From Chloroflexota bacterium (lineage in GTDB: Bacteria; Chloroflexota; Dehalococcoidia; DSTF01; JACRBR01): 64,000 nucleotides of DNA. The position numbers and the translations under genes are program-made. This document shows, one piece after another, positions 1-64,000 of the stretch. Under the pieces are notes generated by a model. It saw only the letters and a list, made by a program, of their open reading frames with translations, was not told the origin of the DNA and searched no databases. How positions within the stretch are numbered: the first letter of the stretch is position 1; the number at the start of each line of letters is the position of its first letter. The stretch spans positions 38,574-102,573 of the forward strand of contig JAGWOC010000002.1 in NCBI GenBank assembly GCA_028872875.1. Reading direction: 5' to 3'.

Positions 1-459
1 GCCGAGCGTCAACGGCACCAGGTACAGCGCCGAGCCGATCGTCAGCAGGACCGCGCTGAGCCGGTAGTCCGCCGGGTTCTCGTCCGGGTCGCGCACCATC
101 TTGATCAGCAGCACCCACAGCACGATGACGGCCGACAGCGTCGCCGTGATCGGCAGCGGGTTGTCGTGCAGCAGGTTCGGGTAGAAGAAGAACAGGCTCA
201 CGATGAACGTGATGATCAACGTCCCGTCGCGGATCAGCACGTACGACAGCCAGAACACGTCCGCGGCGAACCGCAGTGACAACTTCCGCAGCGTCCGGAT
301 CGCGTACGGCCGCATCAGATAGAACACGAGCGTCGCGATCCAGAACATCGGCAGGGCCGCCACCAGCGTCCCGACCATGAAGTCGCGGAAGCCATTGTGG
401 AACGCCTGGCCGAGCGCGCCGCTCAACTGGTCCACGGTCATGGCGAGTATCGGTGTCAT
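1..459 (-). CDS. Uncharacterised multi-pass membrane protein, C-terminus runs off the window; paralog of 953..1603
   Basis: Not in the ORF track. Manual translation from ATG 459: MTPILAMTVDQLSGALGQAFHNGFRDFMVGTLVAALPMFWIATLVFYLMRPYAIRTLRKLSLRFAADVFWLSYVLIRD...; SD AAGGAGA upstream; ATGA overlap with the ferredoxin stop. Confidence 0.85.
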   Translation of the reverse strand, partial: MTPILAMTVDQLSGALGQAFHNGFRDFMVGTLVAALPMFWIATLVFYLMRPYAIRTLRKLSLRFAADVFWLSYVLIRDGTLIITFIVSLFFFYPNLLHDNPLPITATLSAVIVLWVLLIKMVRDPDENPADYRLSAVLLTIGSALYLVPLTLG

Positions 460-953
460 TTCGCATCTCCTTTAGACGGCTTCGTGGTCCACGTCCGCCA
501 CACCTGCCACGGTCCCACCCGCTTGGCGATGCGCCAGCGGATGTCCTTCCCCCAGGGGTCGTGCGCCTCGCGTGGCTCCTGCACCTTCATCGCCGCGCGG
601 GTGTAGCTCGAAAGGGGCGCCCAGTGTCCGTGCAGGTCCCGCGGCTCGACGAGGATCGGCCCCTGCCGCGGCGCCATCGCTGGCGGTTCGGGCACGCTCT
701 TGATCGAGATCGCCTGCGTCGGGCACTCGCGGACACAGATCGTGCAGCCGTTGCAGTGGGCGACCTGCACCGGCACGGCCATCATCCAGTCACGCGCCAC
801 CGTCGCCGTCCGCGTGCCCCGGAGGAACGTCGCCTCGGGCCCTGCCGCGCGCGCGCGCGTCATGTCCAGCGTCCGGATCGGGCAGACGTCCATGCAGATG
901 CCGCACGTGATGCAGTCGCGTTGATCGACCGTGACGGCGAATTCCTTCGCCAT
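456..953 (-). CDS. 2x[4Fe-4S] dicluster ferredoxin with C-terminal extension
   Basis: CITCGICMDVCP and CNGCTICVRECP motifs; start overlaps the upstream stop (TAATG). Confidence 0.9.
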   Translation of the reverse strand: MAKEFAVTVDQRDCITCGICMDVCPIRTLDMTRARAAGPEATFLRGTRTATVARDWMMAVPVQVAHCNGCTICVRECPTQAISIKSVPEPPAMAPRQGPILVEPRDLHGHWAPLSSYTRAAMKVQEPREAHDPWGKDIRWRIAKRVGPWQVWRTWTTKPSKGDAK

Positions 954-1603
954 TACGCACCCGCCCCGGTGGCGTCACTACCCTCCGGCAGGTCCTGCGC
1001 GACGGCCGAGTGGAAGAACACCACGTATCCCACCGCAATCAGCCCGAGCACGCCCGCGAGGGCCATGTTCACGTATGTGATCGCCGCCGCGAACACCGGG
1101 TGGCTCGACGAAATCATCAGCGAGCTGACGCGGTTCACGTTCCCGAAGTCGGTCGCCTGCACCCCCAGGAGCGTCGGCACGAGATACAGCACCGAGCCGG
1201 CTGCGATCAGGATGCTCACGGCGTAGAAGGCGTTCGGCTCGTCGTCCGTGTCCCAGATGAGCTTGATCACCAGCGCCGCGAGCGCGCATACCGCCGCCAC
1301 GCCTCCCGTGATCGGGAACTGGTTGGCGATGAACGGGTCCACGAAGAAGAACTGGATGCTCATCACGAAGATCACGACCAGCAGGATGTCGCGCACGCTC
1401 GCATAGGCGAGCCACCAGAGGTCGGCGCCGATCCGCAGGCTGAACTTCGGCACCACGCGCAGGATGTACGGCCGCGCCAGGTGGATCGCGATGAGCGCGA
1501 ACCACAGCATCGGCAGCGCCGCCGCCACCGTCCCTTCGATGATCGATTCCCCGGAGCCCGTGATCGCGTTGTAAACCGCCTGGTTTACCTGGTCTGGAGT
1601 CAT
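953..1603 (-). CDS. Uncharacterised multi-pass membrane protein (216 aa)
   Basis: ATG 1603 with AAGGAGG SD; several hydrophobic segments; aligns by eye with the 1..459 product. Confidence 0.85.
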   Translation of the reverse strand: MTPDQVNQAVYNAITGSGESIIEGTVAAALPMLWFALIAIHLARPYILRVVPKFSLRIGADLWWLAYASVRDILLVVIFVMSIQFFFVDPFIANQFPITGGVAAVCALAALVIKLIWDTDDEPNAFYAVSILIAAGSVLYLVPTLLGVQATDFGNVNRVSSLMISSSHPVFAAAITYVNMALAGVLGLIAVGYVVFFHSAVAQDLPEGSDATGAGA

Positions 1604-1911
1604 ACCGAACCTCCTTCGTGTCCATATGCGGCTTGCCTTTCGTAAGTCGGCCGCACAGGCATCCTCGCGAAGCGCGGCGGGCGCCGAAACAGGCAGATGG
1701 CCGCTCGCCGCCGGGCCGGATGGCCCAATCGCGGCTGCGGTGTTGCGCATTCGAATTGAGGTGTTGGAAGAGCCTCATCAGACTCCAGCGCGCGCCCTGG
1801 CGTCGAAGGCGCGCCGCTCGGGGTGTCGCGGCCGGACCGCCCGGACGGGCCGAACGGCACCGGCGTCGCGCCGCATCCCGCGTTACAGTTGCCGGCGGAC
1901 GGAGGTGTGCG

Positions 1912-3645
1912 CTGGGACAGGTCGACGGCGGACAGATCCTCGTGGGCGTGCTCGTCGCCGCGGGCGTGAAGCGCGTCTTCACGCTGCACGGCGGCCATCT
2001 CGACGCGATCTACCAGGCCGCGGTCGCCGCCGGTCTGCCGCTCGTCGATACCCGCCACGAGCAGGCCGCCGGCCACGCGGCGGACGGCTGGGCGCGCACC
2101 ACCGGCAACGTTGGCGTCGCCATCGTCACCGCGGGCCCCGGCGTCACCGACGTCGTCACCGCTGTCGCCAACGCCTACCTCGACTGCATCCCGCTGCTCG
2201 TCATCGGCGGCCGCAGCCCGCTCATCGACGACGAGCGCCTGCCTCTGCAGGGAGGCTTCAGCCAGGTCGACCTGATGAAGCCGATCACCAAGTGGTCCGC
2301 CACGGTGACGCACCTGCCACGCCTCGCTGACTACACCGCGCAGGCGCTGCGTATCGCCACCAGCGGGCGGCCGGGCCCCGTCTTCCTCGAGGTCCCCGCC
2401 GACGTGCTCTTCGCGCGCATCGATGATGCCCGCGTGCACATCCCGGCCGTGGGCCGCGCCGTCGAGCAGTCCGCGCCGGACGCCGCGGCCGTGCGCGATG
2501 TGCTGACGCGCCTCGCCGCTGCCGAGCGCCCGCTGGTCATGGCGGGCGGCGGCGTCTGGTTCGCCGGCGCGGCCGACGAGCTGCGCGCCTTCGCCGAGCG
2601 CACCGGCATCCCGGTGCTCGCCAACGGCAAGGGCCGCGGCGTCCTCCCCGAAGACCACCCGCTGTCCTGTGGCGGCTTCGCTGCCCTCGCCGGCGTCCGC
2701 CAGGCCGGCGGGCCCGACGTCGTGCTGCTGCTCGGCGCGCGGCTCGGGCTGTTCACCGGCGGCGCCCAGAACTCCTTCATCCCGCCCTCCGCGCACGTCG
2801 TCCAGGTCGACATCGAAGCGGAGGAGATCGGCCGCAACCGCGACATCCAGACCGCCATCGCCGCCGACTGCCGCGCGACGCTGCGCGCCCTCACCGAAGC
2901 TGCGCCCGCCTTCGACTGGCCCGACCGCGCCCTCTGGGCCGGCGCGCTCCGTGCCACGCGCCGCGCGATGGATGCGGCATTCGCGCCGGCCGCCGGCGCG
3001 ACGCCCGTCCACCCGCACCGCCTCGCGCGCGACATCGCGCGCTTCATGGACCGCGCCGATGACGTGCTCGTCGCCGACGGCGGCGAGACCGCGTTCTGGC
3101 TGGAGATGGCGTCCACCGTCCGGCAGGGCGGCCACTGGCTGTCACACGGCTACCTCGGCTGCCTCGGCACCGGCCTGCCGTTCGCCATTGCCGCGCAGAC
3201 GGCGCACCCCGAGAGCCGCGTGCTCTGTCTGACGGGTGACGGATCCGTCGGGCTCAACTTCGCGGAGTTCGACACCATGGCGCGCCACCGGCTCCCCGTC
3301 GTGGTTGTCGTCAACAACGACCAGCAGTGGGGGATGTCGAAGCACGGCCAGGAGCTGATGTACGGCAAGGGCCGCACCGTCGTCTCCGAGCTCGGCCCGA
3401 CGCGCTACGACCTCGCCGCTGCCGGCTTCGGCTGCCACGCCGAGCACATCGAGCGGCCCGAAGACATCGTCCCCGCGCTCGAGCGCGCGTTCGCCTCCGG
3501 CCTCCCGGCGTGCGTCAATGTGCTCACCGACCCGGACATCATCGCGCCCATCACCCTCGCCATGGTCGCCCGCGCCAGCGAGGGCGCAGGCGAGAAGCCC
3601 GGCAGCGTGAACATGCCGTACTACGGCGAGCGCGACGTCAGCTAA
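1912..3645 (+). CDS. ThDP-dependent enzyme (benzaldehyde lyase / 2-hydroxyacyl-CoA lyase / IlvB-like)
   Basis: DTRHEQAAGHAADGWAR, SHGYLGCLG and GDGSVG...NNDQQWG ThDP motifs; probable CTG start after GGAGGT. Confidence 0.88.
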   Translation: MGQVDGGQILVGVLVAAGVKRVFTLHGGHLDAIYQAAVAAGLPLVDTRHEQAAGHAADGWARTTGNVGVAIVTAGPGVTDVVTAVANAYLDCIPLLVIGGRSPLIDDERLPLQGGFSQVDLMKPITKWSATVTHLPRLADYTAQALRIATSGRPGPVFLEVPADVLFARIDDARVHIPAVGRAVEQSAPDAAAVRDVLTRLAAAERPLVMAGGGVWFAGAADELRAFAERTGIPVLANGKGRGVLPEDHPLSCGGFAALAGVRQAGGPDVVLLLGARLGLFTGGAQNSFIPPSAHVVQVDIEAEEIGRNRDIQTAIAADCRATLRALTEAAPAFDWPDRALWAGALRATRRAMDAAFAPAAGATPVHPHRLARDIARFMDRADDVLVADGGETAFWLEMASTVRQGGHWLSHGYLGCLGTGLPFAIAAQTAHPESRVLCLTGDGSVGLNFAEFDTMARHRLPVVVVVNNDQQWGMSKHGQELMYGKGRTVVSELGPTRYDLAAAGFGCHAEHIERPEDIVPALERAFASGLPACVNVLTDPDIIAPITLAMVARASEGAGEKPGSVNMPYYGERDVS

Positions 3646-3693
3646 CGCCTTCGATCCTCGCGCCGCCAGATGTCCGGTAGCCGGAACCAGACA

Positions 3694-3724
3694 CCCCCGT
3701 TCCCTTCAGCGAAGGGGCCGGGGG
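3694..3724. repeat. GC-rich palindromic element between convergent genes
   Basis: CCCCCG-TT-CCCTTC-AGC-GAAGGG-GC-CGGGGG nested inverted repeat. Confidence 0.55.
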
Positions 3725-3737
3725 TTGGGTCCGCCGT

Positions 3738-5258
3738 TCAGATCGCGCCTTCGCGCAACCACTCGCCCGCCCGCTCGCCGATCATCACCGACGTCAGGTG
3801 GATGTTCGCGCGCGGGCACTTCGGCATCACCGACGCGTCCGCCACGTACAGGTTGTCGAGACCGCGCAGCCGCAGGTGCTGGTCCACCACGCCCATCGGG
3901 TCGCTGGCCGGCGCCATCTTCGCCGTGCAGCTCGGATGGAACCCGCTGGACGCCACCATCTTGCACCAGCGTCCGAGCGCCTCGTCGTCCTCGAACGCCG
4001 CCACCGGCGGCGCCTTCACGCCGTCCATCAGGTGTGCGAACTCCGCGTGCTCGCCGACGGCCAGCGCCATTCGCATGCCCTCGACGAGCCGCCGTACGTC
4101 CTCGGGCTCCTCGCAGAACCGGTTCTCGATGCGCGGCGCCACGTGCGGGTCGGCCGACGTCAGCGTCAGGCGGCCCATCGACTTCTGCCGGTAGATCACC
4201 GACCCGATCGAGTACACGTACTGGCCGCTCCGCGTCGCGAACTGCGAGATCGGCATCAACTGCATGTCGTTGCGCTCGGTGCCGCCCGTCGACGTGTAGC
4301 GGTACGTCACCTGCACGATCGGGTCGTCGCCGTTCAGGTAGCCGTCCTTCGCCGCGTACACCACGCCGAGCATCGGGTGGTCGTCGAGCTGCGCGCCGAC
4401 GCCCGGCAGGTCCTCGACGATGTCGATGCCCAGCTCGCGCAGATGCGCCGCAGGCCCGATGCCCGACCGCATCAGGATCGCGGGCGACGCGATCGCGCCC
4501 GAGGACAGCACGATGCGCGCGCCCTCGACGGTCTGGACGCTGCCGCCCGACTCCACCTCGACGCCGGTCGCCCGCGCGCCGTCCGTCAGGATGCGGCGCA
4601 CGAGGCAGTCGCCGCGCACCGTCAGGTTCAGGCGGTGACGCGCCGGCTCCAGGTAGCAGATCGCGACGCTCATGCGCGTCCGCCCGCGCTTGTTCATCGG
4701 GTGCGGCGCCAGCCCGGTGGACATCGGGTCGTTGTTGTCCTTCGTCTCCGGGTACCCCAGCGCGCGCATCGCCCGCATGAAGGCGAGCTGCACCGGCGCC
4801 AGCTCGTCCTCGCGGTAGCGCCTCACCGGGATCGGGCCGTTGCGCCCGTGATAGTCGTCGTCGAAGTCCATGTCGGTCTCGAGCCGCCGGAAGTACGGCA
4901 GCACCCGCTCCCACGACCAGAGGTCGTTGCCAAACGCCGCCCACTCGTCGTAGTCCTCCGGCGTCCCGCGCAGCGCGATCGCCGTGTTCACCGCCGACGA
5001 GCCGCCGACGACGCGCCCGCTGGGCAGCGGCGCCAGGCGGCCCGCGGTGTTCGCCTCCGCCATCCAGTCCCAGTTGTGCGGCGAGTACGAGTTGTCGTTG
5101 CCGTTGAGCAGCCCAGCCGGCATCTCGTCGACCGTCCGGTAGTACGGCCCCGCCTCCAGCAGCAGCACCGAGATCGCCGGGTCCTCCGACAGCCGCGCGG
5201 CGATCGTCGCGCCCGCCGCCCCGGCGCCGAGAATGATCACGTCGTAGCGCACACGCAC
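3738..5258 (-). CDS. GMC family FAD oxidoreductase (choline dehydrogenase/alcohol oxidase-like)
   Basis: YDVIILGAGAAG, GRVVGGSSAVN, LMRSGIG, FHPSCTAKM and YVADASVMP motifs. Confidence 0.92.
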   Translation of the reverse strand: MRVRYDVIILGAGAAGATIAARLSEDPAISVLLLEAGPYYRTVDEMPAGLLNGNDNSYSPHNWDWMAEANTAGRLAPLPSGRVVGGSSAVNTAIALRGTPEDYDEWAAFGNDLWSWERVLPYFRRLETDMDFDDDYHGRNGPIPVRRYREDELAPVQLAFMRAMRALGYPETKDNNDPMSTGLAPHPMNKRGRTRMSVAICYLEPARHRLNLTVRGDCLVRRILTDGARATGVEVESGGSVQTVEGARIVLSSGAIASPAILMRSGIGPAAHLRELGIDIVEDLPGVGAQLDDHPMLGVVYAAKDGYLNGDDPIVQVTYRYTSTGGTERNDMQLMPISQFATRSGQYVYSIGSVIYRQKSMGRLTLTSADPHVAPRIENRFCEEPEDVRRLVEGMRMALAVGEHAEFAHLMDGVKAPPVAAFEDDEALGRWCKMVASSGFHPSCTAKMAPASDPMGVVDQHLRLRGLDNLYVADASVMPKCPRANIHLTSVMIGERAGEWLREGAI

Positions 5259-5432
5259 CTCCGTCGCCCGATCCTAGCCCCCGCGCGCCGTTCGTGGCAG
5301 GGGCCGAACGGCCCGCGCACCCCTCCGGTGGCCGCGGAGCATCCCCACCCGGCGCGCAGCCCGCACGCCGGGGCTCGCATCCTGCCCGCGCATGCCATAG
5401 CATGAATCTCCACGCAGGGAGGGAGGCGGCCC

Positions 5433-6344
5433 ATGGAGTTCGAGACGATCCTGTACGAGGTGGACGGCGGCAAGGCCCGCGTCACGCTCAACCGGCCCGA
5501 AAAGCTGAACGCGCTCTCCATGCGGCTCCAGCGCGAGCTCAACGCGGCGCTGTGGGAGGCCGACAACGACGCGCGCGTCCACGTGATCATCCTGCGCGCC
5601 GCCGGACGCGCGTTCTCCGCGGGCTACGACCTGACGCCGATGCAGTCGCCGACGAAGCGCGAGGACCGCGACGAGACCTACACCAACGTCTACCGCGGCA
5701 TGGCGTCGATGGACGACGACATCTGGCAGCTCGAACGGCAGCAGCGCGAGCGCATGGCCATCTGGGACATCCACAAGCCGGTGATCGCGCAGGTGCACGG
5801 CTACTGCCTCGCCGGCGGCACCGACCTCGTCCTGCTCTGCGACATCGTCGTCGCCGCCGACGACGCCGTGATCGGCTTCCCGCCGGTGCGGGCGATGGGC
5901 TCGCCCGTGGCCCACATGTGGACGTACCTCGTCGGCCCGCAGTGGGCCAAGTACTTCCTGCTCACCGGCGACAGCGTCAGCGGCCGCCAGGCGGCCGAAA
6001 TCGGCCTCGTCTGGAAGTCGGTGCCGCCCGAATCCCTGGAGGCCGAGGTCGAGGCGCTTGCCGCGAAGATCGAGAAGATTGACACGGAACTCCTGACACC
6101 GAACAAGCGCATCGTCAACGTCGCGCTCGAGCTGATGGGAGCGCGCACGCTCCAGCGGATGGCGGCCGAGAACGATGGCCGCGCGCACCAGGCACCGGCC
6201 GTGCGCGAGTTCGGCCGCCGGGCCATGACGGACGGCCTGAAGGCAGCGCTCGAGTGGCGCGACGGCAAGTTCGGTGACAGCCGCACCAGCGAGGCCGCGC
6301 AGCGGCGCCGCGCCGAACACGAGCAGCGGCTGCCCGGCGCGTAA
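5433..6344 (+). CDS. Enoyl-CoA hydratase/isomerase (crotonase) family protein
   Basis: TLNRPEKLNAL, FSAGYDL and HGYCLAGG motifs. Confidence 0.9.
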   Translation: MEFETILYEVDGGKARVTLNRPEKLNALSMRLQRELNAALWEADNDARVHVIILRAAGRAFSAGYDLTPMQSPTKREDRDETYTNVYRGMASMDDDIWQLERQQRERMAIWDIHKPVIAQVHGYCLAGGTDLVLLCDIVVAADDAVIGFPPVRAMGSPVAHMWTYLVGPQWAKYFLLTGDSVSGRQAAEIGLVWKSVPPESLEAEVEALAAKIEKIDTELLTPNKRIVNVALELMGARTLQRMAAENDGRAHQAPAVREFGRRAMTDGLKAALEWRDGKFGDSRTSEAAQRRRAEHEQRLPGA

Positions 6345-6362
6345 CGGAAGGCAGGACCGCGT

Positions 6363-7052
6363 ATGGCCGACATCCGCACCGAATCCGTCGAGTACCCGGC
6401 GAATGGCATACCGGGTATGGGCTATGTCGCGCGTCCGGACGACGACGCACCGCACCCCGGCGTCATTGTCATCCAGGAGTGGTGGGGGCTCGACGAGCAC
6501 ATCAAAGACGTCGCCCGCCGCTTCGCGCGCGAGGGCTTCATCGCGCTGGCGCCTGACCTGTATCACGGCGAGTTCGCGACGGAGCCGGACGAGGCGCGCA
6601 AGCTCGCGATGAACATGAACCGCGAGCAGGCGATGAAGGACCTCTCCGGCGCCGTCACCTGGCTGAAGGCGACGCCCCAGGTGGCGCCGAAGAAGCTCGG
6701 TTGCATCGGCTTCTGCATGGGCGGCAGTCTCACCCTGGCGCTCGCCGTCGCGTCGCCGGACATCGCCGCGGCCGCGCCGTTCTACGCCGGCATGCAGCCG
6801 CCGCCCGAGCAGCTCGCGAGCATCGAAGCGGAGATCTTCGCCGCGTTCGGCGCGGACGATGCGGGCATCCCGCTTGACAACGTCCGGAAGTTCGAGCAGG
6901 CGCTCGCCGGGCACGGCAGCAGCGCGCGCGTCAAGGTCTACGACGGCGCGCCGCACTCGTTCTTCAACGACACCCGCCCGAGCTATCGGCCGGAAGCGGC
7001 GCGGGACGCGTGGGAGCAGTCGCTGGCGCTCTTCCGCCGCGTGCTCAGGTAG
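6363..7052 (+). CDS. Dienelactone hydrolase family protein
   Basis: QEWWGL, GFCMGG nucleophile motif, and YDGAPHSFFND. Confidence 0.92.
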   Translation: MADIRTESVEYPANGIPGMGYVARPDDDAPHPGVIVIQEWWGLDEHIKDVARRFAREGFIALAPDLYHGEFATEPDEARKLAMNMNREQAMKDLSGAVTWLKATPQVAPKKLGCIGFCMGGSLTLALAVASPDIAAAAPFYAGMQPPPEQLASIEAEIFAAFGADDAGIPLDNVRKFEQALAGHGSSARVKVYDGAPHSFFNDTRPSYRPEAARDAWEQSLALFRRVLR

Positions 7053-7067
7053 CGCGAGGAGGGCGAG

Positions 7068-7274
7068 ATGCCGCGCGACTGGGAGATCCCGGACGGTGAG
7101 GAGGAGGAGGACGAGTTCGGCCCCGGCAGCGCCGACTGGGATCTCAGCGAGGCGCACGGCTACCTGTGGGAGCCGAAGCGCCGGCACTGGCCCGTGCCCC
7201 CGTGGGCGCTCATCGTCGTCTCGATCATCGTGATCGTCGCGCTGCTCCTGCCGGCGCTGCTCGTCTTCCGCTAG
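7068..7274 (+). CDS. Small protein with acidic N-terminus and one C-terminal TM helix
   Basis: GAGGAGGG SD; 68 aa; hydrophobic C-terminal stretch. Confidence 0.7.
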   Translation: MPRDWEIPDGEEEEDEFGPGSADWDLSEAHGYLWEPKRRHWPVPPWALIVVSIIVIVALLLPALLVFR

Positions 7275-7280
7275 CGGACA

Positions 7281-8036
7281 CTACCAGTCGTCGCCGGATA
7301 CGAGGACGCGCTGCGCCGCGCGCAGGTCGATGCGGCCGTCGTAGAGCGCGCGGCCAACGATCACGCCCTCGATGCTGAACTCCGTCGCCAGCCGCGCGAT
7401 GTCGCCGACCGATGTGATACCGCCGGAGTAGATGACTGGCGCCTCCTCGCCGCCTTCCGCGCGCAGCCCGGAATCGTCGAGCACGCGTGCGAAGGCCTCG
7501 AAATCGGGGTGCGCCATCGTGCCGTCGCGGCTGATGTCGGTATAGATGAAGTGCGCCACGCCGCGGCGCACCATGTCCCGGATGAACTCCGCGACCTGAA
7601 GGTCGCTCGTCTCCAGCCAGCCCTTGATGGCGACACGGCCGCCGCGCGCGTCGACGGCGGCCGCGATCTTGCCGGGGTGGCGCCGCGCGGCCGCTTCGAC
7701 GATGTCCGGCTGCTGCACGGCGAGCGTGCCGGTGACGATGCGATCCGCGCCCGCGTCCGCCCAGCGGTCGAACGCGGCGGCATCGCGCGGCCCGCCGGCG
7801 ACCTGCACGCGCGCGCCCGTCTCGGCGATGATGCGCGCGATCAGCGCCGCGTTCACCGGCCGGCCGTCCTTCGCGGCGTCGAGGTCGACGACGTGCAGGC
7901 GCCGCGCGCCCTGGGCGACCCAGCGCTGCGCCATCGCGAGCGGGTCGTCGCCGAACACGGTCTCGCGGCCGTAGTCACCCTGCACCAGCCGCACGCAGCG
8001 GCCGCCGCGGATATCGATCGCCGGCATCAGATCCAT
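7281..8036 (-). CDS. hisA: ProFAR isomerase
   Basis: PAIDIRGGRCVRLVQGDY, HVVDLD, YTDISRDG and GRALY motifs; TATCAT -10 box 6 nt before ATG (leaderless). Confidence 0.93.
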   Translation of the reverse strand: MDLMPAIDIRGGRCVRLVQGDYGRETVFGDDPLAMAQRWVAQGARRLHVVDLDAAKDGRPVNAALIARIIAETGARVQVAGGPRDAAAFDRWADAGADRIVTGTLAVQQPDIVEAAARRHPGKIAAAVDARGGRVAIKGWLETSDLQVAEFIRDMVRRGVAHFIYTDISRDGTMAHPDFEAFARVLDDSGLRAEGGEEAPVIYSGGITSVGDIARLATEFSIEGVIVGRALYDGRIDLRAAQRVLVSGDDW

Positions 8037-8118
8037 GCGGCGATGATAGCGGAGGCCGCGATGTGAGGCAGCCGGGGCCGGTGCGCCTGTCGGATGCGGC
8101 GCCGTTCATGATGCGAGA

Positions 8119-8151
8119 TTCACGCCGGCTTCACCGGCGGTTCACGGCCGG
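8119..8151 (+). promoter_or_regulatory. Three TTCAC direct repeats at 11-bp period; OmpR/PhoP-type binding site candidate
   Basis: TTCAC at 8119, 8130 and 8141. Confidence 0.55.
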
Positions 8152-8213
8152 TCCCTACGCTGAGGTTGCCGGAGCGAGCGACGCTCCGAGTTGTTCCGGA
8201 AAGGAGGGACACC

Positions 8214-8495
8214 ATGTTTGAGACCATGAAGGCGAAGGTCGTTGGTGCGGGCGTCGGCCTGGCGCTGCTCGGCAGCGTCGTCGGCGGTGCGGCGCTGACG
8301 GGCATCACCGCGGCCAGCGCGCAGACGCCACCGTCGAACACGCCGGCCGTCACGCAGTCGGCAGGGCCGGACAAGGCCGAGACCACCACGGCGGCCGAGA
8401 GCGTTGCCGAGGCGAACGAGCCGCAACTGCCGGGCGGCGGCCACGCAGACGCCAACGGCGTCAACGTGCAGAACGACTTCCAGGGCATCCAGTAA
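8214..8495 (+). CDS. Small secreted protein (93 aa)
   Basis: AAGGAGGG SD; signal peptide ending ASA-Q; acidic C-terminus GGGHADANGVNVQNDFQGIQ. Confidence 0.8.
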   Translation: MFETMKAKVVGAGVGLALLGSVVGGAALTGITAASAQTPPSNTPAVTQSAGPDKAETTTAAESVAEANEPQLPGGGHADANGVNVQNDFQGIQ

Positions 8496-8517
8496 GGACG
8501 CCCCGGGAACAGCCGGC

Positions 8518-8547
8518 GAGAGGGCGGGTCGCAAGGCCTGCCCTCTC
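8518..8547 (+). terminator. Strong hairpin with GCAA loop after the small secreted gene
   Basis: GAGAGGGCGGG...CCTGCCCTCTC; no U-tract. Confidence 0.5.
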
Positions 8548-8633
8548 TGCGTGCCCGCGCGGTCGTGCCGGTTTGCTCCCGCTCGCGTGAACGCGTACCT
8601 TCCGATCGCGGGACAAAACGCGAGGAGGCGCAG

Positions 8634-9470
8634 ATGGCCGGTGAACCAGGTCGCGTGACCGTCGAGCGCGACGTCGTCTTCGGTACGGGCGGCGGCCGCG
8701 AGCTCAAGTGCAACATCTATCATCCGCCGGATCGGCGCAGCGAGGCGCCGTCGGTGCTGCTGGTGCACGGGGGAGGATGGGCGAGCGGCGACCGGTCGCA
8801 GCTCCACGGCTACGGCATCCTGCTCGGCCGCATCGGCTACCTGTGCGTCGCGTGCGAGTACCGGCTGACGGGTGAGGCGACGTGGCCGGCCCAGATCCAC
8901 GATGTGAAGGCGGCCCTGCGCTGGATGCGCGCGAACGCCGGCGGCCTCGGCATCGACCCAGCGAAGATCAGCGTTTCCGGCAACTCCGCCGGCGGTCACC
9001 TGTCGCTGATCGCCGCCGGCACGCAGGACGTGCCCGAGTTCGAGGGCGACGGCGGCAACGCCGGCGCCGGCACCGGCGTGGCGGCGGCGATCGCCTTCTA
9101 CGCGCCATCCATCCTGAGCGCGCCGGGCGCGACGCTCAGCCCGGTGGTGGCGGCGCTGATGGGGCCGGGTCCGAGCGCCGATGCACTGCGTGGGGCATCG
9201 CCCGTCTCCTACGCGGCCGCGGGTTTCCCGCCGACGCTGCTCTTCCACGGGAACCGGGACGAGCTGGTGCCGCACGAGGCGACGCTCCGCATGTATAGCG
9301 CGCTCGACGAGGCGGGCGCGCCCGTCGAGATGCACCTGTACGCCGGCGCGCCGCACGCGTTCGATGCGGTGCCGGAGCTGGGTCGCCAATGCGCGACGAT
9401 CATGGCGCTGTTCCTCGACCGGCACGTCGTACATCCGCGGCGCGTGCTCGTGCCGGCGGCGGCTCCATGA
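8634..9470 (+). CDS. Alpha/beta hydrolase (HSL/BD-FAE-like esterase)
   Basis: VHGGGW, GNSAGG, HGNRDELVP and GAPHAF motifs. Confidence 0.92.
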   Translation: MAGEPGRVTVERDVVFGTGGGRELKCNIYHPPDRRSEAPSVLLVHGGGWASGDRSQLHGYGILLGRIGYLCVACEYRLTGEATWPAQIHDVKAALRWMRANAGGLGIDPAKISVSGNSAGGHLSLIAAGTQDVPEFEGDGGNAGAGTGVAAAIAFYAPSILSAPGATLSPVVAALMGPGPSADALRGASPVSYAAAGFPPTLLFHGNRDELVPHEATLRMYSALDEAGAPVEMHLYAGAPHAFDAVPELGRQCATIMALFLDRHVVHPRRVLVPAAAP

Positions 9471-9485
9471 CAGCGGGCTGAGCGC

Positions 9486-10157
9486 ATGCCAGACATCGAA
9501 GACCTGCATCTGGGTGCTGCCGTCGTCAGCCGCGACGGGCATAGGCTCGGGACGCTCAGCCGTTTCGTGGTCAACACGGACACGCTCAAGCTCACGCACG
9601 TCGTGATCGACGTGGGCCTGCTGCGCAGTGAGCGGCCCCTCTGGGCGGGGGGCTGGGCGCTCTCGCACGACCGCATGGTGCCGCTCGGTGCCGTCACCGA
9701 CGCCAGGTCAGACGAGATCCGCATCTCGATGAGCGGCGACGAGTTCAGGGAGCATTCGGTCGACTACATCGCCGAGCACTTCGACCTGATGCCCGATGCG
9801 CACCCCGGCTGGCCCGACGCGTCGGACGTCGCCCGCCTGGCGGCGTCGATTCCGGGTGAGCCCGGCCCGTACCTGATGCACGAGACGCTCTCGATCGCGC
9901 CGGACGAGGTGGACATCAAGCGCGATTCGCCGGTCTGGCGCCTGAACCCGCACGAGAAGATCGGTGAGGTCGAGCGCGTCCTGTACGACAGCGCGAGCGC
10001 CAAGGTGAGCGCGCTCGTCATCCGCCGCGGCCTCGTCTTCTCGCACGACGTCGTACTGCCCATCGAACGCGTGGTCGAGGTCATCGCCGACGTGGTGCGC
10101 GTCGAGATCGCCGACGCCGCGCTGAAGGCGCTCGCGGAGTTCAAGGCGGACGACTGA
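9486..10157 (+). CDS. Tandem PRC-barrel domain protein
   Basis: Two repeats of V.S.DG.K(L/I)G.(V/L).. followed by VP(L/I)..V beta motifs. Confidence 0.75.
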   Translation: MPDIEDLHLGAAVVSRDGHRLGTLSRFVVNTDTLKLTHVVIDVGLLRSERPLWAGGWALSHDRMVPLGAVTDARSDEIRISMSGDEFREHSVDYIAEHFDLMPDAHPGWPDASDVARLAASIPGEPGPYLMHETLSIAPDEVDIKRDSPVWRLNPHEKIGEVERVLYDSASAKVSALVIRRGLVFSHDVVLPIERVVEVIADVVRVEIADAALKALAEFKADD

Positions 10158-10160
10158 GCC

Positions 10161-11114
10161 ATGACCCCGGCCGCGAGCAACGAGCTGCGCGCACGCGACC
10201 GCCGCCTGCCGCTCGGCGCGCGCACGTACGTCATGGCGGTCCTCAATCTCACCGACGACTCCTTCTCGGACGACGGCACGGGGCGCGACCTCGACGCGGC
10301 CGTGCGCCGCGCGGTAGCGGCCGAGCAAGAGGGCGCGGATATCATCGACATCGGCGCCGAGAGCGCGCGCGCCGACGTGCCGGTGCGCGACGCGGACGAG
10401 GAGGCGCAGTTCGCCGGCGAGGCCGTCCGCCGCATCGCGCGCGAGGTGGGGCTCGTGATCTCTGCCGACACGTACAAGGGGCCGGTGGCCGAGGCGGCGC
10501 TCCAGGCGGGCGCGCACGTCATCAACGACATCGGCGGCTTCATGTACGACACATCGACCGCCGAGGCAGCGGCGAAGCACGGCGCCGCGCTCGTCATCAA
10601 TTACACCTACGAGCGCCCGAAGGTCCGGCCATCGGAGCCGCCACGCTACGACGACCTGATCGCGGCGCACCAGGCATTCTTCCGCGACCGTATCGCGACC
10701 GCGAGGCGCGCCGGCATCGGGGATGCGTCGCTGATCATCGACCCGGGGATCGCGTTCGGGAAGTCGCACGACGAGGACCTGGAGGTGCTCCGGCGCCTGC
10801 CGGAGCTGTGCGCGCTCGGGCTGCCCCTGCTCGTGGCGGCGTCGCGCAAGCACTTCATCGGCAGCGTGCTGGGACTGGCGCCAGAGCAGCGCGACGAGGC
10901 GACGGCCGCCGTCACGGCGCTCTGCATCGCAGGCGGCGCCGACATCGTGCGCGTGCACGACGTACGGGCGAACGTACGCGCCGCGCGTATCGCCGACGCG
11001 ATCGTGCGCGGCCGCCCCGGCGACTACGCCGCGACGGCGGCGAGCTGGCCGTGGTGGTCCCGGGCGACGCCGATCGCGGGGACGACGATACCTGACCGCC
11101 GGGCCCCTCTGTGA
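10161..11114 (+). CDS. folP: Dihydropteroate synthase
   Basis: VLNLTDDSFSDDG, DIGAES, IDPGIAFGK, SRKHFIG and RVHDV motifs. Confidence 0.93.
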   Translation: MTPAASNELRARDRRLPLGARTYVMAVLNLTDDSFSDDGTGRDLDAAVRRAVAAEQEGADIIDIGAESARADVPVRDADEEAQFAGEAVRRIAREVGLVISADTYKGPVAEAALQAGAHVINDIGGFMYDTSTAEAAAKHGAALVINYTYERPKVRPSEPPRYDDLIAAHQAFFRDRIATARRAGIGDASLIIDPGIAFGKSHDEDLEVLRRLPELCALGLPLLVAASRKHFIGSVLGLAPEQRDEATAAVTALCIAGGADIVRVHDVRANVRAARIADAIVRGRPGDYAATAASWPWWSRATPIAGTTIPDRRAPL

Positions 11115-11294
11115 AGAAATGGGAGTGTGCGGGAACTCGACGTCCAGCGGCTCCTCTGCGTCCGGACCATCGTCGATCCTGGCAGCCGCCCTGGCCGAGA
11201 TTGCAGCGCCTGCATTTGCAAGGACTGGAGCGCGCGCTGGAAGTGGTCGCGAACATTCTGGAGTTGCTCGATTTGAAGGATGAGGGGCATGCGA

Positions 11295-11906
11295 ATGGTA
11301 GACCCACCTGGCCAGATCGTCATCCTGAACGGGACTCCGCGATCGGGGAAGTCCAGCATCGCCGCCGCGATCCAAAACACGTTCGACGGCGTGTGGATGA
11401 ACCTGGGGGTCGATCGGTTCAAGCCGATGACCCCCGAACGCTACCAGCCCGGGATCGGGTTGCGGCCCGGGGGTGAACGCCCCGACCTCGAGCCGCTCAT
11501 TGTCGTCCTGTACGGCGCCATGTACGAGGCCATTGCCGCGCACAGCCGGCTGGGGCTGAACGTCGTGGTGGACGTCGGGCACCACGACGCCTATTCGGTG
11601 CCGCGGGGTATCCTCTCCGACTGCTCGCGGCGACTGATTGGCCTCCCGGTCTTGTTCGTGGGAGTGCGCTGCCCTGTCGAGGCCGTCATGGAACGGCGGC
11701 GTGCGACCTGGGGCGCCAGCGACGCCTCAGCGCCGCTGCACGTGGGCCTGTGGCAGCAGGCCGTCCACATGCCGGGCATCTACGACCTGGAGGTCGACAC
11801 CTCGGTGCTCAGCCCCGAGGCATGCGCCGATGCGATCCGCCAGCGCCTCGAAAGCGATCCCCCACCATCGGCTTGTCAGCGCCTCGCGGACATGGCCACG
11901 GGGTAG
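11295..11906 (+). CDS. Chloramphenicol phosphotransferase-like P-loop kinase
   Basis: IVILNGTPRSGKSS P-loop, GLNVVVD, VGVRCP and YDLEVDTS motifs. Confidence 0.85.
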   Translation: MVDPPGQIVILNGTPRSGKSSIAAAIQNTFDGVWMNLGVDRFKPMTPERYQPGIGLRPGGERPDLEPLIVVLYGAMYEAIAAHSRLGLNVVVDVGHHDAYSVPRGILSDCSRRLIGLPVLFVGVRCPVEAVMERRRATWGASDASAPLHVGLWQQAVHMPGIYDLEVDTSVLSPEACADAIRQRLESDPPPSACQRLADMATG

Positions 11907-11946
11907 GGGGCGCGCGTCGTCCGAGGAACGCGGTGGGGGCGGAGCC

Positions 11947-12567
11947 CTACCCGGCCTTCTCCGCCGGCGGCACGGAGACGTAGTCGCCCAGCACGGCCTG
12001 GTCGCGGTACTGCTCCTTGCCTTCGAGCAGCAGGTCGCCGCCGTACATGTCGCAGCAGACGATCGCCGGGAAGCCCTCGACCTCGAGCTTCTTGACCGAC
12101 TCCGTGCCCAGGTCCTCGTAGGCGATGACGTCGAGCTGCTTGATCGTCTTGGAGAGCAGGGCGCCGGCGCCGCCGATGGCGATCAAGTACACGGCCTTGT
12201 GCTGCTGCAGCGCCTTCTTCACCTCGCTGCCGCGGCCGCCCTTGCCGATGATCGCCTTGAGCCCGCGCGCGAGCAGCGGCGGCGTGTAGGGGTCGAGCCG
12301 CATCGACGTCGTCGGGCCAGCGGAACCGGCGACCCGCCCGGGACGCGCCGGCGAAGGGCCGACGTAGTAGATGATCTGGCCCTCGAGCGGGTACGGCAGC
12401 GGCTTGCCTTCGCCGATCGCGGCGATGATGCGGCGGTGCGCGGCGTCGCGCGACGTGTACATGGTGCCGTAGAACTTCACGTGGTCACCGACGCGCAACT
12501 GCGCGACGTCCTCGTCGGTCAGCGGCGGACTCAGCCGGATCTCTCCGTCCTGCTTCACCAGCGACAT
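11947..12567 (-). CDS. Class I fumarate hydratase / tartrate dehydratase beta subunit
   Basis: RDAAH, GPTTSMRLD, IGKGGRG and YEDLGTE motifs. Confidence 0.92.
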   Translation of the reverse strand: MSLVKQDGEIRLSPPLTDEDVAQLRVGDHVKFYGTMYTSRDAAHRRIIAAIGEGKPLPYPLEGQIIYYVGPSPARPGRVAGSAGPTTSMRLDPYTPPLLARGLKAIIGKGGRGSEVKKALQQHKAVYLIAIGGAGALLSKTIKQLDVIAYEDLGTESVKKLEVEGFPAIVCCDMYGGDLLLEGKEQYRDQAVLGDYVSVPPAEKAG

Positions 12568-12677
12568 CTTGCTCACTCCTTGCTGCTTGCCCGTTCACTC
12601 TCCGCTGTCAGCGTTCCCCTCCGCGCTGTCGCATCGTTGTCACTGGGCGGCCGCATGGTCGGTGCCGCGCACAGCGC

Positions 12678-13208
12678 TCATCGCAACGCCTTCTCCATCT
12701 CGGCCATCTGCCACGGTATCGCCGCGCCCCAGTCGGCTCCGCCGTTCCAGGTCTGGCCATCGGTCTCGGCGATGACGCGGTAGCCGCGCCGCTCGTAGAA
12801 CGGAATCAGCCCCGCCTGCTTTACGGTCACGATGCGGACGGCGGAGGCGCCGGCGGCACGCGCCGCGCTCTCGGCGTGGCCGACGAGCAGCGAGCCGATG
12901 CCGGACCGCTGCAGCGTCACGTCGACGGCGAGCAGGCCGTAGTGCGCGGGATCGGCGCTGAGGTCGATGTGGACGCACGCGGCGATGCGACCGTCGAGCT
13001 CGGCGACGACCAGGCCGTCGATGAGCTTCGAGATGTCCTGGCGATCGGCGCGGCGCGTGCCCGGGAACACGTGGTGCTCCGTGTAGTCGTATGCGGCGTT
13101 GATCAACGGCACGAGCGCCCCCACGTCTGCCGGGGTGGCCGGGCGCAGCCGCGGGCGCGCCGCTGCGGCCGCTACAGGTCGGCGTGCTTCGAGCGGGCGC
13201 TGTGACAT
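12678..13208 (-). CDS. GNAT family N-acetyltransferase
   Basis: LRPATPAD, LAVDVTLQRSGIGSLL acetyl-CoA motif, FYERRGY; start uncertain. Confidence 0.85.
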   Translation of the reverse strand: MSQRPLEARRPVAAAAARPRLRPATPADVGALVPLINAAYDYTEHHVFPGTRRADRQDISKLIDGLVVAELDGRIAACVHIDLSADPAHYGLLAVDVTLQRSGIGSLLVGHAESAARAAGASAVRIVTVKQAGLIPFYERRGYRVIAETDGQTWNGGADWGAAIPWQMAEMEKALR

Positions 13209-14041
13209 TGCAGGTTCACCGCTACGGGGAGCGAGGTGATGTGCGTCGGGTAGGTCTCGATGTTCACGGCCATCGCAGTGTTCGTGCCGCCGACGGCCTG
13301 CGGGCCGACGCCGAGCGCGTTCACCTTCTCCAGCAGCTCGCGCTCGAACTGCGCCGTCTCCTCGTCGGCGCTCGCCTCGCCCACGCGCCGCGTGATCGCC
13401 TTCTTGGCGAGGAACATCGCGTACTCCGACGAGCCGCCGACGCCGACGCCGACCACGAGCGGCGGGCACGGGTTGCCGCCCGACTCCTCGATGGTGCGCA
13501 GGACGAACTCGGTGATCCCCTCCTTGCCGCGGCCGGGGAGCATGATCTGGAACTTCGTCATGTTCTCGCAGCCGCCGCCCTTCGGCACGACCGTCAGGTG
13601 GAACCCGTCGCCCGGCACGATCTCGGCGTGGATGACGGCGGGCGTGTTGTTCTTCGTGTTGACGCGCGTCGAGAACGGGTGGTCGACGATCGACGCGCGC
13701 AGGTAGCCCTCGGTGTAGCCCTTGCCGACGCCCGCGTTGATGGCGTCGCGGAGGGAGCCGCCGACGATGTGCACGTCCTGCCCGACCTCCGCCATGACGA
13801 CGGTCGTGCCGGTGTCCTGGCAGAGCGGGATCATCTCCCGCTTCGAGATGTCGACGTTCTCCAGCAGCTCGACCAGCACCTGCTTCGCGAGCGGAGAGCG
13901 CTCGCTGCGCTCGGCCCTCCGCAGGCCGGCGACGACGTCGTCCGGCAGGACGTGCGCCGCCTGCTCGCACAGCTCCGCCACCTTTTTCGTGATGTCGTCA
14001 ACGTGGATCTCGCGGACGCGCGTGTTCGTCTCTGTCGCCAT
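13172..14041 (-). CDS. Class I fumarate hydratase / tartrate dehydratase alpha subunit (Fe-S)
   Basis: PLCQDTG, PKGGGCEN, NPCPP and LPVAVNLQCHSAR motifs. Confidence 0.92.
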   Translation of the reverse strand: MATETNTRVREIHVDDITKKVAELCEQAAHVLPDDVVAGLRRAERSERSPLAKQVLVELLENVDISKREMIPLCQDTGTTVVMAEVGQDVHIVGGSLRDAINAGVGKGYTEGYLRASIVDHPFSTRVNTKNNTPAVIHAEIVPGDGFHLTVVPKGGGCENMTKFQIMLPGRGKEGITEFVLRTIEESGGNPCPPLVVGVGVGGSSEYAMFLAKKAITRRVGEASADEETAQFERELLEKVNALGVGPQAVGGTNTAMAVNIETYPTHITSLPVAVNLQCHSARSKHADL

Positions 14042-14054
14042 GGCGCCTTCGCTC

Positions 14055-14996
14055 CTACTTCAGCAGCGCGATCAGGTTCCTGGTCGCGTCCGCGGCCTTG
14101 CGGATCTTGTCCGCCTCGTCGTCGCTGACGGGTGTCTCGTGCGTCCTCTTGATGCCGCCGGCGCCCAGCTCGCACATGACCCCGCAGACCACGTCCTTGA
14201 TGCCGTACTCCCCCTCGCAGAGCACGGCGGACGGGATCAGCCTGTGCTCGTCGAGCAGGATCGACTCGACCATCGCGACGGTCGCCGCCGACGGCGCGTA
14301 GTACGCGCTCGACACCTTCATCAGCTCGCCGATCTCGGCGCCGCCGCGCATCGTGCGGGCGACGATGGCATCGATCTTGTCCTGCGGCAGCAGCGACCGC
14401 AGGGGCAGGCCGCCGATGCGCGCCTGCGACACGATCGGCACCATCGTGGTGTCGGTATGGCCGCCGAGGACGTAGGCGTGTACGTCGCGGACGGAGATGC
14501 CCGTCTCCATCGAGAGGAAGGCGCGGAAGCGCGCCGTGTCGAGGGCGCCGCCCTGGCCGATGATGCGCTCGCGCGGGAATCCGGACGCCTGGAGGGCGAC
14601 GTGGCACATGGCGTCCATGGGGTTCGCGAAGATGATGATGGCCGCGTTCGGCGAGGCCTTCGCCGCGTCCTTCACCTTGGCGCGGACGATGTCGGCGTTG
14701 CCGTTGAGCAGCTCCTCGCGGCTCATGCCCGGCTTGCGCGGGGCGCCGGCCGTGCAGACCACGACGTCTGAGCCGGCGGTCTCCTCCCAGCCGTCCGTGG
14801 CGGTGACTTTGCTGTCGAACCCGAGCCATGACGCCGACTGCGTCATGTCCAGCGCCTTGCCGTGGTGCAGCGTCCCCGCGAACTGCGGGTCGTCCTGGAT
14901 GACGACGTCCGCGATCCCCTTCTCGACGAGCCGCTGGGCGATGGCGCCGCCCGTCATGCCGCCGCCAATCACCGTGACCTTCTTGCGCGCTCCCAT
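14055..14996 (-). CDS. mdh: Malate dehydrogenase (LDH-like type)
   Basis: KKVTVIGGG, TAGAPRKPGMSREEL, ANPMDAM, LDTARF, GGHTD and GGAEI motifs. Confidence 0.93.
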   Translation of the reverse strand: MGARKKVTVIGGGMTGGAIAQRLVEKGIADVVIQDDPQFAGTLHHGKALDMTQSASWLGFDSKVTATDGWEETAGSDVVVCTAGAPRKPGMSREELLNGNADIVRAKVKDAAKASPNAAIIIFANPMDAMCHVALQASGFPRERIIGQGGALDTARFRAFLSMETGISVRDVHAYVLGGHTDTTMVPIVSQARIGGLPLRSLLPQDKIDAIVARTMRGGAEIGELMKVSSAYYAPSAATVAMVESILLDEHRLIPSAVLCEGEYGIKDVVCGVMCELGAGGIKRTHETPVSDDEADKIRKAADATRNLIALLK

Positions 14997-15031
14997 GTTC
15001 CTCTCCGTTCTGCTTGGCGGGCGGGGCGCCG

Positions 15032-16138
15032 CTAACGCGCTACCGCCTGCATCTTCCGCAGCTTCTCGATGACGGCGTCCGCGACCTGCGAGGTGCCCAC
15101 GGCCGCCGGGTCGTTGCGGTCCGCCTTCATGTCGTACGTGACCGACCTGCCCTCGCGGATCACCTCCGCGAGCGCGCGCTCCAGGCGGTCGCCGGCGTCC
15201 TGCTCGCCCATGTGGCGGAGCATCAGCATGCCGCTGAACATCATCGCCATCGGGTTGACCTTGTTCTGGCCGGCGTACTTCGGGGCGCTGCCGTGGATCG
15301 GCTCGAAGAGCGCGGTCACGTCGCCGATGTTCGCGCCGGGCGCGACGCCGAGGCCGCCGACGAGGCCGGCGCACAGGTCGGAGAGGATGTCGCCGTAGAG
15401 GTTGGGCAGCAGCAGCACGTCGAACCACTCCGGCCTCTGCACGAGCTGCATGCAGAGCGCGTCGACGAGCACCTCTTCGTACTCGATGTCCGGGTACTCC
15501 TTCGCGACCTCCCGCGAGACGGCGTAGAAGAGGCCGTCGGTGTACTTCATGATGTTCGCCTTGCTGATGGCGGACACCTTCTTGCGCCCGTTCTTGCGCG
15601 CGTACTCGAAGGCGTACTTCGCGATGCGGCGCGTCCCGAACTCGGAGATCATCTTGATGCTGATGCCGGCGTCGTCGCGGATCGTGCCCTGCCCGCTCTC
15701 GGCCACCATCGCCGAGAGCTGCGCCACGTACGGTGACCCCTTCTGGAACTCGATACCGGCGTACAGGTCCTCGGTGTTTTCGCGTACGATGACCACGTCG
15801 ACGTTGGCGTCGGCGTAGCGGGTGCGGACGCCGGGATAGACCTTGCACGGCCGCACGCAGGCGTAGAGTTGCAGCGCCTTGCGCAGGGCGACGTTGACGC
15901 TGCGAAAGCCGGTGCCGATCGGCGTCGTCACCGGCCCCTTGATGCCGAGCCTGGTGCTGGCGAGGGAGTCGATCGCCCGCTGGGGGAGCGGCGTCCCCTC
16001 CTTCTCCATCACGTCGACGCCGACGTTCTGCACGTCCCAGTCGAAGGCGACCCCGGTCGCCTCAAGGACGCGCCGTGTCGCCTCGGTGATCTCCGGACCG
16101 GTGCCGTCGCCGGGGATCAGCGTCACTCGGTATGCCAT
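15032..16138 (-). CDS. icd: Isocitrate dehydrogenase (IDH/IPMDH family, probably NAD-type)
   Basis: IPGDGTGPEI, SVNVALRK, RENTEDLY, PNLYGDILSD and EPIHGSAPKY motifs; TCA operon context. Confidence 0.88.
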   Translation of the reverse strand: MAYRVTLIPGDGTGPEITEATRRVLEATGVAFDWDVQNVGVDVMEKEGTPLPQRAIDSLASTRLGIKGPVTTPIGTGFRSVNVALRKALQLYACVRPCKVYPGVRTRYADANVDVVIVRENTEDLYAGIEFQKGSPYVAQLSAMVAESGQGTIRDDAGISIKMISEFGTRRIAKYAFEYARKNGRKKVSAISKANIMKYTDGLFYAVSREVAKEYPDIEYEEVLVDALCMQLVQRPEWFDVLLLPNLYGDILSDLCAGLVGGLGVAPGANIGDVTALFEPIHGSAPKYAGQNKVNPMAMMFSGMLMLRHMGEQDAGDRLERALAEVIREGRSVTYDMKADRNDPAAVGTSQVADAVIEKLRKMQAVAR

Positions 16139-16428
16139 GGCGGGGCTCCTGACATCGGGCGGCGCGATCCGGCGCCGGGCTGCTGTTCCGCGTGCATCAC
16201 GACCGGTCTGTCAGGCGCTGGGGCAAAGGCCCTCAGCGCGATTCCGGCAGGCGGATCACTGGGCCCTTTCCTCGTGGAAGGTCGCTCCGGTCTCGCTCGC
16301 GACTGCTCCCTGGGAGCCCGTTGGGCCCGAGCTGAGGCGTTCTGGAGCAACGTCACTATACACCCGGCCGATCGCGCCAAAACAGGGTCGTTTGGGCGCA
16401 ATTGGACGGACGCCTGGCCCCTGCCCCG

Positions 16429-16455
16429 TACGGGTCTGGCCGCCCGTGCCGATAC
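16429..16455 (+). promoter_or_regulatory. Candidate sigma28-type promoter for the GGDEF gene
   Basis: TACG-N15-GCCGATAC. Confidence 0.55.
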
Positions 16456-16478
16456 TCGTGAGGGTAGGGGGTATCGCT

Positions 16479-17300
16479 GTGAGTGCACGTGCGCCGCGCC
16501 GCATCCGCCTCGTCGAAGGCGGCGGAGAATCCCCGCTGATCACCGCCGAGGGGCGCCCGAGCGAGCGCAAGCGGGGCATCTCGTGGGTGCCGGTGACGCT
16601 GCGGCTGCTCACCATCGCCTGGGGCGGCACGATCATCGCCGCCCTGCTCGACACGTTCGGGCTCGTGCCGCACCTGCCGTTCCTGCTCGCCATCGGCATG
16701 ACCGGCTTCCTCGTCGCGGCGATCTTCGTGCTCACCCGCGACGAGAGCCGGGAGCGCGAGGACGCGGCGGAATCCGACCCCGACGGCGACGCTGCCCACG
16801 ATCTGCTCACCGAGCTGCCGACGTTCAACCACTTCGCCCGCAGGCTCAACGACGAGTTCACCCGCGCCCGCCGCATGGGACGCCCGGTGTCCGTCGTGCT
16901 GGTCGATGTCAACAACCTCACGGCAGTGAACCGGGAATACGGCGTGCGCGCTGGAGACGCCGTGCTCCGCCACGTGGCGCGCACGATCGATGCCACGAAG
17001 CGCTTCAACGACGTGGTGGCCCGGCTCGGGGACGACGAGTTCGGGGTGCTGCTGATCGACACCGGCGAGGAGGGGATCGCCGCCTTCATCGAGCGGCTCG
17101 AAGATCGCCTCGCGCGCGAATCGGCCATGGCCGAGGTCGGTGGCCGCGACGTCTCGCTGTGGGCTGGCGTCTGCTCCGGCAGCGCCTGCGGCACGCCCGA
17201 CATCATGGGTGCTGAGAGGTTGCTGGAGGCGGCGATGGCGAGCCTCAACCAGGCGAAGCAGGACCGTGAACGCCGCCGCCGGATGTGGCTGTCGGCGTAG
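16479..17300 (+). CDS. Membrane-anchored degenerate GGDEF-domain protein
   Basis: Two TM helices, then LTELPTFNHF, VDVNNL, YGVRAGD and RFNDVVARLGDDEF; GTG start inferred. Confidence 0.85.
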   Translation: MSARAPRRIRLVEGGGESPLITAEGRPSERKRGISWVPVTLRLLTIAWGGTIIAALLDTFGLVPHLPFLLAIGMTGFLVAAIFVLTRDESREREDAAESDPDGDAAHDLLTELPTFNHFARRLNDEFTRARRMGRPVSVVLVDVNNLTAVNREYGVRAGDAVLRHVARTIDATKRFNDVVARLGDDEFGVLLIDTGEEGIAAFIERLEDRLARESAMAEVGGRDVSLWAGVCSGSACGTPDIMGAERLLEAAMASLNQAKQDRERRRRMWLSA

Positions 17301-17396
17301 CCGTCCCCGCGCCGTCCTCGTCGGCATCACCTCGTCGGCATCACAAGGATCCGGCCCCGGCCCGGAGGTCCTGCTGTTCGTCCGGGAGCCGGCCGG

Positions 17397-17909
17397 TCAG
17401 GCCGCGCGGCCGATGCCAAGGCGGGCGGCAGCCGCGTTCGCGTCCATCACCTCGCCCCGCGACAGAAGCTGGATGAGCGTGCCGATCCGCAGGATCTCCG
17501 CCAGCCCGCCGCCATCGCGGCCACGGTCGGTGAGCGTCTGGTCCAGGCGCGCCTCGTAGCCCGCGCGGAGTTGCGCCCGCAGCTCGCCACATCGGGCTGC
17601 CTCGGTCCAGACCTCGATCAGCACCCGGCCGAGGGCCGCAGGCGGGAGCGAGAGTGCCCCGTCGTCCGCCTCGAACGGCGGCAGGAGCGCGTTGCTGCGG
17701 ATCAGGCGCTCGACCACGCCCGCGAGCACGGATGACTTCGATGGGAAGTGGTGGTAGAGTCCGCCCTTGGAGCAGCCGGCCGCAAGGGCGACGTCGTCCA
17801 TCGACGCCGCGCTGAACCCCTTGAGCGCGAAGACGGCCAGCGCCGCCTGGACGATCTGGTCCCGGGTGCGCTGGGTGCGGAGTGCCTGCCGGTTCGGTTG
17901 GCTCAGCAT
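17397..17909 (-). CDS. TetR/AcrR family regulator (TetR-1)
   Basis: HTH GFSAASMDDVALAAGCSKGGLYHHFPSK. Confidence 0.92.
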   Translation of the reverse strand: MLSQPNRQALRTQRTRDQIVQAALAVFALKGFSAASMDDVALAAGCSKGGLYHHFPSKSSVLAGVVERLIRSNALLPPFEADDGALSLPPAALGRVLIEVWTEAARCGELRAQLRAGYEARLDQTLTDRGRDGGGLAEILRIGTLIQLLSRGEVMDANAAAARLGIGRAA

Positions 17910-17923
17910 ACGTACTATGTGAT

Positions 17924-17950
17924 GTATCGGCCGGGAGGGGCCGATCCGCA
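17924..17950 (-). promoter_or_regulatory. Candidate sigma28-type promoter for TetR-1
   Basis: Minus strand TGCG-N15-GCCGATAC, ending 14 nt before ATG. Confidence 0.5.
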
Positions 17951-18000
17951 GGCGTAGCAGGCCATCCGGCAGGAAATTTTCCGGATCTTGTCAAACCCTC

Positions 18001-18029
18001 TTGACAGGACGCCCCCGCTGGCGCAGAAT
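18001..18029 (+). promoter_or_regulatory. Sigma70-type promoter for the mini-gene
   Basis: TTGACA-N17-CAGAAT. Confidence 0.8.
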
Positions 18030-18031
18030 CA

Positions 18032-18049
18032 ATACCGACGAGTCGGTAT
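18032..18049. promoter_or_regulatory. Operator-like perfect inverted repeat at the predicted TSS
   Basis: ATACCGAC-GA-GTCGGTAT. Confidence 0.65.
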
Positions 18050-18101
18050 AGCTCGGGCCCCGGGTGGCACGAGGGCAACGCAAGGGTCAGGAGGAGTAGC
18101 C

Positions 18102-18128
18102 ATGGTTCAGCGCGCGACTTGGGGCTAG
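18102..18128 (+). CDS. Putative 8-aa micropeptide MVQRATWG
   Basis: AGGAGGAG SD, then ATG GTT CAG CGC GCG ACT TGG GGC TAG, lying between a consensus promoter and a terminator. Confidence 0.6.
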   Translation: MVQRATWG

Positions 18129-18149
18129 GCGCCCCGGAAACAAACCAAG

Positions 18150-18180
18150 GAGGGTCTCTCTGAGGCCCTCTTTTCCATTT
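18150..18180 (+). terminator. Intrinsic terminator, probably bidirectional
   Basis: GAGGGTCTC-TCT-GAGGCCCTC followed by TTTTCCATTTT; A-rich run on the 5' side serves the convergent HD-GYP gene. Confidence 0.8.
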
Positions 18181-18199
18181 TCTCACCGGGGGGGTGCGG

Positions 18200-19711
18200 T
18201 CACGCCGCCTGCTTCGGTGCGGCGGCGGCGTGGTGTTCTGTCGGCGCCTCGTGGTCGGCCATGCGGATCTTGACGATCTCGTCGAAGGCGAGCAGGAAGG
18301 CCTGGACGCAGCGCGGGTCGAACTGGCTGCCGCTGCACTTGATGATCTCGTCCCGCGACACCTCGGCCGAGAGCGCGCGCCGGTAGGGGCGGTCGGACGT
18401 CATCGCGTCGAACGTGTCCGCCAGCACGAAGATGCGCGCGCCGAGCGGGATCTCGTCCGCCAGCAGCCCCAGCGGGTAGCCCTTGCCGTCGAAGCGCTCG
18501 TGGTGCGCCAGGACGAGGCTGGCGGCGCCCGACAGGAACGAGATGTCCTTGAGCATGTCGTGGCCGATCTTCGGGTGGCGGCGCATGTCCACCCACTCCT
18601 CGTCGGTGAGCGGCCCCGGCTTGTGCAGGATCGTGTCGGAGACGCCGATCTTGCCGACGTCGTGCAGGAGGGCGCCCCGCTGCATGTCCAGCCACTCGTC
18701 GGTGCCGGGCGCGATGCCCATGTGGTAGGCGATCTCCATCATGTACTTGGCGACGCGGATCGAGTGGCCCTTCGTCTCGCGGTCGCGCGCGTCGAGCGCG
18801 GAGACGAGGGCCTCGAGCGTGCCGTCGTACGTCCGCCGGAGCTCGTCGGCCATCTGCAGGATGTCGGTGTTCGCCTTCTGGAGGTCCTGGTTCGTCTTCC
18901 GCAGCTCCTCGACATTCTCGGCCGTCTTGTCGATGTACTGCTTCATGGAGAGCCGTACCAAGAGCGGCGGCGCCGCGAAGGCTAGGATGCCGAGCACGCC
19001 CACGCCCGCGTACCCCACCGCCAGCGCCGCGCCCAGAAGTGCCGCCACGACGTAGTGTGGCAGCAGCCAGGCGAAATCGTCGTGCCACACGGCGTAGGTC
19101 TGCCGTCGCGTCGCCAGGCTCGCCGCGGTCGCAACTAGCGTGGTGTTAACCGCGTAATACACGACAACGGTCGCGGCAGTCACCGCGACGAGCAGGGCGG
19201 AGGTCGTCATGTGGCCGCCCATGAGGAGCCAGGCCACGCCCGCGATCGTGAGGTTGGAGAGCGTCACGGACCCGATGTCGAACAGCCGTTTGTACCACGG
19301 CGCGCCCGTCTCGTGGTCAGCCAAGAGGGCGGCGACCGGGCCGACGATGACGGCGCCGGCCGGGCCGAACAGCAGCGCGACCGCGAAGTCGCCGACCATA
19401 CCCAGCGAAATCGTCGTATCCCCGTAGATCGAGATCCGCGTCCTGCCCGCCGCGACGGCGAGCACGCCCAGGATGACAAATCCGGTCAGGTCCGACGTGT
19501 TGAGCTGGGGCGCGAAGTACGCCACTGCCGCCAGCCCCAGCGCGAAGACGAGCAGGACGTAGACCAGCGCCGGCCGCGGCAGGCGCGCCTCGGCCTCTGC
19601 GGCGGCGCCAGGCTGGACCGGCAGCGGGACGACGTTGGACGGCGCGTCGCCGCGCACGGCCCGCGTCTCGTCGCGGCCGTCGGCCGGTTCTTCGAAGGCT
19701 CGGTTCAGCAT
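18200..19711 (-). CDS. HD-GYP c-di-GMP phosphodiesterase with multi-TM N-terminal sensor domain
   Basis: GHSIRVA, LLHDVGKIG, HHERFDGKGYP and DAMTSDRPYR motifs; about 6-7 TM helices N-terminally. Confidence 0.93.
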   Translation of the reverse strand: MLNRAFEEPADGRDETRAVRGDAPSNVVPLPVQPGAAAEAEARLPRPALVYVLLVFALGLAAVAYFAPQLNTSDLTGFVILGVLAVAAGRTRISIYGDTTISLGMVGDFAVALLFGPAGAVIVGPVAALLADHETGAPWYKRLFDIGSVTLSNLTIAGVAWLLMGGHMTTSALLVAVTAATVVVYYAVNTTLVATAASLATRRQTYAVWHDDFAWLLPHYVVAALLGAALAVGYAGVGVLGILAFAAPPLLVRLSMKQYIDKTAENVEELRKTNQDLQKANTDILQMADELRRTYDGTLEALVSALDARDRETKGHSIRVAKYMMEIAYHMGIAPGTDEWLDMQRGALLHDVGKIGVSDTILHKPGPLTDEEWVDMRRHPKIGHDMLKDISFLSGAASLVLAHHERFDGKGYPLGLLADEIPLGARIFVLADTFDAMTSDRPYRRALSAEVSRDEIIKCSGSQFDPRCVQAFLLAFDEIVKIRMADHEAPTEHHAAAAPKQAA

Positions 19712-19755
19712 GCTACCGCCAGATGCGCATATCGCCGCCGGAAGGGCCCGTAGTA

Positions 19756-19782
19756 GTATCGGCAGCGGCGCGGCGGGCCTGA
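19756..19782 (-). promoter_or_regulatory. Candidate sigma28-type promoter for the HD-GYP gene
   Basis: Minus strand TCAG-N15-GCCGATAC, ending 44 nt before ATG. Confidence 0.55.
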
Positions 19783-19795
19783 GCCGCCGGGAGGC

Positions 19796-20521
19796 TCAGG
19801 CGGCCTGGTCGATCTCGGCGGCGAGCTGGCGCCGGAGCGTCGCCAGGATGCGCTTGTGAAGCTGGCAGACCCGGGACTCCGAGAGCCCGAGCATCTCGCC
19901 GATGACGTGGAACGGCCTGGATTCAGCGTATCGGAGCTTCAGGATGGCCCGGTCTCGCGCGTTCAGGTCGTGCAGCACCACATCGAGCATCGCAAGCGAG
20001 GCATTGTGGTCGGCCGCCTTGGCGGGGTCACCGGACTCGTCTTCGTCCACCGGGTCCAGCGCGGGGCCGTTCTCGCCACCCCGGTCCTGGAGCGCGTGCT
20101 CCAGCGAGATGAACTTCGAGTTGGCGTGGCGCAGGATGCCGTGGAGCTGGTCCGCAGGCATGCCGAGGCGGACGGCGACCTCCTTCGTCGTCGGCCAGCG
20201 GCCGAGCGATGCCGCGAGCTCCTGCGACGCGTGCTCGACCTCCCGCGTGCTCTTGCGCAGCGAGCGCGGCAACGGGTCCATCTTGCGGATGGCGTCCAGG
20301 ATTGAGCCGCGGATGCGCCGCACGGCGAAGCTCGCGAAGCTCGTGCCGCGCTCGGCGTCGAAGGCGTCGATCGCCTGGATCAGGCCCTCGGTGCCGTAGG
20401 CGAGCGCGTCCTCGCGGTCGAGCCCCAGGGTCTTCTGGTTGTCCGTGGACATGCGGCTGACGACGAAGGCCACGAGCGGCATGTGCCGCATGATCATCTC
20501 CTGGCGGTCTGGACTGCGCAT
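19796..20521 (-). CDS. fliA: FliA/WhiG (sigma28-family) RNA polymerase sigma factor
   Basis: GLIQAIDAFDAERGTSFASFAVRRIRGSILDAIRKMDPLPRSLR and IGEMLGLSESRVCQLH; GGGGGAG SD 6 nt before ATG 20521. Confidence 0.9.
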   Translation of the reverse strand: MRSPDRQEMIMRHMPLVAFVVSRMSTDNQKTLGLDREDALAYGTEGLIQAIDAFDAERGTSFASFAVRRIRGSILDAIRKMDPLPRSLRKSTREVEHASQELAASLGRWPTTKEVAVRLGMPADQLHGILRHANSKFISLEHALQDRGGENGPALDPVDEDESGDPAKAADHNASLAMLDVVLHDLNARDRAILKLRYAESRPFHVIGEMLGLSESRVCQLHKRILATLRRQLAAEIDQAA

Positions 20522-20617
20522 GAGAAGCTCCCCCGCAACGCGGAACCTGACTTCGCGCCGGAAGCTGCGACAGGGGAGATGCGCGGGAGACGCTGTCGAG
20601 CGTTGGGGGCTCGAGGT

Positions 20618-20697
20618 CTTCGGCGGCCCGGCCATCCGCGCGTACGGCGGACCCGTGGCTTTGCGTCCTCGCCTTTCGGCGAGTTTGCCCTGTCGGA
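20618..20697 (-). ncRNA. c-di-GMP-I (GEMM-I) riboswitch aptamer
   Basis: Minus strand CGACAGGGCAAACTCGCC-GAAA-GGCGAGGACGCAAAGCCACGGGTCC...GGATGGCCGGGCCGCCGAAG, matching the canonical GGGCAAAC / GAAA / GACGCAAAGCC pattern. Confidence 0.92.
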
Positions 20698-20845
20698 ACC
20701 TCTGACGATGACATCCAGGGCATCCTGCCGGGCCACGGGCGAGTCGTTCGCCCTCCATCAGCCTTAACGCTGCCGGGGGCCATGTGTTACAGGCCGGGGG
20801 GATCTTTTTTCGTCTGGGCGCAATGTGGGAGATTGTCAAGGGGTA

Positions 20846-20904
20846 TTGGCAAATGGGAGATCCTGTTGCATACTGACTTCGACGCAGGGGGCTGCGGACG
20901 ATAC
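20846..20904 (+). promoter_or_regulatory. Tandem promoters for TetR-2: sigma70-like and sigma28-like
   Basis: TTGGCA-N17-CATACT (20846-20874) and TTCG-N15-GACGATAC (20878-20904). Confidence 0.55.
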
Positions 20905-20936
20905 TCGCGGGGCGGGATCACGCCGGAGGGGGCGCC

Positions 20937-21551
20937 ATGGACCGATTCGAGCAACGCAAGCTGACCCGGGCACGGCTGATCGACGGTGCGCTGAAGCTGT
21001 TTTCGGCGAACGGCTACGACCACGCCACCATCGACGACATCTCGCAGGAGGCGGGCTACTCGAAGGGCGCCTACTACTTCCACTTCTCCACGAAGGAGGA
21101 CATCCTCCTCGAGCTGCTCCGCCGCTGGAGCGACGACCGCGCGTCCGGGCTCGCCGCGGTTGGCGGCAGCGACGGCGCCCGCGACCTGCGCGCGACGCTC
21201 GAGGCGCTCTTCTCCTACGAGCGCGAGCCGCGCTGGCCGGGCATGCTGCTGGAGTTCTGGGCGCAGTCGATGCGGAACGACGAGGTGAAGAAGCGCCTCG
21301 CCCAGGTGTACGGCGCCTGTCGCCAGGAGCTGGCGGCGTCATTCGCGGATGCCGCCCAGGCCGGCGCGGTGCGCGCCGGGTCCGCCGACGAGGCCGCGGG
21401 TATCGCGCTGGCGGCGCACGATGGGTATGTGGTACAGCTTGCCATCGGCTCGCCGGCCGGCAAGCTGATGACGCCCGCACAACTCGCCGACGCGCTCCTC
21501 TCGCCCCTCGAGGCCGCTCCTTCCGGGAAGCGTCGCGCAGCCGCGGTCTAG
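20937..21551 (+). CDS. TetR/AcrR family regulator (TetR-2)
   Basis: GYDHATIDDISQEAGYSKGAYYFHFSTKE; GGAGGGGG SD. Confidence 0.93.
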   Translation: MDRFEQRKLTRARLIDGALKLFSANGYDHATIDDISQEAGYSKGAYYFHFSTKEDILLELLRRWSDDRASGLAAVGGSDGARDLRATLEALFSYEREPRWPGMLLEFWAQSMRNDEVKKRLAQVYGACRQELAASFADAAQAGAVRAGSADEAAGIALAAHDGYVVQLAIGSPAGKLMTPAQLADALLSPLEAAPSGKRRAAAV

Positions 21552-21608
21552 CGCCGGCCGCGCCCAATCCGTAGGACGCCCGGCGCCTCCCGGGCCGGTG
21601 GGAGTTCC

Positions 21609-22607
21609 GTGCGCGCCCTGATCCTCGCACCCTTCGCGGACCGTTCGCTCGCGCGCTTGCGCCGCCTCGGTGCGGTCACATACGAGAGCTGGACCGAGAC
21701 CGGACGCATCCACGACCCGGCGGAGCTGGGCGCGCGCATCGCCGCGATTGGCGCCGACGTGCTGGTCGTGGAAGCCGATTTCGTCTTCGAGGAGCTGTTC
21801 GAGGCGGCGCCAGACCTGCGCCTCGTGGGCGTGTGCCGCAACGCCCTCAACCAGATCGACATCGAGAGCGCGACGGACCACGGCGTCGTCGTCACGCACG
21901 CTCGCGGGCGCAACACGAACGCCGTCGCCGAGCTGACGCTCGGGCTGATGTTCGCGCTCGCGCGCCAGATCCCGCGGGCGCACGCGCTCGTGGCGGGCGG
22001 CGGCTGGCGCGACCCGGTGGCGGGCTACCGCACGCTGCGCGGAACGGAGATCGCGGGCTCGACCGTCGGCGTCATCGGCTGCGGCCAGATCGGACGGGCG
22101 GTGACCCGGAAGTGCGTCGCCCTCGGCGCCCGTGTGCTGGCGTACGACCCGCTCGTGCCGCCGCGGCGGCTGCGGGCGATCGGCGCCACGCCGGCGCCGC
22201 TCGCCGGCCTCGCCCGCGCGTCGGACTGGGTGACGCTGCACGTGCCGGCGGATGAGGGCACGGCGGGGCTCATCGACGCGGCGTTTCTTGGCCGGATGCG
22301 GCGGACGGCGTACGTGATCAACACGAGCGGCGGATCCGTGGTGGACACCGGTGCGCTCGTCGCCGCCCTGTCGTCGGGGCGCATCGCTGGCGCGGCGCTG
22401 GACGTGTTCGACGGGCAGCCGCTGCCCCTCAGTAGCCCGTTGCTCTCGGCGCCGAACGTGATCCTGACGCCGCACATCGGTGGCGCGACGGCAGAAACCG
22501 TCGCGCGGCAGTCGCGGATGATGACCGGCGAGATCGAGCGGCTGCTGACTGGCCGCCGCCTGCGTTACGCCGTGAACCCGGAGGTCGACCCCGCCCGTGT
22601 CCGCTGA
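21609..22607 (+). CDS. D-isomer 2-hydroxyacid dehydrogenase family protein (atypical catalytic residues)
   Basis: GVIGCGQIG, LHVP and LTPHIGG motifs; has NTSGG and DVFDGQP in place of the usual N.xRG and DVFxxEP. Confidence 0.88.
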   Translation: MRALILAPFADRSLARLRRLGAVTYESWTETGRIHDPAELGARIAAIGADVLVVEADFVFEELFEAAPDLRLVGVCRNALNQIDIESATDHGVVVTHARGRNTNAVAELTLGLMFALARQIPRAHALVAGGGWRDPVAGYRTLRGTEIAGSTVGVIGCGQIGRAVTRKCVALGARVLAYDPLVPPRRLRAIGATPAPLAGLARASDWVTLHVPADEGTAGLIDAAFLGRMRRTAYVINTSGGSVVDTGALVAALSSGRIAGAALDVFDGQPLPLSSPLLSAPNVILTPHIGGATAETVARQSRMMTGEIERLLTGRRLRYAVNPEVDPARVR

Positions 22608-24063
22608 GCGCATCCTCGTCATCGACGCCGGCACGAGCAGCCTGCGCGCGGTCGCGGTATCGGCGAGCGGCGAGACCTCCGTGATCGCCACTGAGGCGTG
22701 GGACATGCGTACGCCCGCGGACGCAGAGCCGTTCGGACGCGAGCTCGACGGGCCAGCGATCGAGGGGTCGCTCGGCACGCTCTTGCGCGCGGCCGGCCGT
22801 ACCGGCGCATGGTCCGGCGTCGCGTTTGCCGGGCAGCGCGAAGGCGTCGTGTTCGTCGACGAAGGCGGTGCCGCTGTCTGCGTATCGCCGAACGTCGATG
22901 CGCGCGCGTCGGCCGAGGGCATGGCGCTCGACGCGGCGCACGGGCGGGAGGTCTATCTCGCGACCGGCCACCTGCCGTCGCTGATGCAGGCGCCGGTGAA
23001 GTACGCGTGGCTGCGGCGCCATCGCCCGGCTGGCGCCGCGCGGGTGCGACGTGTACTGCCGCTGGCCGACTGGCTCGCCTCGCTCGTGACGCGCGAGGCG
23101 GTGGCGAGCCGCAGCCTGGCGGCCGAGAACGGCCTGCTCGACGTGCGCACGGGTGCGCCGCCCGCGTACCTCGACGACACTGGTGTTCCTCCAGCGATCC
23201 TTGCGCCGGTCGTCGAGGACGGGACGGTGGTGGCGCGTGTGCGCGGCGGAGACCTGGCGGGTACGCCGGCCGTGCTGGCGGGCGCCGATACGCAGTGCGC
23301 GCTCGTCGGTCTCGGTGCGGTCGCAGCGGGCGATTGCGGCGTGCCGGCGGGCTGGAGCGCGCCGCTCCAGCTCGTGACGTCGCAGCCGGTGTTCGATGAG
23401 GAGATGCGGACGTGGACGGGCCCGCACGTCGCGCCCGGGCGGTTCGTCCTGGAGTCGAACGCGGGCGAGGCCGGGCGCGCCTGGGTGTGGGCGTGCGGGC
23501 TGGCCAACGTCGCCGTGGCGGATGCCGAAGGCCTGGCGCGGGCGACGCCGCCCGGCTCGCACGACGTGATGGCCGTGCTCGGACCGCGGGTAATGCGCGC
23601 GTCGCGGATGAGCGCCGGGCTGGGTGCGCTGACGCTGCCGTTGCCGCTGGTGATGTCGTCGCCGGACGCTGGCGACATGCTGCGCGCGGTGCTGGAATCG
23701 ATGGCGTACGCGCTGCGCGCGAACCTTGAGCAGATCGAAGCGGTGGCGGATACATCGATTGCGTCGCTGCGCCTGGGCGGCGGTCTGTCACGAAACGCGA
23801 CGTTCGCGCAGATCCTCGCCGACGTGGCCGACAGGGCGATTGAGGTCAGCGGCGCGCCCGAGACGACGGCGCTGGGCGCGGCGGTGCTCGCGTCGGTCGC
23901 GCTGGGGCTGCACGCGTCGCTCGACGACGCCGTTGGGGCGATGTGCCGTGGGCGGCGCACCGTACGGCCCGGGCTGGCGGCGTCGGCCGCGTACGAGGAC
24001 TACTATGGACGCTGGTGCGCGATGGCGGACGCGCTGGAGCGCATGGCGGCGGAGGGAGCATGA
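22597..24063 (+). CDS. FGGY carbohydrate kinase, LsrK-like
   Basis: VIDAGTSSLRA, QREGVVFVD...NVDARA, GADTQC, LGGGLS and ETTALGAA motifs. Confidence 0.88.
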   Translation: MSAERILVIDAGTSSLRAVAVSASGETSVIATEAWDMRTPADAEPFGRELDGPAIEGSLGTLLRAAGRTGAWSGVAFAGQREGVVFVDEGGAAVCVSPNVDARASAEGMALDAAHGREVYLATGHLPSLMQAPVKYAWLRRHRPAGAARVRRVLPLADWLASLVTREAVASRSLAAENGLLDVRTGAPPAYLDDTGVPPAILAPVVEDGTVVARVRGGDLAGTPAVLAGADTQCALVGLGAVAAGDCGVPAGWSAPLQLVTSQPVFDEEMRTWTGPHVAPGRFVLESNAGEAGRAWVWACGLANVAVADAEGLARATPPGSHDVMAVLGPRVMRASRMSAGLGALTLPLPLVMSSPDAGDMLRAVLESMAYALRANLEQIEAVADTSIASLRLGGGLSRNATFAQILADVADRAIEVSGAPETTALGAAVLASVALGLHASLDDAVGAMCRGRRTVRPGLAASAAYEDYYGRWCAMADALERMAAEGA

Positions 24064-24725
24064 GCGAGACGTACGAGGCAGAGCGCCGTGAGGTGCTGCG
24101 AGCGGTCGAGCGGATCGTCGCCGCCGGGCTGGTCGCGGGATCGAGCGGCAACGTCAGCCTGCGCATCGCGACGGCGGACGGGGAGCTGATCGCCGTGACG
24201 GCGAGCAGCGTCCCGTACCATCGCTTCACGCTCGACGACGTGCTGGTGGTCGACTTCGACATCGAGCCGGTCGTGGGCGAGGGTGTGCCGTCGAGTGAGT
24301 CGCTGCTGCACGTCGCGGTGTACCATGCCCGGCCAGACGTGAGGGCGGTGGTCCACACGCACTCCGTGTACGCGAGCGCATTCGCCGCGGCGGGCCGGCC
24401 GATCCTGCCGGTACTCGACGAGCAGGTGGTGATCCTCGGCGGCGCCGTGAAGGTGGCGGAGTACGGCCCGTCGGCCAGCGAGGAGCTGGCGGCACGCTGC
24501 GTCGCCGCGCTCGGCGAGCGCGCGGCGGTGCTGTTGCGCAATCACGGCGTCGTTGGCGTCGGACGCGACCTCGACGAGGCGCTCGCTGCCGTCGAGCTGA
24601 CCGAACGTGCCGCGAAGGTGCAGGTTCTCAGTGCGGTGCTGGGCGGCGCGCAGGAGCTGCCACCAGGCGTCGTGCGGACCGAGCAGGCCGTGTACCGCAT
24701 GCTGCACGGGCTTGGGCCAGAGTAA
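24060..24725 (+). CDS. Class II aldolase (FucA-like)
   Basis: GSSGNVS, PSSESLLH, VHTHS and LRNHG metal motifs; ATGA overlap with the kinase. Confidence 0.9.
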   Translation: MSETYEAERREVLRAVERIVAAGLVAGSSGNVSLRIATADGELIAVTASSVPYHRFTLDDVLVVDFDIEPVVGEGVPSSESLLHVAVYHARPDVRAVVHTHSVYASAFAAAGRPILPVLDEQVVILGGAVKVAEYGPSASEELAARCVAALGERAAVLLRNHGVVGVGRDLDEALAAVELTERAAKVQVLSAVLGGAQELPPGVVRTEQAVYRMLHGLGPE

Positions 24726-24855
24726 GCATCCGACGCTGCTTGGAAGATGCAAAGGGGGAGGCGCGTGGTGCCTGCGTGCCCGCTCGACCATACTGGGGTC
24801 GGGCAGTGCACACATCGCACCGCGCCATTCATGGCGAAGGGAAGGACGAACATCG

Positions 24856-25257
24856 ATGCAGGTCCCGGCATTCTTGCTCCGCAGGCTCTATGTGAAGGGC
24901 AGCCTGCGCAACGAACCCGGAGGCTTCGCCTTCGACCTGAAGAACTCGCTCGGCTCTGGCTACGCCGAACAGGTGCTGCCGCTTACGATCGACGGCGCCG
25001 AGGTGCCGCCGGAGCGCGCGACCTTCTCCGTCGACGGCGAGCACGTGCGGTTCGCGGATGTGTCGAGCGAGCGTCCGTTCACGCTGGCGATGAACAGGGT
25101 CGTGACGATCGGCGTCGATGGGACGCAGTTGGACGCGGGCAAGCACAAGATCGGTATCGGCTTCGTCGTCACCGGCATGGGCAAGATGCAGTTTGACGTG
25201 ACCGATGCGATCGGCAACGACGGGAGTGCACGTGATGACAGCGCAAACGACGCCTAG
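24856..25257 (+). CDS. Uncharacterised beta-rich protein (133 aa)
   Basis: GAAGGA SD; MQVPAFLLRRLYVKGSLRN... with clean coding-like composition. Confidence 0.75.
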   Translation: MQVPAFLLRRLYVKGSLRNEPGGFAFDLKNSLGSGYAEQVLPLTIDGAEVPPERATFSVDGEHVRFADVSSERPFTLAMNRVVTIGVDGTQLDAGKHKIGIGFVVTGMGKMQFDVTDAIGNDGSARDDSANDA

Positions 25258-26116
25258 TAGCAGTCCGCTGCCGCCCAATCCTCCGGAGATCGACTACGTC
25301 GGGCGCTGGGCGGCGATCGTCGAGCGCCGGCGCGTGCAGATGGATGCGGCGTATGCGGAGGCTGGCCTCGAACACGTCGACTACTGGGGTCGCCGCGCGG
25401 TCGCGTTCCGGAACGCGACCCATGCGCGCACCGAGGAGGATCCGTTCCTCGTGCGGGTGCGGGATGCGGTCACGCCCGCGAGCACGCTGCTCGATGTCGG
25501 TGCGGGGACGGGGAGGCACACGCTCGCGCTGGCGCGGCACGTGGGCCACATCACGGCCGTCGATCCGTCGGCAGCGATGCTCGGTCTGCTGCGGGAGGAC
25601 CTCGCCGCACGAACGATCGAGAACGTGACGACGGTGCAGGCGGAGTGGATGTCCGCCGATGTCGAGCCGGCCGACTTCGTGATCTGCTCGCACGTGCTCT
25701 ACCCGATCGCCGATGTCGTGCCGTTCATTCGCAAGCTCGAGTCAAGCGCCAGGGAGCGCGTGTTCGTGTACCTGCGCGCGGATCCGCTGGCGACCGACTT
25801 CGGGCTCTGGAGCGCGTTCCATGGCGTGCCGTTGCAGCCGCAGCCGGCGCACGTCGACCTCTTCAACGTGCTCGCGCAAGTCGGCATCTTCGCCGACGTC
25901 GAGATCGTCAGCATGCCGCTCACGTGGACGTTTGAGACGCGGGCGGAAGCGGTGCAGCAGGTGGCGAACAGCCTCTGTCTGCGCGACGACGACCACGATG
26001 CACGCACGAAGCTCGCCGCGCTCCTCGACGAGCGCATGGTGCCGCTTCCCAACGGACGGCTCGGTAGCACAGCGGCTGCGACGCGCTCGGCGATCTTCTC
26101 CTGGCGCCCGCGGTAG
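25235..26116 (+). CDS. Class I SAM-dependent methyltransferase
   Basis: LLDVGAGTG, VDPSAAML and DFVICSHVLY motifs. Confidence 0.88.
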   Translation: MTAQTTPSSSPLPPNPPEIDYVGRWAAIVERRRVQMDAAYAEAGLEHVDYWGRRAVAFRNATHARTEEDPFLVRVRDAVTPASTLLDVGAGTGRHTLALARHVGHITAVDPSAAMLGLLREDLAARTIENVTTVQAEWMSADVEPADFVICSHVLYPIADVVPFIRKLESSARERVFVYLRADPLATDFGLWSAFHGVPLQPQPAHVDLFNVLAQVGIFADVEIVSMPLTWTFETRAEAVQQVANSLCLRDDDHDARTKLAALLDERMVPLPNGRLGSTAAATRSAIFSWRPR

Positions 26117-26380
26117 TGTGGTGCTTCTCACGCACCGTTGCCATGGCGGCGTGGCGGCCGTGCGGCCCGTCCGGGGAAGTCTCGTGCGCCGCGGAAGTCC
26201 GCCGCACGAGGCGCTGGACCGCGACGGTCGCCCGGCTGTGCCGGATGCAGAGCCGAGGCCGGCTGTGCTCCATGCCGCGCGTTGCGTCCGAGCGCTAGCC
26301 AGCGGCCTCACTTCACGCAGCACACGCGGCCGCCTACAATGGCGCCGATCGGCTCGGCCCCGCATCTGACTGGAGCGCAC

Positions 26381-27511
26381 ATGCTCACGCGCCTCGACGA
26401 CTACCTCGTACACCAGACGCCCGACACGGTCGACCACGTCGCTACCAGCGACCGCAACTTCTACGACCGCTACTACTTCAACGCCCACACGCTCGACGGC
26501 GAGGCCTTTCTCGTGGTTGCGATGGGCCTCTACCCGAACATCGGCGTCCTTGACGCGTTCGCGACGTGCGTGATCGGAGGCACGACCCAGTACATCGTCC
26601 GTGCGTCACGCGCGCTCGGCTCCGACCGGATGGACTCGAGCGCCGGCCCGGTGCGCGTCGAGGTGCTCGAGGGGCTCAGGCGGTTCCGCGTGACGGTCGA
26701 GCCGAACGCGTTCGGCCTCGCGCTCGACATGACGTTCGAGGGCGCGGCGCCGCCGTTCGAGGAGCCGCACTTCCTGCGCCGCGCCGGCAACCGCGTCGTG
26801 ATGGACTACACGCGGCTGACGCAGGGTGGCCGCTGGTCGGGGGAGCTCACGGCCGGTGGGCGCACATTCGACGTCGAGCCGTCGGCGTGGTGGGGTGCGC
26901 GCGACCACTCGTGGGGCGTGCGCCCGGTGGGCGGCGCCGAGCCGCCGTCCGCGCCACCGCCCGGTGGCGGGCCAGGCGGCTTCTTCTGGATCTGGACACC
27001 GATACAGTTCGAGACGGCCTGCCTGCCGTACACGTGCAGCGAGGAGCCCGACGGCACCCGCTGGCACGCCGCGGCCGAGCTGATCCCGGCGTACGCGCGC
27101 GGCGGGCAGGGCGAGCGGCTGACGGTGGTTGGACACGACATCGAGCTGCGCCCGGGCACGCGCACGTTCGAGCGCGGGACGCTGACCGTCGCGCGGCCCG
27201 GCGGCACGCCGGCGACGATCCACATGGAGCCGAAGTCGACGATCTACATGGCGGGCGCCGGCTATGCCTACACGGGCGGCTGGCGGCACGGCCAGTACCA
27301 CGGCCCGCTGGTCGTCGAGGGCGAGACCTGGGACCTTCGGGACGAAGCGCTCTTGCAGCGCGTCGCTGGCCAGACCGAGACGGTCTGCGACTACACCGTC
27401 GATGGCATCGACGGCCTCGGAGTTGGCCACGGGATCATCGAGTTCCTGCTGCTCGGCGCCTACCAGCCGTACGGCTTCCACACCTGGAGTGACGTGGCCC
27501 CGGCGAAGTAG
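26381..27511 (+). CDS. Conserved hypothetical protein (beta-barrel, lyase/cyclase-like)
   Basis: DRNFYDRYYFN, GARDHSWGVRP and GIIEFLLLG; GGAG SD. Confidence 0.8.
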   Translation: MLTRLDDYLVHQTPDTVDHVATSDRNFYDRYYFNAHTLDGEAFLVVAMGLYPNIGVLDAFATCVIGGTTQYIVRASRALGSDRMDSSAGPVRVEVLEGLRRFRVTVEPNAFGLALDMTFEGAAPPFEEPHFLRRAGNRVVMDYTRLTQGGRWSGELTAGGRTFDVEPSAWWGARDHSWGVRPVGGAEPPSAPPPGGGPGGFFWIWTPIQFETACLPYTCSEEPDGTRWHAAAELIPAYARGGQGERLTVVGHDIELRPGTRTFERGTLTVARPGGTPATIHMEPKSTIYMAGAGYAYTGGWRHGQYHGPLVVEGETWDLRDEALLQRVAGQTETVCDYTVDGIDGLGVGHGIIEFLLLGAYQPYGFHTWSDVAPAK

Positions 27512-27541
27512 CGGCACCCGCGCGCTGCGATGAGAACGGCG

Positions 27542-27572
27542 GCGGCGGGCAGGATTGTCTTCTGCCCGCCGC
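27542..27572. terminator. Hairpin between the convergent CDS and tRNA
   Basis: GCGGCGGGCAG-N9-CTGCCCGCCGC. Confidence 0.6.
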
Positions 27573-27589
27573 TGTCCCTGGTTGATGAG

Positions 27590-27665
27590 TGGTGCCGAGG
27601 GGCAGAGTTGAACTGCCGACACCGCGATTTTCAGTCGCGTGCTCTACCACCTGAGCTACCTCGGC
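27590..27665 (-). tRNA. trnF: tRNA-Phe(GAA)
   Basis: GCCGAGGTAGCTCAGGTGGTAGAGCA-CGCGACTGAAAATCGCG-GTGTCGGCAGTTCAACTCTGCCCCTCGGCACCA; 76 nt with encoded CCA; TTGCCC-N18-TACACT promoter upstream. Confidence 0.97.
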
Positions 27666-27784
27666 ACGAGCCTGAGTGTATCGGCGGCCCGTCGGCGCGG
27701 GCAAGGAATCGTGGCGCCGCCGCACGCATCTGCCCGTAAGCGGGGCCGCTGGTATACTGCGCCGAATCGACGACCGAGGTGCCG

Positions 27785-28663
27785 ATGGCCGTCCTGCTCG
27801 TTGCGTCATCTGAGCCGCGCGCCGGCCGCAGCCTGATCGCGGCGGCACTCGCCTACCGCCTGACGCGCGATGGCGCGCAGGTGACGCTCGCGCGCCTCGC
27901 CGGCGACGAGAGCGCCGTGCCCGACGCGGCGACGTTCGCGGCTCTCGACGGCCTCTCGGCCCCCGAGAGCCCCCTGACGCCCGAAGCCGTGCGGTCGCTT
28001 GCGGGCGACGTGGTGCTGGAAGCGCCGCCCGGACCTGTCCGGGAGCTCGCCTCGTCGCTGGAAGCGCGTGTGGTGGCTGTCGGCGGGGCGGCAGCGCCAG
28101 ATATCGACGCGCAGAAGGACGGACTGATCGGCGCGATCCTCACGCGCGTGCCCACGGCTGCCGTCGCGAAGGTGCGCGCGCGGGCGGGCGTCCTGGCGGT
28201 GCTGCCCGAGGATCGCGTGCTCGCTGCTCCGTCGCTCGACGACCTCGCTGCCGCGCTCGGCGGACGCTGGCTGCACCGGAGCGCCGAGCCGCGGTCGATC
28301 GGCCGCGTGATGATCGGCACCGTCGCGTCCGACGCCGGGTCGCCGTATTTCGGAAACCGCGAGCGGGTTTGCGTCATCACCCGCTTCGACAAGACGGATG
28401 TCCAGCTCGCGGCGCTCCTCACCGACCTGCGATGCCTGGTGATCACGGGTGGCGGCGAGCCGAGCCCGTACCTGCTCGACCGCGTGTGTAGCCACCCGGA
28501 TGAGGTCTCGCTGCTGTCGGTCCCGGGCTCGACGGTGGAGACGATGGCGAAGGTCGAACCGCTCTACGGGCGCAGCCGCTTCGACGGCGATGGGAAGCTC
28601 CGGCGCGCCGTCGAGATGCTCGACGAGGCCGGTGTCTCGCTACCGCTTGCCGTAGCGCCGTAA
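27785..28663 (+). CDS. Stand-alone DRTGG-domain protein (Pta N-terminal-like)
   Basis: Degenerate P-loop (PRAGRSLIA), ITRFDKTDVQLAAL and LVITGG. Confidence 0.75.
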   Translation: MAVLLVASSEPRAGRSLIAAALAYRLTRDGAQVTLARLAGDESAVPDAATFAALDGLSAPESPLTPEAVRSLAGDVVLEAPPGPVRELASSLEARVVAVGGAAAPDIDAQKDGLIGAILTRVPTAAVAKVRARAGVLAVLPEDRVLAAPSLDDLAAALGGRWLHRSAEPRSIGRVMIGTVASDAGSPYFGNRERVCVITRFDKTDVQLAALLTDLRCLVITGGGEPSPYLLDRVCSHPDEVSLLSVPGSTVETMAKVEPLYGRSRFDGDGKLRRAVEMLDEAGVSLPLAVAP

Positions 28664-28718
28664 CGCCGCCTGTCCGGAGGGCGGCACGCGGCGACACCAC
28701 GGATCCCCGCCAGGCCCC

Positions 28719-29519
28719 CTACGCGCTGAGTTCTTCGCCGCCATCGACGCCAATGACGTTGCCGGTCATCCAGTAGAGCCGCTCGTCGGAGAGCACGGCG
28801 ATGGCCCGCGCGACGTCCTCGGGCGTCGTCGCGCGGCCGCTGGGGTTGCGCTCCATGGCGCGCTGGTGCAGCTCCGGCCCGCCGGGGATGCGGCGCAGCG
28901 CGGGCGTGTCGGTGACGCCGGCGCGGATGGCGTTGGCCGTCACGCCCAGCGGCGCCAGCTCGAACGCGAGCTGGCGGATGTGCGATTCGAGCGCTGCCTT
29001 CGCGGCGGATACAGCGCCGTACGCCGCGATGACGCGCGTCGAACCGGAGCTGGTCATCGCGAAGATGCGGCTGTTGCGGCCGAGCAGGCGGCGCGCCGCC
29101 ATGTCCTGCGCCCAGTACACCAGGCTGTGCGCCATCACGTCGAGCGTCATGTCCATCTGCTTCTGGCTGATGCGCCCTTTCGGGTCATCGGCGACGAACG
29201 GCAGCAGCGAGCCAAACGCGAGCGAGTGCATCAGCACGTGCACGTAGCCGTCGTCCCCGAGCTTCTCGCGCACCGTGTCGAGGGTGGTGGCGCGCTTCTC
29301 TGCGTCCGCTGCGTTGATGTTGAAGAAGACCGCTTCCTGTCCGGCCGTCCTCACCTCGTCCCGCACGCGGAGTGCGTTCGGCAGCGTCGAGCGCAGGTCG
29401 AAGTGCACGCCGAAGACGCCGTAGCCGGCGCGCGCCAGCTCGACCGACGTGGCGCCGCCGAACCCGCTTGACGCGCCGAGGATCAGCGCCCATTTCGATG
29501 ACATACGCGCTCCCGTCAT
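28719..29519 (-). CDS. fabL: SDR enoyl-ACP reductase, FabL-like
   Basis: LILGASSGFG, YGAVSAAKAALE, GVTDTPAL and VDGG motifs. Confidence 0.8.
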   Translation of the reverse strand: MTGARMSSKWALILGASSGFGGATSVELARAGYGVFGVHFDLRSTLPNALRVRDEVRTAGQEAVFFNINAADAEKRATTLDTVREKLGDDGYVHVLMHSLAFGSLLPFVADDPKGRISQKQMDMTLDVMAHSLVYWAQDMAARRLLGRNSRIFAMTSSGSTRVIAAYGAVSAAKAALESHIRQLAFELAPLGVTANAIRAGVTDTPALRRIPGGPELHQRAMERNPSGRATTPEDVARAIAVLSDERLYWMTGNVIGVDGGEELSA

Positions 29520-29713
29520 GGACTCGCCGCGCGGCGATCTCGCGCCAGTCTACGCCAGTCGTGCGCCTGCGTCACGAGGCGCGCGCGGCACGCCCCCGGG
29601 CTGCAAGCACTGAAGCCTGGCTCGCATGGCTAACCAAAGCGCAAAGTGGCAAGGTCCATCAGGATCGATCCTCGTCCCCGATCCCCGGCGTACGCTGAGC
29701 GCCCTTGCCCGCG

Positions 29714-29722
29714 TGGTATACT
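29714..29722 (+). promoter_or_regulatory. Extended -10 promoter for the riboswitch-otsAB transcript
   Basis: TG-G-TATACT. Confidence 0.7.
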
Positions 29723-29730
29723 TTCCCCAA

Positions 29731-29860
29731 ACCGCATAAGGCCGAATCCGCGGACGCGGAGCGGGGGAACCATCGGTGGGGTGAATCTCGCGCGACGGCG
29801 CGAGTAGGTCAGCCTTCTCAGACCGAACCCGACAGCTAACCTCGCAGGCACGTGAGAGGC
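29731..29860 (+). ncRNA. c-di-AMP (ydaO/yuaA) riboswitch
   Basis: GCCGAATCC...GAGCGGGGGAACCA...TGGGGTGAATC...TAGG...CCGAACCCGACAGCTAACCTCGCAGGC, matching the ydaO consensus blocks. Confidence 0.92.
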
Positions 29861-29873
29861 GACGACGCTCGAT

Positions 29874-29902
29874 GAAGGGCAGGGTCGCTCCCTGTCCTTC
29901 TT
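29874..29902 (+). terminator. Terminator-like hairpin forming the riboswitch expression platform
   Basis: GAAGGGCAGGG-TCGCT-CCCTGTCCTTC-TT; short U-tract. Confidence 0.6.
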
Positions 29903-29954
29903 GGTGTCCCTCGCGCTGCTGTTCGACCGGCATGGATCGCAGGAGGCCGGCGTT

Positions 29955-32219
29955 TTGACGACCATCGCCCCGCAGCCCGCCGCACCGTCGCTGCCGTACC
30001 CGTCCGAGGTCCCGCCGGCGACCGGACGCCTTCTTCTCGTCGCCAACCGGCTGCCCATCACCGCCAGGATCGGCGACGATGGTGCGATCAGCGTCGAGCC
30101 GTCATCGGGCGGGCTCGCCACGGGGCTCTGGGGTCCGCATCAGCGCTCCGGCGGCCTCTGGATCGGCTGGCCCGGCGAGCTGCAGCTCGACCCACGGCAG
30201 AAGCGGCAGCTCGACGACAAGCTCGCCGACCTCCGCGCGCTACCCGTCTACCTCACGCAGGACGAGGTCAACGAGTACTACGAGAACATGGCGAACGGCG
30301 TCCTCTGGCCGCTGTTTCACTACCTCATCGACCAGCTCCCGAACGAGCTCGGAGACTGGAATGTCTTCCGCGGCGTCAACGAGAAATTCGCCCGCGCCGT
30401 CATCGACAACTACCGCTCCGGAGACCTGATCTGGGTGCAGGACTACCACCTGATGCTCGTGCCGGCGATGCTGCGTCGCGCCCTCCCCGATGCCCGCATC
30501 GGGTTCTTCCTCCATGTGCCGTTCCCCTCGTCCGAGGTGTTCAGCGTGCTGCCCTGGCGCGAGGAGATCCTCCAGGGCCTGCTCGGCGCCGACCTCATCG
30601 GCTTCCACACGCCCGGCTACCTCCGCCACTTCAGCACGTCGCTCCGCCGCGTGCTTGGCGTCGACGTCGATGTTGACGCGCTCTGGCAGGACGAGCGCCG
30701 GGTGCGGCTCGGCGTCTTCCCGATGGGCGTCGATGCCGCCCGCTGGGCGCGCTCTGCCGACAGCCCCGAGGTCGCGCGCGAGGTCGCTTCCCTGTGCGAG
30801 GAGGCCGGCGGCCGCAAGATCATCGTCGGCATCGACCGGCTCGACTACACGAAGGGCATCCCGCGGCGCCTCGTCGCCATCGACCGGCTGTTCGCCGACC
30901 ATCCGGAGCTCTGTGACCGCGTGCGTGTCGTGCAGGTCACCGTGCCGTCGCGCGAACACGTCGAGCAATACGCCGAGTTCAAGCGCCGCATCGACGAGCT
31001 GGTCGGCCGCATCAACGGCACCCACGCCACCGCGAGCTGGATGCCCATCCATCACATGTACCGCGCGATCTCCCAGGCGGAGGTCTGCGCGCTCTATCGT
31101 GCCGCCGACGTGATGCTCGTGACGCCCGTCCGCGACGGCATGAACCTCGTCGCCAAGGAGTTCGTCGCCACCCGCACCGACGAAGACGGCGTGCTGATCC
31201 TCAGCGAGTTCGCCGGCGCCGCCGCCGAGATGGGCGAGGCGCTGCACATCAACCCGTTCGACACAGAGCGCCTGGCCGCGCGCATCAATGATGCGCTGTC
31301 CATGCCCGAGCCCGAACGCAAAGCCCGCATGCGCGCCCTCCGCTCACGCGTGCTGACCCACGACGTGCACCGCTGGGCCGAGTCGTTCATCGGCGCGCTG
31401 GCGGAGACCGGCCCGGCGTACCGCCGTTCGCAGCGCGCGTCCGCTCCGTCCGATCTCGCGTCGATTGTCGAATGTGTCCGCCGGGCGCCCCAGGCGCTGC
31501 TGGTCCTCGACTACGATGGCACGCTCGTCCCCTTCGCCCCGACGCCCGACGAGGCCGTCCCGGATCCTGACCTGCGCGACCTTCTGAGCGCGCTGGCGGC
31601 GCGGCCCGGCCTGCACGTGCACGTGGTCAGCGGACGCACCCGCGCTTCGCTTGACCGCTGGCTCGGCTGCCTTCCCGTCGGCCTGCACGCGGAGCACGGC
31701 CTCTGGTCACGCCTTGCGCCGGGCGCGCCCTGGCGCATCCTGCGCCCCGTGTCGCAGGAGTGGAAGGAGAAGGTCCGCCCGATCATGGAGCACTTCGTCG
31801 GCGCGACCCGCGGCACCTTCATCGAGGAGAAGACCGGCTCGCTCGCGTGGCACTACCGGCTGGCGAAGGCAGACTTCGCGCCGGAGACCGATTTCGGCGA
31901 GTACCAGGCGAAGGAGTTGCGCCTGCTGCTCGGCGAGATGCTGAGCAACGCCCCCGTCCAGGTCCTCGCCGGCAACAAGGTCGTGGAAGTGCGGCCGCAG
32001 GGCGTCCACAAGGGGATGATCGTGCCCGTGCTCCTCTCGACGATCGAGGATCAGGCGCCCATCCTCGTGGTCGGCGACGACCGCACCGACGAAGACATCT
32101 TCGCTGCCCTCCCGGATGACGCGCTCACGGTGCACGTCGGGTCGGGCGTCAGCCTCGCCCAGTTCCGCGTCGATACGCCCGCCGACGTCCGCCGCCTCCT
32201 CCGCGCCATCGTCGCCTGA
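29955..32219 (+). CDS. otsA: Bifunctional trehalose-6-phosphate synthase/phosphatase (OtsA-OtsB fusion)
   Basis: [34 protein letters not shown] and LDYDGTL HAD motif; TTG start after AGGAGG. Confidence 0.95.
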
Positions 32220-32343
32220 CGCGGCCGGTCACGGCCGCGCGCCGCCCAGTAGCGCTCCGCGCGCACCGGCGCGCCGGACTGTGCTACGATAGCCGCCAGC
32301 GCAGTCCGGTCTGCGGAGACTGCCATGTGAAGGGAGAGACGAC

Positions 32344-32583
32344 ATGGTCCGCAATGCGCTCCAGCACGGCGAGGACGGCCACGGCCTGCCGCTGATCGGC
32401 ACGCTCGCCGGTGCCGCCGGTGCCATCCTGCTCGCGGTCGGCGCGGCCAACGGCACCGGCGCGCTGGCGATCGTCGGCGGCATCGTCCTCGCGGTCGCGC
32501 TCACGGCCACCATGGTGCTGAACCACGTCGGCGTCGAGTACGACATCTACCGCCGGCTCGACGAGATCGAAAAGAAGAGGTAG
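32344..32583 (+). CDS. Small 2-TM membrane protein (79 aa)
   Basis: AAGGGAG SD; TGCTACGAT extended -10 upstream. Confidence 0.75.
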   Translation: MVRNALQHGEDGHGLPLIGTLAGAAGAILLAVGAANGTGALAIVGGIVLAVALTATMVLNHVGVEYDIYRRLDEIEKKR

Positions 32584-32666
32584 GGACAGATCCTCAGACC
32601 TGTCCGCCGCCGGTGGCCCCTCGCCTCGCGGACTGTAGCCGCGGAGGTTCAGCTTCGGCCGGCGCC

Positions 32667-33551
32667 TCAGACGACCTCCTGCCCGGTCAGCCGCCGGTAT
32701 GCCTCCCTGTACCGCTCCGACGTGCCGCGCACGACCTCGGGCGGCAGCGCCGGCGCCGGCGGCTCCCGGTCCCAGCCGGATGCGCTCAGCCAGTCCCGCA
32801 CGTACTGCTTGTCGAAGCTCGGCTGCGGCTGCCCGGGCCGGTAATCGGCGACGTCCCAGAAGCGGCTCGAGTCCGGTGTCAGGATCTCGTCGATGACGAT
32901 CAGCTCGCCCTCGCGCCAACCGAACTCGAACTTCGTGTCGGCGATGATGATCCCCCGCTCGCGCGCGTACGCCGCCGCGAAGTTGTACAGCGCCAAGCTC
33001 CGCAGCTTCAGCACCTGCGCCGGCTCCGGCCCCACTTCCTGGATCAGGTCAGAGAGCGTCATCGGCTCGTCGTGGCCCTCTTCGGCCTTCGTCGTCGGCG
33101 TGAACATCGGCTCCGTGAGCTGCTGGCTCTCCACCATCCCCTTCTCCAGCCGCACGCCGTTCACTGTGCCCCACTGCTTGTACTCCGTCCACGCCGACCC
33201 CGAGAGGTACCCTCGCACGATGCACTCCACGTCGACGCGCTGTGCCTTCTTGACGATCGACGTGCGGCCGATCAGCTCCGCCGGCAGCGCGAACGGCAGG
33301 TCGTCGGCCGCTGTCCCATCCGCGAGACGGATGAAGTGGTTCGGCACGACATCCTTCGTGCGCGAGAACCACCACGCCGACATCTGGCTCAGGACTTTGC
33401 CCTTGTCGGGGATGCCCGTCGGCAGCACCGCGTCGAACGCCGAGATCCGGTCGGTCGCGACGATGAGCAGGCGGTCGCCCAGGTCGTACGTGTCGCGGAC
33501 CTTACCGCGGTACGTCCTGTCCGGGAGTGGGGAGTCGATCAGCAGCGGCAT
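32667..33551 (-). CDS. purC: SAICAR synthetase
   Basis: YRGKVRDTY, TDRISAFD, ADTKFEFG, DEILTPDSSRFW and DKQYVRDW motifs. Confidence 0.96.
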   Translation of the reverse strand: MPLLIDSPLPDRTYRGKVRDTYDLGDRLLIVATDRISAFDAVLPTGIPDKGKVLSQMSAWWFSRTKDVVPNHFIRLADGTAADDLPFALPAELIGRTSIVKKAQRVDVECIVRGYLSGSAWTEYKQWGTVNGVRLEKGMVESQQLTEPMFTPTTKAEEGHDEPMTLSDLIQEVGPEPAQVLKLRSLALYNFAAAYARERGIIIADTKFEFGWREGELIVIDEILTPDSSRFWDVADYRPGQPQPSFDKQYVRDWLSASGWDREPPAPALPPEVVRGTSERYREAYRRLTGQEVV

Positions 33552-34320
33552 CGGCTTGTCTTCTCGCTTTCAGGTCGTAGTACAACAACGTCTGTGCGGT
33601 CACCGCGAACGGTAGCACGAGCGCCGACACCACGCTCGTCACCACCGCCGCCACCAGCGTCGGCGCCAGCGTGGCCGCGGTCGCGAGCAGCAGCGGCCCG
33701 AGCTGGATCAGCGTGATCACCACGACGATCCCGAAGGTCCGCCACCAGCGCCCGCGCACCGCGTCCGCGCTCGCGTCGAGCGCCGTCCAGCGGTCGCCGC
33801 CCTCCATCATCACCGCCTGTTCGGCGAAGAGCCAGCGCACCGAGAGATACAGCGTGAGCGCGAACGGCACGGTCACCAGCCACCAGTTGCGGCGGCCGTC
33901 GATCGTGGCTCCCGGGTGCGTCAGCCACCAGAGGGTCAGTGCCGGCACGGCGGCGAGCGAGAGCACGCCGAGCCCCGCGGCCAGGAGCGCTGTCGCGATG
34001 ACGGGCCGGAACCGCTCGAACGCCGCGTCGATCGCGCGGGAGAAGCCGGGCGCCGTGCCGCCGGAGAACTCGTGCACCGCCGCGATCAGCGCCGCGCTCG
34101 CAAGCAGCGAGACGAGCACCGCCGGGATGATCAGCAGCGAGACGATGTTCTGCTGAGCCGCCTGCGACCCCACGCGCCGCTGCACGACCGCGATCAGCAT
34201 CTGGAGCGGCACCGTGGTCAGTGCGATGCCGAGGAGCGTCGCGAAGTTCCGCCCGTACGCCCGGTACGCCAGCCCGACGATATCGCCGAGGTCGTGCTGT
34301 CCGCGCAGGTCCGCGTTCAC
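33502..34320 (-). CDS. Multi-pass membrane protein inside the pur operon
   Basis: GTGA overlap with the purB stop; about 6 hydrophobic segments; SADAVRGRWWR and LLYYDLKAR. Confidence 0.8.
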   Translation of the reverse strand: MNADLRGQHDLGDIVGLAYRAYGRNFATLLGIALTTVPLQMLIAVVQRRVGSQAAQQNIVSLLIIPAVLVSLLASAALIAAVHEFSGGTAPGFSRAIDAAFERFRPVIATALLAAGLGVLSLAAVPALTLWWLTHPGATIDGRRNWWLVTVPFALTLYLSVRWLFAEQAVMMEGGDRWTALDASADAVRGRWWRTFGIVVVITLIQLGPLLLATAATLAPTLVAAVVTSVVSALVLPFAVTAQTLLYYDLKARRQADAAADRLPTPGQDVPR

Positions 34321-35609
34321 ACGAGTCCGAGCCGCCGGAAGCTCTCGTCCACCTGCCGCGTATAGGCGCCGTAGTCGAAGATCGCGTCCAGCGCGGCGCC
34401 GCCGAGGCGCGACGTGACGCGCGCGTCCGCCTCGAGCAGCGGGCGGAATGCCGCGCGCTCCTTCCACGCCCGCATCGCGTGCGACTGCACGACCTTGTAC
34501 GCGTCCTGCCGCGACATGCCGGCGTCGATCAGCGCGAGCAGCACCCGCTGCGAGAACACGAGCCCCTGCGTCAGCTCCAGGTTGCGGCGCATGTTCTCCG
34601 GGTAGACCTGCAGGCCCCGCATGATCTCCGTGAACAGCGACAGCATGTAATCGAGCAGGATGCACGAGTCCGGCAGGATGATCCGCTCCGCCGATGAGTG
34701 TGAGATGTCCCGCTCGTGCCACAGCGCGACGTCCTCCGTCGCGGTCACGGCGTGGCCGCGCAGCACGCGGGCGAGCCCGCAGACCCGCTCGCACAGCTCC
34801 GGGTTGCGCTTGTGCGGCATCGCGCTCGAGCCGGTCTGGCCCTCGCTGAACGGCTCCTCCGTCTCCAGCACCTCGGTCCGCTGCAAGTGCCGCAGCTCGA
34901 GCGCGAACCGCTCGAGTGATGCCCCGACGAGCGACAGCGTCTGCACGAACTGCGCGTGCCGGTCGCGCGCCACCACCTGCGTGCTCACCGGCTCGACGCC
35001 CAGCCCGAGCCGCGCGCACACGCGCTCCTCGACCTCCGGCGGCACCGTCGCGTGCGTGCCGACGGCGCCGCTGATCTTGCCGACGGCGATCTGCGCCTTC
35101 GCGTCGGCCAGGCGCTGCTGGTCGCGCCGCACCTCCGCCACCCAGCCGGCCAGCTTCAGCCCGAACGTCGTCGGCTCCGCGTGCACGCCGTGCGACCGGC
35201 CGATCGTCAGGGTGTCCTTGAACTCGACCGCCCGCCGTTCGATCACACCCCGCAGCTCCGCCAGCCCCGCTTCGATGATCGATGCGGCGTCGCGCAGTTG
35301 CAGCGCCGTCGCCGTGTCCCATACGTCCGACGACGTCAGCCCCAGGTGCACCCAGCGCCCCTCTTCGCCGAGGCTGTCGGCGACCGAGCGCAGGAACGCC
35401 GTGACGTCGTGGTGCGTCTCCGCCTGGTAGCGGTTCAGGTCGTCGAGGTTGTAGCGCGCCCGCCGCACCTTCTCGGCGTCCGCGGCCGGCACGCGCCCCG
35501 CCTCCGCCCAGGCGTCGACGACCGCTACCTCGACCGCCAGCCAGCGGTCGAACTTCCCCTCGTCGGACCAGATCGCCCCCATCTCGGGACGTGTGTAGCG
35601 CTCGATCAT
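34317..35609 (-). CDS. purB: Adenylosuccinate lyase
   Basis: MIERYTRPEM, GRSHGVHAEPT, GSSAMPHKRNP and HERDISHSS motifs. Confidence 0.97.
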   Translation of the reverse strand: MIERYTRPEMGAIWSDEGKFDRWLAVEVAVVDAWAEAGRVPAADAEKVRRARYNLDDLNRYQAETHHDVTAFLRSVADSLGEEGRWVHLGLTSSDVWDTATALQLRDAASIIEAGLAELRGVIERRAVEFKDTLTIGRSHGVHAEPTTFGLKLAGWVAEVRRDQQRLADAKAQIAVGKISGAVGTHATVPPEVEERVCARLGLGVEPVSTQVVARDRHAQFVQTLSLVGASLERFALELRHLQRTEVLETEEPFSEGQTGSSAMPHKRNPELCERVCGLARVLRGHAVTATEDVALWHERDISHSSAERIILPDSCILLDYMLSLFTEIMRGLQVYPENMRRNLELTQGLVFSQRVLLALIDAGMSRQDAYKVVQSHAMRAWKERAAFRPLLEADARVTSRLGGAALDAIFDYGAYTRQVDESFRRLGLV

Positions 35610-35630
35610 GGCCCGCCTCCGGCGCAGAAC

Positions 35631-35651
35631 AACCAGCAAACAGCAGACAGC
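35631..35651. repeat. Degenerate heptamer tandem repeat
   Basis: AACCAGC AAACAGC AGACAGC. Confidence 0.5.
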
Positions 35652-35799
35652 AAGGTGCTCATCCCAAACTGGCGCGCGGACGCCCCCGGCTGCGCAATGC
35701 AACAAACGAGGACGTGGCGGTGCTGCTTGCTACGCCCCTTTGGTGACGACGGGGCGCGGCGAGCAGCACCCATGCACCGGAAGCTTCTGCGAAGCGTTC

Positions 35800-35827
35800 C
35801 TCCACCCTCTATCCTCCGGCTTCCAGT
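35800..35827. repeat. Degenerate heptamer tandem repeat
   Basis: CTCCACC CTCTATC CTCCGGC TTCCAGT. Confidence 0.4.
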
Positions 35828-35850
35828 GTCCGGGATCTCGCAAGCGCCCG

Positions 35851-36312
35851 CTAGCCGCCGGCCAGCCCCGCGCGATACGCGTCGTATGCCGCCCGCACGT
35901 CCGCGTGCCCCAGTGCCAGGATCTCCGCCGCCAGCGCTGCCGCGTTGCGCGCCCCCCAGGCGCCGATCGCCACCGTCGCCACCGGCATGCCCGGCGGCAT
36001 CTGCACCATCGAGTACAAGGCATCGATGCCCTTCAGTTCGCTCGACGCCAGCGGCACGCCGATCACCGGCAGCGGCGTGTACGACTTGCAGACCCCCGGC
36101 AGCGCCGCCGCGCCGCCCGCCGCCGCGATGATCACCTCGATCCCCCGCTCGCGCGCCATCGTCACGTACTCCCGCACGGTGTCCGGCGCGCGGTGCGCCG
36201 ACATCACGTGAACCTCGTACTCGATGCCGAACTTCGTCAGCGTCTCCATGCACGGCTGCATCACGTCCATATCGGACTTCGACCCCATCAGCACGGCCAC
36301 CAGCGCGGTCAT
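35851..36312 (-). CDS. purE: N5-CAIR mutase
   Basis: MGSKSD, SAHRAP, AAAGGAAALPG, PVIGVP and VQMPPGMPVATV motifs. Confidence 0.96.
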   Translation of the reverse strand: MTALVAVLMGSKSDMDVMQPCMETLTKFGIEYEVHVMSAHRAPDTVREYVTMARERGIEVIIAAAGGAAALPGVCKSYTPLPVIGVPLASSELKGIDALYSMVQMPPGMPVATVAIGAWGARNAAALAAEILALGHADVRAAYDAYRAGLAGG

Positions 36313-36319
36313 GTGTCCC

Positions 36320-37660
36320 TCACTCTCCGACCCCCTCTCCCACAAGGGGCGAGGGGGACGGCGGGGCATCGTCGCTCGCGCCGATGTCCCGCCGGTAGTG
36401 CATCCCGTCGAAGCGGATCCGCGCGACGTTCCGGTACGCCTTCTCGCGCGCCTGCGGGACGGTCGGCGCCGTCGCCGTCACCGCCAGCACTCGCCCGCCG
36501 TTCGTGACGATGCGCCCCGCGGCGTCGACCTTCGTGCCGGCGTGGAACACCAGCGCGTCGCCGTCGACGTCCCCCAGCCCGTCGATTGGCTTGCCCGTCT
36601 CGTACGCCCCCGGATAGCCGCCCGATGCCAGCATCACCGTCACCGCCGCCTCGTCGGTCCAGCGCACGTCCACGCCATCGAGCGTCCCATCGGCGCACGC
36701 GACCATGATCTCTAGCAGGTCGCTCTCCAGCCGCGGCAGCAATACCTCCGTCTCCGGGTCGCCGAAGCGGCAGTTGAACTCGAGCACGCGCGGGCCGCCA
36801 GCCGTGATCATCAGCCCCGGGAACAGCACGCCCCGGTACGGCGCACCCTCGGCGGCCAGCGCGGCGACCGTCCGTTCCGTCACTTCGCGCCGGACGGTCG
36901 CCGCCACGTCGTCGCGCAGCCAGGACGCCGGGCTGTACGCGCCCATCCCCCCGGTGTTCGGGCCGATGTCCCCGTCGTACACCGCCTTGTGGTCGCAGGC
37001 GAACGGCATGTGCACGATGTGCTGCCCGTCGCTGAACGCGTGCGCGCTCACCTCTCGGCCCGCCAGCCGGTCTTCGATGACGACGGTGCGCCCCGCCGCC
37101 CCGAGCGCGCCTTCGACCAGCAGCCCCCGCAGCGCGTCGATCGCCTCCTCGTGGGAGTCCGTGACGATCGCCCCCTTGCCCGCCGCCAGCCCGTCCGCCT
37201 TCACCACCACGTCGCCGGCGCGCGACTCCACGTACGCACGCGCCGCCTCGAAGTCGTCGAAGCGCGCCGCCGCGCCCATCGGCACGCCGTGACGCCGCAT
37301 GACCTCTTTCGCGAACGCCTTCGACGATTCGATGCGCGCCGCTGCCTGCGACGGCCCGAAGGCGCGGATGCCGGCGATCTGCAGCCGGTCCGCCAGCCCG
37401 AAACTCAGCGGGTCCTCCGGCCCGATCGCCACCAGCTCCACGCGACGCTCGCGCGCGGCCGCGACGACGGCGCCACAGTAGGCGTCGATCTGTTCCTGCG
37501 GCGCGTCCGCCTTCGGTACCACGAGCGGCAGCGTCTCCGCGAGCTGCGCGATGCCGGCGTTGCCCGGCGCGGCATAGAGCGCGCCCAGCCGTGGCGACTG
37601 CCGCAGCTTCCACGCGATCGCGTGCTCTCGCGCCCCGGACCCGATGAGCAGGACATCCAT
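36320..37660 (-). CDS. purD: Phosphoribosylamine-glycine ligase
   Basis: IGSGAREHA, APGNAG, KADGLAAGKG, GPNTGGMG, EFNCRFGDPE and TNGGRVL motifs. Confidence 0.97.
   Translation of the reverse strand: MDVLLIGSGAREHAIAWKLRQSPRLGALYAAPGNAGIAQLAETLPLVVPKADAPQEQIDAYCGAVVAAARERRVELVAIGPEDPLSFGLADRLQIAGIRAFGPSQAAARIESSKAFAKEVMRRHGVPMGAAARFDDFEAARAYVESRAGDVVVKADGLAAGKGAIVTDSHEEAIDALRGLLVEGALGAAGRTVVIEDRLAGREVSAHAFSDGQHIVHMPFACDHKAVYDGDIGPNTGGMGAYSPASWLRDDVAATVRREVTERTVAALAAEGAPYRGVLFPGLMITAGGPRVLEFNCRFGDPETEVLLPRLESDLLEIMVACADGTLDGVDVRWTDEAAVTVMLASGGYPGAYETGKPIDGLGDVDGDALVFHAGTKVDAAGRIVTNGGRVLAVTATAPTVPQAREKAYRNVARIRFDGMHYRRDIGASDDAPPSPSPLVGEGVGE
36331..36357. repeat. Palindromic element inside the purD 3' end
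   Basis: CCCCCTCTCCC-ACAA-GGGGCGAGGGGG; translated in purD as PSPLVGEG. Confidence 0.55.
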
Positions 37661-37704
37661 GGGATCAGATCGCACGTGCGCGGGAGTCCGCCGTGGCTCG
37701 AACC

Positions 37705-37725
37705 TCTAACATCCAACATCCAGCA
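37705..37725. repeat. Degenerate heptamer tandem repeat
   Basis: TCTAACA TCCAACA TCCAGCA. Confidence 0.55.
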
Positions 37726-37764
37726 TCGGCTCGCCTCGCTGACGATCGCTCGTCCCGCCCGCGG

Positions 37765-37974
37765 TCACGCGTCCTTCTCCGGCGCTTCCGCGATGCCGCG
37801 CAACACGAGCGCCAGCGCCACCGCCATGAGCATGGGCGCCAGCAGGCGCAGCAGCCGCGGCCGCAGCGTCCGCCGCGTGGTGGCGGGCCGGCGCGCGTAG
37901 ACGCGGCGCGGCGCGTCGTACGCCTCGCCCGAAGCGCCCCTCCCGTTCGTGCTCGGCGCGTGCTCGATGGTCAT
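37765..37974 (-). CDS. Small single-TM protein (69 aa)
   Basis: AGAGGG SD; Arg-rich segment then a hydrophobic helix; lies between guaA and purD. Confidence 0.55.
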   Translation of the reverse strand: MTIEHAPSTNGRGASGEAYDAPRRVYARRPATTRRTLRPRLLRLLAPMLMAVALALVLRGIAEAPEKDA

Positions 37975-37986
37975 CGCTCTCTACCC

Positions 37987-38014
37987 TCTTACGTCCAACA
38001 TCCAAGATTCGCCA
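37987..38014. repeat. Degenerate heptamer tandem repeat
   Basis: TCTTACG TCCAACA TCCAAGA TTCGCCA. Confidence 0.5.
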
Positions 38015-38021
38015 GCGCCCG

Positions 38022-39683
38022 TCACTCCCACTCGATCGTGCCCGGCGGCTTCGACGTGATGTCGTACACCACGCGGTTCACGCCCGGCACTTCGTTGACG
38101 ATGCGGCTGCTGATCCGCGCCAGTACGTCGTACGGCAGACGTGCCCAGTCCGCCGTCATCGCGTCCTCCGCGTTCACCGCGCGCAGCGCCACGACGTGCC
38201 CGTACGTGCGGAAGTCACCCATCACCCCCACCGAGCGCGTATCCGTCAGCACGGCAAAGGACTGCCACAGGTCGTAGTACAGCTTCGCCTTCTTGATCTC
38301 ATCCATGACGATCCAGTCGGCCGCCTGGAGCACCGCGACGCGCTCCGCCGTCACCTCGCCGATGATCCGGATCGCCAGCCCCGGCCCCGGGAACGGCTGC
38401 CGGTACACCATCTCGTCCGGCAGGCCCAGTGCGAGGCCGACCTGGCGCACCTCGTCCTTGAACAGGAAGCGCAGCGGCTCGACCAGCTCGAACGTCAGCT
38501 CCTTCGGCAGCCCGCCGACGTTGTGGTGCGACTTGATCTTCACCGCCGCGCCGCCGCCCGGCGCGCTCTCGATCACGTCCGGGTACGTCGTGCCCTGCAC
38601 CATGAAGTCGACGGCGCCGATCTTGTCCGCCTCCGCCTCGAAGACGCGGATGAACGTCTCACCGACGATCCGCCGCTTCTGCTCCGGGTCGATGATGCCG
38701 CGAAGCTGCGTCAGGAAGCGCTCCGCCGCGTCGACGTGCACCAGTTGCATCTGCATGTGGCGCTCGAAGGTGTCCACCACGCGCTCCGGCTCCTCGCGCC
38801 GCATCAGCCCGTTGTCGACGAAGATGCAGGTGAGCTGGTCGCCCACGGCGCGGTGCACCAGCGTCGCCGCGACCGCCGAGTCGACGCCCCCGGAGAGCGC
38901 GCAGATCACGCGGCCGCCGCCCACCTGCCGGCGGATGCGGTTGATACTGTCCGCGACGAAGTTGCCCGCCGTCCAGTCGCCCCGGCAGCCGCAGAGCTTG
39001 TACAGGAAGTTCTCGATCACCTGCTTGCCCTGCGGCGTGTGCGCCACTTCCGGGTGGAACTGGATGCCGATCATCCCGCGCTCGTCGCCCATTGCCGCGA
39101 TCGGCGAGTTGTCCGAGTAGGCGAGCGAGCGGAAGCCCGGCGGCATCTCCACGATCCGGTCCCCGTGCGACATCCATACCGGCAGCGACGCCGGCAGCTC
39201 CGCGAACAGCGGCGTCTCGCCGTCGCCGCGATGCACCACCGCGTGGCCGTACTCGCGCTCGTCCGACGGCGCCACCTTGCCGCCGAGCTGGTGCGCCAGG
39301 AGCTGCATGCCGTAGCAGATGCCCAGCACCGGCAGGCCACGCTCGAACACCCACGCCGGGGCCATCGGCGCGTCGAGGTCGTACACGCTCGCCGGCCCGC
39401 CCGACAGCACCACGCCGCGCGGGCGCAGCTTCTCCACCTGCTCCCAGGTCGCCGTGTGCGGCACCAGCTCGCAGTACACGCGGCACTCCCGGATGCGGCG
39501 CGCGATCAGCATCGAGTACTGCGAACCGAAGTCGATGACGACGACGGCCTCGGGCGGCGCCGGCACGGGCGGCGGCGTCGCCGCCGCCGCTTCGCCGCTC
39601 TTCTCCCGCGCGATCTCGAGGTATGCGGAGACTTCGAGGTCGTCCGAGGTGCGGACCCGGTGTGAGGTGTGCGGCTCAGGCAT
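38022..39683 (-). CDS. guaA: GMP synthase (glutamine-hydrolysing)
   Basis: [36 protein letters not shown] and [14 protein letters not shown] motifs. Confidence 0.97.
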
Positions 39684-39717
39684 CGCGTATCCTGTGTGGA
39701 ACGGGAGCGGTGGCCTG

Positions 39718-39747
39718 AGTGTAGCCAGCAGCAGCCTCCGGGGTCAA
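39718..39747 (-). promoter_or_regulatory. Sigma70-type promoter of the guaA-pur operon
   Basis: TTGACC-N18-TACACT. Confidence 0.7.
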
Positions 39748-39773
39748 TATCTTCTGCTCATCGACATAAGCAT

Positions 39774-40388
39774 TTGGACCAGAACGACGCCTATCGTCGC
39801 GCGCTCGACGTCCTCCGCGAGGGAGGCGTCGTCGCGCTGCCCACCGATACGGTGTACGGCCTCGTCGCCGTCGCGACCGACGACGCGGCGGTGCAGCATG
39901 TACTCGACATAAAGCGACGCCCTGCCGGCGAGTCGCTGCCGCTGTTCGTCGCCTCGCTCGAGCAGGCCGAGCTGATCGCCGCGCTGACGCCGCCGGCGCG
40001 CGTGCTCGCCGCGCGGTTCTGGCCCGGCGCGCTCACCATCGTGCTGCGGCGCAGGCCGGAGTTTCGCACGCTGGCGGCGGCAGGGGACACCGTGGGCGTG
40101 CGCGTGCCCGCCGACCCCGTGCTGCGCGAGCTGGCGGCGCAGCTCGGGCCGCTCACGGGCACCAGCGCGAACCGCTCCGGCCACCCCGAGGCGCGTACGG
40201 CCGCCGAAGTCCGCGCGCAGCTCGGCGACGACGCCGACCTCGTCGTCGATGCGCCGCTGCCCGCGAGCGGCGTGCCCTCGACCGTCGTCGACTGCACCGA
40301 TGAGCGTACGGTGCGCGTCCTCCGCGAGGGCGCCGTGCGCCGCGCCGACATCGCTCTCGTGCTGGCAGGCGTCGCCGAGGTCGCCTGA
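39774..40388 (+). CDS. tsaC: L-threonylcarbamoyladenylate synthase (TsaC/YrdC type)
   Basis: PTDTVYGL, KRRP, FWPGALT, TSANRSG and PSTVVD motifs; TTG start inferred. Confidence 0.92.
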   Translation: MDQNDAYRRALDVLREGGVVALPTDTVYGLVAVATDDAAVQHVLDIKRRPAGESLPLFVASLEQAELIAALTPPARVLAARFWPGALTIVLRRRPEFRTLAAAGDTVGVRVPADPVLRELAAQLGPLTGTSANRSGHPEARTAAEVRAQLGDDADLVVDAPLPASGVPSTVVDCTDERTVRVLREGAVRRADIALVLAGVAEVA

Positions 40389-40645
40389 CGCCGGGCGCCA
40401 CCCCGATCCGAGTTCTCGTGCCGCTCTGTTATCATGGCGCCGCGAGCGCGCTGCGCCCTGGGGTTCGACGCCGTTGAGGCATGCAAGACGAAATCGCCCG
40501 CAGATGCGCTCGACATAACTAGAGATCGGCCATCTGGTCACCACACGATCTGCCGCGAACAAGCGGGGCGCCTGACCCCGAGGAGCCGTCCGATGCCCGC
40601 CCTCCGCGCCGTCCCGCCGCTTCGCATCTCCCGGATGCTCGTCCG

Positions 40646-41707
40646 GTGAGCGAGACCAGCGCCCTCCCCGCGGCCGGCGCCGCCCGCGTCGCAGCGCTGC
40701 TCACGCGCTATCGGGAGCGCGTCCTCGCTGCCCTGCGCGAAACGGTGGATGGCGCGGGCGTCGGCTACGCCGGCTACATGCGCTACCACTTCGGCTGGCA
40801 GGACGCCGCCGGCAACCCGATCGCCGAGGCCGCCGGCAAGATGCTGCGCCCCGCGCTCTGCCTGCTCTGCTGCGAGGCCGTCGGCGGCGATGCCGCGCGC
40901 GCGCTGCCCGCGGCCGTCGCGCTCGAGCTGGTCCACAACTTCACCCTCATCCACGACGACATCGAGGACAGCAGCGACACGCGGCACGGCCGCACGACGC
41001 TCTGGCGCGTCGCCGGCATCCCCCAGGCGATCAACACCGGCGACGGCATGTTCGTGCTCGCCCACCGCACGCTGCTGCGGCTCGCCGACGCCGGCGTCGC
41101 CGCGGACCGCGTGCTGGACGCCGTGCGCGCACTGGACGACGCCTGCGTCGGCCTCTGCGACGGCCAGCACGCCGACATTGGCTTCGAAGGGACGGCGCAC
41201 GTCACGTTGGAACAGTACGAGGCGATGGTCGCCGGAAAGACGGCCGCGCTCCTCGGCGCCTCCGCCGCGGTCGGCGCCATCGCGGGGGGCGCGGAGGCGC
41301 GTGCCGTCGATGCGTTCGGCGCCTGCGGCCGGCGGCTCGGCATGGCGTTCCAGGTGCAGGACGACGTGCTCGGCATCTGGGGCGACGCCGGCACGACCGG
41401 CAAGCCCGTGGCCGACGACATCCGCTCCCGAAAGAAGTCGTTCCCGGTGGTCTACGCGCTCGGGTCGCTGCCCACCGCGGAGCGCGAGCGGCTGCGCACG
41501 GTATACGAGCAACCGTCGCTGGGCGAAGACGACGTCGCGCTCGTGCTGCGCCTGCTCGAGGCGGCGGGCGCGCGCGACGCGTCCGCGCAGGCGGCGAAGC
41601 GTTGGGCCGCCGCTGCCCTCGACGCCGTGCGCGAGGTCGAGATGCATCCCGACCGCCGCGCCGACATCGAGGCGCTCGCCGCGTTCTTCGTGGACCGCAG
41701 CGCATGA
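40646..41707 (+). CDS. Polyprenyl (geranylgeranyl) diphosphate synthase
   Basis: GKMLRP, ELVHNFTLIHDDIED..RHG, GKTA, FQVQDD and DIRSRKKS motifs. Confidence 0.92.
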   Translation: MSETSALPAAGAARVAALLTRYRERVLAALRETVDGAGVGYAGYMRYHFGWQDAAGNPIAEAAGKMLRPALCLLCCEAVGGDAARALPAAVALELVHNFTLIHDDIEDSSDTRHGRTTLWRVAGIPQAINTGDGMFVLAHRTLLRLADAGVAADRVLDAVRALDDACVGLCDGQHADIGFEGTAHVTLEQYEAMVAGKTAALLGASAAVGAIAGGAEARAVDAFGACGRRLGMAFQVQDDVLGIWGDAGTTGKPVADDIRSRKKSFPVVYALGSLPTAERERLRTVYEQPSLGEDDVALVLRLLEAAGARDASAQAAKRWAAAALDAVREVEMHPDRRADIEALAAFFVDRSA

Positions 41708-41786
41708 CCGCCGCAACGCACGCCGCGGTCGCGCTCGATCGACTTTGCACCCGTGCGCAACGGGTGCCTGTGGATCGCAACCGCCC

Positions 41787-42986
41787 ATGAACAAGAAGAC
41801 CATCCGAGACATCGACGTCCACGGCAAGCGCGCGCTCGTGCGCGTCGACTTCAATGTGCCGATGGACAAGGCGACGCACCGCATCCTCGACGACACACGC
41901 ATCCGCGCCGCGCTGCCGACCATCGCCTACCTGCGCGAGCACGGCGCCAGCGTGGTACTGATGTCGCACCTCGGCCGCCCGGATGGCAAGGTCGTCGATG
42001 ACCTGCGGCTCGCGCCGATCGCCGCGCGCCTCGCCGAGCTGCTTGCTGTCCCCGTCCCGTGCGCGACTGACGTCGCCGGCCCGTCCGCGCACGCCGTCGT
42101 CGCGGCGATGAAGCCCGGCGGCGTCGCGATGCTCGAGAATGTGCGCTTCGAGCGCGGCGAGGAGCGCGACGACCCGGAGCTGGCGAAACAGTTGGCCGCG
42201 TTCGGCGACGTGTACGTCAACGACGCCTTCGGCACGGCACACCGCGCCCACGCATCGACCGCCGGCGTTGCGGCGTACCTGCCGGCCGTTGCCGGCCTGC
42301 TCATGGAGAAGGAGATCGACTACCTGGGCCGCGTCGTCAGCGACCCCGTGCGCCCCGTAGTCGCCATCATCGGCGGCGCCAAGATCAGCACCAAGATCGG
42401 CGTCCTGCGCCATCTGCTGTCGAAGGTTGACGTGCTGCTCGTCGGTGGCGGCATGGCGAGCACCTTGCTGAAGGCGCAGGGCGTCGATGTCGGCGCCTCG
42501 CTCGTTGAGGATGGACAGCTCGACGACGCGCGCGCGGTCGTCGCCGAGGCGGCCAGCCGCGGCGTCGGCCTGGCGCTCCCCCAGGATGCGGTCGTTGCGG
42601 AGCGCTTCGCCGCCGACGCCCAGCCCCGTACGGTCGGCATCGATGCGGTGCCCCCCGGCTGGATGATCCTTGATGTCGGACCAGAGACGGTGCGGGCGTA
42701 CGAGGCGAAGCTCGCTCCGGCGAAGACCGTCGTCTGGAACGGCCCGCTCGGGGTCGCCGAATGGCCGGCGTTCGCGCAGGGATCCGTCGCGGTCGCGCGC
42801 TTCCTGGCGGCGTCGCCCGCGACCGTGATCATCGGCGGCGGCGAGACGGTCGCGCTCGTCACCGAACTCGGCCTGGCCCCGAAGTACGCGCACGTCTCGA
42901 CGGGCGGCGGCGCCTCGCTGGAGTTCCTCGAGGGGCGCACGCTCCCCGGCGTCGCCGCGCTCCTCGACCGGGAGCCGGGGCGCTGA
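41787..42986 (+). CDS. pgk: Phosphoglycerate kinase
   Basis: RVDFNVP, SHLGRP, NDAFGTAHRAHAS and STGGGASLEFLEG motifs. Confidence 0.97.
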   Translation: MNKKTIRDIDVHGKRALVRVDFNVPMDKATHRILDDTRIRAALPTIAYLREHGASVVLMSHLGRPDGKVVDDLRLAPIAARLAELLAVPVPCATDVAGPSAHAVVAAMKPGGVAMLENVRFERGEERDDPELAKQLAAFGDVYVNDAFGTAHRAHASTAGVAAYLPAVAGLLMEKEIDYLGRVVSDPVRPVVAIIGGAKISTKIGVLRHLLSKVDVLLVGGGMASTLLKAQGVDVGASLVEDGQLDDARAVVAEAASRGVGLALPQDAVVAERFAADAQPRTVGIDAVPPGWMILDVGPETVRAYEAKLAPAKTVVWNGPLGVAEWPAFAQGSVAVARFLAASPATVIIGGGETVALVTELGLAPKYAHVSTGGGASLEFLEGRTLPGVAALLDREPGR

Positions 42987-43130
42987 CGGCCGCCGGGCTC
43001 TGCATCGGCAGGATGGCGCGCGTTTGATCCGCCGATCCTGCTTTGTTACCCTCATCGGGTGGCCCGCCAAGGCGGGTCTTTATCATGGAGACGAGCGGCG
43101 GCGCGACCCCGCCGCCGGGGAGACCTGACG

Positions 43131-43829
43131 ATGGCGGACAAGGGACTGGACGTGGCGCCGCGCACGGTGCTTGGCAAGAAGGTGAAGGCGCTGCGCCGCG
43201 GTGGCGTCACGCCCGCCAACATCTACGGTCACAAGATCGACTCGACCGCCGTGCAGGCGGAGACCGCCGTGCTCACCCACCTGCTGCGCGGCATGACGCG
43301 CAACGCCATCATCGACCTGCGCGTCGCGGGAGAGCCGCAGGCGCGCCCCGTCGTCGTCCGCGAGGTCGACCGCGACCCCGTGAGCACCGAGATCCTGCAC
43401 GTCGACTTCTACCAGATCTCGATGACGGAGAAGATGCGCGCCGAAGTGCCGGTCGTGCTCGTTGGCACGTCGCCCGCCGTCTCGACCTACGGCGGCGTAC
43501 TCCTCCAGACGCTCGAGCTCGTCCCCGTCGAGGCGCTGCCCGGCGACATCCCCGCGCAGTTCGAGGTCGATGTCACGCTGCTGACCGAACTGGAGCAGTC
43601 CGTCCACGTCCGCGACCTCGATGTCGACACGGGCAAGGTGACCGTCCACATCGACCCGGACGTCGTGCTGGCGCGCGTCGCCTCGCCGCGGCTCGCGACC
43701 GCCGAGGAGACGGCCGCCGAAGCAGCGGAGGCCGCCGCACCCGCTGCTGGCGAGACGCCCGCGGCAGCGCCCGCGACCGGTACGGCGGCGGAGGCGCGCC
43801 CGCCTCAGGGTGTCAGCCGTCCTGGTTGA
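43131..43829 (+). CDS. rplY: 50S ribosomal protein L25 / Ctc
   Basis: LRRGGVTPANIYG, HVDFYQI, EVPVVLVG and ALPGDIP motifs. Confidence 0.93.
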   Translation: MADKGLDVAPRTVLGKKVKALRRGGVTPANIYGHKIDSTAVQAETAVLTHLLRGMTRNAIIDLRVAGEPQARPVVVREVDRDPVSTEILHVDFYQISMTEKMRAEVPVVLVGTSPAVSTYGGVLLQTLELVPVEALPGDIPAQFEVDVTLLTELEQSVHVRDLDVDTGKVTVHIDPDVVLARVASPRLATAEETAAEAAEAAAPAAGETPAAAPATGTAAEARPPQGVSRPG

Positions 43830-44616
43830 ACCGCGGCTCGCGCTTCTCCATGAACGCCCGCACGGCTTCGCGGTGATCCGGCTCGGTCTGCCGCTCCCGG
43901 ATCGAGTAGCTCTCGAGTGCCACGACGCGCCGCAGGTCCTGCTCCATGGCGTTCATGTGGAGCATCCGCTTCGCCGCCCAGACCGCCTCGTGCGGGTTCG
44001 CGGCGATCTCCTCCGCCAGCTTCAGCGCCGCCGGCAGCAGCTCGCCGGGCGCCACCAGCGCTTCCACGAGCCCGCGCCGCAGCGCCTCCTGCGCGTCGAT
44101 GATGCGCCCGGTCAGGGTCATGAATAGCGCGTTCGGCAGCCCGGCGACGAGCGGCAGGTAGCGGGTACTGCCGCATTCGGGCGTCAGTCCCACCTTCACG
44201 AAGCGCGCCGAGAAGCGCGCCTCCGTCGAGGCGATGCGGATGTCGCACGCGAGCGTCATGGTCAACCCGATGCCAACGGCGACGCCATTGATCGCCGCGA
44301 CGACGGGCTTGCCCTGCGAGAGTGCGATCGGCACCTCCGGGCTGCCGGCCTCGGACAGCATGTTCGAGCGGCGTCGGGGCGCAGCGCCCTGGAGTTCCCG
44401 ATCCCAGCCGGAGATGTCGGCGCCGGCGCAGAAGCCGCGCCCCGCGCCCGTGACGACGACGCAGCCGATGGCGGCGTCTGTCGCCGCCCGGCGGACCGCG
44501 GCGATGAACTCGTCCTCCATCGTCGGCGTCCAGGCGTTCAGCTTCTCCGGGCGGTTCAGGGTGATCAGCGCGACCGCGCCGCGCGCCTCGTAGAGGATGT
44601 GCTCGTAGTCCGCCAT
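43813..44616 (-). CDS. Enoyl-CoA hydratase/isomerase family protein
   Basis: TLNRPEKLNA, FCAGADI, NGVAVGIG and GLTPECG motifs. Confidence 0.92.
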   Translation of the reverse strand: MADYEHILYEARGAVALITLNRPEKLNAWTPTMEDEFIAAVRRAATDAAIGCVVVTGAGRGFCAGADISGWDRELQGAAPRRRSNMLSEAGSPEVPIALSQGKPVVAAINGVAVGIGLTMTLACDIRIASTEARFSARFVKVGLTPECGSTRYLPLVAGLPNALFMTLTGRIIDAQEALRRGLVEALVAPGELLPAALKLAEEIAANPHEAVWAAKRMLHMNAMEQDLRRVVALESYSIRERQTEPDHREAVRAFMEKREPRFNQDG

Positions 44617-44920
44617 GCCCGCTCCTTCCGCGTCCGGCCCCGCGCCGGTCCGCGCAGGCGCATGATGCGGTGCGGGTGGCCGTGAGACAAGGCGCGGCGG
44701 CACGGCGAGGGCACGGGCGCCGCGGGAGCCTGGCGAATGACGAAGGCCTCGCAACCGCGAGGCCAACGTCGCAGGCAGAGGAAGGAGGTAGCCGGCCGAA
44801 CACCCCTGCAACAGCGCCGGCCGTCACTCAAGACATCGGCCCCCTGCGCCCGATCTGTAGCCGCCGCGCCGGGACGCCGGCCCCGCGCGATATCTCGACG
44901 CCGCGCATTACAATGCTGGC

Positions 44921-46771
44921 GTGGGCAACCCCGAGGCCGCGCGCTACCCGGACATTGGCGAATACGCGCTGATCGGCGATTCCCGCGCGTGCGCCCTCGT
45001 CTCCCGCGACGGCTCCGTCGACTGGCTGTGCCTGCCGAGCTTCGACAGCCCATCCGTGTTCGGCCGCATCCTCGACTGGGATCACGGGGGCTATTTCCAG
45101 ATCGCGCCCGAGTCCGGGTACACGGCGCGCCGCCGCTACATCGATGCGACGAACGTGATCGAGACCACGTTCCACACCGCACAGGGAGAGGTTTCGGTCA
45201 TCGATTTCATGCCCGCCCAGACGGAGGCGGCGAAGCGCGGAGCGCTGGCTCCGCTGCGCATGCTGGTCCGCATCGTCGAGGGCCGCAGTGGCGCCGTGCC
45301 GATGCGCCTGGCGTACATGCCGCGGCCTGAATATGGGCGGGGTGCCGTGCGGTGCCAGGTGCGGGCGCCGGCGGAGGTCACGGCGATGCGCGGCCGTCAC
45401 ACGCTGCACCTGCGCGGCGCCATGCCCCTCGACTGCGGGCCGGACCACGCCCTCGCCCGGTTCGAGGTGGCGGCCGGGCAGCGGCTGCGCTTCTCGCTCG
45501 CCTACTCGTACGAAGAGCCGGCGGTGATCGTCTCCGATGGCTACGTCGACCTGCTCTATGGCCAGACCATCGCGTTCTGGCGCGACTGGTCGGCGCAGTG
45601 CCGCTACGACGGCCCGTACCGCGGCGAGGTGCTGCGCAGCGCGCTCGCGCTGAAGCTGCTTGCCAACGCGCCATCGGGCGCGATCGTGGCGGCGCCGACG
45701 ACGTCGCTCCCGGAGTGTATCGGCGGGCCGCGCAACTGGGACTATCGGTTCTGCTGGATCCGCGACGCGGCCTTTACCATCAAGGCGTTCCTCAGCATCG
45801 GCCTGGAGGCGGAGGCGAACGCCTTCCTGAGCTGGCTGATGGACGCGACGAACCAGACGGCGCCGCGGCTCAACCCCCTCTACACGCTGCTCGGCGATCG
45901 CCACGTCCGCGAGCGCGAGCTCGGACACATGGAGGGGTACCGCGGCTCGAAGCCCGTCCGCATCGGCAACGATGCCGTCCACCAGGCACAGCTCGACGTC
46001 TACGGCGAGCTGATCGATGCCTTCCACACCTTCATCGAACATCACGGAGGGCGGGTCGCAGGCGACGATGCGAAGTTCATCCGGCGCGTCGCGGACTACG
46101 TCTCTGGTCACTGGGCAGAGCCCGACAACGGCATCTGGGAGGCGCGGGCACAGCCGCGGCAGTACGTCGAGTCGAAGGTCATGGCGTGGGACGCGCTCAC
46201 GCACGCCGCCGCGCTCGTCGATGAGGGGCGTATCAGCGGCGACGCCGCCCGCTGGCGCGCCGAGGCGGCGAAGATCCACGAGACCGTGCTGCGGCGGGGC
46301 TTCAACGCGCAGATCGGCGCCTTCACGCAAACGCTCGACGGGGCGATCCTCGACGCGTCGGTGCTGGCGATGTCCGTGGTGCGCTTCATCGAGCCCGATG
46401 ACCCGCGCATGCTCTCGACGATCGACGCGCTGCGCCGCACGCTCGCGCCGGACGGCTTCCTGCGGCGCTACGCCGGCTTTGATGACGGGATCGCCGGCGA
46501 CGAGGGTGCGTTCCTCTTCTGCAACTTCTGGCTGTCGGCGGCGCTCGCGCGTGCCGGCAGGGCAGCGGAGGCCCGCGCCGTGTTCGAACAGACGATGACA
46601 GCGGCGAACGACGTAGGCCTGCTGTCGGAGGAGTACGCCCCCGCGACAAAGACGCGACTTGGCAACTTCCCGCAGGGACTCAGCCACCTGTCGCTGATCA
46701 CCGCGGCGCTCGCCATCGACGACGCGGAGCGCGGAGGCGGGAGGGATCATCGCCACGCCCCGCCGAAGTAG
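44921..46771 (+). CDS. Glycoside hydrolase family 15 (trehalase/glucoamylase-like)
   Basis: SLPECIGGPRNWDYRFCWIRD, QLDVYGE, GIWE, LLSEE and GNFPQGLSH; TACAAT 6 nt before GTG. Confidence 0.93.
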   Translation: MGNPEAARYPDIGEYALIGDSRACALVSRDGSVDWLCLPSFDSPSVFGRILDWDHGGYFQIAPESGYTARRRYIDATNVIETTFHTAQGEVSVIDFMPAQTEAAKRGALAPLRMLVRIVEGRSGAVPMRLAYMPRPEYGRGAVRCQVRAPAEVTAMRGRHTLHLRGAMPLDCGPDHALARFEVAAGQRLRFSLAYSYEEPAVIVSDGYVDLLYGQTIAFWRDWSAQCRYDGPYRGEVLRSALALKLLANAPSGAIVAAPTTSLPECIGGPRNWDYRFCWIRDAAFTIKAFLSIGLEAEANAFLSWLMDATNQTAPRLNPLYTLLGDRHVRERELGHMEGYRGSKPVRIGNDAVHQAQLDVYGELIDAFHTFIEHHGGRVAGDDAKFIRRVADYVSGHWAEPDNGIWEARAQPRQYVESKVMAWDALTHAAALVDEGRISGDAARWRAEAAKIHETVLRRGFNAQIGAFTQTLDGAILDASVLAMSVVRFIEPDDPRMLSTIDALRRTLAPDGFLRRYAGFDDGIAGDEGAFLFCNFWLSAALARAGRAAEARAVFEQTMTAANDVGLLSEEYAPATKTRLGNFPQGLSHLSLITAALAIDDAERGGGRDHRHAPPK

Positions 46772-46788
46772 GGCCGGGCGGCCGCGCG

Positions 46789-47301
46789 TCAGTCGCGCGG
46801 GCTCAGCTTGTAGAAGTACCCGAGGATGGCACCGTATATGATGTGCGCGAGCAGCGTCACCACCGGCGTCCGGCGGCCGTAGTTCAGCGCCATGAACCCC
46901 GGTGGCTCCAGGCGCGTCGTCGGCTGCGGCCCGGTGAAGTCCGATGCCATGCGCGGGTGCGCGCCCGGCAGCAGGGGCAGCACCGCCAGCAGCACGAACA
47001 GGCCGTGCACCAGCCCGATCGCGGCGCCGACGAACGCGCCCGACCGGCGCCAGGCGTGGAACGTCGCGACGTACAGCCAGCCGACGATCCAGCCGTTCAG
47101 CATGTGCACGACAAACCCCTCGACCTTTGCCCGGTCGCGGTCGGGCGTCAACATCGTGCCCAGCATGAGCGGTAGGTCCATACGCGTGAAGCCGGTCGCC
47201 TGCGCGGTGCGGAGCGTGCCGGTCAGGAAGAACGTCGCCACCAGGCTGCCCAGCACATGGTTGCGGGCGTGCTGGCCACGCGTCACGCGGTCGCTCGTCA
47301 T
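46789..47301 (-). CDS. Conserved membrane protein (about 4 TM)
   Basis: LGTMLTPDRDRAK, HPRMAS and LEPPGFMALNYG; TACACT 6 nt before ATG. Confidence 0.8.
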   Translation of the reverse strand: MTSDRVTRGQHARNHVLGSLVATFFLTGTLRTAQATGFTRMDLPLMLGTMLTPDRDRAKVEGFVVHMLNGWIVGWLYVATFHAWRRSGAFVGAAIGLVHGLFVLLAVLPLLPGAHPRMASDFTGPQPTTRLEPPGFMALNYGRRTPVVTLLAHIIYGAILGYFYKLSPRD

Positions 47302-47393
47302 GGCCGCAGTGTACCGCCACCCTCCGGCGGCGAGGAATCGGGTGACGGCGACGCACGCTGCGGATCTCGTACCGCGGGGGTACACTGGCGCTC

Positions 47394-47672
47394 GTGAAGC
47401 GAGATCTCAGCCAGCGCGTCATGCGGCTGCCGCTGCGCTCCAAGGCGCGGCTCCTCTGGCGCATGCTCCGCGACCCGGACGTGCCGGGCTCTGCCAAGGC
47501 GGTCCTGCCACTCGTCGCCCTCTACCTTGCGATGCCGTTCGATCTCGTCCCTGACCGCATTCCGGTGCTCGGCGAGGTCGACGACCTGCTGGTGATCGCG
47601 CTCGGCTTCGGGATGTTCGTGCTCCTGACGCCCCGGCACGTCGTCGAGCGACACCTCGCGGCATGCGAATGA
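47394..47672 (+). CDS. YkvA/DUF1232 family membrane protein
   Basis: YLAMPFDLVPDRIPVLGEVDD. Confidence 0.9.
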   Translation: MKRDLSQRVMRLPLRSKARLLWRMLRDPDVPGSAKAVLPLVALYLAMPFDLVPDRIPVLGEVDDLLVIALGFGMFVLLTPRHVVERHLAACE

Positions 47673-48982
47673 GCGGCGGACTGCTCGCCGGCGCCGCCGT
47701 TGTCTCGATCGCGCCGCGCGCGGAGGACCTCGCGGCCGGCGTGTATCTGGGCGGCTTTGGGAGCTACCGCAACCGCCGCGCGGCCGGCGTGCACGACGAG
47801 CCGTGGTGTCGCGCGCTCGCGCTCTCCGACGGCACGCTGACCCTGATCGTCGCCGCGCTCGACCTCGTCGGCGCCAGCGGCCCGCTGCTGGCGTCGGTCC
47901 GCGACGACGCGTCGCGCCTGATGGGCGTCGCGCCGGAGCGGATCATCGTCTGCTGCACGCACAGCCACGCCAGTCCCGACCTGCAGGGGCTGTGGGGTGG
48001 CGTCCCGGCGTCGTACCGCACCCATGTCGCGCACCGCGCGGCGAGCGCGATCTGGGAGGCGCTGCAGGCGCTGGTCCCGGTGACGGCGACGGCGGCGACG
48101 GCCACGCTCGACGGCCACGTCCGCAACCGGCGCGGCTGGCCGGAGACGGATGTCGCGCTGACCGCGCTGCGCTTCACCGGCGCCGGCGGCTGGCCCGTCG
48201 CCACCCTCGTCAATTACGCCTGCCACCCGACGGCGAGCGGCCCGGAGAACAGCGACGTGTCGCGCGACTGGTGCGGCTATGCCGTCGATGCCGTGGAGCG
48301 CGAGCTGGGCGGCCCGGCGCTGTACGTCAACGGGGCGATCGGCGACGTGAACCCGGCGCGCGACGGCAGCTTCGAGGCGGCGGAGGCGCTCGGCGCCGCC
48401 GTCGCGCGCCGGACGGTCGAGGCGCTGGAGATGGCGACCGCGGTCGGTGGTGCGCTGGATGTGCGCATGCGTGTGCTCGAGCTGCCGCTGAACTTCGAGC
48501 GTCTGGCGCAGCGCGTGCAGGACGCTGTTGGCCGCGCGGGCCCCGCCCTCTCGCTGCTGAGCAGGGCCGGCGGCCTGCACGGCGCCGCCCGGGCGCTGCA
48601 CGCGGCGGGCCGCCCGGACCTGGCGCAGATCGTCGCGGCGTTCGAGGGCATCTCCGAGCGCCGCCTGGTACACCGGGACGGCAAGACCTACCTGTCGACC
48701 CACTGCGGCTACCTGCGCGTCGGTGGCGACGTGGAGGCCTTCTGCGCTCCGGGCGAGGTGCTGACGCGCCTCGCGCTGCCGCTGCGCGCGTCGCTGGGCG
48801 CGCGCCACCGGCTGTTCCTGGGCATGGCACAGGATACGCTTGGCTACTTCCTTCCCGAGGACGAGTGGATGAGCGGGCGCAATCACAACTACGAGGAGTC
48901 GGTATCGACGGGGAAGCATGCGGGCACCGTGCTGGCGGACGCGCTGCTCTCCCTCGTGCGGCACGGGGAGGCGCGCGCGTGA
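47669..48982 (+). CDS. Neutral/alkaline ceramidase-like amidohydrolase
   Basis: THSHASPD, NYACHPT, NGAIGDVNP, PGE, GY..P and YEESVS; ATGA overlap. Confidence 0.8.
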   Translation: MSGGLLAGAAVVSIAPRAEDLAAGVYLGGFGSYRNRRAAGVHDEPWCRALALSDGTLTLIVAALDLVGASGPLLASVRDDASRLMGVAPERIIVCCTHSHASPDLQGLWGGVPASYRTHVAHRAASAIWEALQALVPVTATAATATLDGHVRNRRGWPETDVALTALRFTGAGGWPVATLVNYACHPTASGPENSDVSRDWCGYAVDAVERELGGPALYVNGAIGDVNPARDGSFEAAEALGAAVARRTVEALEMATAVGGALDVRMRVLELPLNFERLAQRVQDAVGRAGPALSLLSRAGGLHGAARALHAAGRPDLAQIVAAFEGISERRLVHRDGKTYLSTHCGYLRVGGDVEAFCAPGEVLTRLALPLRASLGARHRLFLGMAQDTLGYFLPEDEWMSGRNHNYEESVSTGKHAGTVLADALLSLVRHGEARA

Positions 48983-49716
48983 GGCTGCCGCTCGTGACCT
49001 CGCACGCCGCCTGCAAGGGCCACGCGCCGGAGAACACGCTCGCCGGCGTCGAGCGCGCGATCGCGCTCGGCGCCGACGCGATCGAGATCGACGTGCACTG
49101 CACGCTCGACCGCGTGCCGGTGCTGCTGCACGACGAGACCGTCGACCGCACGACCGACGGCAGCGGCAACGTGCACGAGATGCCGCTCGACGCCGTGCGG
49201 GCGCTCGACGCCGGTGCGCGGCAGTTCGCACCCCGCTTCGCGGGCGCGAAGGTGCCCACCCTGGCCGAGGTGCTCGACGTGACGAAGGGCAAAGTGCTGC
49301 TGCAGATCGAGGTCAAGCAGACGGGGATTGAGCAGGAGGTCGCCGCCGCCGTGCGCGCCGCGGGTGCCGTCGCGTCCTGCGAGGTGCACGCGTTCTACCC
49401 TCAGGTCGTCGAGCGCATGCGGGACGTCGAGCCCCGGATGGCGGGGGCGCTGCTCACCGACGCGCGGCGGATCGTCGACTGGGACGACTTCTTCGGGTTC
49501 GCCCTGTCGCTCGACGCGCAGGGCGTGAGTGTCCACTACGCCGCCGCGACGGCCGAGGTCGTCCGCCGCGGCCATCTCCGCTCGCTCACCTTCATGACTT
49601 GGACGGTCGACGATGGGCCGGATATCGAGCGCATGATCGACGCGGGCGTCGACAGCATCTGCAGCAATCTCCCGGACGCTGTCCGCCGGGCGGTGGATGC
49701 GACCGCGCGCCGATGA
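48979..49716 (+). CDS. Glycerophosphodiester phosphodiesterase
   Basis: SHAACKGHAPENT, IEIDVH, LHDETVDRTT, QIEVK and WTVD motifs; GTGA overlap. Confidence 0.9.
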   Translation: MRLPLVTSHAACKGHAPENTLAGVERAIALGADAIEIDVHCTLDRVPVLLHDETVDRTTDGSGNVHEMPLDAVRALDAGARQFAPRFAGAKVPTLAEVLDVTKGKVLLQIEVKQTGIEQEVAAAVRAAGAVASCEVHAFYPQVVERMRDVEPRMAGALLTDARRIVDWDDFFGFALSLDAQGVSVHYAAATAEVVRRGHLRSLTFMTWTVDDGPDIERMIDAGVDSICSNLPDAVRRAVDATARR

Positions 49717-49801
49717 TGTGACAGCGTACAGCCATCGTGTGGCCGGCGGCGGCGGCGCCGGTCGGATTCCTGGCGTGAGGACTGTGGCTCCTCGCCGACG
49801 A

Positions 49802-51145
49802 TCAATACACGACGTCGTCCGCGCGGTACGCCTCGAGCCGCTGCTTGACGCTCTGCATGAACGCGCCGGCCTGCGCGCCGTCGAGCGCGCGGTGGTCGAA
49901 GCTCAGGCAGAGGTTCATCACGGAGCGCACGGCGAACGACGCTTCGGCCGTCACCCGCAGCTCGCGCCGGACGGCCTCCGTCGTGATGATCGCCGCCTGC
50001 CCCGGCGGGACGACGGGCTGCGACGCGATCGAGCCGAAGGAGCCGGTATTGTCGACCGTGAACGTCGGGCGACGCATCTCGTCGACCGTGAGCTTGCGTT
50101 CCCGCGCCTTCGCGCCCAGCTCGTACAGCTCGTGCGCGAGGCCCGCGATCGACTTGCGGTCGGCATCGCGGATGACCGGCACCACGAGCCCGGTCTCCGC
50201 CGCCACCGCGATGCCAATGTCGTATCGGTGGTGCACGACGATCTCGCCGTCTCCGAAGCTGCTGTTGATCCGCGGGTGCTGCTTGAGCGCGGCCACGACC
50301 GCCTGCACGAAAAACGGCGTGTAGGTCAGCGTGACGCCCTCCGTGCGCTCGAAGTCGGCCTTGATCCGCGCGCGCAGCGCCGCGAGCGCGGTGACGTCCG
50401 CCTCGACCATCATCCATGCCGGTGGTACGGTCTGCTGCGATTCGAGCATGCGCGCCGCGATCGTGCGGCGCGTCGGCGTCAGCGGCACGTGCTCGTCGCT
50501 GCCACCTGTCGCTGGCGCTTCGCCGGCCGCTGGCGCCTCGGGCAGGCGCTGCGCCGCGCTTCGGCCGGGTGGCAGGGGCGCGCCCACGACGCCGGCGCCG
50601 GCGTCCGGCGGCACAGTGTGCATCACAGGGTTCGCGACGTACGCCACCACGTCCTGGCGCGTTACGCGGCCGCCGATGCCCGTGCCCTGCACCAGCGTCA
50701 GGTCGATGCCGTGCTCGGCTGCGAGGCGCAGCACGACCGGCGAGTATTGGCGCGTCCGGTGGTACGCGCCTCTGCCGTCGGCCGCGTCCGGCGGTCGATC
50801 GCGCGCGCCCTGCACGGGAGCTACACCATCGTGCCGGGCGGACGTCGCGGCCGCGTCGCCCCGCGCGGGCTGGTCGACCGGCTGGAGCGCGGCCCGGGGG
50901 GCGACGTCGCCCGCCGCCGCGACCTCCGCGAGCGGCGTCCCGATCGGCACCACTGCGCCCTCCTCCACGAGGATCTTCGCGAGCCGGCCGGCGTACGGCG
51001 ACGGGATCTCGACGACGGCCTTGTCCGTCTCGACCTCAACGAGCGGCTCGTCGAGCGCGATGTCGTCGCCTTCGTGCTTGATCCAGCGCGTGACCGTGCC
51101 CTCGGTCACGCCCTCGCCCACGTTCGGCATCGTCAGTTGCGGCAT
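49802..51145 (-). CDS. bkdB: Branched-chain 2-oxoacid dehydrogenase E2
   Basis: Lipoyl ETDKA, YSPVVLRLA E3-binding domain, and FDHRALDG. Confidence 0.85.
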   Translation of the reverse strand: MPQLTMPNVGEGVTEGTVTRWIKHEGDDIALDEPLVEVETDKAVVEIPSPYAGRLAKILVEEGAVVPIGTPLAEVAAAGDVAPRAALQPVDQPARGDAAATSARHDGVAPVQGARDRPPDAADGRGAYHRTRQYSPVVLRLAAEHGIDLTLVQGTGIGGRVTRQDVVAYVANPVMHTVPPDAGAGVVGAPLPPGRSAAQRLPEAPAAGEAPATGGSDEHVPLTPTRRTIAARMLESQQTVPPAWMMVEADVTALAALRARIKADFERTEGVTLTYTPFFVQAVVAALKQHPRINSSFGDGEIVVHHRYDIGIAVAAETGLVVPVIRDADRKSIAGLAHELYELGAKARERKLTVDEMRRPTFTVDNTGSFGSIASQPVVPPGQAAIITTEAVRRELRVTAEASFAVRSVMNLCLSFDHRALDGAQAGAFMQSVKQRLEAYRADDVVY

Positions 51146-51154
51146 CGCACGCTC

Positions 51155-52135
51155 CTAGTACGCCGCGAGCTCGCGCATCGCCTGCGCGATCTTCTCGCGC
51201 GACGGCAGGCAGTACTCCTCCATGCCGGCGTTGAACGGCATCGCCGGCACGTCCGGCGATGCCAGCCGCCGGATGGGTGCGTCGAGCGCGTCGAAGGCGT
51301 GCTCGGCGATCAGCGCTGCCACCTCGGCGCCGATGCCGCCGGTGAGGTTGTCCTCGTGCACGATCAGCACCTTGCCGGTGCGCCTGGCCGCATCGAGGAT
51401 CGCCCCGCGGTCGAGCGGCGCCAGCGTGCGCAGGTCGAGCACGGTCGCATCGACCGCGCGGTCCGCGGCGAGTTCCCGCGCCGCCTCCAGGCACTCGTGC
51501 GCCATCAGCCCGTAGCTGATCACCGTGATGTCGTCGCCGGTACGGCGCAGCGCGGCCGCGCCGATGCGCACCGGCGCGTCGCCGTCGAGGTCCTCCTTCA
51601 GCATGCGGTACGCCTTCTTGTGTTCGAAGTAGACGACGGGGTCCGGGTCGGCGATCGCCGCCTTGAGCAGCGCCTTCGCGTCGGCCGGCGACGATGGCGC
51701 GACGACCTTGAGGCCCGGCACGTGCGCCAGCAGCGCCTCGATCGACTGCGAGTGGTAGAGCGCGCCACGGATGCCGGCGCCGTACGGCATCCGCACGACG
51801 ATCGGGCAGCCGTAGCCGCCGTCCGAGCGGTAGCGCCACTTCGCGGCCTCGCTGATGAGCTGATTGAAGGCGGGATAGGCGAAGTCGGCGAACTGGATCT
51901 CCGCGACCGGCAGGCAGCCGTTCGTCGCCATGCCGATCGCCACGCCGACGATGCTCGACTCGGCGAGCGGCGTGTCGAGCACACGCGCCGGGCCGAAGCG
52001 CGCGAGCAGCCCGTCAGTGGCGCGGAAGACACCGCCCTCCTGGATGTCCTCGCCGAGCACGATCATCGCGTCGCGCTGCTCCATCTCCTCCCACAGCGCG
52101 TCGTGGATGGCGTCGATGTAGGTCTTTTCCGTCAT
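51155..52135 (-). CDS. bkdAB: Branched-chain 2-oxoacid dehydrogenase E1 beta
   Basis: GGVFRAT, DTPLAES, EIQFADF and ALYHSQS motifs. Confidence 0.88.
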   Translation of the reverse strand: MTEKTYIDAIHDALWEEMEQRDAMIVLGEDIQEGGVFRATDGLLARFGPARVLDTPLAESSIVGVAIGMATNGCLPVAEIQFADFAYPAFNQLISEAAKWRYRSDGGYGCPIVVRMPYGAGIRGALYHSQSIEALLAHVPGLKVVAPSSPADAKALLKAAIADPDPVVYFEHKKAYRMLKEDLDGDAPVRIGAAALRRTGDDITVISYGLMAHECLEAARELAADRAVDATVLDLRTLAPLDRGAILDAARRTGKVLIVHEDNLTGGIGAEVAALIAEHAFDALDAPIRRLASPDVPAMPFNAGMEEYCLPSREKIAQAMRELAAY

Positions 52136-53127
52136 CACGCGTCCTCTGCGAAGACGTGGCGCAGTGCGTCCTCGGGCCGCGGGTCCGCGGCGCCCTCCGC
52201 GCTCTGCACCGCTTCCTCGATGTCGCCCTTGACCTGCGCCCTCAGTGCGGTATCCTCGTCCTCCGTGATCACGCCTTCTTCGAGGAGGTGCTTGCGGAAG
52301 CGGTCGATCGGGTCGCGCTTGATCCACTCCTCGAGCTCGGCGCGCGTGCGGTAGCGTCGGTCGTCGTCGGAAGACGTGTGCGGCACGAGGCGATAGGTCT
52401 TCGCCTCGACGAGCTTCGGGCCGCGGCCGCGGCGGCACTCTTCGATGTTCCAGCGCGCCGTCTGGTAGACCGCGAGCACGTCGTTGCCATCGACCGTCGA
52501 GCCGATGATGTCATAGCCCTTCGCGCGGTCGGCGACGTGCCGCACCGACATCTGCTTCCCGGTCGACTCGGAGATCGCGTAGCCGTTGTTCTCGCAGAAG
52601 AAAACGACGGGCAGCCGGTGGATGGTGGCGAAGTTCAGCGCCTCGTGAAAGTCGCCCTCGCTCGTGGCGCCCTCGCCGAAGTAGGCGACCGTCACCTCCT
52701 TCGATCCCCGCAGCTTCGATGCGTAGGCGATGCCGGCGGCGTGCGGAAGGTTCGCGGCGATGACGCTCGACCGCGTGACGACGCGCGCCTCCGGCCACGA
52801 CCAGTGGCAGGGCATCTGGCGCCCGCCGGAGTTCGGGTCGTCGGCCTTTGCGAAGAGGCCGAGCAGGATGTCGCGCGGCGACATGCCGAGCGCGATCATC
52901 ACGCCGACGTCGCGATAGTACGGCAGCACCCAGTCCGTGCCGCGGCGGAGGGCGTGCGCTGAGCCCACCTGTGCCGCCTCGTGCCCCTGGCCGGTGACCG
53001 CGAAGGCCGCGCGACCCTGCCGGTTGAGCGCGAACATGCGGTCGCTCAGCTCCCGCGACACGAGCATCTCGCGGTACATCGCCCGGTGCAGCTTGTCGGG
53101 TGCGGCACGCGGCCGGGGTTCGTTCAC
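52135..53127 (-). CDS. bkdAA: Branched-chain 2-oxoacid dehydrogenase E1 alpha
   Basis: GQGHEAAQ, PYYRD, SGGRQMPCHW, GEGATSEGDFHEALN and PHTSSDD motifs. Confidence 0.88.
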   Translation of the reverse strand: MNEPRPRAAPDKLHRAMYREMLVSRELSDRMFALNRQGRAAFAVTGQGHEAAQVGSAHALRRGTDWVLPYYRDVGVMIALGMSPRDILLGLFAKADDPNSGGRQMPCHWSWPEARVVTRSSVIAANLPHAAGIAYASKLRGSKEVTVAYFGEGATSEGDFHEALNFATIHRLPVVFFCENNGYAISESTGKQMSVRHVADRAKGYDIIGSTVDGNDVLAVYQTARWNIEECRRGRGPKLVEAKTYRLVPHTSSDDDRRYRTRAELEEWIKRDPIDRFRKHLLEEGVITEDEDTALRAQVKGDIEEAVQSAEGAADPRPEDALRHVFAEDA

Positions 53128-53324
53128 GCGTACCAAGGCATCGCTCCGGGCCACCCCGCGCGACCGGCGCACGTCCGGGCGGCCCCTTGTATTATCGTCC
53201 TTTTCGGGGCGTCTTGGAGCGCGCCCGCCGGAAGGGGGCGCTGCCGTTGCGGGATCGGCCTGCGCGAACGTAGAATGCGCCCAATCCGCCTCTGGAAGGC
53301 GTCCAGGAAGAGGAGGGCGACCCG

Positions 53325-53765
53325 ATGGGTCACGAAGAAGCGCTGGCGGCGGTGCCGCTGTTCTCGCAGCTTAGCCGGAAGGACCTCACCCGTCTCAGCC
53401 GCGCCGTCGTGGAGCGCGACTACAAGAAGGGCCAGACGATCGTGAAGGAGGGCGAGCAGGCCGTCGCCTTCTTCGTCATCATCAAGGGCAAGGTCGAGGT
53501 CACGCACGCCAGCGGCGCGCGCGCGCAGAAGCTGAATGACCTCGGCGCGGGCGAGGCGTTCGGCGAGATGGCGCTGCTCGATGGCGGGCCTCGCGCGGCG
53601 ACCGTGAAGGCGCTGGAGGAGACGAAGTGCCTCGTCCTCTCGCGCTGGGACTTCGTCGCCGAGCTCCGCACCAACCCGCACATCGCGGTCGCGATGCTGC
53701 CGATCCTCAGCCGCCGCCTGCGCGAGGTGGAGGCGAAGCTCGCAAAGCAGGCGGCCACGCACTAG
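53325..53765 (+). CDS. Stand-alone cyclic nucleotide-binding domain protein
   Basis: IVKEGE and FGEMALLDGGPRAATV phosphate-binding cassette; no HTH. Confidence 0.9.
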   Translation: MGHEEALAAVPLFSQLSRKDLTRLSRAVVERDYKKGQTIVKEGEQAVAFFVIIKGKVEVTHASGARAQKLNDLGAGEAFGEMALLDGGPRAATVKALEETKCLVLSRWDFVAELRTNPHIAVAMLPILSRRLREVEAKLAKQAATH

Positions 53766-53971
53766 CCCCGGGGCGTGCGCCGTCCGGCGTTCCGGCGGTC
53801 GTACCGCAGGCGGCGGCAGTGGCGGCCTGGCCGCGCCTGTTGTCGGCGGCCGATGCTTGGGCTTGGATCAATGATTGAAAGGACGTAGCCTGTTCGCACC
53901 GCCGGAGGGAACCGGCCCGCGGCGTGTTCGTGGCCTGGGTCGTCCGACGCCTGACGCAACGGAAGGAGTCC

Positions 53972-54325
53972 ATGATGGGCAATAAGGTCGTCCACTTCGA
54001 AGTCCTTGGCAGCGATGGCAAAAGGCTCCAGCAGTTCTACGCGTCGCTGTTCGGCTGGAAGGTCGATGCGAGCAACCCGATGGAGTACGGCCTCGTCACC
54101 GGCGAGGACGCGGGCATCGGCGGCGGCATCGCCAGGTCGCAGGGTTCGCCCATGGTGACGGTCTACGTCGAGGTGCCCGACCTGGCCGCAGCGCTGACGC
54201 AGGCCGAGCGGCTCGGTGGCAACACGGTGATGCCGCCGATGGATGTCCCCGGCGGGCCGAGGATCGCGCAGTTCGCCGACCCGGACGGCAACGTCATCGG
54301 CCTGACGCAGGCCGGCGCTCCGTAG
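53972..54325 (+). CDS. VOC/glyoxalase family protein
   Basis: VVHFEV, FYASLFGW and FADPDGN motifs. Confidence 0.9.
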   Translation: MMGNKVVHFEVLGSDGKRLQQFYASLFGWKVDASNPMEYGLVTGEDAGIGGGIARSQGSPMVTVYVEVPDLAAALTQAERLGGNTVMPPMDVPGGPRIAQFADPDGNVIGLTQAGAP

Positions 54326-54349
54326 GCCGCCGTCCGGAAGGAGACAGCA

Positions 54350-54706
54350 ATGCCTGAGGACTGGGCGCGGCCCGTCGTCCACTGGGAGATCCAGGCGCGC
54401 GACCCGCAGCGCATCCGTGAGTTCTACGCCCGGATGTTCAACTGGGCGATCGGCGATGGGCCGATCATGCAGATTCCCGCCGGCGCCGGCGGCCCCGAGC
54501 CCGACCAGTTCAGCGGTCACATCCTGCCAGGCGACACGGCGCGTGTCGCGCTCTATATCCAGGTGCGCGACCTGCGCGCCTCGATCGAGCAGGCACAGAC
54601 GCTCGGCGGCGCGGCGCTGAGCCCGCCGTTCGACGTGCCCGGCGGCCCGACGATCGCCGCCATCGCCGACCCCGAGGGGAACCGCGTCGTCCTGGTGCAG
54701 CAGTAG
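54350..54706 (+). CDS. VOC/glyoxalase family protein (tandem paralog)
   Basis: VVHWEI, FYARMFNW and IADPEGN motifs. Confidence 0.9.
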   Translation: MPEDWARPVVHWEIQARDPQRIREFYARMFNWAIGDGPIMQIPAGAGGPEPDQFSGHILPGDTARVALYIQVRDLRASIEQAQTLGGAALSPPFDVPGGPTIAAIADPEGNRVVLVQQ

Positions 54707-54716
54707 CCGCGGCGGT

Positions 54717-55982
54717 CTACAGCAGCAGCCGGATCGGCTCCTCGAGGAGCGCCTTGATCGCGCCGAGGAACTGCGCGCCCTGGGCGCCGTCGGTCACGCG
54801 ATGGTCGGCGGAGAGCGCGACCTTCATCATCTGCCGCGTGACGATGGCGCCGTCGCGTGCGACCGGTTGGTCCATCACGCTCCCGACGCCGAGGATCGCC
54901 GTCTGCGGCGGCTGGATGATGCCGATCAGCGTCTCGATGCCGTAGGCGCCGAGGTTCGTGATGGTGAAGGTGCCCTCGCTCATCTCCTCCGCCCGCAGCA
55001 GACCGCCTTTCGCCCGCCCCGCGAGGTCCTTCGTCTCGCGCGCGATCTGCGTGAGCCGCTTGCGCCCCGCGTCCATCACCGCCGGCGCGATCAGCCCCGC
55101 GTCCATCGCGATCGCGATGCAGATGTTCTGGACGTCGTGGCGCATGACCTCGTCGCCCGCCAACGTCGCGTTGAACATCGGGTGGCCCTGGAGCGCGAGG
55201 GCGGACGCCTTCACGATCAGGTCGTTGATGCTCACGCGGCCTGCTTCGTCCGCCTGTGCATCGTTGATCTGGCGGCGCAGCGCCGCGGCCTCGGTCATGT
55301 CGATGTCGACCAGCAGGTAGTAGTGGGGCGCCTCGCGCTTGCTCTGGGCCATCCGGCGGGCGATCGCCTGCCGCATGCGGCTCATCGCCACGACCTGGCC
55401 GCCAGGCGCGGGCGACGGCCCCGGTCGCGCGGCAGCCGCCGCTTCCTGCGTGCGGGCCGTCACGGCGGCCGTGGCGGGCTCGGCGAACTGCTCGACGTCG
55501 TGGCGCAGGATGCGGCCGTCCGGCCCGCTGCCGTGCACTCGCCGCAGGTCGATGCCCCGTTCGCGCGCGATGCGCTTCGCCACCGGCGACGCCCGCAGGC
55601 GGCCGTCGGCCGGGCCGGCGGCTGGCGCCTCCGACGGCGGTGCTGGACGCGCCGTCATGGCCGACTGCGCCGGCGCTGCGGAGGCCACCGCAACGCTGGC
55701 GTCCGCGGCGGCATGGCCGCCGCTGTATGCCGAGACGTCGTCCTGCGGGCCGCCGATCAGCGCGATCACGTCGCCGACGCGCACGGTGTCGCCTTCGGCG
55801 GCGAGTGCGCCGCGGAAGGTGCCGGCCTCAAAGGCCTCGATCTCGACGTTCGCCTTGTCCGTCTCGATCTCGGCGATCACCTCGCCCCGTTCGACGGCGT
55901 CGCCGTCGTGCTTGAGCCAGCGCAGGACGGTGCCCTCCGTCATGTCGGCGCCCATCTGCGGCATCACAACTTCGGAGATCAT
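54717..55982 (-). CDS. pdhC: Pyruvate dehydrogenase E2
   Basis: ETDKAN lipoyl site, ASPVAKRIA and ADHRVTDG. Confidence 0.88.
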   Translation of the reverse strand: MISEVVMPQMGADMTEGTVLRWLKHDGDAVERGEVIAEIETDKANVEIEAFEAGTFRGALAAEGDTVRVGDVIALIGGPQDDVSAYSGGHAAADASVAVASAAPAQSAMTARPAPPSEAPAAGPADGRLRASPVAKRIARERGIDLRRVHGSGPDGRILRHDVEQFAEPATAAVTARTQEAAAAARPGPSPAPGGQVVAMSRMRQAIARRMAQSKREAPHYYLLVDIDMTEAAALRRQINDAQADEAGRVSINDLIVKASALALQGHPMFNATLAGDEVMRHDVQNICIAIAMDAGLIAPAVMDAGRKRLTQIARETKDLAGRAKGGLLRAEEMSEGTFTITNLGAYGIETLIGIIQPPQTAILGVGSVMDQPVARDGAIVTRQMMKVALSADHRVTDGAQGAQFLGAIKALLEEPIRLLL

Positions 55983-56965
55983 GCTGCTTCCCCCTCGCAC
56001 AGGCGGAGCGCGAGCGCGACGATGCCCGCTTCCTGCGGCAGCGCCGCCTGCTCCAGCGCGCCCGCGTACGGCATCGGCACGTCGGCACCCGAGCAGCGCA
56101 GCACCGGCGCGTCGAGGTCATCGAACGCCAGCTCCTGGATCAGGGCAACGATCTCGCCGCCGAAGCCGCCGAACTTCCAGTCGTCCTCGATGACGATCGC
56201 GCGGTGCGTCTTCCGCACCGAGGCGATGATGCCGTCCACGTCGAGCGGGCGCAGCGTGCGCAGGTTCAGGACCTCCGCGTCGATGTCCTGCGCGGCGAGC
56301 TGCTGTGCCGCGCGGCGCGCCTGGTGCACGCTGCCCGAGTAGCCGATCAGCGTCAGGTCGGCGCCCGGGCGCATGACCTCGGCCCTGCCGAACGGCAGCC
56401 GGTAGATCTCCTCAGGCACCTCGCCCTTGGAGGCGTACAGGGCAGTGTGCTCGATGAAGATCACCGGGTTCTCATCCTCGAACGCCGTCGTGAGCAGCCC
56501 CTTCGCGTCGTACGGCGTCGCCGGCACGACGACCTTCAGCCCCGGCACGTGCGCGTACCAGCCTTCGAGGCTGTGTGAGTGCTGAGCGCCGAGCTGGCTG
56601 CCGGCGCCGCCTGCCATGCGGATGACCAGCGGCACCCGGATCTGCCCGTTCGACATGTAGTGCAGCTTCGAGGCGTTGTTGACGATCTGGTCGATGGCCA
56701 GCAGGCTGAAGTTGATCGTCATCAGCTCGACCATTGGCCGCAGGCCCGCCATCGCCGCGCCGATACCGGCGCCGACGACGACGGATTCGGCGATCGGCGT
56801 GTCCTTCACGCGCCGCTCGCCGAACTCATCCATAAAGCCCTTGGTGACGGCGTACGAGCCCCCATATGCGCCGATGTCCTCGCCCATGAGGAAGACGCGC
56901 TCGTCGTTGCGGAGCTGGTAGCGCATCGCCTGGCGGAGTGCCTCGCGGTACGTGATCTCAGGCAC
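55979..56965 (-). CDS. pdhB: Pyruvate dehydrogenase E1 beta
   Basis: GAYGGSYAVT, DTPIAES, NFSLLAIDQ and GAQHSHS motifs. Confidence 0.9.
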   Translation of the reverse strand: MPEITYREALRQAMRYQLRNDERVFLMGEDIGAYGGSYAVTKGFMDEFGERRVKDTPIAESVVVGAGIGAAMAGLRPMVELMTINFSLLAIDQIVNNASKLHYMSNGQIRVPLVIRMAGGAGSQLGAQHSHSLEGWYAHVPGLKVVVPATPYDAKGLLTTAFEDENPVIFIEHTALYASKGEVPEEIYRLPFGRAEVMRPGADLTLIGYSGSVHQARRAAQQLAAQDIDAEVLNLRTLRPLDVDGIIASVRKTHRAIVIEDDWKFGGFGGEIVALIQELAFDDLDAPVLRCSGADVPMPYAGALEQAALPQEAGIVALALRLCEGEAA

Positions 56966-58004
56966 GGCTGCCCTCCTCCGCCGATGGCGCGTCCACGTAC
57001 ACATCGCGCGTCAGGCTCTCGGTCGGTGGCGGCGGGCTCTGCTCCGCGAACTCCGCCGCCTCGCGCGCGATGTCGTCGACCTCCGCCTGCATGTCCGCGA
57101 CGCGCTCCTCCGTGAGGACGCCATCGGCAAGGAGCCGGCGCTTCAAGCTGGCGATCGGGTCCAATGTGCGCCAGCGGTCGACCTCGCCCTTGGTCCGGTA
57201 GAACTCCGGGTCGGCCATCGAGTGGCCGCGGAAGCGGTAGCAGATCGCCTCGAGGAACGCCGGTCCCTCGCCGGCGCGCACGCGCTTGGCGAGCCGCGCC
57301 GTCGCCTCGTACATCGCGAGCACGTCCATGCCATCGGCCTGCTCGGCGTGCATGCCGTAGGCCTCGGCGCGCTTGTACACCTCGACGAGCGCCGACACCC
57401 GCTGCACGGCCGTGCCCATCCCGTAGAAGTTGTTCTCGCAGATGAAGAGCACCGGCAGCTTCCACACCGCCGCGAGGTTGAGGGCCTCGTGAAACTCGCC
57501 CTCGTTCACCGCGCCGTCACCCAGGAAGTTGACCGCGATGCGGTCGCTCCCCTTGTACTGCTCGGCGAGGCCGAGGCCGCACGCCAGCGGCATGTGCCCT
57601 GCGACGATGGCATAGCCGCCAAGGAAGGACTTGCTGACGTCGAAGAGGTGCATCGAGCCGCCGCGGCCGCCCGTGACTCCTGTCTCCTTTCCGAACAGTT
57701 CCGCCATCACGCGCTTCGGGTCGACGCCGCGGGCGAGGGCGTGGCCGTGCTCGCGGTAGTGGCTGACGATGTAATCGTCCGGCCGGAGCGCCGCGATCGC
57801 GCCCGTCGCCACGGCCTCCTGGCCGATGTAGAGGTGCAGGAACCCGTGGATCTTCCCGCGCGCGTACATCTCCGCCGCCTTCTCTTCGAAGCGGCGGATC
57901 TCCATCATCGTGTGCAGCAGCGCGACGAGCTCGTCGCCAGTCATCCCCGCCCCGCCGTCGTGTCGCGTCAGTGTGCCGGTCTTGCCGTGTTGTCCCATGG
58001 TCAT
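56958..58004 (-). CDS. pdhA: Pyruvate dehydrogenase E1 alpha
   Basis: GFLHLYIGQEA, GRGGSMH, GDGAVNEGEFHE and FRGHSMADP motifs. Confidence 0.92.
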   Translation of the reverse strand: MTMGQHGKTGTLTRHDGGAGMTGDELVALLHTMMEIRRFEEKAAEMYARGKIHGFLHLYIGQEAVATGAIAALRPDDYIVSHYREHGHALARGVDPKRVMAELFGKETGVTGGRGGSMHLFDVSKSFLGGYAIVAGHMPLACGLGLAEQYKGSDRIAVNFLGDGAVNEGEFHEALNLAAVWKLPVLFICENNFYGMGTAVQRVSALVEVYKRAEAYGMHAEQADGMDVLAMYEATARLAKRVRAGEGPAFLEAICYRFRGHSMADPEFYRTKGEVDRWRTLDPIASLKRRLLADGVLTEERVADMQAEVDDIAREAAEFAEQSPPPPTESLTRDVYVDAPSAEEGSRA

Positions 58005-59392
58005 TCCGTCCAGAAGTGAATTGCTTCGCCATCGACGGCCATCGCCGCCTCTTTCACCGTTTCGCCGAGCGTCGGGTGGGCGGCGACGGTCCAGCCCAGC
58101 TCGCGCGGCGTCGCCTCAAGCGTCATCCCGAGCGACGCCTCCGCCAGCAGCTCCGTCACCATCGGCCCGACCATGTGGATGCCGAGCGTCTCTCCCGTCG
58201 CGGCGTCCGCGACGATCTTGATCAGGCCGTCGGTCTGGTTGATCGCCTTCGCCCGGCCGTTCGCCCGCACGGGAAACTTGCCCACCTTCAGTTCGTATCC
58301 CGCCTCGCGCGCCTGCCGCTCGCTGAGGCCAACGCTGCCGACTTCCGGCGCGCAGTACGTCGCGCGCGGCATGTGCTGGTAGTCCAGCGTTGGCGGCGTC
58401 CGTCCGGCGAGCCGCTCGACGACGGCCACGCCCTGCGCCGACGCTACGTGCGCGAGGTTCATGATCCCCGTGACATCGCCGATCGCGTACACGCCCTCCG
58501 CGGTCGTCATCAGCGCGCCGTCGGTCTTCACCCAGCCCCGCTCGACCTGCACGCCGATGCCGTCGAGTCCGAGCGTTTCGACGTTGCCGGTGAAGCCGAT
58601 CGAGACGAGCACGTGGTCCGCCTCCAATTGCTGCTCGCTTCCCTTTGCGCGGAAGCGCACGCTGGCACCGCCATCGCGCACGCTGGCGCCCTCGACCTTG
58701 GCCCCGGTGACGAACTTGATCCCCTGCTTCTTGAACGCGCGCTCGAGTTGCACGCTGATCTCTTCGTCCTCGAGCGGCAGCAGGTGGTCGAGCATCTCCA
58801 GGATCGTCACCTCCACGCCGTACGCGTGCCAGAACGTCGCGAACTCGACGCCGATCGGCCCGCCGCCGATGATCACGACGCGCTCCGGCCGCTCCCGCAA
58901 CGCCAGCGCCTCGCGGCTGCCGAAGACCGTCTTGCCGTCGGGCTCGAGCCCCGGCAAGGCGCGCGGGCGTGCGCCGGTGGCGATGATCACCGCCTTCGCG
59001 TCGACCGTCTCGTCGGTGCCGCGCACGCGGACCCGCGTCCGTGACGCGAACTCCGCGTCGCCGGCCACGGTCTCCACGCCGTTCTTCCCGAGCAGGAACT
59101 CGACGCCCTTCACCATCTGGTCGACGACCAGGCGGCTGCGGTCGATCGCGCTTCCCATGTCGACCCGCAGATTGTCGAAGGAGATGCCGTACGTTGCCGC
59201 GTCCCGCACGAGGTTCACGACTTCGGCGTTCCAGAGCATCGCCTTGCTGGGGATGCAGCCCCAGTTCAGGCAGGTCCCGCCGACCCGCTCCCGCTCGACG
59301 AGCGCAACGTTCATGCCGAGCTGCGCCGCCCTGATCGCTGCCACGTAGCCGCCCGGCCCGCCGCCGATGATCGCCAGATCGTACTCAGCCAC
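58001..59392 (-). CDS. lpdA: Dihydrolipoamide dehydrogenase
   Basis: GGGPGGY, GGTCLNWGCIPSK and HPTLGE motifs. Confidence 0.97.
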   Translation of the reverse strand: MAEYDLAIIGGGPGGYVAAIRAAQLGMNVALVERERVGGTCLNWGCIPSKAMLWNAEVVNLVRDAATYGISFDNLRVDMGSAIDRSRLVVDQMVKGVEFLLGKNGVETVAGDAEFASRTRVRVRGTDETVDAKAVIIATGARPRALPGLEPDGKTVFGSREALALRERPERVVIIGGGPIGVEFATFWHAYGVEVTILEMLDHLLPLEDEEISVQLERAFKKQGIKFVTGAKVEGASVRDGGASVRFRAKGSEQQLEADHVLVSIGFTGNVETLGLDGIGVQVERGWVKTDGALMTTAEGVYAIGDVTGIMNLAHVASAQGVAVVERLAGRTPPTLDYQHMPRATYCAPEVGSVGLSERQAREAGYELKVGKFPVRANGRAKAINQTDGLIKIVADAATGETLGIHMVGPMVTELLAEASLGMTLEATPRELGWTVAAHPTLGETVKEAAMAVDGEAIHFWTE

Positions 59393-60302
59393 CGGTCACG
59401 TCTCCCGGCGGGACCGCCGCCACGCCGCGTGCGCGGTCCACCCCCGTCTGCTTCTCGGCGTGGTAGGACGACCGCACGAGGGGCCCGGCCTCGACGTGCG
59501 TAAAGCCCAGCTCCTCGCCGTATTCGCGGAACACGCGGTACTCCGCGGGCTCGTAGTACCGCTCGACGGGCAGGTGCCGCATCGTCGGCCGCAGGTACTG
59601 CCCGACGGTGAGGATGTCGCAGCCGTGCGCGCGCAGGTCGCGCATCACGCCGAACAGCTCCTCGCGGGACTCTCCGAGGCCCACCATGAAGCCGGACTTC
59701 GTGAGCATGTCCGGGGCTGCCTCCTTCGCGCGGCGAATGAGCTCGAGCGAGCGCGTGTAGATCGCCTGCGGTCGCACGCGCCGATAGAGGCGCGGCACCG
59801 TCTCGACGTTGTGGTTGAGCACGAACGGCCGCGCCGCGACCACCTGGGCGAGGGCGTCCCAGTTCCCCTTGAAGTCCGGGATCAGCACCTCCACCCGGAC
59901 ATCTGGTCCGTTGCGCCGGATCGCCTTGATGCACGCGGCGAATGCCTCGGCGCCGCCGCTCGCGACGTCATCGCGGTTCACGGAGGTGATCACCACGTAG
60001 TCGAGACCGAGCGCCCGCACCGCCTGCGCCACGCGATAGGGCTCCAGCGGGTCGATGGCGCCGGGGCGCCCGGTGGTGACCGCGCAGAACCCGCACGAGC
60101 GTGTGCACACGTCGCCAAGGATCATGAAGGTCGCCGTGCCGGCGTTCCAGCACTCGCCGGCATTGGGGCAGTGGGCCTCCTCGCAGACGGTGTGCAGGGA
60201 TTGTTCGCGCATCAACGCCTTCACGCGTTGGTAGCGCTCGCCGCCGGGGAAACGCACCTTCAGCCATTCGGGCTTGCGCGCGGGTCTCGTCTCAGCGACC
60301 AA
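59385..60302 (-). CDS. lipA: Lipoyl synthase
   Basis: CEEAHCPNAGEC, CTRSCGFC and RSSYHA motifs. Confidence 0.97.
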   Translation of the reverse strand: MVAETRPARKPEWLKVRFPGGERYQRVKALMREQSLHTVCEEAHCPNAGECWNAGTATFMILGDVCTRSCGFCAVTTGRPGAIDPLEPYRVAQAVRALGLDYVVITSVNRDDVASGGAEAFAACIKAIRRNGPDVRVEVLIPDFKGNWDALAQVVAARPFVLNHNVETVPRLYRRVRPQAIYTRSLELIRRAKEAAPDMLTKSGFMVGLGESREELFGVMRDLRAHGCDILTVGQYLRPTMRHLPVERYYEPAEYRVFREYGEELGFTHVEAGPLVRSSYHAEKQTGVDRARGVAAVPPGDVTGG

Positions 60303-61008
60303 CTGCCGCCTCCATCAGTGCTTCCTCGTGCAGCTCCAAGCCGAACTGCCTCCCGAACGCGGCGATCACCTCGGCCTCGACCGCAGGCACGTCGAAGTCC
60401 GCTCCCGCGAGCTGACGCATCGACGTTACGCCGGCGTCGGCGATGCCGCAGGGGATGATGTGCGCGAAGTACGAGAGGTCCGTGTTGACGTTCAGCGCGA
60501 AGCCGTGCGTCGTCACGCCCCGTGACACGCGGACGCCGATGGCGGCGATCTTCTCCTGCCGCACCCAGACGCCAGGGCGGCCCGGCGCCCGGCCCGCGAC
60601 GATGCCAAATCGCGCCAGCGTCTCGATGAGCACAGCTTCGAGCGAACGCACATACCAGACCGGACCGCTGCCGAATCGCCGGAGGTCGAGGATGGGGTAC
60701 GCGACGAGCTGCCCGGGGCCGTGGAAGGTAACGTCGCCGCCGCGGTCCGTTTCGACGACCTGCGCGCCGCGCCTCGCGAAGGCCTCGCGGCTGAGCAGCA
60801 GATGCTCGCCTTTGCCGCGGACGCCGAGGGTGTAGGTCGGTGGATGCTCAACGAGGATCAGCGCCGGGTCGCCACCCGCGCGCACCCCGTCTGCGATGCG
60901 CTGCTGCATCTGCCAGGCGCGCTGGTAGTCGACAAGCCCGGGCCGGAGGAGGGTGCAGCGGGATCCCAAAGCGGCCGTTCTTTCCGGTGCGCGCGCCGCG
61001 GCGCTCAC
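60292..61008 (-). CDS. lipB: Octanoyltransferase
   Basis: EHPPTYTLG, DRGGDVTFHGPGQ, KIAAIG, HGFALN and IPCG; TGCTATGCT extended -10 6 nt before GTG. Confidence 0.95.
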   Translation of the reverse strand: MSAAARAPERTAALGSRCTLLRPGLVDYQRAWQMQQRIADGVRAGGDPALILVEHPPTYTLGVRGKGEHLLLSREAFARRGAQVVETDRGGDVTFHGPGQLVAYPILDLRRFGSGPVWYVRSLEAVLIETLARFGIVAGRAPGRPGVWVRQEKIAAIGVRVSRGVTTHGFALNVNTDLSYFAHIIPCGIADAGVTSMRQLAGADFDVPAVEAEVIAAFGRQFGLELHEEALMEAAVGR

Positions 61009-61285
61009 CTCTTGAGCATAGCACAGCGGTCAGAAAGTCAATCGGATCGAGTATCGGCGGTGCGCTGGCACCATGCAGCGGGAGAACCCTGACGGGATTT
61101 CCGAAGCCGGGCCAGGGCGAGGGGCTGTCCGGCCGGAGTGTGGCGGGCCAGAGCGCCGCTGGCGTCCCGCCCGCCGGGCCCCAGGGGGCGTCGCGGCGCT
61201 CACCGCGCTACGTCGCCTGTGCGGGACGCGACGAGGCCCGGACGGCAAGTCCGGGCCCCGTTCTCGGTCCACCGTGTGGGCGACG

Positions 61286-61828
61286 TTAGTCGTGCATCTC
61301 TCGCGCGTGCACATCCATGCTGCGGTCGGAGCGGTGCTGCTCGGCCGGCTCGGCGATCTCGTGGTCGGGCGCTTCGCACGTCACCGTGGCGGTGGGCGCC
61401 GTGGCCGGCGTCGCCGTTGCCGTTGGCACCGCGGTCATGGTCGCGTCGTCGGCATCCGGGTGGTCCATCTCGGGGTGGTCGATCTCCGGGTGGTCGATCT
61501 CGAGATCGCAGTTCTCGTCGAGATCGGGGCCTTCGGCGGCCTGCGTCGGCCCGGCCGTCAGTGTAGCGACCGCCGTCGATGTGGCCGTCGGTGCGGGCGT
61601 GTTCGTTGCGACGGCGGTGCTCGTCGCGGTGGTCGTTGAGGTCGCTGTCCCCGTGGCAGTCGCGGTGTTGACGACCGGTGCGGGCACGGTGCTCGTCGCG
61701 GTCGCCGTCGATGTTGCTGTCGCGGTTGCGGACTGTGGGGACGCCCCGCCCTGCGAGGCGAACGCTCCGGCTGCGGCCAGGCTCAGGAGTCCTATCGCCA
61801 GGGCGCCGCCGATGATCTTCTGTCGCAT
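61286..61828 (-). CDS. Secreted Thr/Ala-rich protein with His/acidic repeats
   Basis: AAGGAGGG SD; signal peptide; EIDHPEIDHPEMDHPD repeat. Confidence 0.75.
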   Translation of the reverse strand: MRQKIIGGALAIGLLSLAAAGAFASQGGASPQSATATATSTATATSTVPAPVVNTATATGTATSTTTATSTAVATNTPAPTATSTAVATLTAGPTQAAEGPDLDENCDLEIDHPEIDHPEMDHPDADDATMTAVPTATATPATAPTATVTCEAPDHEIAEPAEQHRSDRSMDVHAREMHD

Positions 61829-62031
61829 ACTCCACCCTCCTTAGCGGGGTCGTGATCCTTGCGTGTGCGGCCGGTCCTTCCGCGTTGCCTAACGGACGCG
61901 GCCGGAGAAAGGTGACGGGCTCCTGGCGGGAAAATGCCCTCACGGCACGGCCGGGAGCGATGGTCGGCGCCCGCTACCGGTCCGGGAGAAGCCCGGCCGC
62001 TCGTTGGCGCAAGCCGCGGGAGGACGTCTCC

Positions 62032-62562
62032 TCAGCCCTCGTCCTCGTCCGGCTCTTCTGTGGGAATGGCCTGATCCGAATGTCCGTTCGACCTGACGCA
62101 GGCGTGCCCTGCAGCCTCGATCGGCGCGCCGCAGAGGGGGCAGACGGGGCGCCCGCCGGCGATGATCTCGTCGAGCTGCGCGCCCAGCGCCGCCGATTGG
62201 GCGGGCGTCAGCCGCGCGCGGAGCGCCGGCTCGTCGCCATCCTCGACGCCTATCTCGTACAGGTACAGCACGACGGTGCTGTCGTGCGGGTCATAGCCCA
62301 TCCCCATGCGGCCGATGCGGAAGTCGTGTTCGGCGACCACCGGGAATCCTTCGATCTCGCCGGGGCGCTCCTCACCCGCATACTCGAGTTGGGCCAGCAT
62401 CTGCTTCAGCGCCAGGCTGAGCGCCTGCATCTGCTCCTTTTCCATCCACAGCGAGGCGGACTGTCCCGCTTCACCCACCAGGCGGAGGCGAAACGTACGC
62501 TGCCCCGGTTGGCCGAACGCCTGTGCGTCGACGCCGGACGCGAGACCGAACTCGACCGTCAT
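62032..62562 (-). CDS. DUF3090-like protein
   Basis: AFGQPGQRTFRL, LWMEKEQ, FRIGRM and GGRPVCPLCG...HAC. Confidence 0.75.
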   Translation of the reverse strand: MTVEFGLASGVDAQAFGQPGQRTFRLRLVGEAGQSASLWMEKEQMQALSLALKQMLAQLEYAGEERPGEIEGFPVVAEHDFRIGRMGMGYDPHDSTVVLYLYEIGVEDGDEPALRARLTPAQSAALGAQLDEIIAGGRPVCPLCGAPIEAAGHACVRSNGHSDQAIPTEEPDEDEG

Positions 62563-62843
62563 GAGGGGGCTCCCTGCCTGATCCGCACATCCTGCAACAC
62601 GCGTTGTAGCGGCGCGCGGGTACAGGATCATGGCTGCCCTGCCGGCGGTCAAGCGCGGTGCCACATCTCCCGCGCATCCGACGCGGCTCGCCCGGCGAGA
62701 CCACCCGGCCCGGGACGCATGCCAGCCGCGAATCCGCCCCCTGCGCTCTCAAGACAGTCCGTTCGGCCCGGCCGAAGCTGCGTGAACGGTTGGTACGATG
62801 AAGGTGTCGGTGTGACGACAATATGTCCCGGGGAGTCGTATTG

Positions 62844-64000
62844 ATGGCACAGATCCACGACCGTCCGAGCGTCGACCGCAAGGCGCGGCTCACGATCCCC
62901 GCGCAGACGATCCGCAAGCAGGACCCCAGCGTCCGTGTGCTGAACTGGCGCGAGGTCTACCTTCCGCTCGACATCGAGATGGCAAAGGTCGAGGCCGAGC
63001 GCTGCATCCAGTGCCCGGCCGCGCCGTGCCAGGTCGCCTGCCCGGCCGGCAACGACATCCCCGCCGCGCTCTGGAAGCTCGAGCACGGCGACCCCGTCGG
63101 AGCGGCGGACGTCTTTCACGAGACCAGCAACCTCCCGGAGATGTGCGGCCGTCTCTGCCCGCAGGAGCGCCTGTGCGAGGGCCACTGCGTCGTCGGCAAG
63201 CACGCGAAGCCGGTCGCGATCGGCCGGCTGGAGGCCTTCGTCGCGGACTGGCAGCGTGTCCACGCGCCGGCCGCGGCGCCGGCGCCGCCGCCGACGGGCA
63301 AGCGCGTCGCGGTGGTGGGTGCTGGCCCGGCCGGACTGGTGGTCGCGGAGGAGCTGGCGAAACTTGGCCACGCCATCACGGTGTTCGACGCCTGGCCGTC
63401 TCCCGGCGGCGTGCTCCGCTACGGTATCCCGTCGTTCAAGCTCGAGAAGCGCGTGCTGGACGAGCGGCTTGCGGAGCTCCGCCGCCTGCCGATCCGCTTC
63501 ATCGGCGACACCAGCATCGGCACCCGTGGCGGGAAGACGGTCGACGACCTGCTCGCCGAGGGCTACGACGCCGTCTTCCTGGGCCATGGCGCCGGCGTCG
63601 GCAACGAGCTCCAGATCGAAGGCGTGGGACTGGCCGGGATCATGCAGGCGACGGAGTTTCTCTCGCGCGCGAACGTGGCCCCGCAGGACCTGCCGCCGCG
63701 CATGCGTACTCCCCTGCAGCCCGGCCGGCGGACCGTCATCATCGGCGGCGGCGACACGTCGATGGACTGCGCGCGGACGGCCGTCCGCCTGGGCGCAGAG
63801 GAAGTCTCGCTCGTCTACCGGCGCACCGGACAGGAGATGGTCGGCCGGGAGGAAGAGCGCAAGCACGCGCGCGAAGAAGGCGTGCGCTTCGAGTTCCTCG
63901 CGGCGCCCGTGCGCTTCCTGGGCGACGACGCAGGCCACGTCCGCGCCGTCCGGTTCGAGCGCATGGAGCTGGGCCCACCCGACGAGAGCGGCCGCCGCCG
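62844..64000 (+). CDS. GltD/SudA/NfnB-like NAD(P)-dependent Fe-S flavoprotein, runs off the window
   Basis: Not in the ORF track. Manual translation: EAERCIQC..PCQVACP, CGRLCPQERLCEGHC, VVGAGPAG, RYGIP, IGGGDTSMDCAR, YRR. Confidence 0.92.
   Translation, partial: MAQIHDRPSVDRKARLTIPAQTIRKQDPSVRVLNWREVYLPLDIEMAKVEAERCIQCPAAPCQVACPAGNDIPAALWKLEHGDPVGAADVFHETSNLPEMCGRLCPQERLCEGHCVVGKHAKPVAIGRLEAFVADWQRVHAPAAAPAPPPTGKRVAVVGAGPAGLVVAEELAKLGHAITVFDAWPSPGGVLRYGIPSFKLEKRVLDERLAELRRLPIRFIGDTSIGTRGGKTVDDLLAEGYDAVFLGHGAGVGNELQIEGVGLAGIMQATEFLSRANVAPQDLPPRMRTPLQPGRRTVIIGGGDTSMDCARTAVRLGAEEVSLVYRRTGQEMVGREEERKHAREEGVRFEFLAAPVRFLGDDAGHVRAVRFERMELGPPDESGRR

Follow-up and report, generated by a model that had tools for sequence, protein, structure and literature searches.

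In uncultured Chloroflexota of a Dehalococcoidia-labelled lineage, the gene of a sigma-28-class factor lies behind a riboswitch of the c-di-GMP-I clan. The best explanation of the locus, rather probable from sequence comparison, is a circuit in which the riboswitch gates the sigma factor and the sigma factor drives a cassette that would lower c-di-GMP. Profile and ORF analysis placed the riboswitch, the sigma gene, an HD-GYP gene, a GGDEF gene, two TetR genes and an 8-codon ORF at 16.4-21.6 kb of the window, which is the whole stretch of 64,000 nucleotides analysed. All parts listed in the preliminary description were recovered where it had placed them or close by (Table 1).

The window was compared with 19 other species-level MAGs of the same lineage. 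The ECF-like promoter, the aptamer, the sigma gene and the HD-GYP gene with its sigma-28-type promoter were each kept in 19/19 relatives, so that the synteny check across relatives found this core of four elements in 20/20 genomes. In L017 and L007 synteny is broken, yet the promoter-riboswitch-sigma-HD-GYP block is whole. These features and their conservation are direct observations. Neither an active diguanylate cyclase nor an RsiG-like gene was found in the cluster. Families of flagellar, pilus, chemotaxis and sporulation genes were absent from 56 of the 59 GC3-called ORFs of the window, in agreement with the earlier statement that it holds no flagellar or sporulation genes. The RNA runs found contained none of this locus.

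Table 1. Coordinates of the cassette features in the window
Feature	Position	Strand	Details
GGDEF promoter GTACGGG-N13-GCCGATACT	16428..16456	+	box at 16448
Membrane protein, degenerate GGDEF domain	16479..17300	+	PF00990, 94.8 bits
TetR-family regulator 1 (TetR1)	17397..17909	-	PF00440, 56.1 bits; divergent from mini-ORF
TetR1 promoter CTGCGG-N14-GCCGATAC	17924..17951	-	box at 17931
Mini-ORF sigma-70 promoter TTGACA-N17-CAGAAT and 18-bp palindrome	18001..18049	+	palindrome 18032-18049
Mini-ORF MVQRATWG-stop	18102..18128	+	Shine-Dalgarno AGGAGGAG
Hairpin terminator	18147..18173	+	12-bp stem, then T run
Predicted membrane-sensor HD-GYP c-di-GMP phosphodiesterase, 503 aa	18200..19711	-	PF13487, 107.8 bits
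HD-GYP promoter CTCAGG-N14-GCCGATACT	19755..19783	-	box at 19763
FliA/WhiG-type (sigma-28 class) sigma factor, 241 aa	19796..20521	-	Sigma70 r2/r3/r4
Expression platform	20522..20617	-	CUCCCC(UGUCG) at ~20568-20578 has two alternative partners
c-di-GMP-I-clan riboswitch aptamer	20618..20698	-	RF03167, 69.1 bits, E 2.9e-14 (Rfam)
ECF-type promoter-like motif TGTAAC-N16-CGTTA	20765..20791	-	upstream of riboswitch leader
TetR2 tandem promoters	20846..20905	+	sigma-70 TTGGCA-N17-CATACT, then GACGATACT (20897-20905)
TetR-family regulator 2 (TetR2)	20937..21551	+	BetI-type C-terminal domain

Gene products of the cassette

The sigma factor scores 183.5 bits against TIGR02479 (FliA_WhiG), just under the cut-off of 189.6. 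Among PDB entries it is closest to Streptomyces WhiG (6pfv, 130.5 bits), then to E. coli FliA. A protein search returned 916 matches at E <= 1e-20, with 77-100% identity among the 120 matches listed. The sigma factor is 77-98% identical across the 19 MAGs; its neighbours are much less conserved, at 46-77% once the closest MAG is set aside.

The HD and HHERFDGKGYP motifs of the HD-GYP protein are intact and conserved, and its N-terminal part holds about six to seven hydrophobic segments (residues 42 to 257). Only 84 nt with no terminator separate the gene from that of the sigma factor, so the riboswitch probably controls the HD-GYP protein directly too, by read-through. The GGDEF protein carries the motifs RLGDDEF and DVNNL, with RFND five residues upstream; RLGDDEF, DVNNL and RxxD are invariant in 16/16 orthologues. 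Its active site reads GDDEF and is apparently dead, its RxxD I-site is intact, and it is probably a c-di-GMP receptor.

TetR1 is present in 16/17 loci that reach that far. TetR2, present in 18/19 relatives, heads a string of dehydrogenase, FGGY kinase and aldolase genes. The micro-ORF, reading M(T)FR[VI]xW or MVQR[AV][TS]WG before the stop codon, occurs in 18/18 operator-carrying loci; its Arg codons are CGC, CGG, CGA and CGT, and its Val/Ile codons vary too. Its promoter in the relatives is TTGACA-N17-TATAAA. The 18-bp palindrome (ATACCGACGAGTCGGTAT), conserved and found once per locus, is probably a TetR operator, and the divergent arrangement points to TetR1 as the protein that would bind it. 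The terminator behind the mini-ORF is common to its transcript and the convergent one of the HD-GYP gene, and the relatives have an equivalent hairpin.

Leader of the sigma gene and promoters of its neighbours

TGTAAC-N16-CGTTA is found in the same place, with its spacing kept, in 20/20 genomes; it occurs once in the window and has hardly any further match in the loci. Its AAC/CGT consensus suggests an ECF sigma factor, and it is this conserved ECF-like promoter, rather than a sigma-28 box, that appears to drive the sigma leader.

The aptamer has the same position in the leader in 20/20 genomes. It is almost invariant in the 19 relatives, which is why hardly any covariation (2/20 pairs) is seen within it. 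The best-scoring Rfam model, RF03167, is the GGC variant. An overlapping match of the same clan, presumably RF01051, has a lower score and also reaches its own gathering threshold in the window. An Rfam scan of seven relatives gave RF03167 in six and RF01051 in one (L008). At the position where the RF03167 consensus has G (GACGCGAAG), the window has A (GACGCAAAG), as do all relatives.

The CUCCCC(UGUCG) segment of the window has two possible pairing partners, the aptamer 5' strand (CGACAGGG) and the Shine-Dalgarno sequence GGGGGAG (20529-20535); the duplex of aptamer 5' strand and sequestor arm has -22.4 kcal/mol (z -3.1). A fold constrained to contain the aptamer had the Shine-Dalgarno region fully paired; it was still partly paired in the unconstrained minimum-free-energy fold, so that the translational switch in the window is less clear than the terminators of the relatives. 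Shine-Dalgarno sequestration is found in the window, L001, L002 and L010, and a terminator hairpin (10-14 bp, GC-rich, with a tail that is U-rich to a varying degree) in 16 relatives. The conserved CAGAGG...CGAACAGGC at the 5' edge of the aptamer is complementary to the 5' arm and loop of the terminator (GCCUGUCG...CCUCUG); the energies of these duplexes range from -12 to -23 kcal/mol, most of their z values lie between -2 and -3.4, and matched substitutions occur, such as ACGGG with CCCGU in L007 and L012. An aptamer 5' strand complementary to the 5' arm of a terminator is the classic arrangement of an OFF switch. The riboswitch proposed for the sigma gene lies in its leader in 20/20 genomes with an OFF-type platform; presumably its ligand is c-di-GMP and the ligand would turn expression off.

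The sigma-28-like boxes reported ahead of four genes recur in the relatives (HD-GYP in 20/20, GGDEF in 16/16, TetR1 and TetR2 in most) with the consensus TACGG-N14/15-GCCGATAyT. They are oriented with the genes, about 15-45 nt ahead of the start codons. The -10 element agrees with GCCGATAA, the hallmark of sigma-28, at 7 or 8 of 8 positions, and a -35-like T[AT]CGG stands at the canonical spacing of 14-15 nt; the canonical sigma-28 -35 element is TAAA, from which TACGG differs. At the HD-GYP promoter (CTACGG-N15-GCCGATATT in relatives) the CCGATA core is invariant in 20/20 genomes and the strict 9-mer is present in 18/20, while the spacer around it has diverged. The GGDEF promoter is kept in 16/16 genomes despite a differing upstream neighbour gene, and at TetR1 GCCGAT[AC]nT stands about 15-20 nt ahead of the start codon in most relatives. 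The TetR2 box (CATACT...GTCGGA-N13/14-GCCGATACT in relatives) is less strict, the strict 9-mer being found in five relatives and a close version in about nine more.

The window contains 12 copies of the heptamer GCCGATA, where simulations gave 4.65 +/- 2.3. Strict GCCGATA[CT]T has 38 sites in the 416,646 bases of the window and the 19 related loci, where about 3.6 are expected from base composition; 35/38 are at the four promoters, and outside the cluster the 9-mer occurs at chance rate only.

Proposed circuit and competing readings

The ECF-type promoter probably makes a leader RNA with a canonical-type c-di-GMP-I aptamer. In its c-di-GMP-bound form the aptamer would keep its 5' strand and leave the downstream hairpin free to form; as an intrinsic terminator in most relatives, or as a Shine-Dalgarno-sequestering stem in the window, the hairpin would in either case prevent synthesis of the sigma factor. 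At low c-di-GMP the aptamer 5' strand would pair with the 5' arm of the hairpin, and the sigma factor, with the HD-GYP protein probably by read-through, would be made. The sigma factor would then transcribe from TACGG-N14/15-GCCGATAyT the genes of the HD-GYP phosphodiesterase, the I-site GGDEF receptor, TetR1 and TetR2, and TetR1 probably represses the adjoining micro-ORF promoter through the 18-bp palindrome. Since the sigma factor would raise an enzyme predicted to degrade c-di-GMP, and c-di-GMP would shut off the sigma factor, the loop would reinforce the low-c-di-GMP state and might be bistable.

Two readings would undo parts of this wiring. That the GCCGATAyT sites are TetR operators or belong to another factor, their adjacency to the sigma gene being coincidental, is very improbable: the departure of the -35 part from TAAA speaks for it, but the -10 match, the second conserved element at canonical spacing and the gene-oriented positions near start codons speak against it, and the boxes lack the symmetry of the clear TetR-type palindrome that stands elsewhere in the cluster. 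Hardly better are the chances that the RNA senses another ligand, as proposed for variant classes, or acts as an ON switch. The top model is the GGC variant and full-length thermodynamic folds are ambiguous; however, the G that distinguishes RF03167 is replaced by the A of the canonical class in the window and all relatives, a same-clan match reaches gathering score in the window, RF01051 is the best model in L008, and the complementarity of the aptamer 5' strand to the terminator 5' arm is laid out for OFF.

The remaining readings keep the preferred circuit and differ over its extent. At close to even chances, the sigma factor serves the organism as its general sigma-28 and has a large regulon of flagellar, pilus or chemotaxis genes elsewhere; the cassette would serve a motility programme as an input node, with the HD-GYP protein and the receptor as ordinary late-class members, like pdeH/ycgR for E. 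coli FliA; this disputes self-containment only. In basal Dehalococcoidia orders flagellar gene sets are an ancestral trait, of which genera of cooler habitats have lost only part (PMC10284905), WhiG of Rubrobacter controls type IV pili besides DGC/PDE genes (PMC8325347), and the conservation of the sigma factor relative to its neighbours (77-98% against 46-77%) is as expected with many targets. Against it, motility and pilus genes are missing from the 64-kb window and from the flanking genes that were examined in L008, L017 and L007, and in 417 kb the 9-mer does not exceed its chance rate outside the cluster. That the sigma factor serves the four flanking units alone, with the c-di-GMP level and TetR-controlled genes as output, is unlikely. 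The conserved boxes identified to date are all local and the core block outlasts synteny breaks on both sides, but the local boxes come from only ~0.4 Mb of 20 genomes and the cluster holds no c-di-GMP source; we also know of no sigma-28-class factor with a purely local regulon, which counts against this reading. The positive feedback of the preliminary description accordingly keeps its predicted wiring, which comparison supports well (riboswitch and promoters are conserved), but its "self-contained" part is not supported, as the cluster is without an active cyclase and the sigma leader has a conserved ECF-like promoter as input.

Comparison with known systems

The aptamer architecture and conserved core are those of the GEMM-I class (RF01051, clan CL00126; e.g. 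Vc2 of Vibrio cholerae); here, in contrast, a sigma-28-class gene lies downstream, the lineage is Chloroflexota, and the platform alternates between terminator and Shine-Dalgarno sequestration within one clade. The Cd1 c-di-GMP-I riboswitch of C. difficile heads the long flagellar flgB operon, with sigD far downstream. Cd1 is a class I OFF switch that terminates transcription, and the present switch would resemble it in that a sigma-28-class factor is not made at high c-di-GMP. Unlike in C. difficile, the sigma gene here follows the switch as its first gene, linked flagellar genes are lacking, and the visible targets of the sigma factor are genes of c-di-GMP turnover and a receptor, which would close the feedback loop.

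FliA of E. coli drives pdeH (yhjH, EAL type) and ycgR (PilZ receptor). As proposed here, sigma-28 there drives one phosphodiesterase and one receptor, and c-di-GMP is low when sigma-28 is active, but the proteins are an EAL enzyme and a PilZ receptor instead of an HD-GYP enzyme and a GGDEF receptor. E. coli fliA is under FlhDC and FlgM, not c-di-GMP, which leaves the loop open at the sigma gene.

In the RsiG-(c-di-GMP)2-WhiG systems of Streptomyces and Rubrobacter (6pfv, 6pfj; PMC8325347), high c-di-GMP silences a WhiG/sigma-28-type factor, as it would here. The input there is a post-translational protein anti-sigma and the -35 element is TAAA; here an RNA switch would act on transcription or translation of the sigma factor, and the -35 element is TACGG. 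WhiG-type promoters precede five DGC/PDE genes in Rubrobacter (PMC8325347), so feedback onto c-di-GMP metabolism has already been described, and control of c-di-GMP enzymes by sigma-28 is known from both Rubrobacter WhiG and E. coli FliA. The searchable literature contains no description of the present arrangement, and the preliminary description knew of none in this lineage. The riboswitch ahead of the sigma gene, with matching promoters ahead of the HD-GYP and receptor genes, suggests that known parts are combined here in a new way, as a compact self-reinforcing switch.

Gene content and distribution of the cluster

The components of the c-di-GMP cluster and their positions are summarized in the table. 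All parts listed in the preliminary description, namely a riboswitch, a sigma factor, an HD-GYP protein, a degenerate GGDEF protein, two TetR regulators and a mini-gene, were located using Rfam, Pfam and an ORF scan.

Components of the cluster and predicted sigma-28-type promoters
Feature	Position	Strand	Remarks
Promoter-like motif TGTAAC-N16-CGTTA	20791-20765	-	First in transcription order
Riboswitch aptamer	20698-20618	-	Rfam
Sigma factor gene	20521-19796	-	241 aa; regions 2, 3 and 4
HD-GYP gene	19711-18200	-	503 aa; PF13487, 107.8 bits; 84-nt spacer from sigma gene
Hairpin terminator	3' of HD-GYP gene; 290-nt gap before TetR1	-	
TetR1 gene	17909-17397	-	PF00440 (TetR_N HTH domain)
GGDEF gene	16479-17300	+	273 aa; convergent with TetR1
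TetR2 gene	20937-21551	+	Divergent from riboswitch leader
Micro-ORF unit	HD-GYP/TetR1 gap	+	TTGACA-N17-CAGAAT; 18-bp perfect palindrome; strong Shine-Dalgarno sequence; MVQRATWG*; 12-bp terminator
Predicted HD-GYP promoter			CTACGG-N15-GCCGATATT; CTCAGG-N14-GCCGATACT in the window (alignment)
Predicted GGDEF promoter			CCGTACGGG-N13-GCCGATACTA (alignment)
Predicted TetR1 promoter			CT(A/G)CGG-N14/15-GCCGAT(A/C)nT (alignment)
Predicted TetR2 promoter			GTCGGA-N13/14-GCCGATACT, downstream of a sigma-70 promoter; GACGATACT in the window (alignment)

A total of 59 ORFs were called in the window by GC3, of which 56 were scanned against Pfam. Outside the cluster, these 56 ORFs matched only metabolic and housekeeping families (TCA cycle, purine synthesis, 2-oxoacid dehydrogenases, lipoate, trehalose). 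The scan of these 56 of 59 ORFs found no family connected with flagella, pili, chemotaxis or sporulation, in line with the earlier statement that flagellar and sporulation genes are lacking from the window. A c-di-AMP (ydaO-type) riboswitch (94.8 bits) is located directly 5' of a fused trehalose-6-phosphate synthase/phosphatase gene (GT20 + Trehalose_PPase) at 29730-32219, and a stand-alone 146-aa cNMP_binding protein is encoded at 53325-53765 (+), adjoining two glyoxalase-fold genes.

A scan of species-representative genomes yielded 19 homologous loci (L001-L019), all from MAGs labelled Chloroflexota, Dehalococcoidia or Chloroflexia, with sigma factors 77-98% identical to that of the window. 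In the protein database the sigma factor had 916 matches with E <= 1e-20; identity was 77-100% among the 120 that were listed. DNA runs with the locus came from mine drainage, sediment and groundwater metagenomes; no sequence words of the locus were found in three metatranscriptome runs of the same study. The module is kept across many uncultured Chloroflexota of soil, sediment and mine drainage.

The gene order aldolase/FGGY kinase/dehydrogenase/TetR2, divergent sigma/HD-GYP/TetR1 and convergent GGDEF was recovered by tblastn in nearly all loci; a synteny check had been proposed for the sigma/HD-GYP/GGDEF/TetR/mini-ORF set. Two loci mark the limits of the block. L017 has unrelated genes upstream (DUF2630, PHP) and L007 has unrelated genes past HD-GYP (HNH, DinB, release factor); both retain the promoter motif, aptamer, sigma and HD-GYP. 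Because these breaks spare the block, promoter motif, aptamer, sigma and HD-GYP are regarded as the invariant core (20/20 genomes, window included), with TetR1, the micro-ORF and GGDEF (16/17) and TetR2 (18/19) as frequent companions. Beyond GGDEF, isocitrate dehydrogenase comes next in three genomes (the window, L001 and L002). In most relatives (L003-L019; 14312-14899 (+) in L008) the gene divergent from GGDEF encodes a conserved protein of about 180 aa with CxxC pairs, which starts with MQIDWDKTIDDIF and has no Pfam match.

Riboswitch and expression platforms

The aptamer in the window matched RF03167 (c-di-GMP-I-GGC) with 69.1 bits (E 2.9e-14; gathering score 59), and one overlapping, lower-scoring match of the same clan (CL00126) was above its own threshold. 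At the equivalent position in seven relatives the best model was RF03167 in six and RF01051 in one (L008, 57.2 bits; gathering score 35). The element therefore passes the Rfam gathering score of a c-di-GMP-I riboswitch of clan CL00126. The RF03167 consensus has G in GACGC-G-AAG, and this base is A in the window and all 19 relatives, which read GACGCAA(A/C/T)G; none of the 20 genomes carries the G of the GGC variant. We take "GGC" to denote the identities at positions 20, 47 and 92, the canonical contacts being G20, A47 and C92 in Vc2 numbering, and the A at the variant position to correspond to A47 of Vc2, the canonical base. The segments ACAGGGCAAAC and GACGCAAAGCC presumably also agree with the canonical c-di-GMP-I sequence. 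Since the variant G is A in all 20 genomes, the element was not filed as a GGC variant despite the best model score, and we regard it as a c-di-GMP-I riboswitch whose pocket is of the canonical type and whose predicted ligand is c-di-GMP. Compensatory changes were found in 2 of 20 aptamer pairs, the near lack of covariation being due to the high conservation of the sequence; support for the aptamer comes from the model scores and the fixed position.

Alignments and folds place the aptamer in a 5' leader whose expression platform competes for an aptamer strand. In 16 relatives a GC-rich hairpin of 10-14 bp lies between aptamer and start codon, with a tail behind it that is U-rich to a varying degree; a typical form is AUGCCGCCUGUCG-loop-CGACAGGCGGCAU, then UUUUUGUUGU. 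The terminator loop contains a conserved CCUCUG, and a conserved CAGAGG is located immediately 5' of the aptamer. The aptamer 5' strand CGAACAGGC is complementary to the terminator 5' arm GCCUGUCG. Pairing of the 21-nt 5' segment with the arm plus loop has a predicted energy of -12 to -23 kcal/mol (z relative to shuffles mostly -2 to -3.4). In L007 and L012 substitutions are matched at three sites (aptamer ACGGG, 5' arm CCCGU, 3' arm ACGGG). As read from the sequence, such complementarity is typical of OFF switches: the ligand would lock the 5' strand in the aptamer and the terminator would be freed.

The window, L001, L002 and L010 are without the terminator stem and its U-rich tail; in these leaders a CUCCCC-type segment pairs with the Shine-Dalgarno sequence instead. 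When folding of the aptamer is imposed, the whole Shine-Dalgarno sequence of the window leader is paired, and the competing duplex CGACAGGG:CCCUGUCG (-22.4 kcal/mol in its extended form) would release it. In the unconstrained fold this sequence is still partly paired, so the translational platform is less certain than the terminator version. Full-length minimum-free-energy folds gave no discrimination for the terminator-type leaders and were ambiguous for the Shine-Dalgarno sequence of the window. One aptamer appears to be coupled to two different expression platforms within one clade.

Sigma factor, predicted promoters and associated genes

TIGR02479 (FliA_WhiG) is by far the best-scoring family of the sigma factor, with 183.5 bits, just below the cut-off of 189.6, followed by SigB/F/G at 117.7. 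The architecture is that of group 3 (sigma2-sigma3-sigma4, about 240 aa), and the closest solved relatives are Streptomyces WhiG (6pfv, 130.5 bits), E. coli FliA (6pmi, 109.1) and Aquifex FliA (81.4). The leader of the sigma gene contains no sigma-28-type box of its own. It carries the ECF-like motif TGTAAC-N16-CGTTA in 20/20 genomes, and from the AAC/CGT pattern we infer that it would be read by an ECF sigma factor. Flagella are ancestral in basal Dehalococcoidia and were partly lost in some genera (PMC10284905); the sigma factor may therefore also control a motility or pilus regulon elsewhere in the genome.

Sigma-28-like boxes had been noted before four genes of the cluster. Intergenic alignments display these predicted promoter elements as conserved islands amid diverged sequence, with a -35-like T 18-19 nt upstream of the -10 G, a spacing equal to that of the canonical consensus TAAA-N15-GCCGATAA (PMC8325347). 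Beside the sigma gene, the predicted -10 element GCCGATAyT and a spacing of 14-15 nt are conserved, with T[AT]CGG and not TAAA at -35. In 416,646 bases (window and loci, both strands) there are 38 copies of the strict 9-mer GCCGATA[CT]T, and 35 of these are at the four predicted promoters (HD-GYP 18, GGDEF 11, TetR2 5, TetR1 1). The remaining three agree with the roughly 3.6 expected from base composition.

Other sites were also recorded. A fifth sigma-28-like site, CTGCAT-N14-GCCGATACT, lies at 61057 (-) (within 61020-61080), 5' of a LipB-like gene that is the first in a string of lipoate and 2-oxoacid dehydrogenase genes; it may be a chance occurrence, given a good sigma-70 promoter (TTGACT-N17-TATGCT) just downstream. 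A box at 27685 (-) before a tRNA is better read as part of a sigma-70 promoter. Both divergent promoter regions, TetR1/mini-ORF (17985-17992) and sigma/TetR2 (about 20828-20835), contain a conserved TTGACAAG that lies back to back with the -35 box of the promoter on the other strand, and the loci have it at the equivalent positions. It is not followed by a convincing -10 element in either region, and it could be a shared regulator site. Behind TetR2, a string of 2-hydroxyacid dehydrogenase, FGGY kinase and class II aldolase-like genes (21609-24725 (+)) is syntenic with the cluster in 18 of 19 relatives and may therefore be transcribed from the predicted dual sigma-70/sigma-28 promoter of TetR2.

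The HD-GYP motifs LLHDVGK and HHERFDGKGYP are kept across the orthologues, as expected of a phosphodiesterase. About 6-7 hydrophobic segments are located at residues 42-257, and the N-terminal part has no Pfam domain match; this transmembrane domain presumably provides a further signal, acting on the enzyme. In the GGDEF protein, RLGDDEF and DVNNL are invariant in 16/16 orthologues, that is, GDDEF/DVNNL replaces the GG[DE]EF and DxDxFK of active diguanylate cyclases. An I-site RxxD (RFND, RYND, RYSD or RYHD) is present five residues upstream of the signature motif in 16/16 orthologues. The orthologues also have hydrophobic segments at the N-terminus and a basic tail, AKQ(E/D)RERRRR, that is invariant. 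The protein is most likely a c-di-GMP receptor and not a cyclase.

The micro-ORF is present in 18/18 loci bearing the conserved 18-bp palindrome ATACCGACnnGTCGGTAT, which occurs once per locus at about +1 of a TTGACA-N17-TATAAA promoter. This promoter and GGAGG always precede the ORF. The peptide is mostly M(T)FR[VI]xW*, and MVQR[AV][TS]WG* in the subgroup of the window. All four CGN codons are used for Arg, and several for Val/Ile, with the residues unchanged, which points to selection on the peptide as a translated product. With its TetR_N HTH domain and a palindromic putative operator on the divergent promoter, TetR1 has the features of a TetR repressor and is the likely repressor of the micro-ORF. 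We rejected the idea that the mini-ORF attenuates a downstream gene in the classical way: with 18 nt between its stop codon and the hairpin, a terminating ribosome is too distant to mask the stem, and the ORF faces the 3' end of HD-GYP. In L015 the HD-GYP/TetR1 gap (12300-12700) is expanded by about four tandem GC-rich hairpin-like units of approximately 45 nt (...GACGACGTGGGCTGAA(A/G)GCCCGCGCTACGGTGGCA...), reminiscent of REP-type repeats.

Proposed circuit and comparison with known systems

At high c-di-GMP the leader would terminate transcription or hide the Shine-Dalgarno sequence, and the sigma factor would be absent. At low c-di-GMP the sigma factor would be made, probably together with HD-GYP by read-through, since no terminator lies between the two genes. 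The sigma factor would boost HD-GYP, the receptor and the TetR proteins, which would reinforce the low-c-di-GMP state, and the ECF-like promoter would serve as the outside input. This feedback wiring, predicted from the gene and promoter arrangement, is well supported. That the circuit is self-contained, as originally proposed, is unproven: the cluster contains no cyclase, and the source of c-di-GMP must therefore lie elsewhere. Bistability is possible.

In a more elaborate reading, the cluster would work autonomously as a bistable c-di-GMP toggle and have a second layer of control. The dead GGDEF membrane protein with its I-site, itself dependent on the sigma factor, would be a c-di-GMP-armed anti-sigma factor, a functional analogue of RsiG or FlgM, and the translated, TetR1-repressed micro-ORF of 6-8 residues (M-T-F-R-V-x-W) would have a real function in output or feedback, either as a peptide signal or because the convergent transcript disturbs HD-GYP while the sigma factor is off. 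We consider this reading improbable. The feedback loop itself provides a readable positive-feedback module of five kilobases, small enough to be rebuilt in a laboratory strain for probing bistability.

In C. difficile a class I c-di-GMP riboswitch is located on the flgB operon, which includes sigD, and in E. coli FliA drives pdeH and ycgR. In Streptomyces and Rubrobacter the c-di-GMP-armed anti-sigma factor RsiG acts against WhiG; Rubrobacter also has promoters of the WhiG type ahead of type IV pilus genes and of five DGC/PDE genes (PMC8325347). Each half of the loop thus has a precedent. In agreement with the preliminary description, which knew of no report of this architecture in this lineage, a riboswitch directly on a sigma gene beside the c-di-GMP targets of that sigma factor was not found described in the searchable literature, nor was any c-di-GMP regulatory system of Chloroflexota in the literature searched. 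The parts (class I c-di-GMP riboswitch, sigma-28/WhiG factor, HD-GYP, I-site receptor) are all known, and it is the wiring that sets the cluster apart: c-di-GMP appears to gate the sigma gene via RNA, and sigma-type promoters are predicted on the enzyme that destroys the messenger. The riboswitch is placed directly on the sigma gene, whereas the C. difficile switch acts at the level of an operon, and an RNA switch would take the place of the anti-sigma factor used in Streptomyces and Rubrobacter. The cluster would represent a third route of c-di-GMP control over a sigma-28-class factor, after RsiG and the C. difficile operon switch.

Follow-up and report, generated by a model that had tools for sequence, protein, structure and literature searches.

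Four boxes that flank a FliA/WhiG-family sigma factor gene, upstream of the GGDEF, TetR-1, HD-GYP and TetR-2 genes, are quite probably two-block promoters of the sigma-28 class; their most likely reader is the riboswitch-linked sigma factor, and together they would form a c-di-GMP feedback loop. The consensus of the cluster promoters is GCCGATA[C/T/A]T at -10 and CT[A/G]CGG at -35, with a spacing of 14-15 bases. The most likely reader, the sigma factor of 19796-20521, is the centre of a conserved Chloroflexota cluster: TetR-2 comes first; the riboswitch and the sigma gene lie divergently from it; the HD-GYP, TetR-1 and GGDEF genes follow. A c-di-GMP-I riboswitch is predicted in the leader of the sigma mRNA, so c-di-GMP would set the level of the sigma factor. 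The sigma factor would in turn drive genes across the genome that are rich in makers, breakers, and sensors of c-di-GMP. Being both set by c-di-GMP and a driver of c-di-GMP genes, it would close the loop.

Promoters of the cluster and their conservation

The features are collected in Table 1, where the window is the whole 64-kb stretch of DNA analysed. The six intergenic boxes listed by the first-pass annotation were all found (6/6). The window has 10 copies of the 8-mer GCCGATAC, where dinucleotide shuffles give 2.26 +/- 1.36 and 0/100 shuffles reached 10; the earlier estimate of about 2 chance copies per window was right, because it agrees with the shuffle mean. All 5 exact intergenic copies are oriented to the adjacent downstream gene. 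Copies inside coding sequences had been counted as three, and five exact ones were found: 22664 (-), 23284 (+), 25161 (-), 45724 (-), and 56759 (+).

Table 1. Promoters, genes and boxes of the window, with strand, composition or supporting match, and position of the 8-mer box.
Feature	Position	Strand	Composition or match	Box and sequence ahead of it
GGDEF promoter	16428..16456	+	-35 GTACGG 16428-16433, 14-base spacer, -10 GCCGATACT 16448-16456	16448-16455, gTACG-N15
GGDEF-domain gene	16479..17300	+	Pfam GGDEF 2e-27	
TetR-family regulator 1 (TetR-1)	17397..17909	-	Pfam TetR_N 3e-15	
TetR-1 promoter	17923..17951	-	-35 CTGCGG 17951-17946, 14-base spacer, -10 GCCGATACA 17931-17923	17931-17924, cTGCG-N15
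HD-GYP-type c-di-GMP phosphodiesterase gene	18200..19711	-	Pfam HD_5 6.6e-31	
HD-GYP promoter	19755..19783	-	-35 CTCAGG 19783-19778, 14-base spacer, -10 GCCGATACT 19763-19755	19763-19756, cTCAG-N15
FliA/WhiG-family (sigma-28 type) sigma gene, "sigma-A"	19796..20521	-	TIGR02479; Pfam regions 2, 3, 4	
c-di-GMP-I riboswitch aptamer, sigma 5' leader	20618..20698	-	Rfam RF03167	
TetR-2 promoter, divergent from sigma gene	20877..20905	+	-35 region cTTCGA, -10 GACGATACT 20897-20905	20897-20904, GACGATAC variant, cTTCG-N15
TetR-family regulator 2 (TetR-2)	20937..21551	+	Pfam TetR_N and TetR_C_6	
tRNA-Phe promoter	27675..27704	-	housekeeping type: -35 TTGCCC, 18-base spacer, -10 TACACT	27685-27678, cTTGC-N15
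lipB upstream box	61050..61078	-	CTGCAT-N14-GCCGATACT	61058-61051, cTGCA-N15

The gene cluster and its boxes are kept across about 30 related Chloroflexota genomes, and up to about 30 genomes, with sigma identities of 59-98%, conserve the promoters before the HD-GYP, GGDEF, TetR-2, and TetR-1 genes. The HD-GYP promoter lies immediately past the sigma stop codon and starts within 40 bases of it. The same site in about 30 relatives carries CTACGG-N15-GCCGATA[T/C]T; order-level relatives have GCCGATAA. The translation of this gene contains both the HD and the GYP motifs (HHERFDGKGYP). The GGDEF promoter orthologues (11 genomes) read GT[A/T][C/A]GGG-N13/14-GCCGATA[C/T/A]T, followed by the ribosome-binding site AAGGGGGT; the gene starts with GTG at 16479, downstream of the ribosome-binding site, and its product has the signature GDDEF and an RxxD site five residues upstream. 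The TetR-1 promoter in relatives is CT[A/G]CGG-N15-GCCGAT(nn)TT; here the 3' part of the -10 varies, but both the -35 and the GCCGA core are kept. The TetR-2 promoter in about 20 relatives is GTCGGA/GTTGGA-N13-G[C/A]CGATA[C/A]T. The GCCGA core is invariant across the HD-GYP, GGDEF, and TetR-1 promoter sets, and the box of other genera is GCCGATAA or GCCGATAT.

The two remaining intergenic boxes behave differently. The tRNA-Phe copy was rejected as a sigma-28 box and leaves the proposed regulon: its relatives keep TTGCCN-N17/18-TACA[A/C]T even where GCCGC replaces GCCGA, and the overlap with the 8-mer is coincidental. The features of a housekeeping promoter (TTGNCN, 17-18 bases, TANNNT) were found only there, and are lacking in the four cluster promoters. 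The lipB copy was upheld in part. About 9 of 25 relatives have the box, exact or with one mismatch, at the matching place; it lies upstream of an extended -10 (TGTGnTATGCT) which more relatives conserve, and the two probably form a tandem of promoters, with the box as the second and the extended -10 as the housekeeping one.

The first-pass annotation had offered the alternative that GATACT is a mere -10 variant for the housekeeping sigma factor, with GCC as part of a GC-rich spacer. GATACT does retain A2 and T6 of TANNNT, TACA[A/C]T occurs in half of the GCCGATACA sites, and both the tRNA-Phe promoter and the conserved extended -10 near the lipB box fit this explanation. However, of about 85 GATACT sites in upstream DNA, 18-22 carry GCC, against 3-4 expected; the part conserved across genomes is GCCGA and not the hexamer, as the TetR-1 orthologues have GCCGATCATT, GCCGATAGTT or GCCGATGCTT; the conserved -35 is CTACGG and not TTGNCN; and the targets are functionally coherent. 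These data make the housekeeping explanation very unlikely.

Genome-wide sites and target genes

The intergenic enrichment proposed as a genome-wide check is present: GCCGATACT has 22 intergenic sites versus about 7 coding ones, although genes were called by an in-house GC3-based caller, so some of these assignments may be off. By context, 18 sites are upstream in forward sense, 7 are upstream in reverse sense, and only 7 are coding, out of 5.8 Mb of coding DNA scanned on both strands. Each single-base variant of GCCGATACT is far less common. The intergenic sites are oriented to the next gene in 19/22 cases, and several boxes stop 6-7 bases ahead of ATG, as would be expected for leaderless transcripts. 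The shared T of the -35, at -19, which had been noticed earlier in the window, proved real: positions -21 to -19 carry [C/G]T in 15/22 intergenic sites, versus a background of 19.7% (p = 1e-6), and this bias is missing in coding copies (19/85). The general -10 of this genome is TANNNT. These results support the box as a specific promoter element, distinct from the general -10. The predicted transcription starts would lie 6-9 bases past the box and would depend on a FliA/WhiG sigma factor; the sequencing runs found to hold this sequence are DNA metagenomes only.

The box might also be the operator of a DNA-binding regulator, such as either TetR, rather than a promoter element. Both TetR genes of the cluster have an upstream box, like many auto-regulated repressors. 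This explanation is highly improbable, because the box lacks the palindromic symmetry that is usual for TetR operators; because of its orientation to the downstream gene; because it stands at -10-like distances, including those directly ahead of start codons; and because another conserved block accompanies it at the distance expected of a promoter.

The FliA/SigD consensus is TAAA-N15-GCCGATAA in E. coli, with GCCGATAT in B. subtilis (quoted in PMC8325347). The -10 GCCGATAC matches at 7/8 positions here, and at 8/8 in more distant relatives from related genera; the spacing is equal. The TAAA-type -35 was not borne out: the conserved block is CT[A/G]CGG or GTACGG, which shares T and A alone with TAAA. 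Only the [C/G]T core of the -35 is general across the genome sites. With the full CTACGG weight matrix at a score >=4, 5 intergenic sites versus 3.7 expected were found in this genome, hardly above chance, so for most sites the case is built on the -10 and a single conserved CT. TAAA, TAAG or TAAT is found at a few genome sites.

The exact box was found upstream of 5/22 GGDEF/HD-GYP genes and of 22/3269 others (odds ratio 43, p = 6e-7). With one mismatch allowed, the numbers are 12/22 and 227/3269 (p = 5.5e-9). The box also occurs at 10/25 HD-GYP genes of three other genera, compared with a background of 1.9%. The regulon, taken as local by the first-pass annotation, has about 22 exact sites plus variants across the genome, centred on c-di-GMP enzyme genes; it would be a genome-wide set with a strong excess of makers, breakers, and sensors of c-di-GMP. 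To our knowledge, promoter and regulon data for such uncultured lineages are almost absent; CT[A/G]CGG-N14/15-GCCGATAYT is a testable promoter model for a lineage of mine drainage and sediment.

The sigma factor, its paralogue and the riboswitch

The presence of a sigma28-type factor is supported by the FliA/WhiG-family gene in the middle of the cluster. TIGR02479 is by far its top family, although the score (183.5 bits) is just below the curated cut-off of 189.6. Among proteins of solved structure, its best matches are S. venezuelae WhiG (6PFV, 130 bits) and E. coli FliA (6PMI); the motifs RIRG..LD..R...PRS.R and ESRV.QLH are common to all three. It is not the sole candidate reader, since the genome has two FliA/WhiG-family genes. 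The second one (contig C176:30141-30968) is 39% identical, scores 194.4 bits for TIGR02479 (above the cut-off), and was found in 41/41 genomes searched. As for the sigma28 promoter reading as a whole, the -10, the family sigma factor, the conservation and the enrichment have stood, and the TAAA, the locality, the tRNA-Phe copy and the sole sigma factor have not.

The paralogue carries the same -10-reading segment (RIRGSILDAIR...PLPRSL). It adjoins csrA, whose box keeps GCCGATA across the order, so either or both sigma factors could read the promoters. The csrA gene, SigD-linked in B. subtilis, is among the conserved targets here as well. The sigma-28-class promoters might be read by the paralogue or by both, with the riboswitch-linked sigma factor having a different or overlapping specificity; its score, its presence in all 41 genomes and the csrA box are in its favour. 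We consider this rather unlikely, since every genome has the four cluster promoters in physical linkage with the riboswitch-linked sigma gene, one of them <40 bases from its stop. Moreover, csrA has gCCAgCA at -35 where the cluster has CT[A/G]CGG, a hint of two -35 classes. With a second paralogue present, the assignment of the box to the riboswitch-linked sigma factor is an inference.

The aptamer in the sigma leader has 69.1 bits to RF03167 (gathering score 59), covers the full length of the model (positions 1-80), and lies 97 bases ahead of the ATG of the sigma gene. It belongs to the c-di-GMP-I riboswitches (Rfam clan CL00126). An aptamer precedes the sigma orthologue in 20/20 relatives tested (15 RF03167, 5 RF01051). 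From its sequence, it would be a putative c-di-GMP sensor of the sigma mRNA. In simple folding, the aptamer 5' strand CGACAGGG is able to pair with the downstream CCCUGUCG; this alternative pairing suggests an OFF switch through sequestration of the ribosome-binding site. Folding under constraints showed no clear sequestration of this kind, so the OFF direction is tentative. The literature searched for the RF03167 variant held nothing on its ligand or on a link to sigma genes.

A phylum-wide sample of 120 genomes from outside the order gave no sigma orthologue at E <= 1e-45 (0/120). Relatives lacking the riboswitch-linked sigma gene were also sought as natural knock-outs; both genomes without a hit (G019 and G001) are assembly gaps, and the HD-GYP orthologue of G019 begins at base 1 of its contig.

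Relation to known sigma-28 systems

Sigma-28 factors are the textbook regulators of flagella. Work in Actinomycetota has shown that they can be re-purposed and brought under c-di-GMP control by the anti-sigma factor RsiG. The present locus suggests a c-di-GMP/sigma-28-family link in another phylum and by another mechanism, namely a riboswitch in the leader of the sigma mRNA, with an output that feeds back on c-di-GMP metabolism. With the sigma gene behind a c-di-GMP riboswitch, a known kind of regulon would be wired in a new way. We give roughly even chances to a broader proposal: in this non-flagellated Chloroflexota order, an RNA sensor would replace the protein anti-sigma factor, the riboswitch directly gating the synthesis of a sigma-28-family sigma factor whose regulon is mainly the cell's own c-di-GMP enzymes and receptors, in a compact and self-referential second-messenger circuit; the -35 would be re-tuned to CT[A/G]CGG, and the paralogue would possibly read a sister promoter class (csrA).

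Unlike the FliA/SigD systems, the genome gave no hit when searched for FlhA (flagellar export) and the anti-sigma factor FlgM, the promoters lack a TAAA -35, and the targets serve signalling and the envelope rather than motility. In C. difficile, the Cd1 c-di-GMP riboswitch lies upstream of the flgB operon, which has sigD inside (PMC6200980, PMC5386303). Both systems have a c-di-GMP-I riboswitch ahead of the expression of a sigma-28-family factor. However, the riboswitch of C. difficile heads a long flagellar operon with the sigma gene distal, whereas the aptamer here is directly in a monocistronic sigma leader, and the output would be c-di-GMP metabolism itself.

The Actinomycetota WhiG factors, especially that of Rubrobacter radiotolerans (PMC8325347) and those of the WhiG1/WhiG2 survey (bioRxiv 10.64898/2026.01.14.699351), belong to the same sigma family, from which the best solved relative comes. 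Their regulons contain many DGC/PDE and TetR genes (same sources). Shared features are the GCCGA core in the -10, a -35 about 15-16 bases upstream, a non-flagellated host, a regulon rich in DGC/PDE and TetR genes, and a sigma activity linked to c-di-GMP, here putatively through the riboswitch. In those studies Chloroflexota served as outgroup only, while it is the phylum here. The RsiG motif E(X)3S(X)2R(X)3Q(X)3D, sought by a six-frame regular-expression search (a motif, not a profile), matched at only three places, none of them within a gene for a small coiled-coil protein; unlike in Actinomycetota, c-di-GMP would act through the riboswitch on the sigma mRNA. The -35 CT[A/G]CGG differs from the T(A/C)AA of WhiG and is closer to the CTCA reported for WhiG1. 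The locus is also a natural case in which to follow the drift of sigma -35 specificity in GC-rich genomes.

Organization and conservation of the sigma cluster

The 64-kb window has a G+C content of 70.7% and belongs to a 3.4 Mb assembly of 234 contigs; its sequence is also present in DNA runs from mine-drainage, sediment, and groundwater metagenomes. The encoded sigma factor contains regions 2, 3, and 4. Its best family was FliA/WhiG (TIGR02479; 183.5 bits, below the cut-off of 189.6), and its closest solved relatives are WhiG of S. venezuelae (6PFV, 130 bits) and FliA of E. coli (6PMI). The RIRG..LD..R...PRS.R and ESRV.QLH segments are common to all three proteins. Orthologues share 77-98% identity across the family and 55-68% in the order; none was found at E <= 1e-45 in a sample of 120 genomes taken elsewhere in the phylum. 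The gene order is kept across the family: 2-hydroxyacid dehydrogenase, TetR-2, then the divergent sigma, HD-GYP, and TetR-1 genes, with GGDEF on the opposite strand. The local GGDEF protein has a degenerate GDDEF signature with an RxxD five residues upstream (RFND-VVARL-GDDEF), and its role may be to sense c-di-GMP, not to synthesize it.

Features of the sigma cluster and the second FliA/WhiG gene (C176, another contig of the genome)
Feature	Position	Strand	Remarks
GGDEF gene	16479-17300	+	box upstream
TetR-1	17397-17909	-	box upstream
HD-GYP gene	18200-19711	-	box upstream
Sigma gene	19796-20521	-	between HD-GYP and TetR-2
c-di-GMP-I (GGC variant) aptamer	20618-20698	-	5' leader of sigma gene; full length
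TetR-2	20937-21551	+	box upstream
Second FliA/WhiG paralogue	C176:30141-30968	-	TIGR02479, 194.4 bits; 39% identical to the sigma above

Predicted box promoters in the window

The recurring -10-like box occurs as exact GCCGATAC or as the longer form GCCGATACT. The window holds 10 copies of GCCGATAC, compared with 2.26 +/- 1.36 in dinucleotide shuffles (0/100 reached 10). The first-pass annotation had proposed a local sigma28 regulon from six boxes. All six were located where it had placed them (five exact intergenic GCCGATAC and one GACGATAC variant), with T at -19 from the box in 6/6 and CT in 5/6; the three copies it counted within coding sequences are actually five exact copies. The sigma28 reading holds for the four cluster sites, which are conserved, predicted promoters, is plausible for lipB, and fails for tRNA-Phe; "local" was too narrow a description.

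The HD-GYP promoter, just past the sigma stop codon, reads CTACGG-N15-GCCGATA[T/C]T in about 30 genomes, and in order-level relatives it has GCCGATAA, the canonical sigma-28 -10. The relatives have GT[A/T]CGGG-N13/14-GCCGATACT followed by AAGGGGGT before GGDEF, and GTCGGA/GTTGGA-N13-G[C/A]CGATACT before TetR-2. At TetR-1 (CT[A/G]CGG-N15-GCCGAT(nn)TT), relatives retain GCCGA and the -35 but vary at the remaining -10 positions. This agrees with the WhiG motifs reported in the literature, whose constant part is the central CGA (WhiG2, T(A/C)AA-N16-GCCGATAA; WhiG1, CTCA-N16-17-GCCGAACT; bioRxiv 10.64898/2026.01.14.699351). Two other elements are conserved nearby. GTGCATACT (~20866-20874, +) is strongly conserved, at the same place in ~20 relatives. 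It precedes the TetR-2 box by ~22-25 bases in the intergenic region that separates TetR-2 from the divergent sigma gene, and may act as an operator or as a housekeeping -10. TTGACAAG (~17985-18000, -) is shared by many relatives (L031-L049) and precedes the TetR-1 box by ~60-70 bases.

Judged by sequence comparison, the tRNA-Phe site is a housekeeping promoter overlapping the 8-mer: TTGCCN-N17/18-TACA[A/C]T is kept in relatives even where GCCGA becomes GCCGC or GTCGA. Upstream of lipB (~61000-61030, -), an extended -10, TGTGnTATGCT, lies ~50 bases from the start codon in nearly all relatives and is conserved independently of GCCGATAC. The box, exact or with one mismatch, occurs 25-30 bases further upstream in ~9/25 relatives. 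The likeliest arrangement is box and extended -10 in tandem.

Genome-wide distribution and predicted targets

Genes were called with our own GC3-based caller (3291 genes, 86% coding). The strand-biased upstream hexamers were TACACT, TAGACT, TATACT, and TACAAT, together with ribosome-binding-site words, which gives TANNNT as the housekeeping -10. The box as the general -10 of the genome was ruled out by this and by the different distribution of GCCGATACT. Upstream of genes, GCCGATACT is found 18 times in sense and 7 times in antisense orientation, and coding DNA has only 7 copies in 5.8 Mb (both strands counted). Any single-base change makes the sequence several-fold rarer: with C at position 3 there are 18 occurrences, with each of the other three bases none. 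Among intergenic GCCGATACT sites, 19/22 are oriented toward the next gene. Most of these sites lie 6-130 bases from the start codon; spacings of 6-7 bases, seen several times, would suit leaderless transcripts. [C/G]T at -21 to -19 was found at 15/22 intergenic sites versus 19.7% of random intergenic DNA (p = 1e-6), and this bias is absent from coding copies. Roughly half of the GCCGATACA sites have the sequence TACA[A/C]T and are probably housekeeping promoters like that of tRNA-Phe.

Genes downstream of exact boxes include those for GGDEF, HD-GYP, and GAF-HD-GYP proteins, a histidine kinase, an OmpR-type response regulator, a GNAT acetyltransferase, several glycosyl- and acyl-transferases of the membrane, Lon (identified by sequence only), and a DnaJ-domain protein. 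Another such gene (C193:134-1405, -) encodes a product whose N-terminus, GLGLVELVLGLAISSML, is prepilin-like; this product has a Thr/Pro-rich linker and no Pfam match, and brings to mind the type IV pilus genes targeted by WhiG in Rubrobacter. Within 250 bases upstream, the exact box was present for 5/22 callable GGDEF or HD_5 genes versus 22/3269 others (odds ratio 43, p = 6e-7), and with <=1 mismatch for 12/22 versus 227/3269 (p = 5.5e-9). In three other genera, exact GCCGATA[C/T/A] precedes 10/25 HD-GYP genes versus a 1.9% proxy background (p = 2e-11). A search of the genome for FlhA, FlgM, and an RsiG-motif protein found none.

Probable sigma assignment and the proposed c-di-GMP circuit

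The C176 paralogue was found in all 41 genomes searched. It forms an operon with a GFO/IDH/MocA-like gene (C176:28689-30968) and is convergent to csrA. In ~18 relatives across the order, GCCGATA[C/T/A]N lies ~85-100 bases upstream of csrA, with a -35 (gCCAgCA) unlike that of the cluster. Both paralogues contain the stretch that would be expected to recognize the -10; the assignment of the cluster promoters therefore rests on linkage and the -35 difference, from which we infer that they belong to the riboswitch-linked sigma. Relatives apparently lacking this sigma were considered as natural knock-outs and proved to be assembly gaps.

The sigma-leader aptamer scores 69.1 bits against RF03167 (gathering score 59) and precedes the sigma orthologue in 20/20 relatives examined. 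A competing pairing of CGACAGGG with CCCUGUCG is compatible with an OFF switch. In the proposed circuit, binding of c-di-GMP to the aptamer would alter sigma synthesis, and the sigma would bring RNA polymerase to promoters of the form CT[A/G]CGG-N14/15-GCCGATAYT. The genes activated in this way would be those for GGDEF proteins, HD-GYP phosphodiesterases, envelope enzymes, and the two TetR regulators. With an OFF switch, phosphodiesterase expression driven by the sigma would produce positive feedback and switch-like behaviour, with the same sign as RsiG (Actinomycetota) and Cd1 (C. difficile); an ON switch would make the loop homeostatic.

Sigma-28-class promoters are already known. The abundance of DGC/PDE and TetR genes in WhiG regulons has been described (PMC8325347; bioRxiv 10.64898/2026.01.14.699351), and in C. 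difficile a c-di-GMP riboswitch heads a sigD-containing operon (PMC6200980). The literature searched gave no match for such a circuit with a Chloroflexota host, a riboswitch directly on a sigma gene where neither RsiG nor FlgM was found, a CT[A/G]CGG -35, or a regulon centred to such a degree on c-di-GMP genes. The genome has two further c-di-GMP-I riboswitch copies on other contigs, one upstream of a subtilase gene (C140:25645-25732) and one upstream of an SRPBCC gene and an AIR-synthase-like gene (C204:42896-42984).

Follow-up and report, generated by a model that had tools for sequence, protein, structure and literature searches.

A conserved mini-gene of six to eight codons beside a TetR-type repressor gene in uncultivated Chloroflexota

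Positions 18001-18183 (forward strand) of the window, by which we mean the whole 64,000-nucleotide stretch of DNA that was analysed, hold a near-consensus promoter, a palindrome, a Shine-Dalgarno (SD) sequence, an 8-codon ORF and a hairpin terminator. The whole arrangement is kept in 34/34 orthologous loci with enough sequence. Statistics at the single locus are modest, and it is this recurrence that is decisive: because the same layout returns in all 34 loci, we consider the mini-gene to be almost certainly a genuine peptide gene. Our favoured explanation, to which we give a probability of about 0.6, is that it is independently transcribed, gated by the divergently encoded repressor TetR1, and encodes an unprocessed peptide of 6-8 residues that is made at high output and acts in trans in a c-di-GMP/sigma-28 module.

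Architecture of the mini-gene

The following features were identified, in order along the window.

17397..17909, - strand: TetR1, gene for a 170-aa TetR-family repressor (Pfam TetR_N PF00440, E = 3e-15), divergent from the mini-gene
17924..17931, - strand: GCCGATAC box (GTATCGGC on the + strand), 15 nt before the TetR1 ATG, resembling a FliA/WhiG-type -10
17972..17994, + strand: AT-rich patch GGAAATTTTCC and TTGTCAA box; the box is an inverted repeat with the -35 hexamer
18001..18029, + strand: sigma-70-type promoter found by scan, TTGACA-N17-CAGAAT (-35 at 18001-18006, -10 at 18024-18029)
18032..18049, + strand: 18-bp perfect palindrome ATACCGAC-GA-GTCGGTAT, overlapping the predicted start site; putative TetR1 operator
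18036..18183, + strand: predicted transcript of ~145 nt, its start placed from the -10 position and its end from the terminator
18089..18096, + strand: Shine-Dalgarno sequence AGGAGGAG, 5 nt upstream of the ATG
18102..18128, + strand: mini-ORF ATG GTT CAG CGC GCG ACT TGG GGC TAG, encoding MVQRATWG
18121..18135, + strand: small hairpin GGGGC-TAGGC-GCCCC, seen in the sequence, covering the Gly and stop codons
18147..18183, + strand: intrinsic terminator found by scan, with a 12-bp stem (18147-18173) and 3-nt loop followed by TCCATTTTCT; A-rich before, T-rich after
18200..19711, - strand: HD-GYP phosphodiesterase gene with a multi-pass membrane N-terminal domain (Pfam HD_5, E = 7e-31), convergent

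Every element that a sequence-only reading had listed here for a complete stand-alone transcription unit is present. That reading had also held the unit to be too short for annotation pipelines. Genes this short do escape annotation, and the public gene calls that we checked in the records of these loci bear it out, as none covers the mini-ORF. Within the window, the promoter scan returned one site against 0.1 expected in shuffles, and the palindrome occurs once in the 64 kb, where 0.13 copies would be expected with as many as three mismatches allowed. Sequence-run searches for the unit matched only DNA metagenomes (mine drainage, sediment) and no RNA-seq run.

Recurrence in orthologous loci

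The 34 loci comprise the window, L001-L016, 12 metagenome loci and five loci from exact-protein look-ups. They come from Chloroflexota/Dehalococcoidia genomes and from metagenomes, with TetR identities of 45-92%. The 12 metagenome loci were retrieved by the operator pattern only, with a query that did not contain the ORF. Since the loci share kinship, counts such as 34/34, or the 28 TAA stop codons given below, are of non-independent events.

The common layout starts with TTGACA-N17/18-TATAA and the palindrome ATACCGAC-NN-GTCGG, continues through a variable leader of 35-75 nt to AGGAGG and an ATG-led ORF of 6-8 codons, and ends with a 10-20 bp hairpin and the convergent HD-GYP gene. The ORF lies in the equivalent place in all 34 loci, which together hold 36 copies of it. 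TTGACA and GTATAA/TATAAA stand at a constant distance from the operator in all loci, and TTGTCAA-N5-7-TTGACA was found again in many of them. The AT-rich patch and TTGTCAA box could serve as an UP element or as the site of a second regulator. The start codon is ATG in 36/36 copies, and 5-12 nt separate the end of GGAG from the ATG in every copy. Loss of the ATG, the frame or the SD spacing in orthologues had been named by the sequence-only reading as evidence against it; all three are kept in the 36 copies across the 34 loci.

Conservation of the mini-ORF follows its codons

The encoded peptides share the motif M-(T/V/A)-F-R-[VILA]-x-W around a core F/Q-R-[VILA]-x-W, in which the Arg is invariant and the x position polar. 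Elsewhere in the window, F/Q-R-x-x-W occurs only as chance matches in non-genic frames. A longer ORF was considered and rejected, as no longer or other-frame ORF is conserved across the loci in any frame. Variation within the mini-ORF has a three-base period: positions 1 and 2 of the F, R and W codons are nearly fixed and position 3 is variable. Arg is encoded by CGC, CGG, CGA, CGT or AGG across the loci, and Ser by TCC, TCT or AGC. The codon-level conservation that had been suggested as a check is therefore present, both as synonymous codon turnover and as three-base periodicity. Around the ORF, divergence is seen in the leader, between SD and ATG, and after the stop (1.4-1.9 bits per column).

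The deepest TetR1 split (a branch of 1.9 changes per site, 45% identity) has the same peptide, MFRIQW, on either side. By this measure, the peptide is conserved more strongly than its repressor. In one sub-lineage, that of loci L112 and L195, each predicted transcript carries two tandem SD+MFRIQW units, whose spacer has diverged and whose copies differ in CGG versus CGC. These tandem copies point to product dosage. Considering them together with the synonymous codon turnover and the three-base period, we suggest that the selected product is the peptide and not the RNA.

The competing RNA-level explanation is a non-coding sRNA, or a bidirectional terminator with a chance promoter, in which the ORF is incidental. 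It would fit the modest single-locus statistics, a hairpin that probably terminates the HD-GYP gene too, and the 5' leader hairpins that involve an operator half-site. The MAFFT leader alignment and per-locus MFE folds indeed contain a recurrent 5' hairpin between the right half of the operator and a downstream CCGAC-like repeat. Beyond this they hold only scattered local hairpins, with no shared switch structure or alternative helix in these analyses, which used no covariance model. Permissive and gathering Rfam searches of the unit gave chance matches only, and the hairpin stretch at 18121-18135 underlies one of these (eiav_FSE); a small hairpin or C-rich run 3' of the stop is common at the other loci. 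The fold of the whole transcript is no more stable than that of shuffled sequences (z = -0.03). Against a non-coding role, the ATG, frame, SD spacing and stop are kept in all 36 copies although the flanking sequences have gained or lost bases in numbers not divisible by three, and codon-periodic variation with CGN/AGG and TCN/AGC switches is unexpected for an RNA seed. The comparative data thus appear to have largely refuted this explanation, to which we leave only the faintest chance. The sRNA alternative of the sequence-only reading, in which an exposed AGGAGG acts by titration, is disfavoured because what is conserved is the codons and not the individual nucleotides.

Trp is the last residue of the peptide in 33 copies, and Gly in three. 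A scan beside orthologous HD-GYP loci for short ORFs ending in W-G or W-S had been suggested; an SD and a short ORF were found in 34/34 loci, but W-G is confined to the clade of the window (the window itself, L001 and L002) and the conserved end is Trp. Because the Gly is clade-specific, the proposal that Trp-Gly is a modification site fails. The mature core is best read as x-F-R-[V/I/L]-x-W, with V-Q-R-A-T-W-G as the variant of the window clade. The 7-codon forms have T, V or A, all small residues, in second place, and if Met were lost from them every form would be a hexapeptide. Such removal may occur, but the processing of peptides this short is uncertain; MccA is reported to retain its N-formyl group (PMC6495379).

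TetR1 and the palindrome

TetR1 orthologues are present in all 34 loci. The TetR family comprises at least 272 protein clusters in this uncultivated Chloroflexota clade. TetR1 itself has a small ligand domain of about 105 aa and ends in Ala-Ala, and its AF2 model (pLDDT 87) has eight helices in a TetR fold. PDB sequence and fold searches with TetR1 returned only the generic TetR fold and HTH (TM 0.35-0.59), with no clue to a ligand.

Each orthologous locus has one copy of the palindrome, always 1-2 nt past the -10. A sister lineage also has this palindrome, there placed after the promoter and ahead of a TetR gene of its own, with 46% identity in the HTH. On this comparative evidence we read the palindrome as a TetR operator, which the sister lineage would use for autoregulation of its own TetR gene. 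As the palindrome at +1 would be the operator of the divergent TetR1, the mini-gene is likely that repressor's dedicated target. The association of the operator with TetR genes is thus seen in both lineages, and from it we infer repression by TetR1. This probable role of the palindrome as the operator of the divergent TetR had been missed by the sequence-only reading.

Upstream of TetR1, the pattern GCCGAT-N2-TTCACATAGGA-N3-5-ATG is found in most loci, and the GCCGATAC box may be a sigma-28 promoter of TetR1. This bears on another function for so short an ORF. TetR repressors commonly control the response to toxic compounds, and TetR1 could be a drug or stress sensor that controls a ribosome- or tRNA-directed minigene. 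Massive translation of six codons would then act on the translation apparatus, either by clearing a tunnel-binding drug, as with 'resistance pentapeptides', or by sequestering peptidyl-tRNA, as with lambda bar minigenes. Consistent with this, a very strong promoter, SD and ATG are joined to a very short ORF, and the last sense codon is the single Trp codon in all copies except the three that end in Gly. According to work by Tenson and Mankin, a 6-residue chain reportedly spans the upper exit tunnel. However, we know of no similarity between the peptide and the published resistance-peptide consensus, and the unit sits in a c-di-GMP/sigma module and not beside resistance genes. The sigma-28-like appearance of the TetR1 promoter also suggests developmental over drug control. 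We therefore regard such a minigene as very unlikely.

Terminator, HD-GYP gene and surrounding module

The mini-gene lies in a conserved module with a FliA/WhiG sigma factor controlled by a c-di-GMP riboswitch, the HD-GYP gene, TetR1 and a GGDEF gene. Pfam lists of the neighbours contain only sigma, HD, TetR, GGDEF, FMN_red, HflX and ApbA, and a conserved 181-aa neighbour has no Pfam match. The HD-GYP protein has five or more hydrophobic segments, and its membrane domain matches MASE9 and ECF-S in Pfam, both weakly. The HD-GYP gene is downstream of the mini-gene wherever the contig reaches. Since every genome seen keeps the entire block in synteny, the linkage of the two may reflect shared ancestry and not function. 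The HD-GYP sensor, which had been proposed as the target of the peptide, is one of several equally open candidates.

The contents of this block also bear on whether the peptide is a modified natural-product precursor, like MccA, PqqA or the crocagin precursor, that is tailored by enzymes encoded elsewhere. The heptapeptide MccA is an example of so short a precursor, and its ORF has a terminator immediately after it (PMC4231749, PMC6495379); the C-terminal Trp could serve as a modification site. Here, though, the C-terminal residue is Trp or Gly and not Asn, and the core is conserved across the 45%-identity TetR split, whereas MccA sequences are reported not to be conserved (PMC6495379). A search of the conserved block for a transporter, peptidase or modifying enzyme found none, and its Pfam lists include no MccB/ThiF-like, radical-SAM, peptidase or export gene. 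We consider a precursor very unlikely too.

A hairpin of 10-20 bp follows the stop codon by 16-31 nt in 29/29 loci analysed, and its sequence differs between loci. From the hairpin to the HD-GYP stop the median distance is 24 nt. The terminator is probably bidirectional and common to the mini-gene and the HD-GYP gene. No co-directional gene lies downstream of the mini-gene in any of the 34 loci. Attenuation is unlikely because of this and because the stop-to-hairpin spacing varies, and we agree with the sequence-only reading that the unit is not a classical attenuator leader.

A broader cis-acting role deserves separate consideration. As a sensor, the mini-ORF would set hairpin termination or transcript stability through its nascent F-R-V-x-W chain or through the ribosome that occupies it, and what is controlled in the end would be antisense or convergent transcription running into the HD-GYP gene. 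A short ORF does precede a hairpin in all 29 loci analysed, and the next gene is always the convergent HD-GYP. For mccA, with its 7 codons, control of termination by the ribosome has been documented (PMC4231749). Sequence-specific conservation would be expected equally of a cis-acting arrest peptide, and leaders of hexapeptide length, such as MsrDL, are known (PMC10314930). Several observations nonetheless argue against a sensor. Co-directional genes are found at 0/34 loci, the hairpin distance ranges over 16-31 nt, and no conserved alternative pairing appears in the MFE folds or the MAFFT alignment. TAA is strongly preferred and TGA absent among the mini-ORF stops (TAA 28, TAG 8, TGA 0 in 36 copies), compared with TGA 19, TAG 11 and TAA 3 in 33 genes of the 70.7% GC window, which argues for fast release over stalling at termination. 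The tandem SD+ORF duplication fits poorly with a single switch, and the A-rich and T-rich hairpin flanks resemble those of a shared bidirectional terminator. Overall, we consider a cis-acting sensor unlikely.

Proposed function and significance

Under our favoured explanation of a trans-acting peptide, the divergent TetR1 would occupy the 18-bp palindrome at the transcription start, so that the promoter stays off, and its release or depletion would lead to high expression. We infer high output from the consensus -35, good -10, AT-rich upstream patch, consensus SD, ATG start and TAA/TAG stop; the ~145-nt transcript may be translated repeatedly. Acting in trans, the peptide would then be a small effector for the sigma/HD-GYP/TetR1/GGDEF module. 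Its likeliest direct partners would be TetR1 itself, with the peptide as a feedback ligand comparable to the leaderless communication peptides, or the c-di-GMP enzymes.

More tentatively, and with rather less confidence, the peptide may represent a new class of signal in Chloroflexota, namely a TetR-gated unprocessed hexapeptide (x-F-R-V/I-x-W) that is an intracellular or possibly intercellular messenger of the c-di-GMP/sigma-28 switch. Such a messenger could be the ligand of its own TetR, modulate HD-GYP/GGDEF proteins directly, or bind c-di-GMP through its Arg and aromatic residues.

To our knowledge, very few stand-alone genes of eight codons or fewer have been described, examples being mccA and the LCPs of Firmicutes. 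The mini-gene is almost certainly real and would be among the shortest. It is conserved across a whole uncultivated Chloroflexota clade, with what appears to be a dedicated repressor, inside a compact c-di-GMP/sigma-factor module. Its parts are small: the repressor has 170 aa, the putative operator 18 bp and the peptide six residues. Should the peptide prove to be an effector, leaderless peptide signalling would reach beyond Firmicutes and RRNPPA receptors, and a TetR regulator would be seen coupled to a peptide in nature. If the messenger reading is true, no stand-alone protein-coding gene equipped with a promoter, an operator and a terminator would be shorter than this one of six codons. We know of no natural peptide-TetR pair, and this would be the first if the peptide is the ligand of its own TetR. 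An artificial peptide, Tip, occupies the TetR effector pocket and induces the repressor (PMC1919500).

Comparison with known systems

The attenuator leaders Erm/Cat and the hexapeptide MsrDL (PMC10314930) resemble the mini-gene in having a sequence-specific ORF of 6-9 codons followed by a terminator hairpin. The mini-gene differs in that it has no downstream gene to regulate in 34/34 loci, a variable hairpin spacing, no antiterminator found in the MFE folds or the leader alignment, a promoter of its own that is probably repressor-controlled and, in one lineage, a tandem duplicate. A transcript with several tiny ORFs for nearly the same peptide, as predicted for L112 and L195, is also described for tal/pri/mlpt of insects (bioRxiv 10.1101/376111). 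Those genes are eukaryotic, with peptides of 11 or more residues, and share no common descent with the unit described here.

Another comparison is with mccA, which encodes the microcin C precursor. Its 7-codon ORF is immediately followed by a terminator, an arrangement that yields an abundant short transcript and favours reiterative translation (PMC4231749, PMC6495379). Like the mini-gene, it combines a stand-alone-looking ORF of ~7 codons with a strong SD, a hairpin terminator directly 3' and conserved peptide length. Unlike the mini-gene, mccA conserves length only, whereas here the sequence is conserved too, and it is followed by the co-directional mccBCDE, whereas here the next gene is convergent and no MccB-like gene is nearby. 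The mccA peptide also needs a C-terminal Asn for adenylation by MccB, in place of which the peptides here have Trp (or Gly).

The regulatory part resembles the tetR/tetA type (PMC8966031), in which a divergent repressor gene is likewise paired with a palindromic operator over the start site of the target. The target of that type is a pump or an enzyme, whereas here it would be a gene of 6-8 codons.

The mini-gene also resembles the leaderless communication peptides (LCPs, e.g. SIP) and their receptor RopB, in which 8-aa leaderless peptides are encoded divergently from the receptor with a convergent target gene (PMC10518010). As here, an ultrasmall ORF equals the mature peptide, without leader or processing sites (PMC10518010), the peptide gene is divergent from the regulator gene, and a regulator site, here the putative operator, lies in the peptide promoter. 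A convergent gene often lies downstream in LCP loci as well, and annotation pipelines miss both kinds of peptide gene. The regulator of LCP systems is an RRNPPA/TPR activator, whereas TetR1, with 170 aa, belongs to the TetR repressors; the conserved block contains no gene of TPR or Rgg-like type, and the adjoining regulator is TetR_N (PF00440). LCPs mostly have 8-10 residues and are highly hydrophobic (aliphatic/aromatic), in contrast to the 6-8 residues, invariant Arg and polar x of the peptides described here. They are secreted, re-imported and bind their receptor to change transcription. LCPs belong to Firmicutes and have diversified into lineage-specific 'codes', while the sequence in Chloroflexota is highly conserved across the clade.

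Structure of the mini-gene

The intergenic region 17910-18199, between the TetR-family gene encoding TetR1 (17397-17909, minus strand) and the HD-GYP gene (18200-19711, minus strand), holds every element that the sequence-only reading had described (18001-18183):

18001-18029, plus strand: promoter TTGACA-N17-CAGAAT (promoter scan)
18032-18049, plus strand: perfect 18-bp palindrome ATACCGAC-GA-GTCGGTAT, the only copy in the 64-kb window
18089-18096, plus strand: SD AGGAGGAG, seen in the sequence
18102-18128, plus strand: mini-ORF ATG GTT CAG CGC GCG ACT TGG GGC TAG, encoding MVQRATWG
18147-18183, plus strand: hairpin of 12 bp with a T-rich tail (terminator scan)

The promoter was the sole promoter-like site in 2.5 kb, compared to 0.1 expected. 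Despite a 71% GC genome, an AT-rich patch (GGAAATTTTCC) lies at 17972-17994. A TTGTCAA box in this stretch and the -35 TTGACA are inverted repeats of each other, and many orthologous loci share the pattern TTGTCAA-N5-7-TTGACA. The stretch may act as a UP element or bind a second regulator. A run of at least four C, 1-5 nt past the stop, is common in the window (18129-18140) and its orthologues (TAAGCCCC, TAACCCC, TAGGCGCCCC). In several loci the leader contains a GGGG(C) with which this run can pair, and the SD and ORF then lie between the two paired segments.

Conservation of the locus

The closest relatives of the window (70.7% G+C) are Chloroflexota/Dehalococcoidia metagenome-assembled genomes, and the source organisms are uncultivated. 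The TetR protein retrieved 16 genome loci (48-92% identical), and all of them had one gene order: TetR2, a divergent FliA/WhiG-type sigma factor, HD-GYP, the mini-gene convergent to it, TetR1 divergent from the mini-gene, and a convergent GGDEF gene. These 16 loci also shared the layout upstream of TetR1. A promoter (TTGACA, 17- or 18-nt spacer, GTATAA/TATAAA) is followed 1-2 nt on by the palindrome, a leader of 35-75 nt that varies in both sequence and length, AGGAGG, an ATG-led ORF of 6-8 codons, a hairpin and the 3' end of the convergent HD-GYP gene.

Scanning metagenomes with only the -10 and operator pattern, leaving the ORF out, returned 114 stretches, of which 80 were fetched. Twelve of the 80 had a GAG/GGG-centred operator, and all 12 contained a TetR1 orthologue and a mini-ORF. 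Exact look-up of TetR1 homologues added five loci, again all with the mini-gene. In total, the mini-gene was present in 34/34 loci, with 36 ORF copies and 17 peptide variants; these loci are related, and neither the 34/34 nor the ORF counts are independent events. Variants include MFRIQW, MFRINW, MFRVQW, MFRVSW, MTFRVTW, MTFRVQW, MAFRITW and MVFRVGW, while the window's clade encodes MVQRATWG or MVQRVSWG. No gene caller annotated the mini-ORF in the public records of these loci. The TetR1 family comprises at least 272 protein clusters (E <= 1e-10), all from the same kind of source as the surveyed loci.

Two riboswitches were found in the window:

20618-20698, minus strand: c-di-GMP-I-GGC riboswitch (Rfam RF03167, 69.1 bits), preceding the sigma gene
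29730-29865, plus strand: c-di-AMP (ydaO) riboswitch, a strong match (94.8 bits)

The first is assigned to the c-di-GMP-I-GGC variant rather than to standard c-di-GMP-I, and may differ from the latter in ligand specificity. The long GGDEF ORF (15879-17300, plus strand) is over-extended: alignment to orthologues starts only at about residue 190-200, and orthologues in public gene calls have 239-277 aa. Its true start is probably near 16479, giving two TM segments and the GGDEF domain. The N-terminal half of HD-GYP (18842-19711, minus strand; 608-2110 in the related locus L198) has at least five hydrophobic segments and only weak matches, to MASE9 and ECF-transporter S components, which marks it out as an uncharacterised type of membrane sensor domain. 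In one orthologous locus (L016), a tandem repeat of ~40 nt, GTAGCGCGGGC(C)TTCAGCCCG(T/C)GTCGTC(G/T)TGTGCCACC, lies between terminator and HD-GYP gene, ~100-250 nt 3' of the mini-ORF (reverse complement of ~3560-3700), and looks like a REP-like insertion.

Selection on the peptide

Column entropy across the aligned ORF copies has a three-base period. Per codon position it is 0.41/0.59/1.10 for F, 0.18/0/1.05 for R, 1.14/0.31/1.68 for V/I and 0/0/0 for W, compared to 1.4-1.9 bits in the spacer before the ATG and in the post-stop sequence. Arg is written by five codons, including a two-base switch from CGC to AGG, and Ser at the variable position by TCC, TCT and AGC. ATG starts all 36 copies, and no reading frame holds a longer ORF that is conserved across loci. 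By these data the orthologues keep the ATG, frame and SD spacing, the loss of which the sequence-only reading had named as evidence against a peptide.

MFRIQW is identical on both sides of the deepest split in the TetR1 tree (branch length 1.9 changes per site, ~45% identity), and the peptide thus evolves more slowly than its repressor. In one sub-lineage (metagenome locus L112 and related locus L195), two tandem SD+MFRIQW units lie ~105 nt apart in one predicted transcript; the two copies are distinguished by a synonymous CGG/CGC substitution and by divergence of their spacers:

L112, oriented 1938-2250: tandem mini-ORFs
L195, 2560-2840, minus strand: tandem mini-ORFs

At the codon level, these patterns show a peptide under purifying selection, with the peptide sequence rather than an RNA seed as the selected product. 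The case rests on the synonymous switches and indel-rich flanks rather than on locus counts. The same patterns weigh against the earlier alternative of an sRNA, as do an Rfam search of the unit, which gave no family for the mini-gene, and a whole-transcript fold no more stable than shuffles.

The palindrome and TetR1

The palindrome always lies over the predicted start site, at a set position and in one copy per locus. From this association we infer that it is the TetR1 operator, with the mini-gene as its only local target in the window's lineage. About 68 of the 80 metagenome loci with the pattern (L081-L160) belong to a lower-GC sister lineage, where ATACCGAC-C[CT][AG]G-GTCGGTAT, in many cases as the longer TATAAACATACCGAC..GTCGGTATGTTTATA, lies between a TTGACA/TATAAA promoter and a 194-aa TetR gene of that lineage; NAD-epimerase/SDR-type and membrane genes come next (e.g. 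L087 8020-8650, L135 5636-6250). The DNA-binding region of this TetR is 46% identical to that of TetR1. Since the sister lineage has the palindrome before its own related TetR, the palindrome travels with this TetR subfamily and is, as a putative operator, part of a wider family.

TetR1 itself (170 aa) has eight helices (AF2 model, pLDDT 87) and a reduced effector domain, with which a PDB search gave no informative match. Before its ATG, GCCGAT(A/C/G)N followed by TTCACATAGGA is conserved in orthologous loci (window 17924-17931, minus strand). The element resembles a FliA/WhiG -10, and the promoter looks sigma-28-like; TetR1 would then be under the neighbouring sigma factor. Three regulators end in Ala-Ala:

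17397-17399: 3' end of TetR1 (...GRAA)
18200-18202: 3' end of HD-GYP (...KQAA)
19796-19798: 3' end of the FliA/WhiG sigma factor (...DQAA)

An alignment of 51 TetR1 orthologues shows an invariant final Ala, preceded by an Ala that is at least 90% conserved; the L195 proteins end in ...VAA, ...LAA and ...LAA. These ends may represent one ssrA-like, ClpXP-type degron, shared by these three regulators, which belong to a single module.

Termination and a possible role in cis

Each of the 29 loci analysed has a hairpin of 10-20 bp, 16-31 nt (median 22) past the stop, with differing stem sequences. Beyond it, the stop codon of HD-GYP follows after a median 24 nt. With A-rich and T-rich arms on their flanks, the stems resemble shared bidirectional terminators. 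No locus has a co-directional gene 3' of the mini-gene, which, together with the variable stop-hairpin spacing, supports the earlier claim that this is not an attenuator leader. No shared alternative pairing emerged from MFE folds and an alignment of the leaders.

The mini-ORF could instead serve in cis, its ribosome acting on the terminator or RNA. For mccA, the terminator behind a 7-codon ORF is controlled by ribosome binding, which also stabilises the RNA (PMC4231749). Here the stop-hairpin distance varies too much for a ribosome sitting on the stop codon to act directly on the stem. Mini-ORF stops are TAA 28, TAG 8 and TGA 0, compared to TGA 19, TAG 11 and TAA 3 in 33 ordinary window genes, and this preference for TAA argues for quick release rather than arrest at termination. 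We consider a cis role unlikely.

Proposed mechanism

Read from the DNA, the peptide gene shows a dedicated putative repressor-operator pair, high-expression signals, independent termination and, in one lineage, tandem amplification. It would be kept off by TetR1. Once TetR1 is released by a ligand, or depleted, the short mRNA would be translated many times; reiterative translation has been documented for a 7-codon ORF (PMC6495379). The peptide would then act in trans inside the surrounding c-di-GMP/sigma module. As the adjacent regulator, TetR1 is a natural candidate receptor. Leaderless communication peptides (LCPs) include an 8-aa ORF divergent from its receptor gene with a convergent target gene (PMC10518010), and in the engineered Tip system TetR is inducible by an oligopeptide (PMC1919500). 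HD-GYP, GGDEF or c-di-GMP itself are equally open as candidate partners; short Arg/aromatic peptides can bind c-di-GMP (PMC7382256).

Comparison with known systems

A literature search found no paper on a TetR-controlled ultrasmall peptide gene. The mini-gene adds to the stand-alone ultrashort peptide genes, and there is a fair chance that it represents a new signalling class. It works like an LCP locus or the mccA transcription unit, yet belongs to neither family: it differs from LCPs in receptor class, peptide chemistry and phylum, and from microcin C precursors in having neither their defining C-terminal Asn nor an MccB gene nearby.
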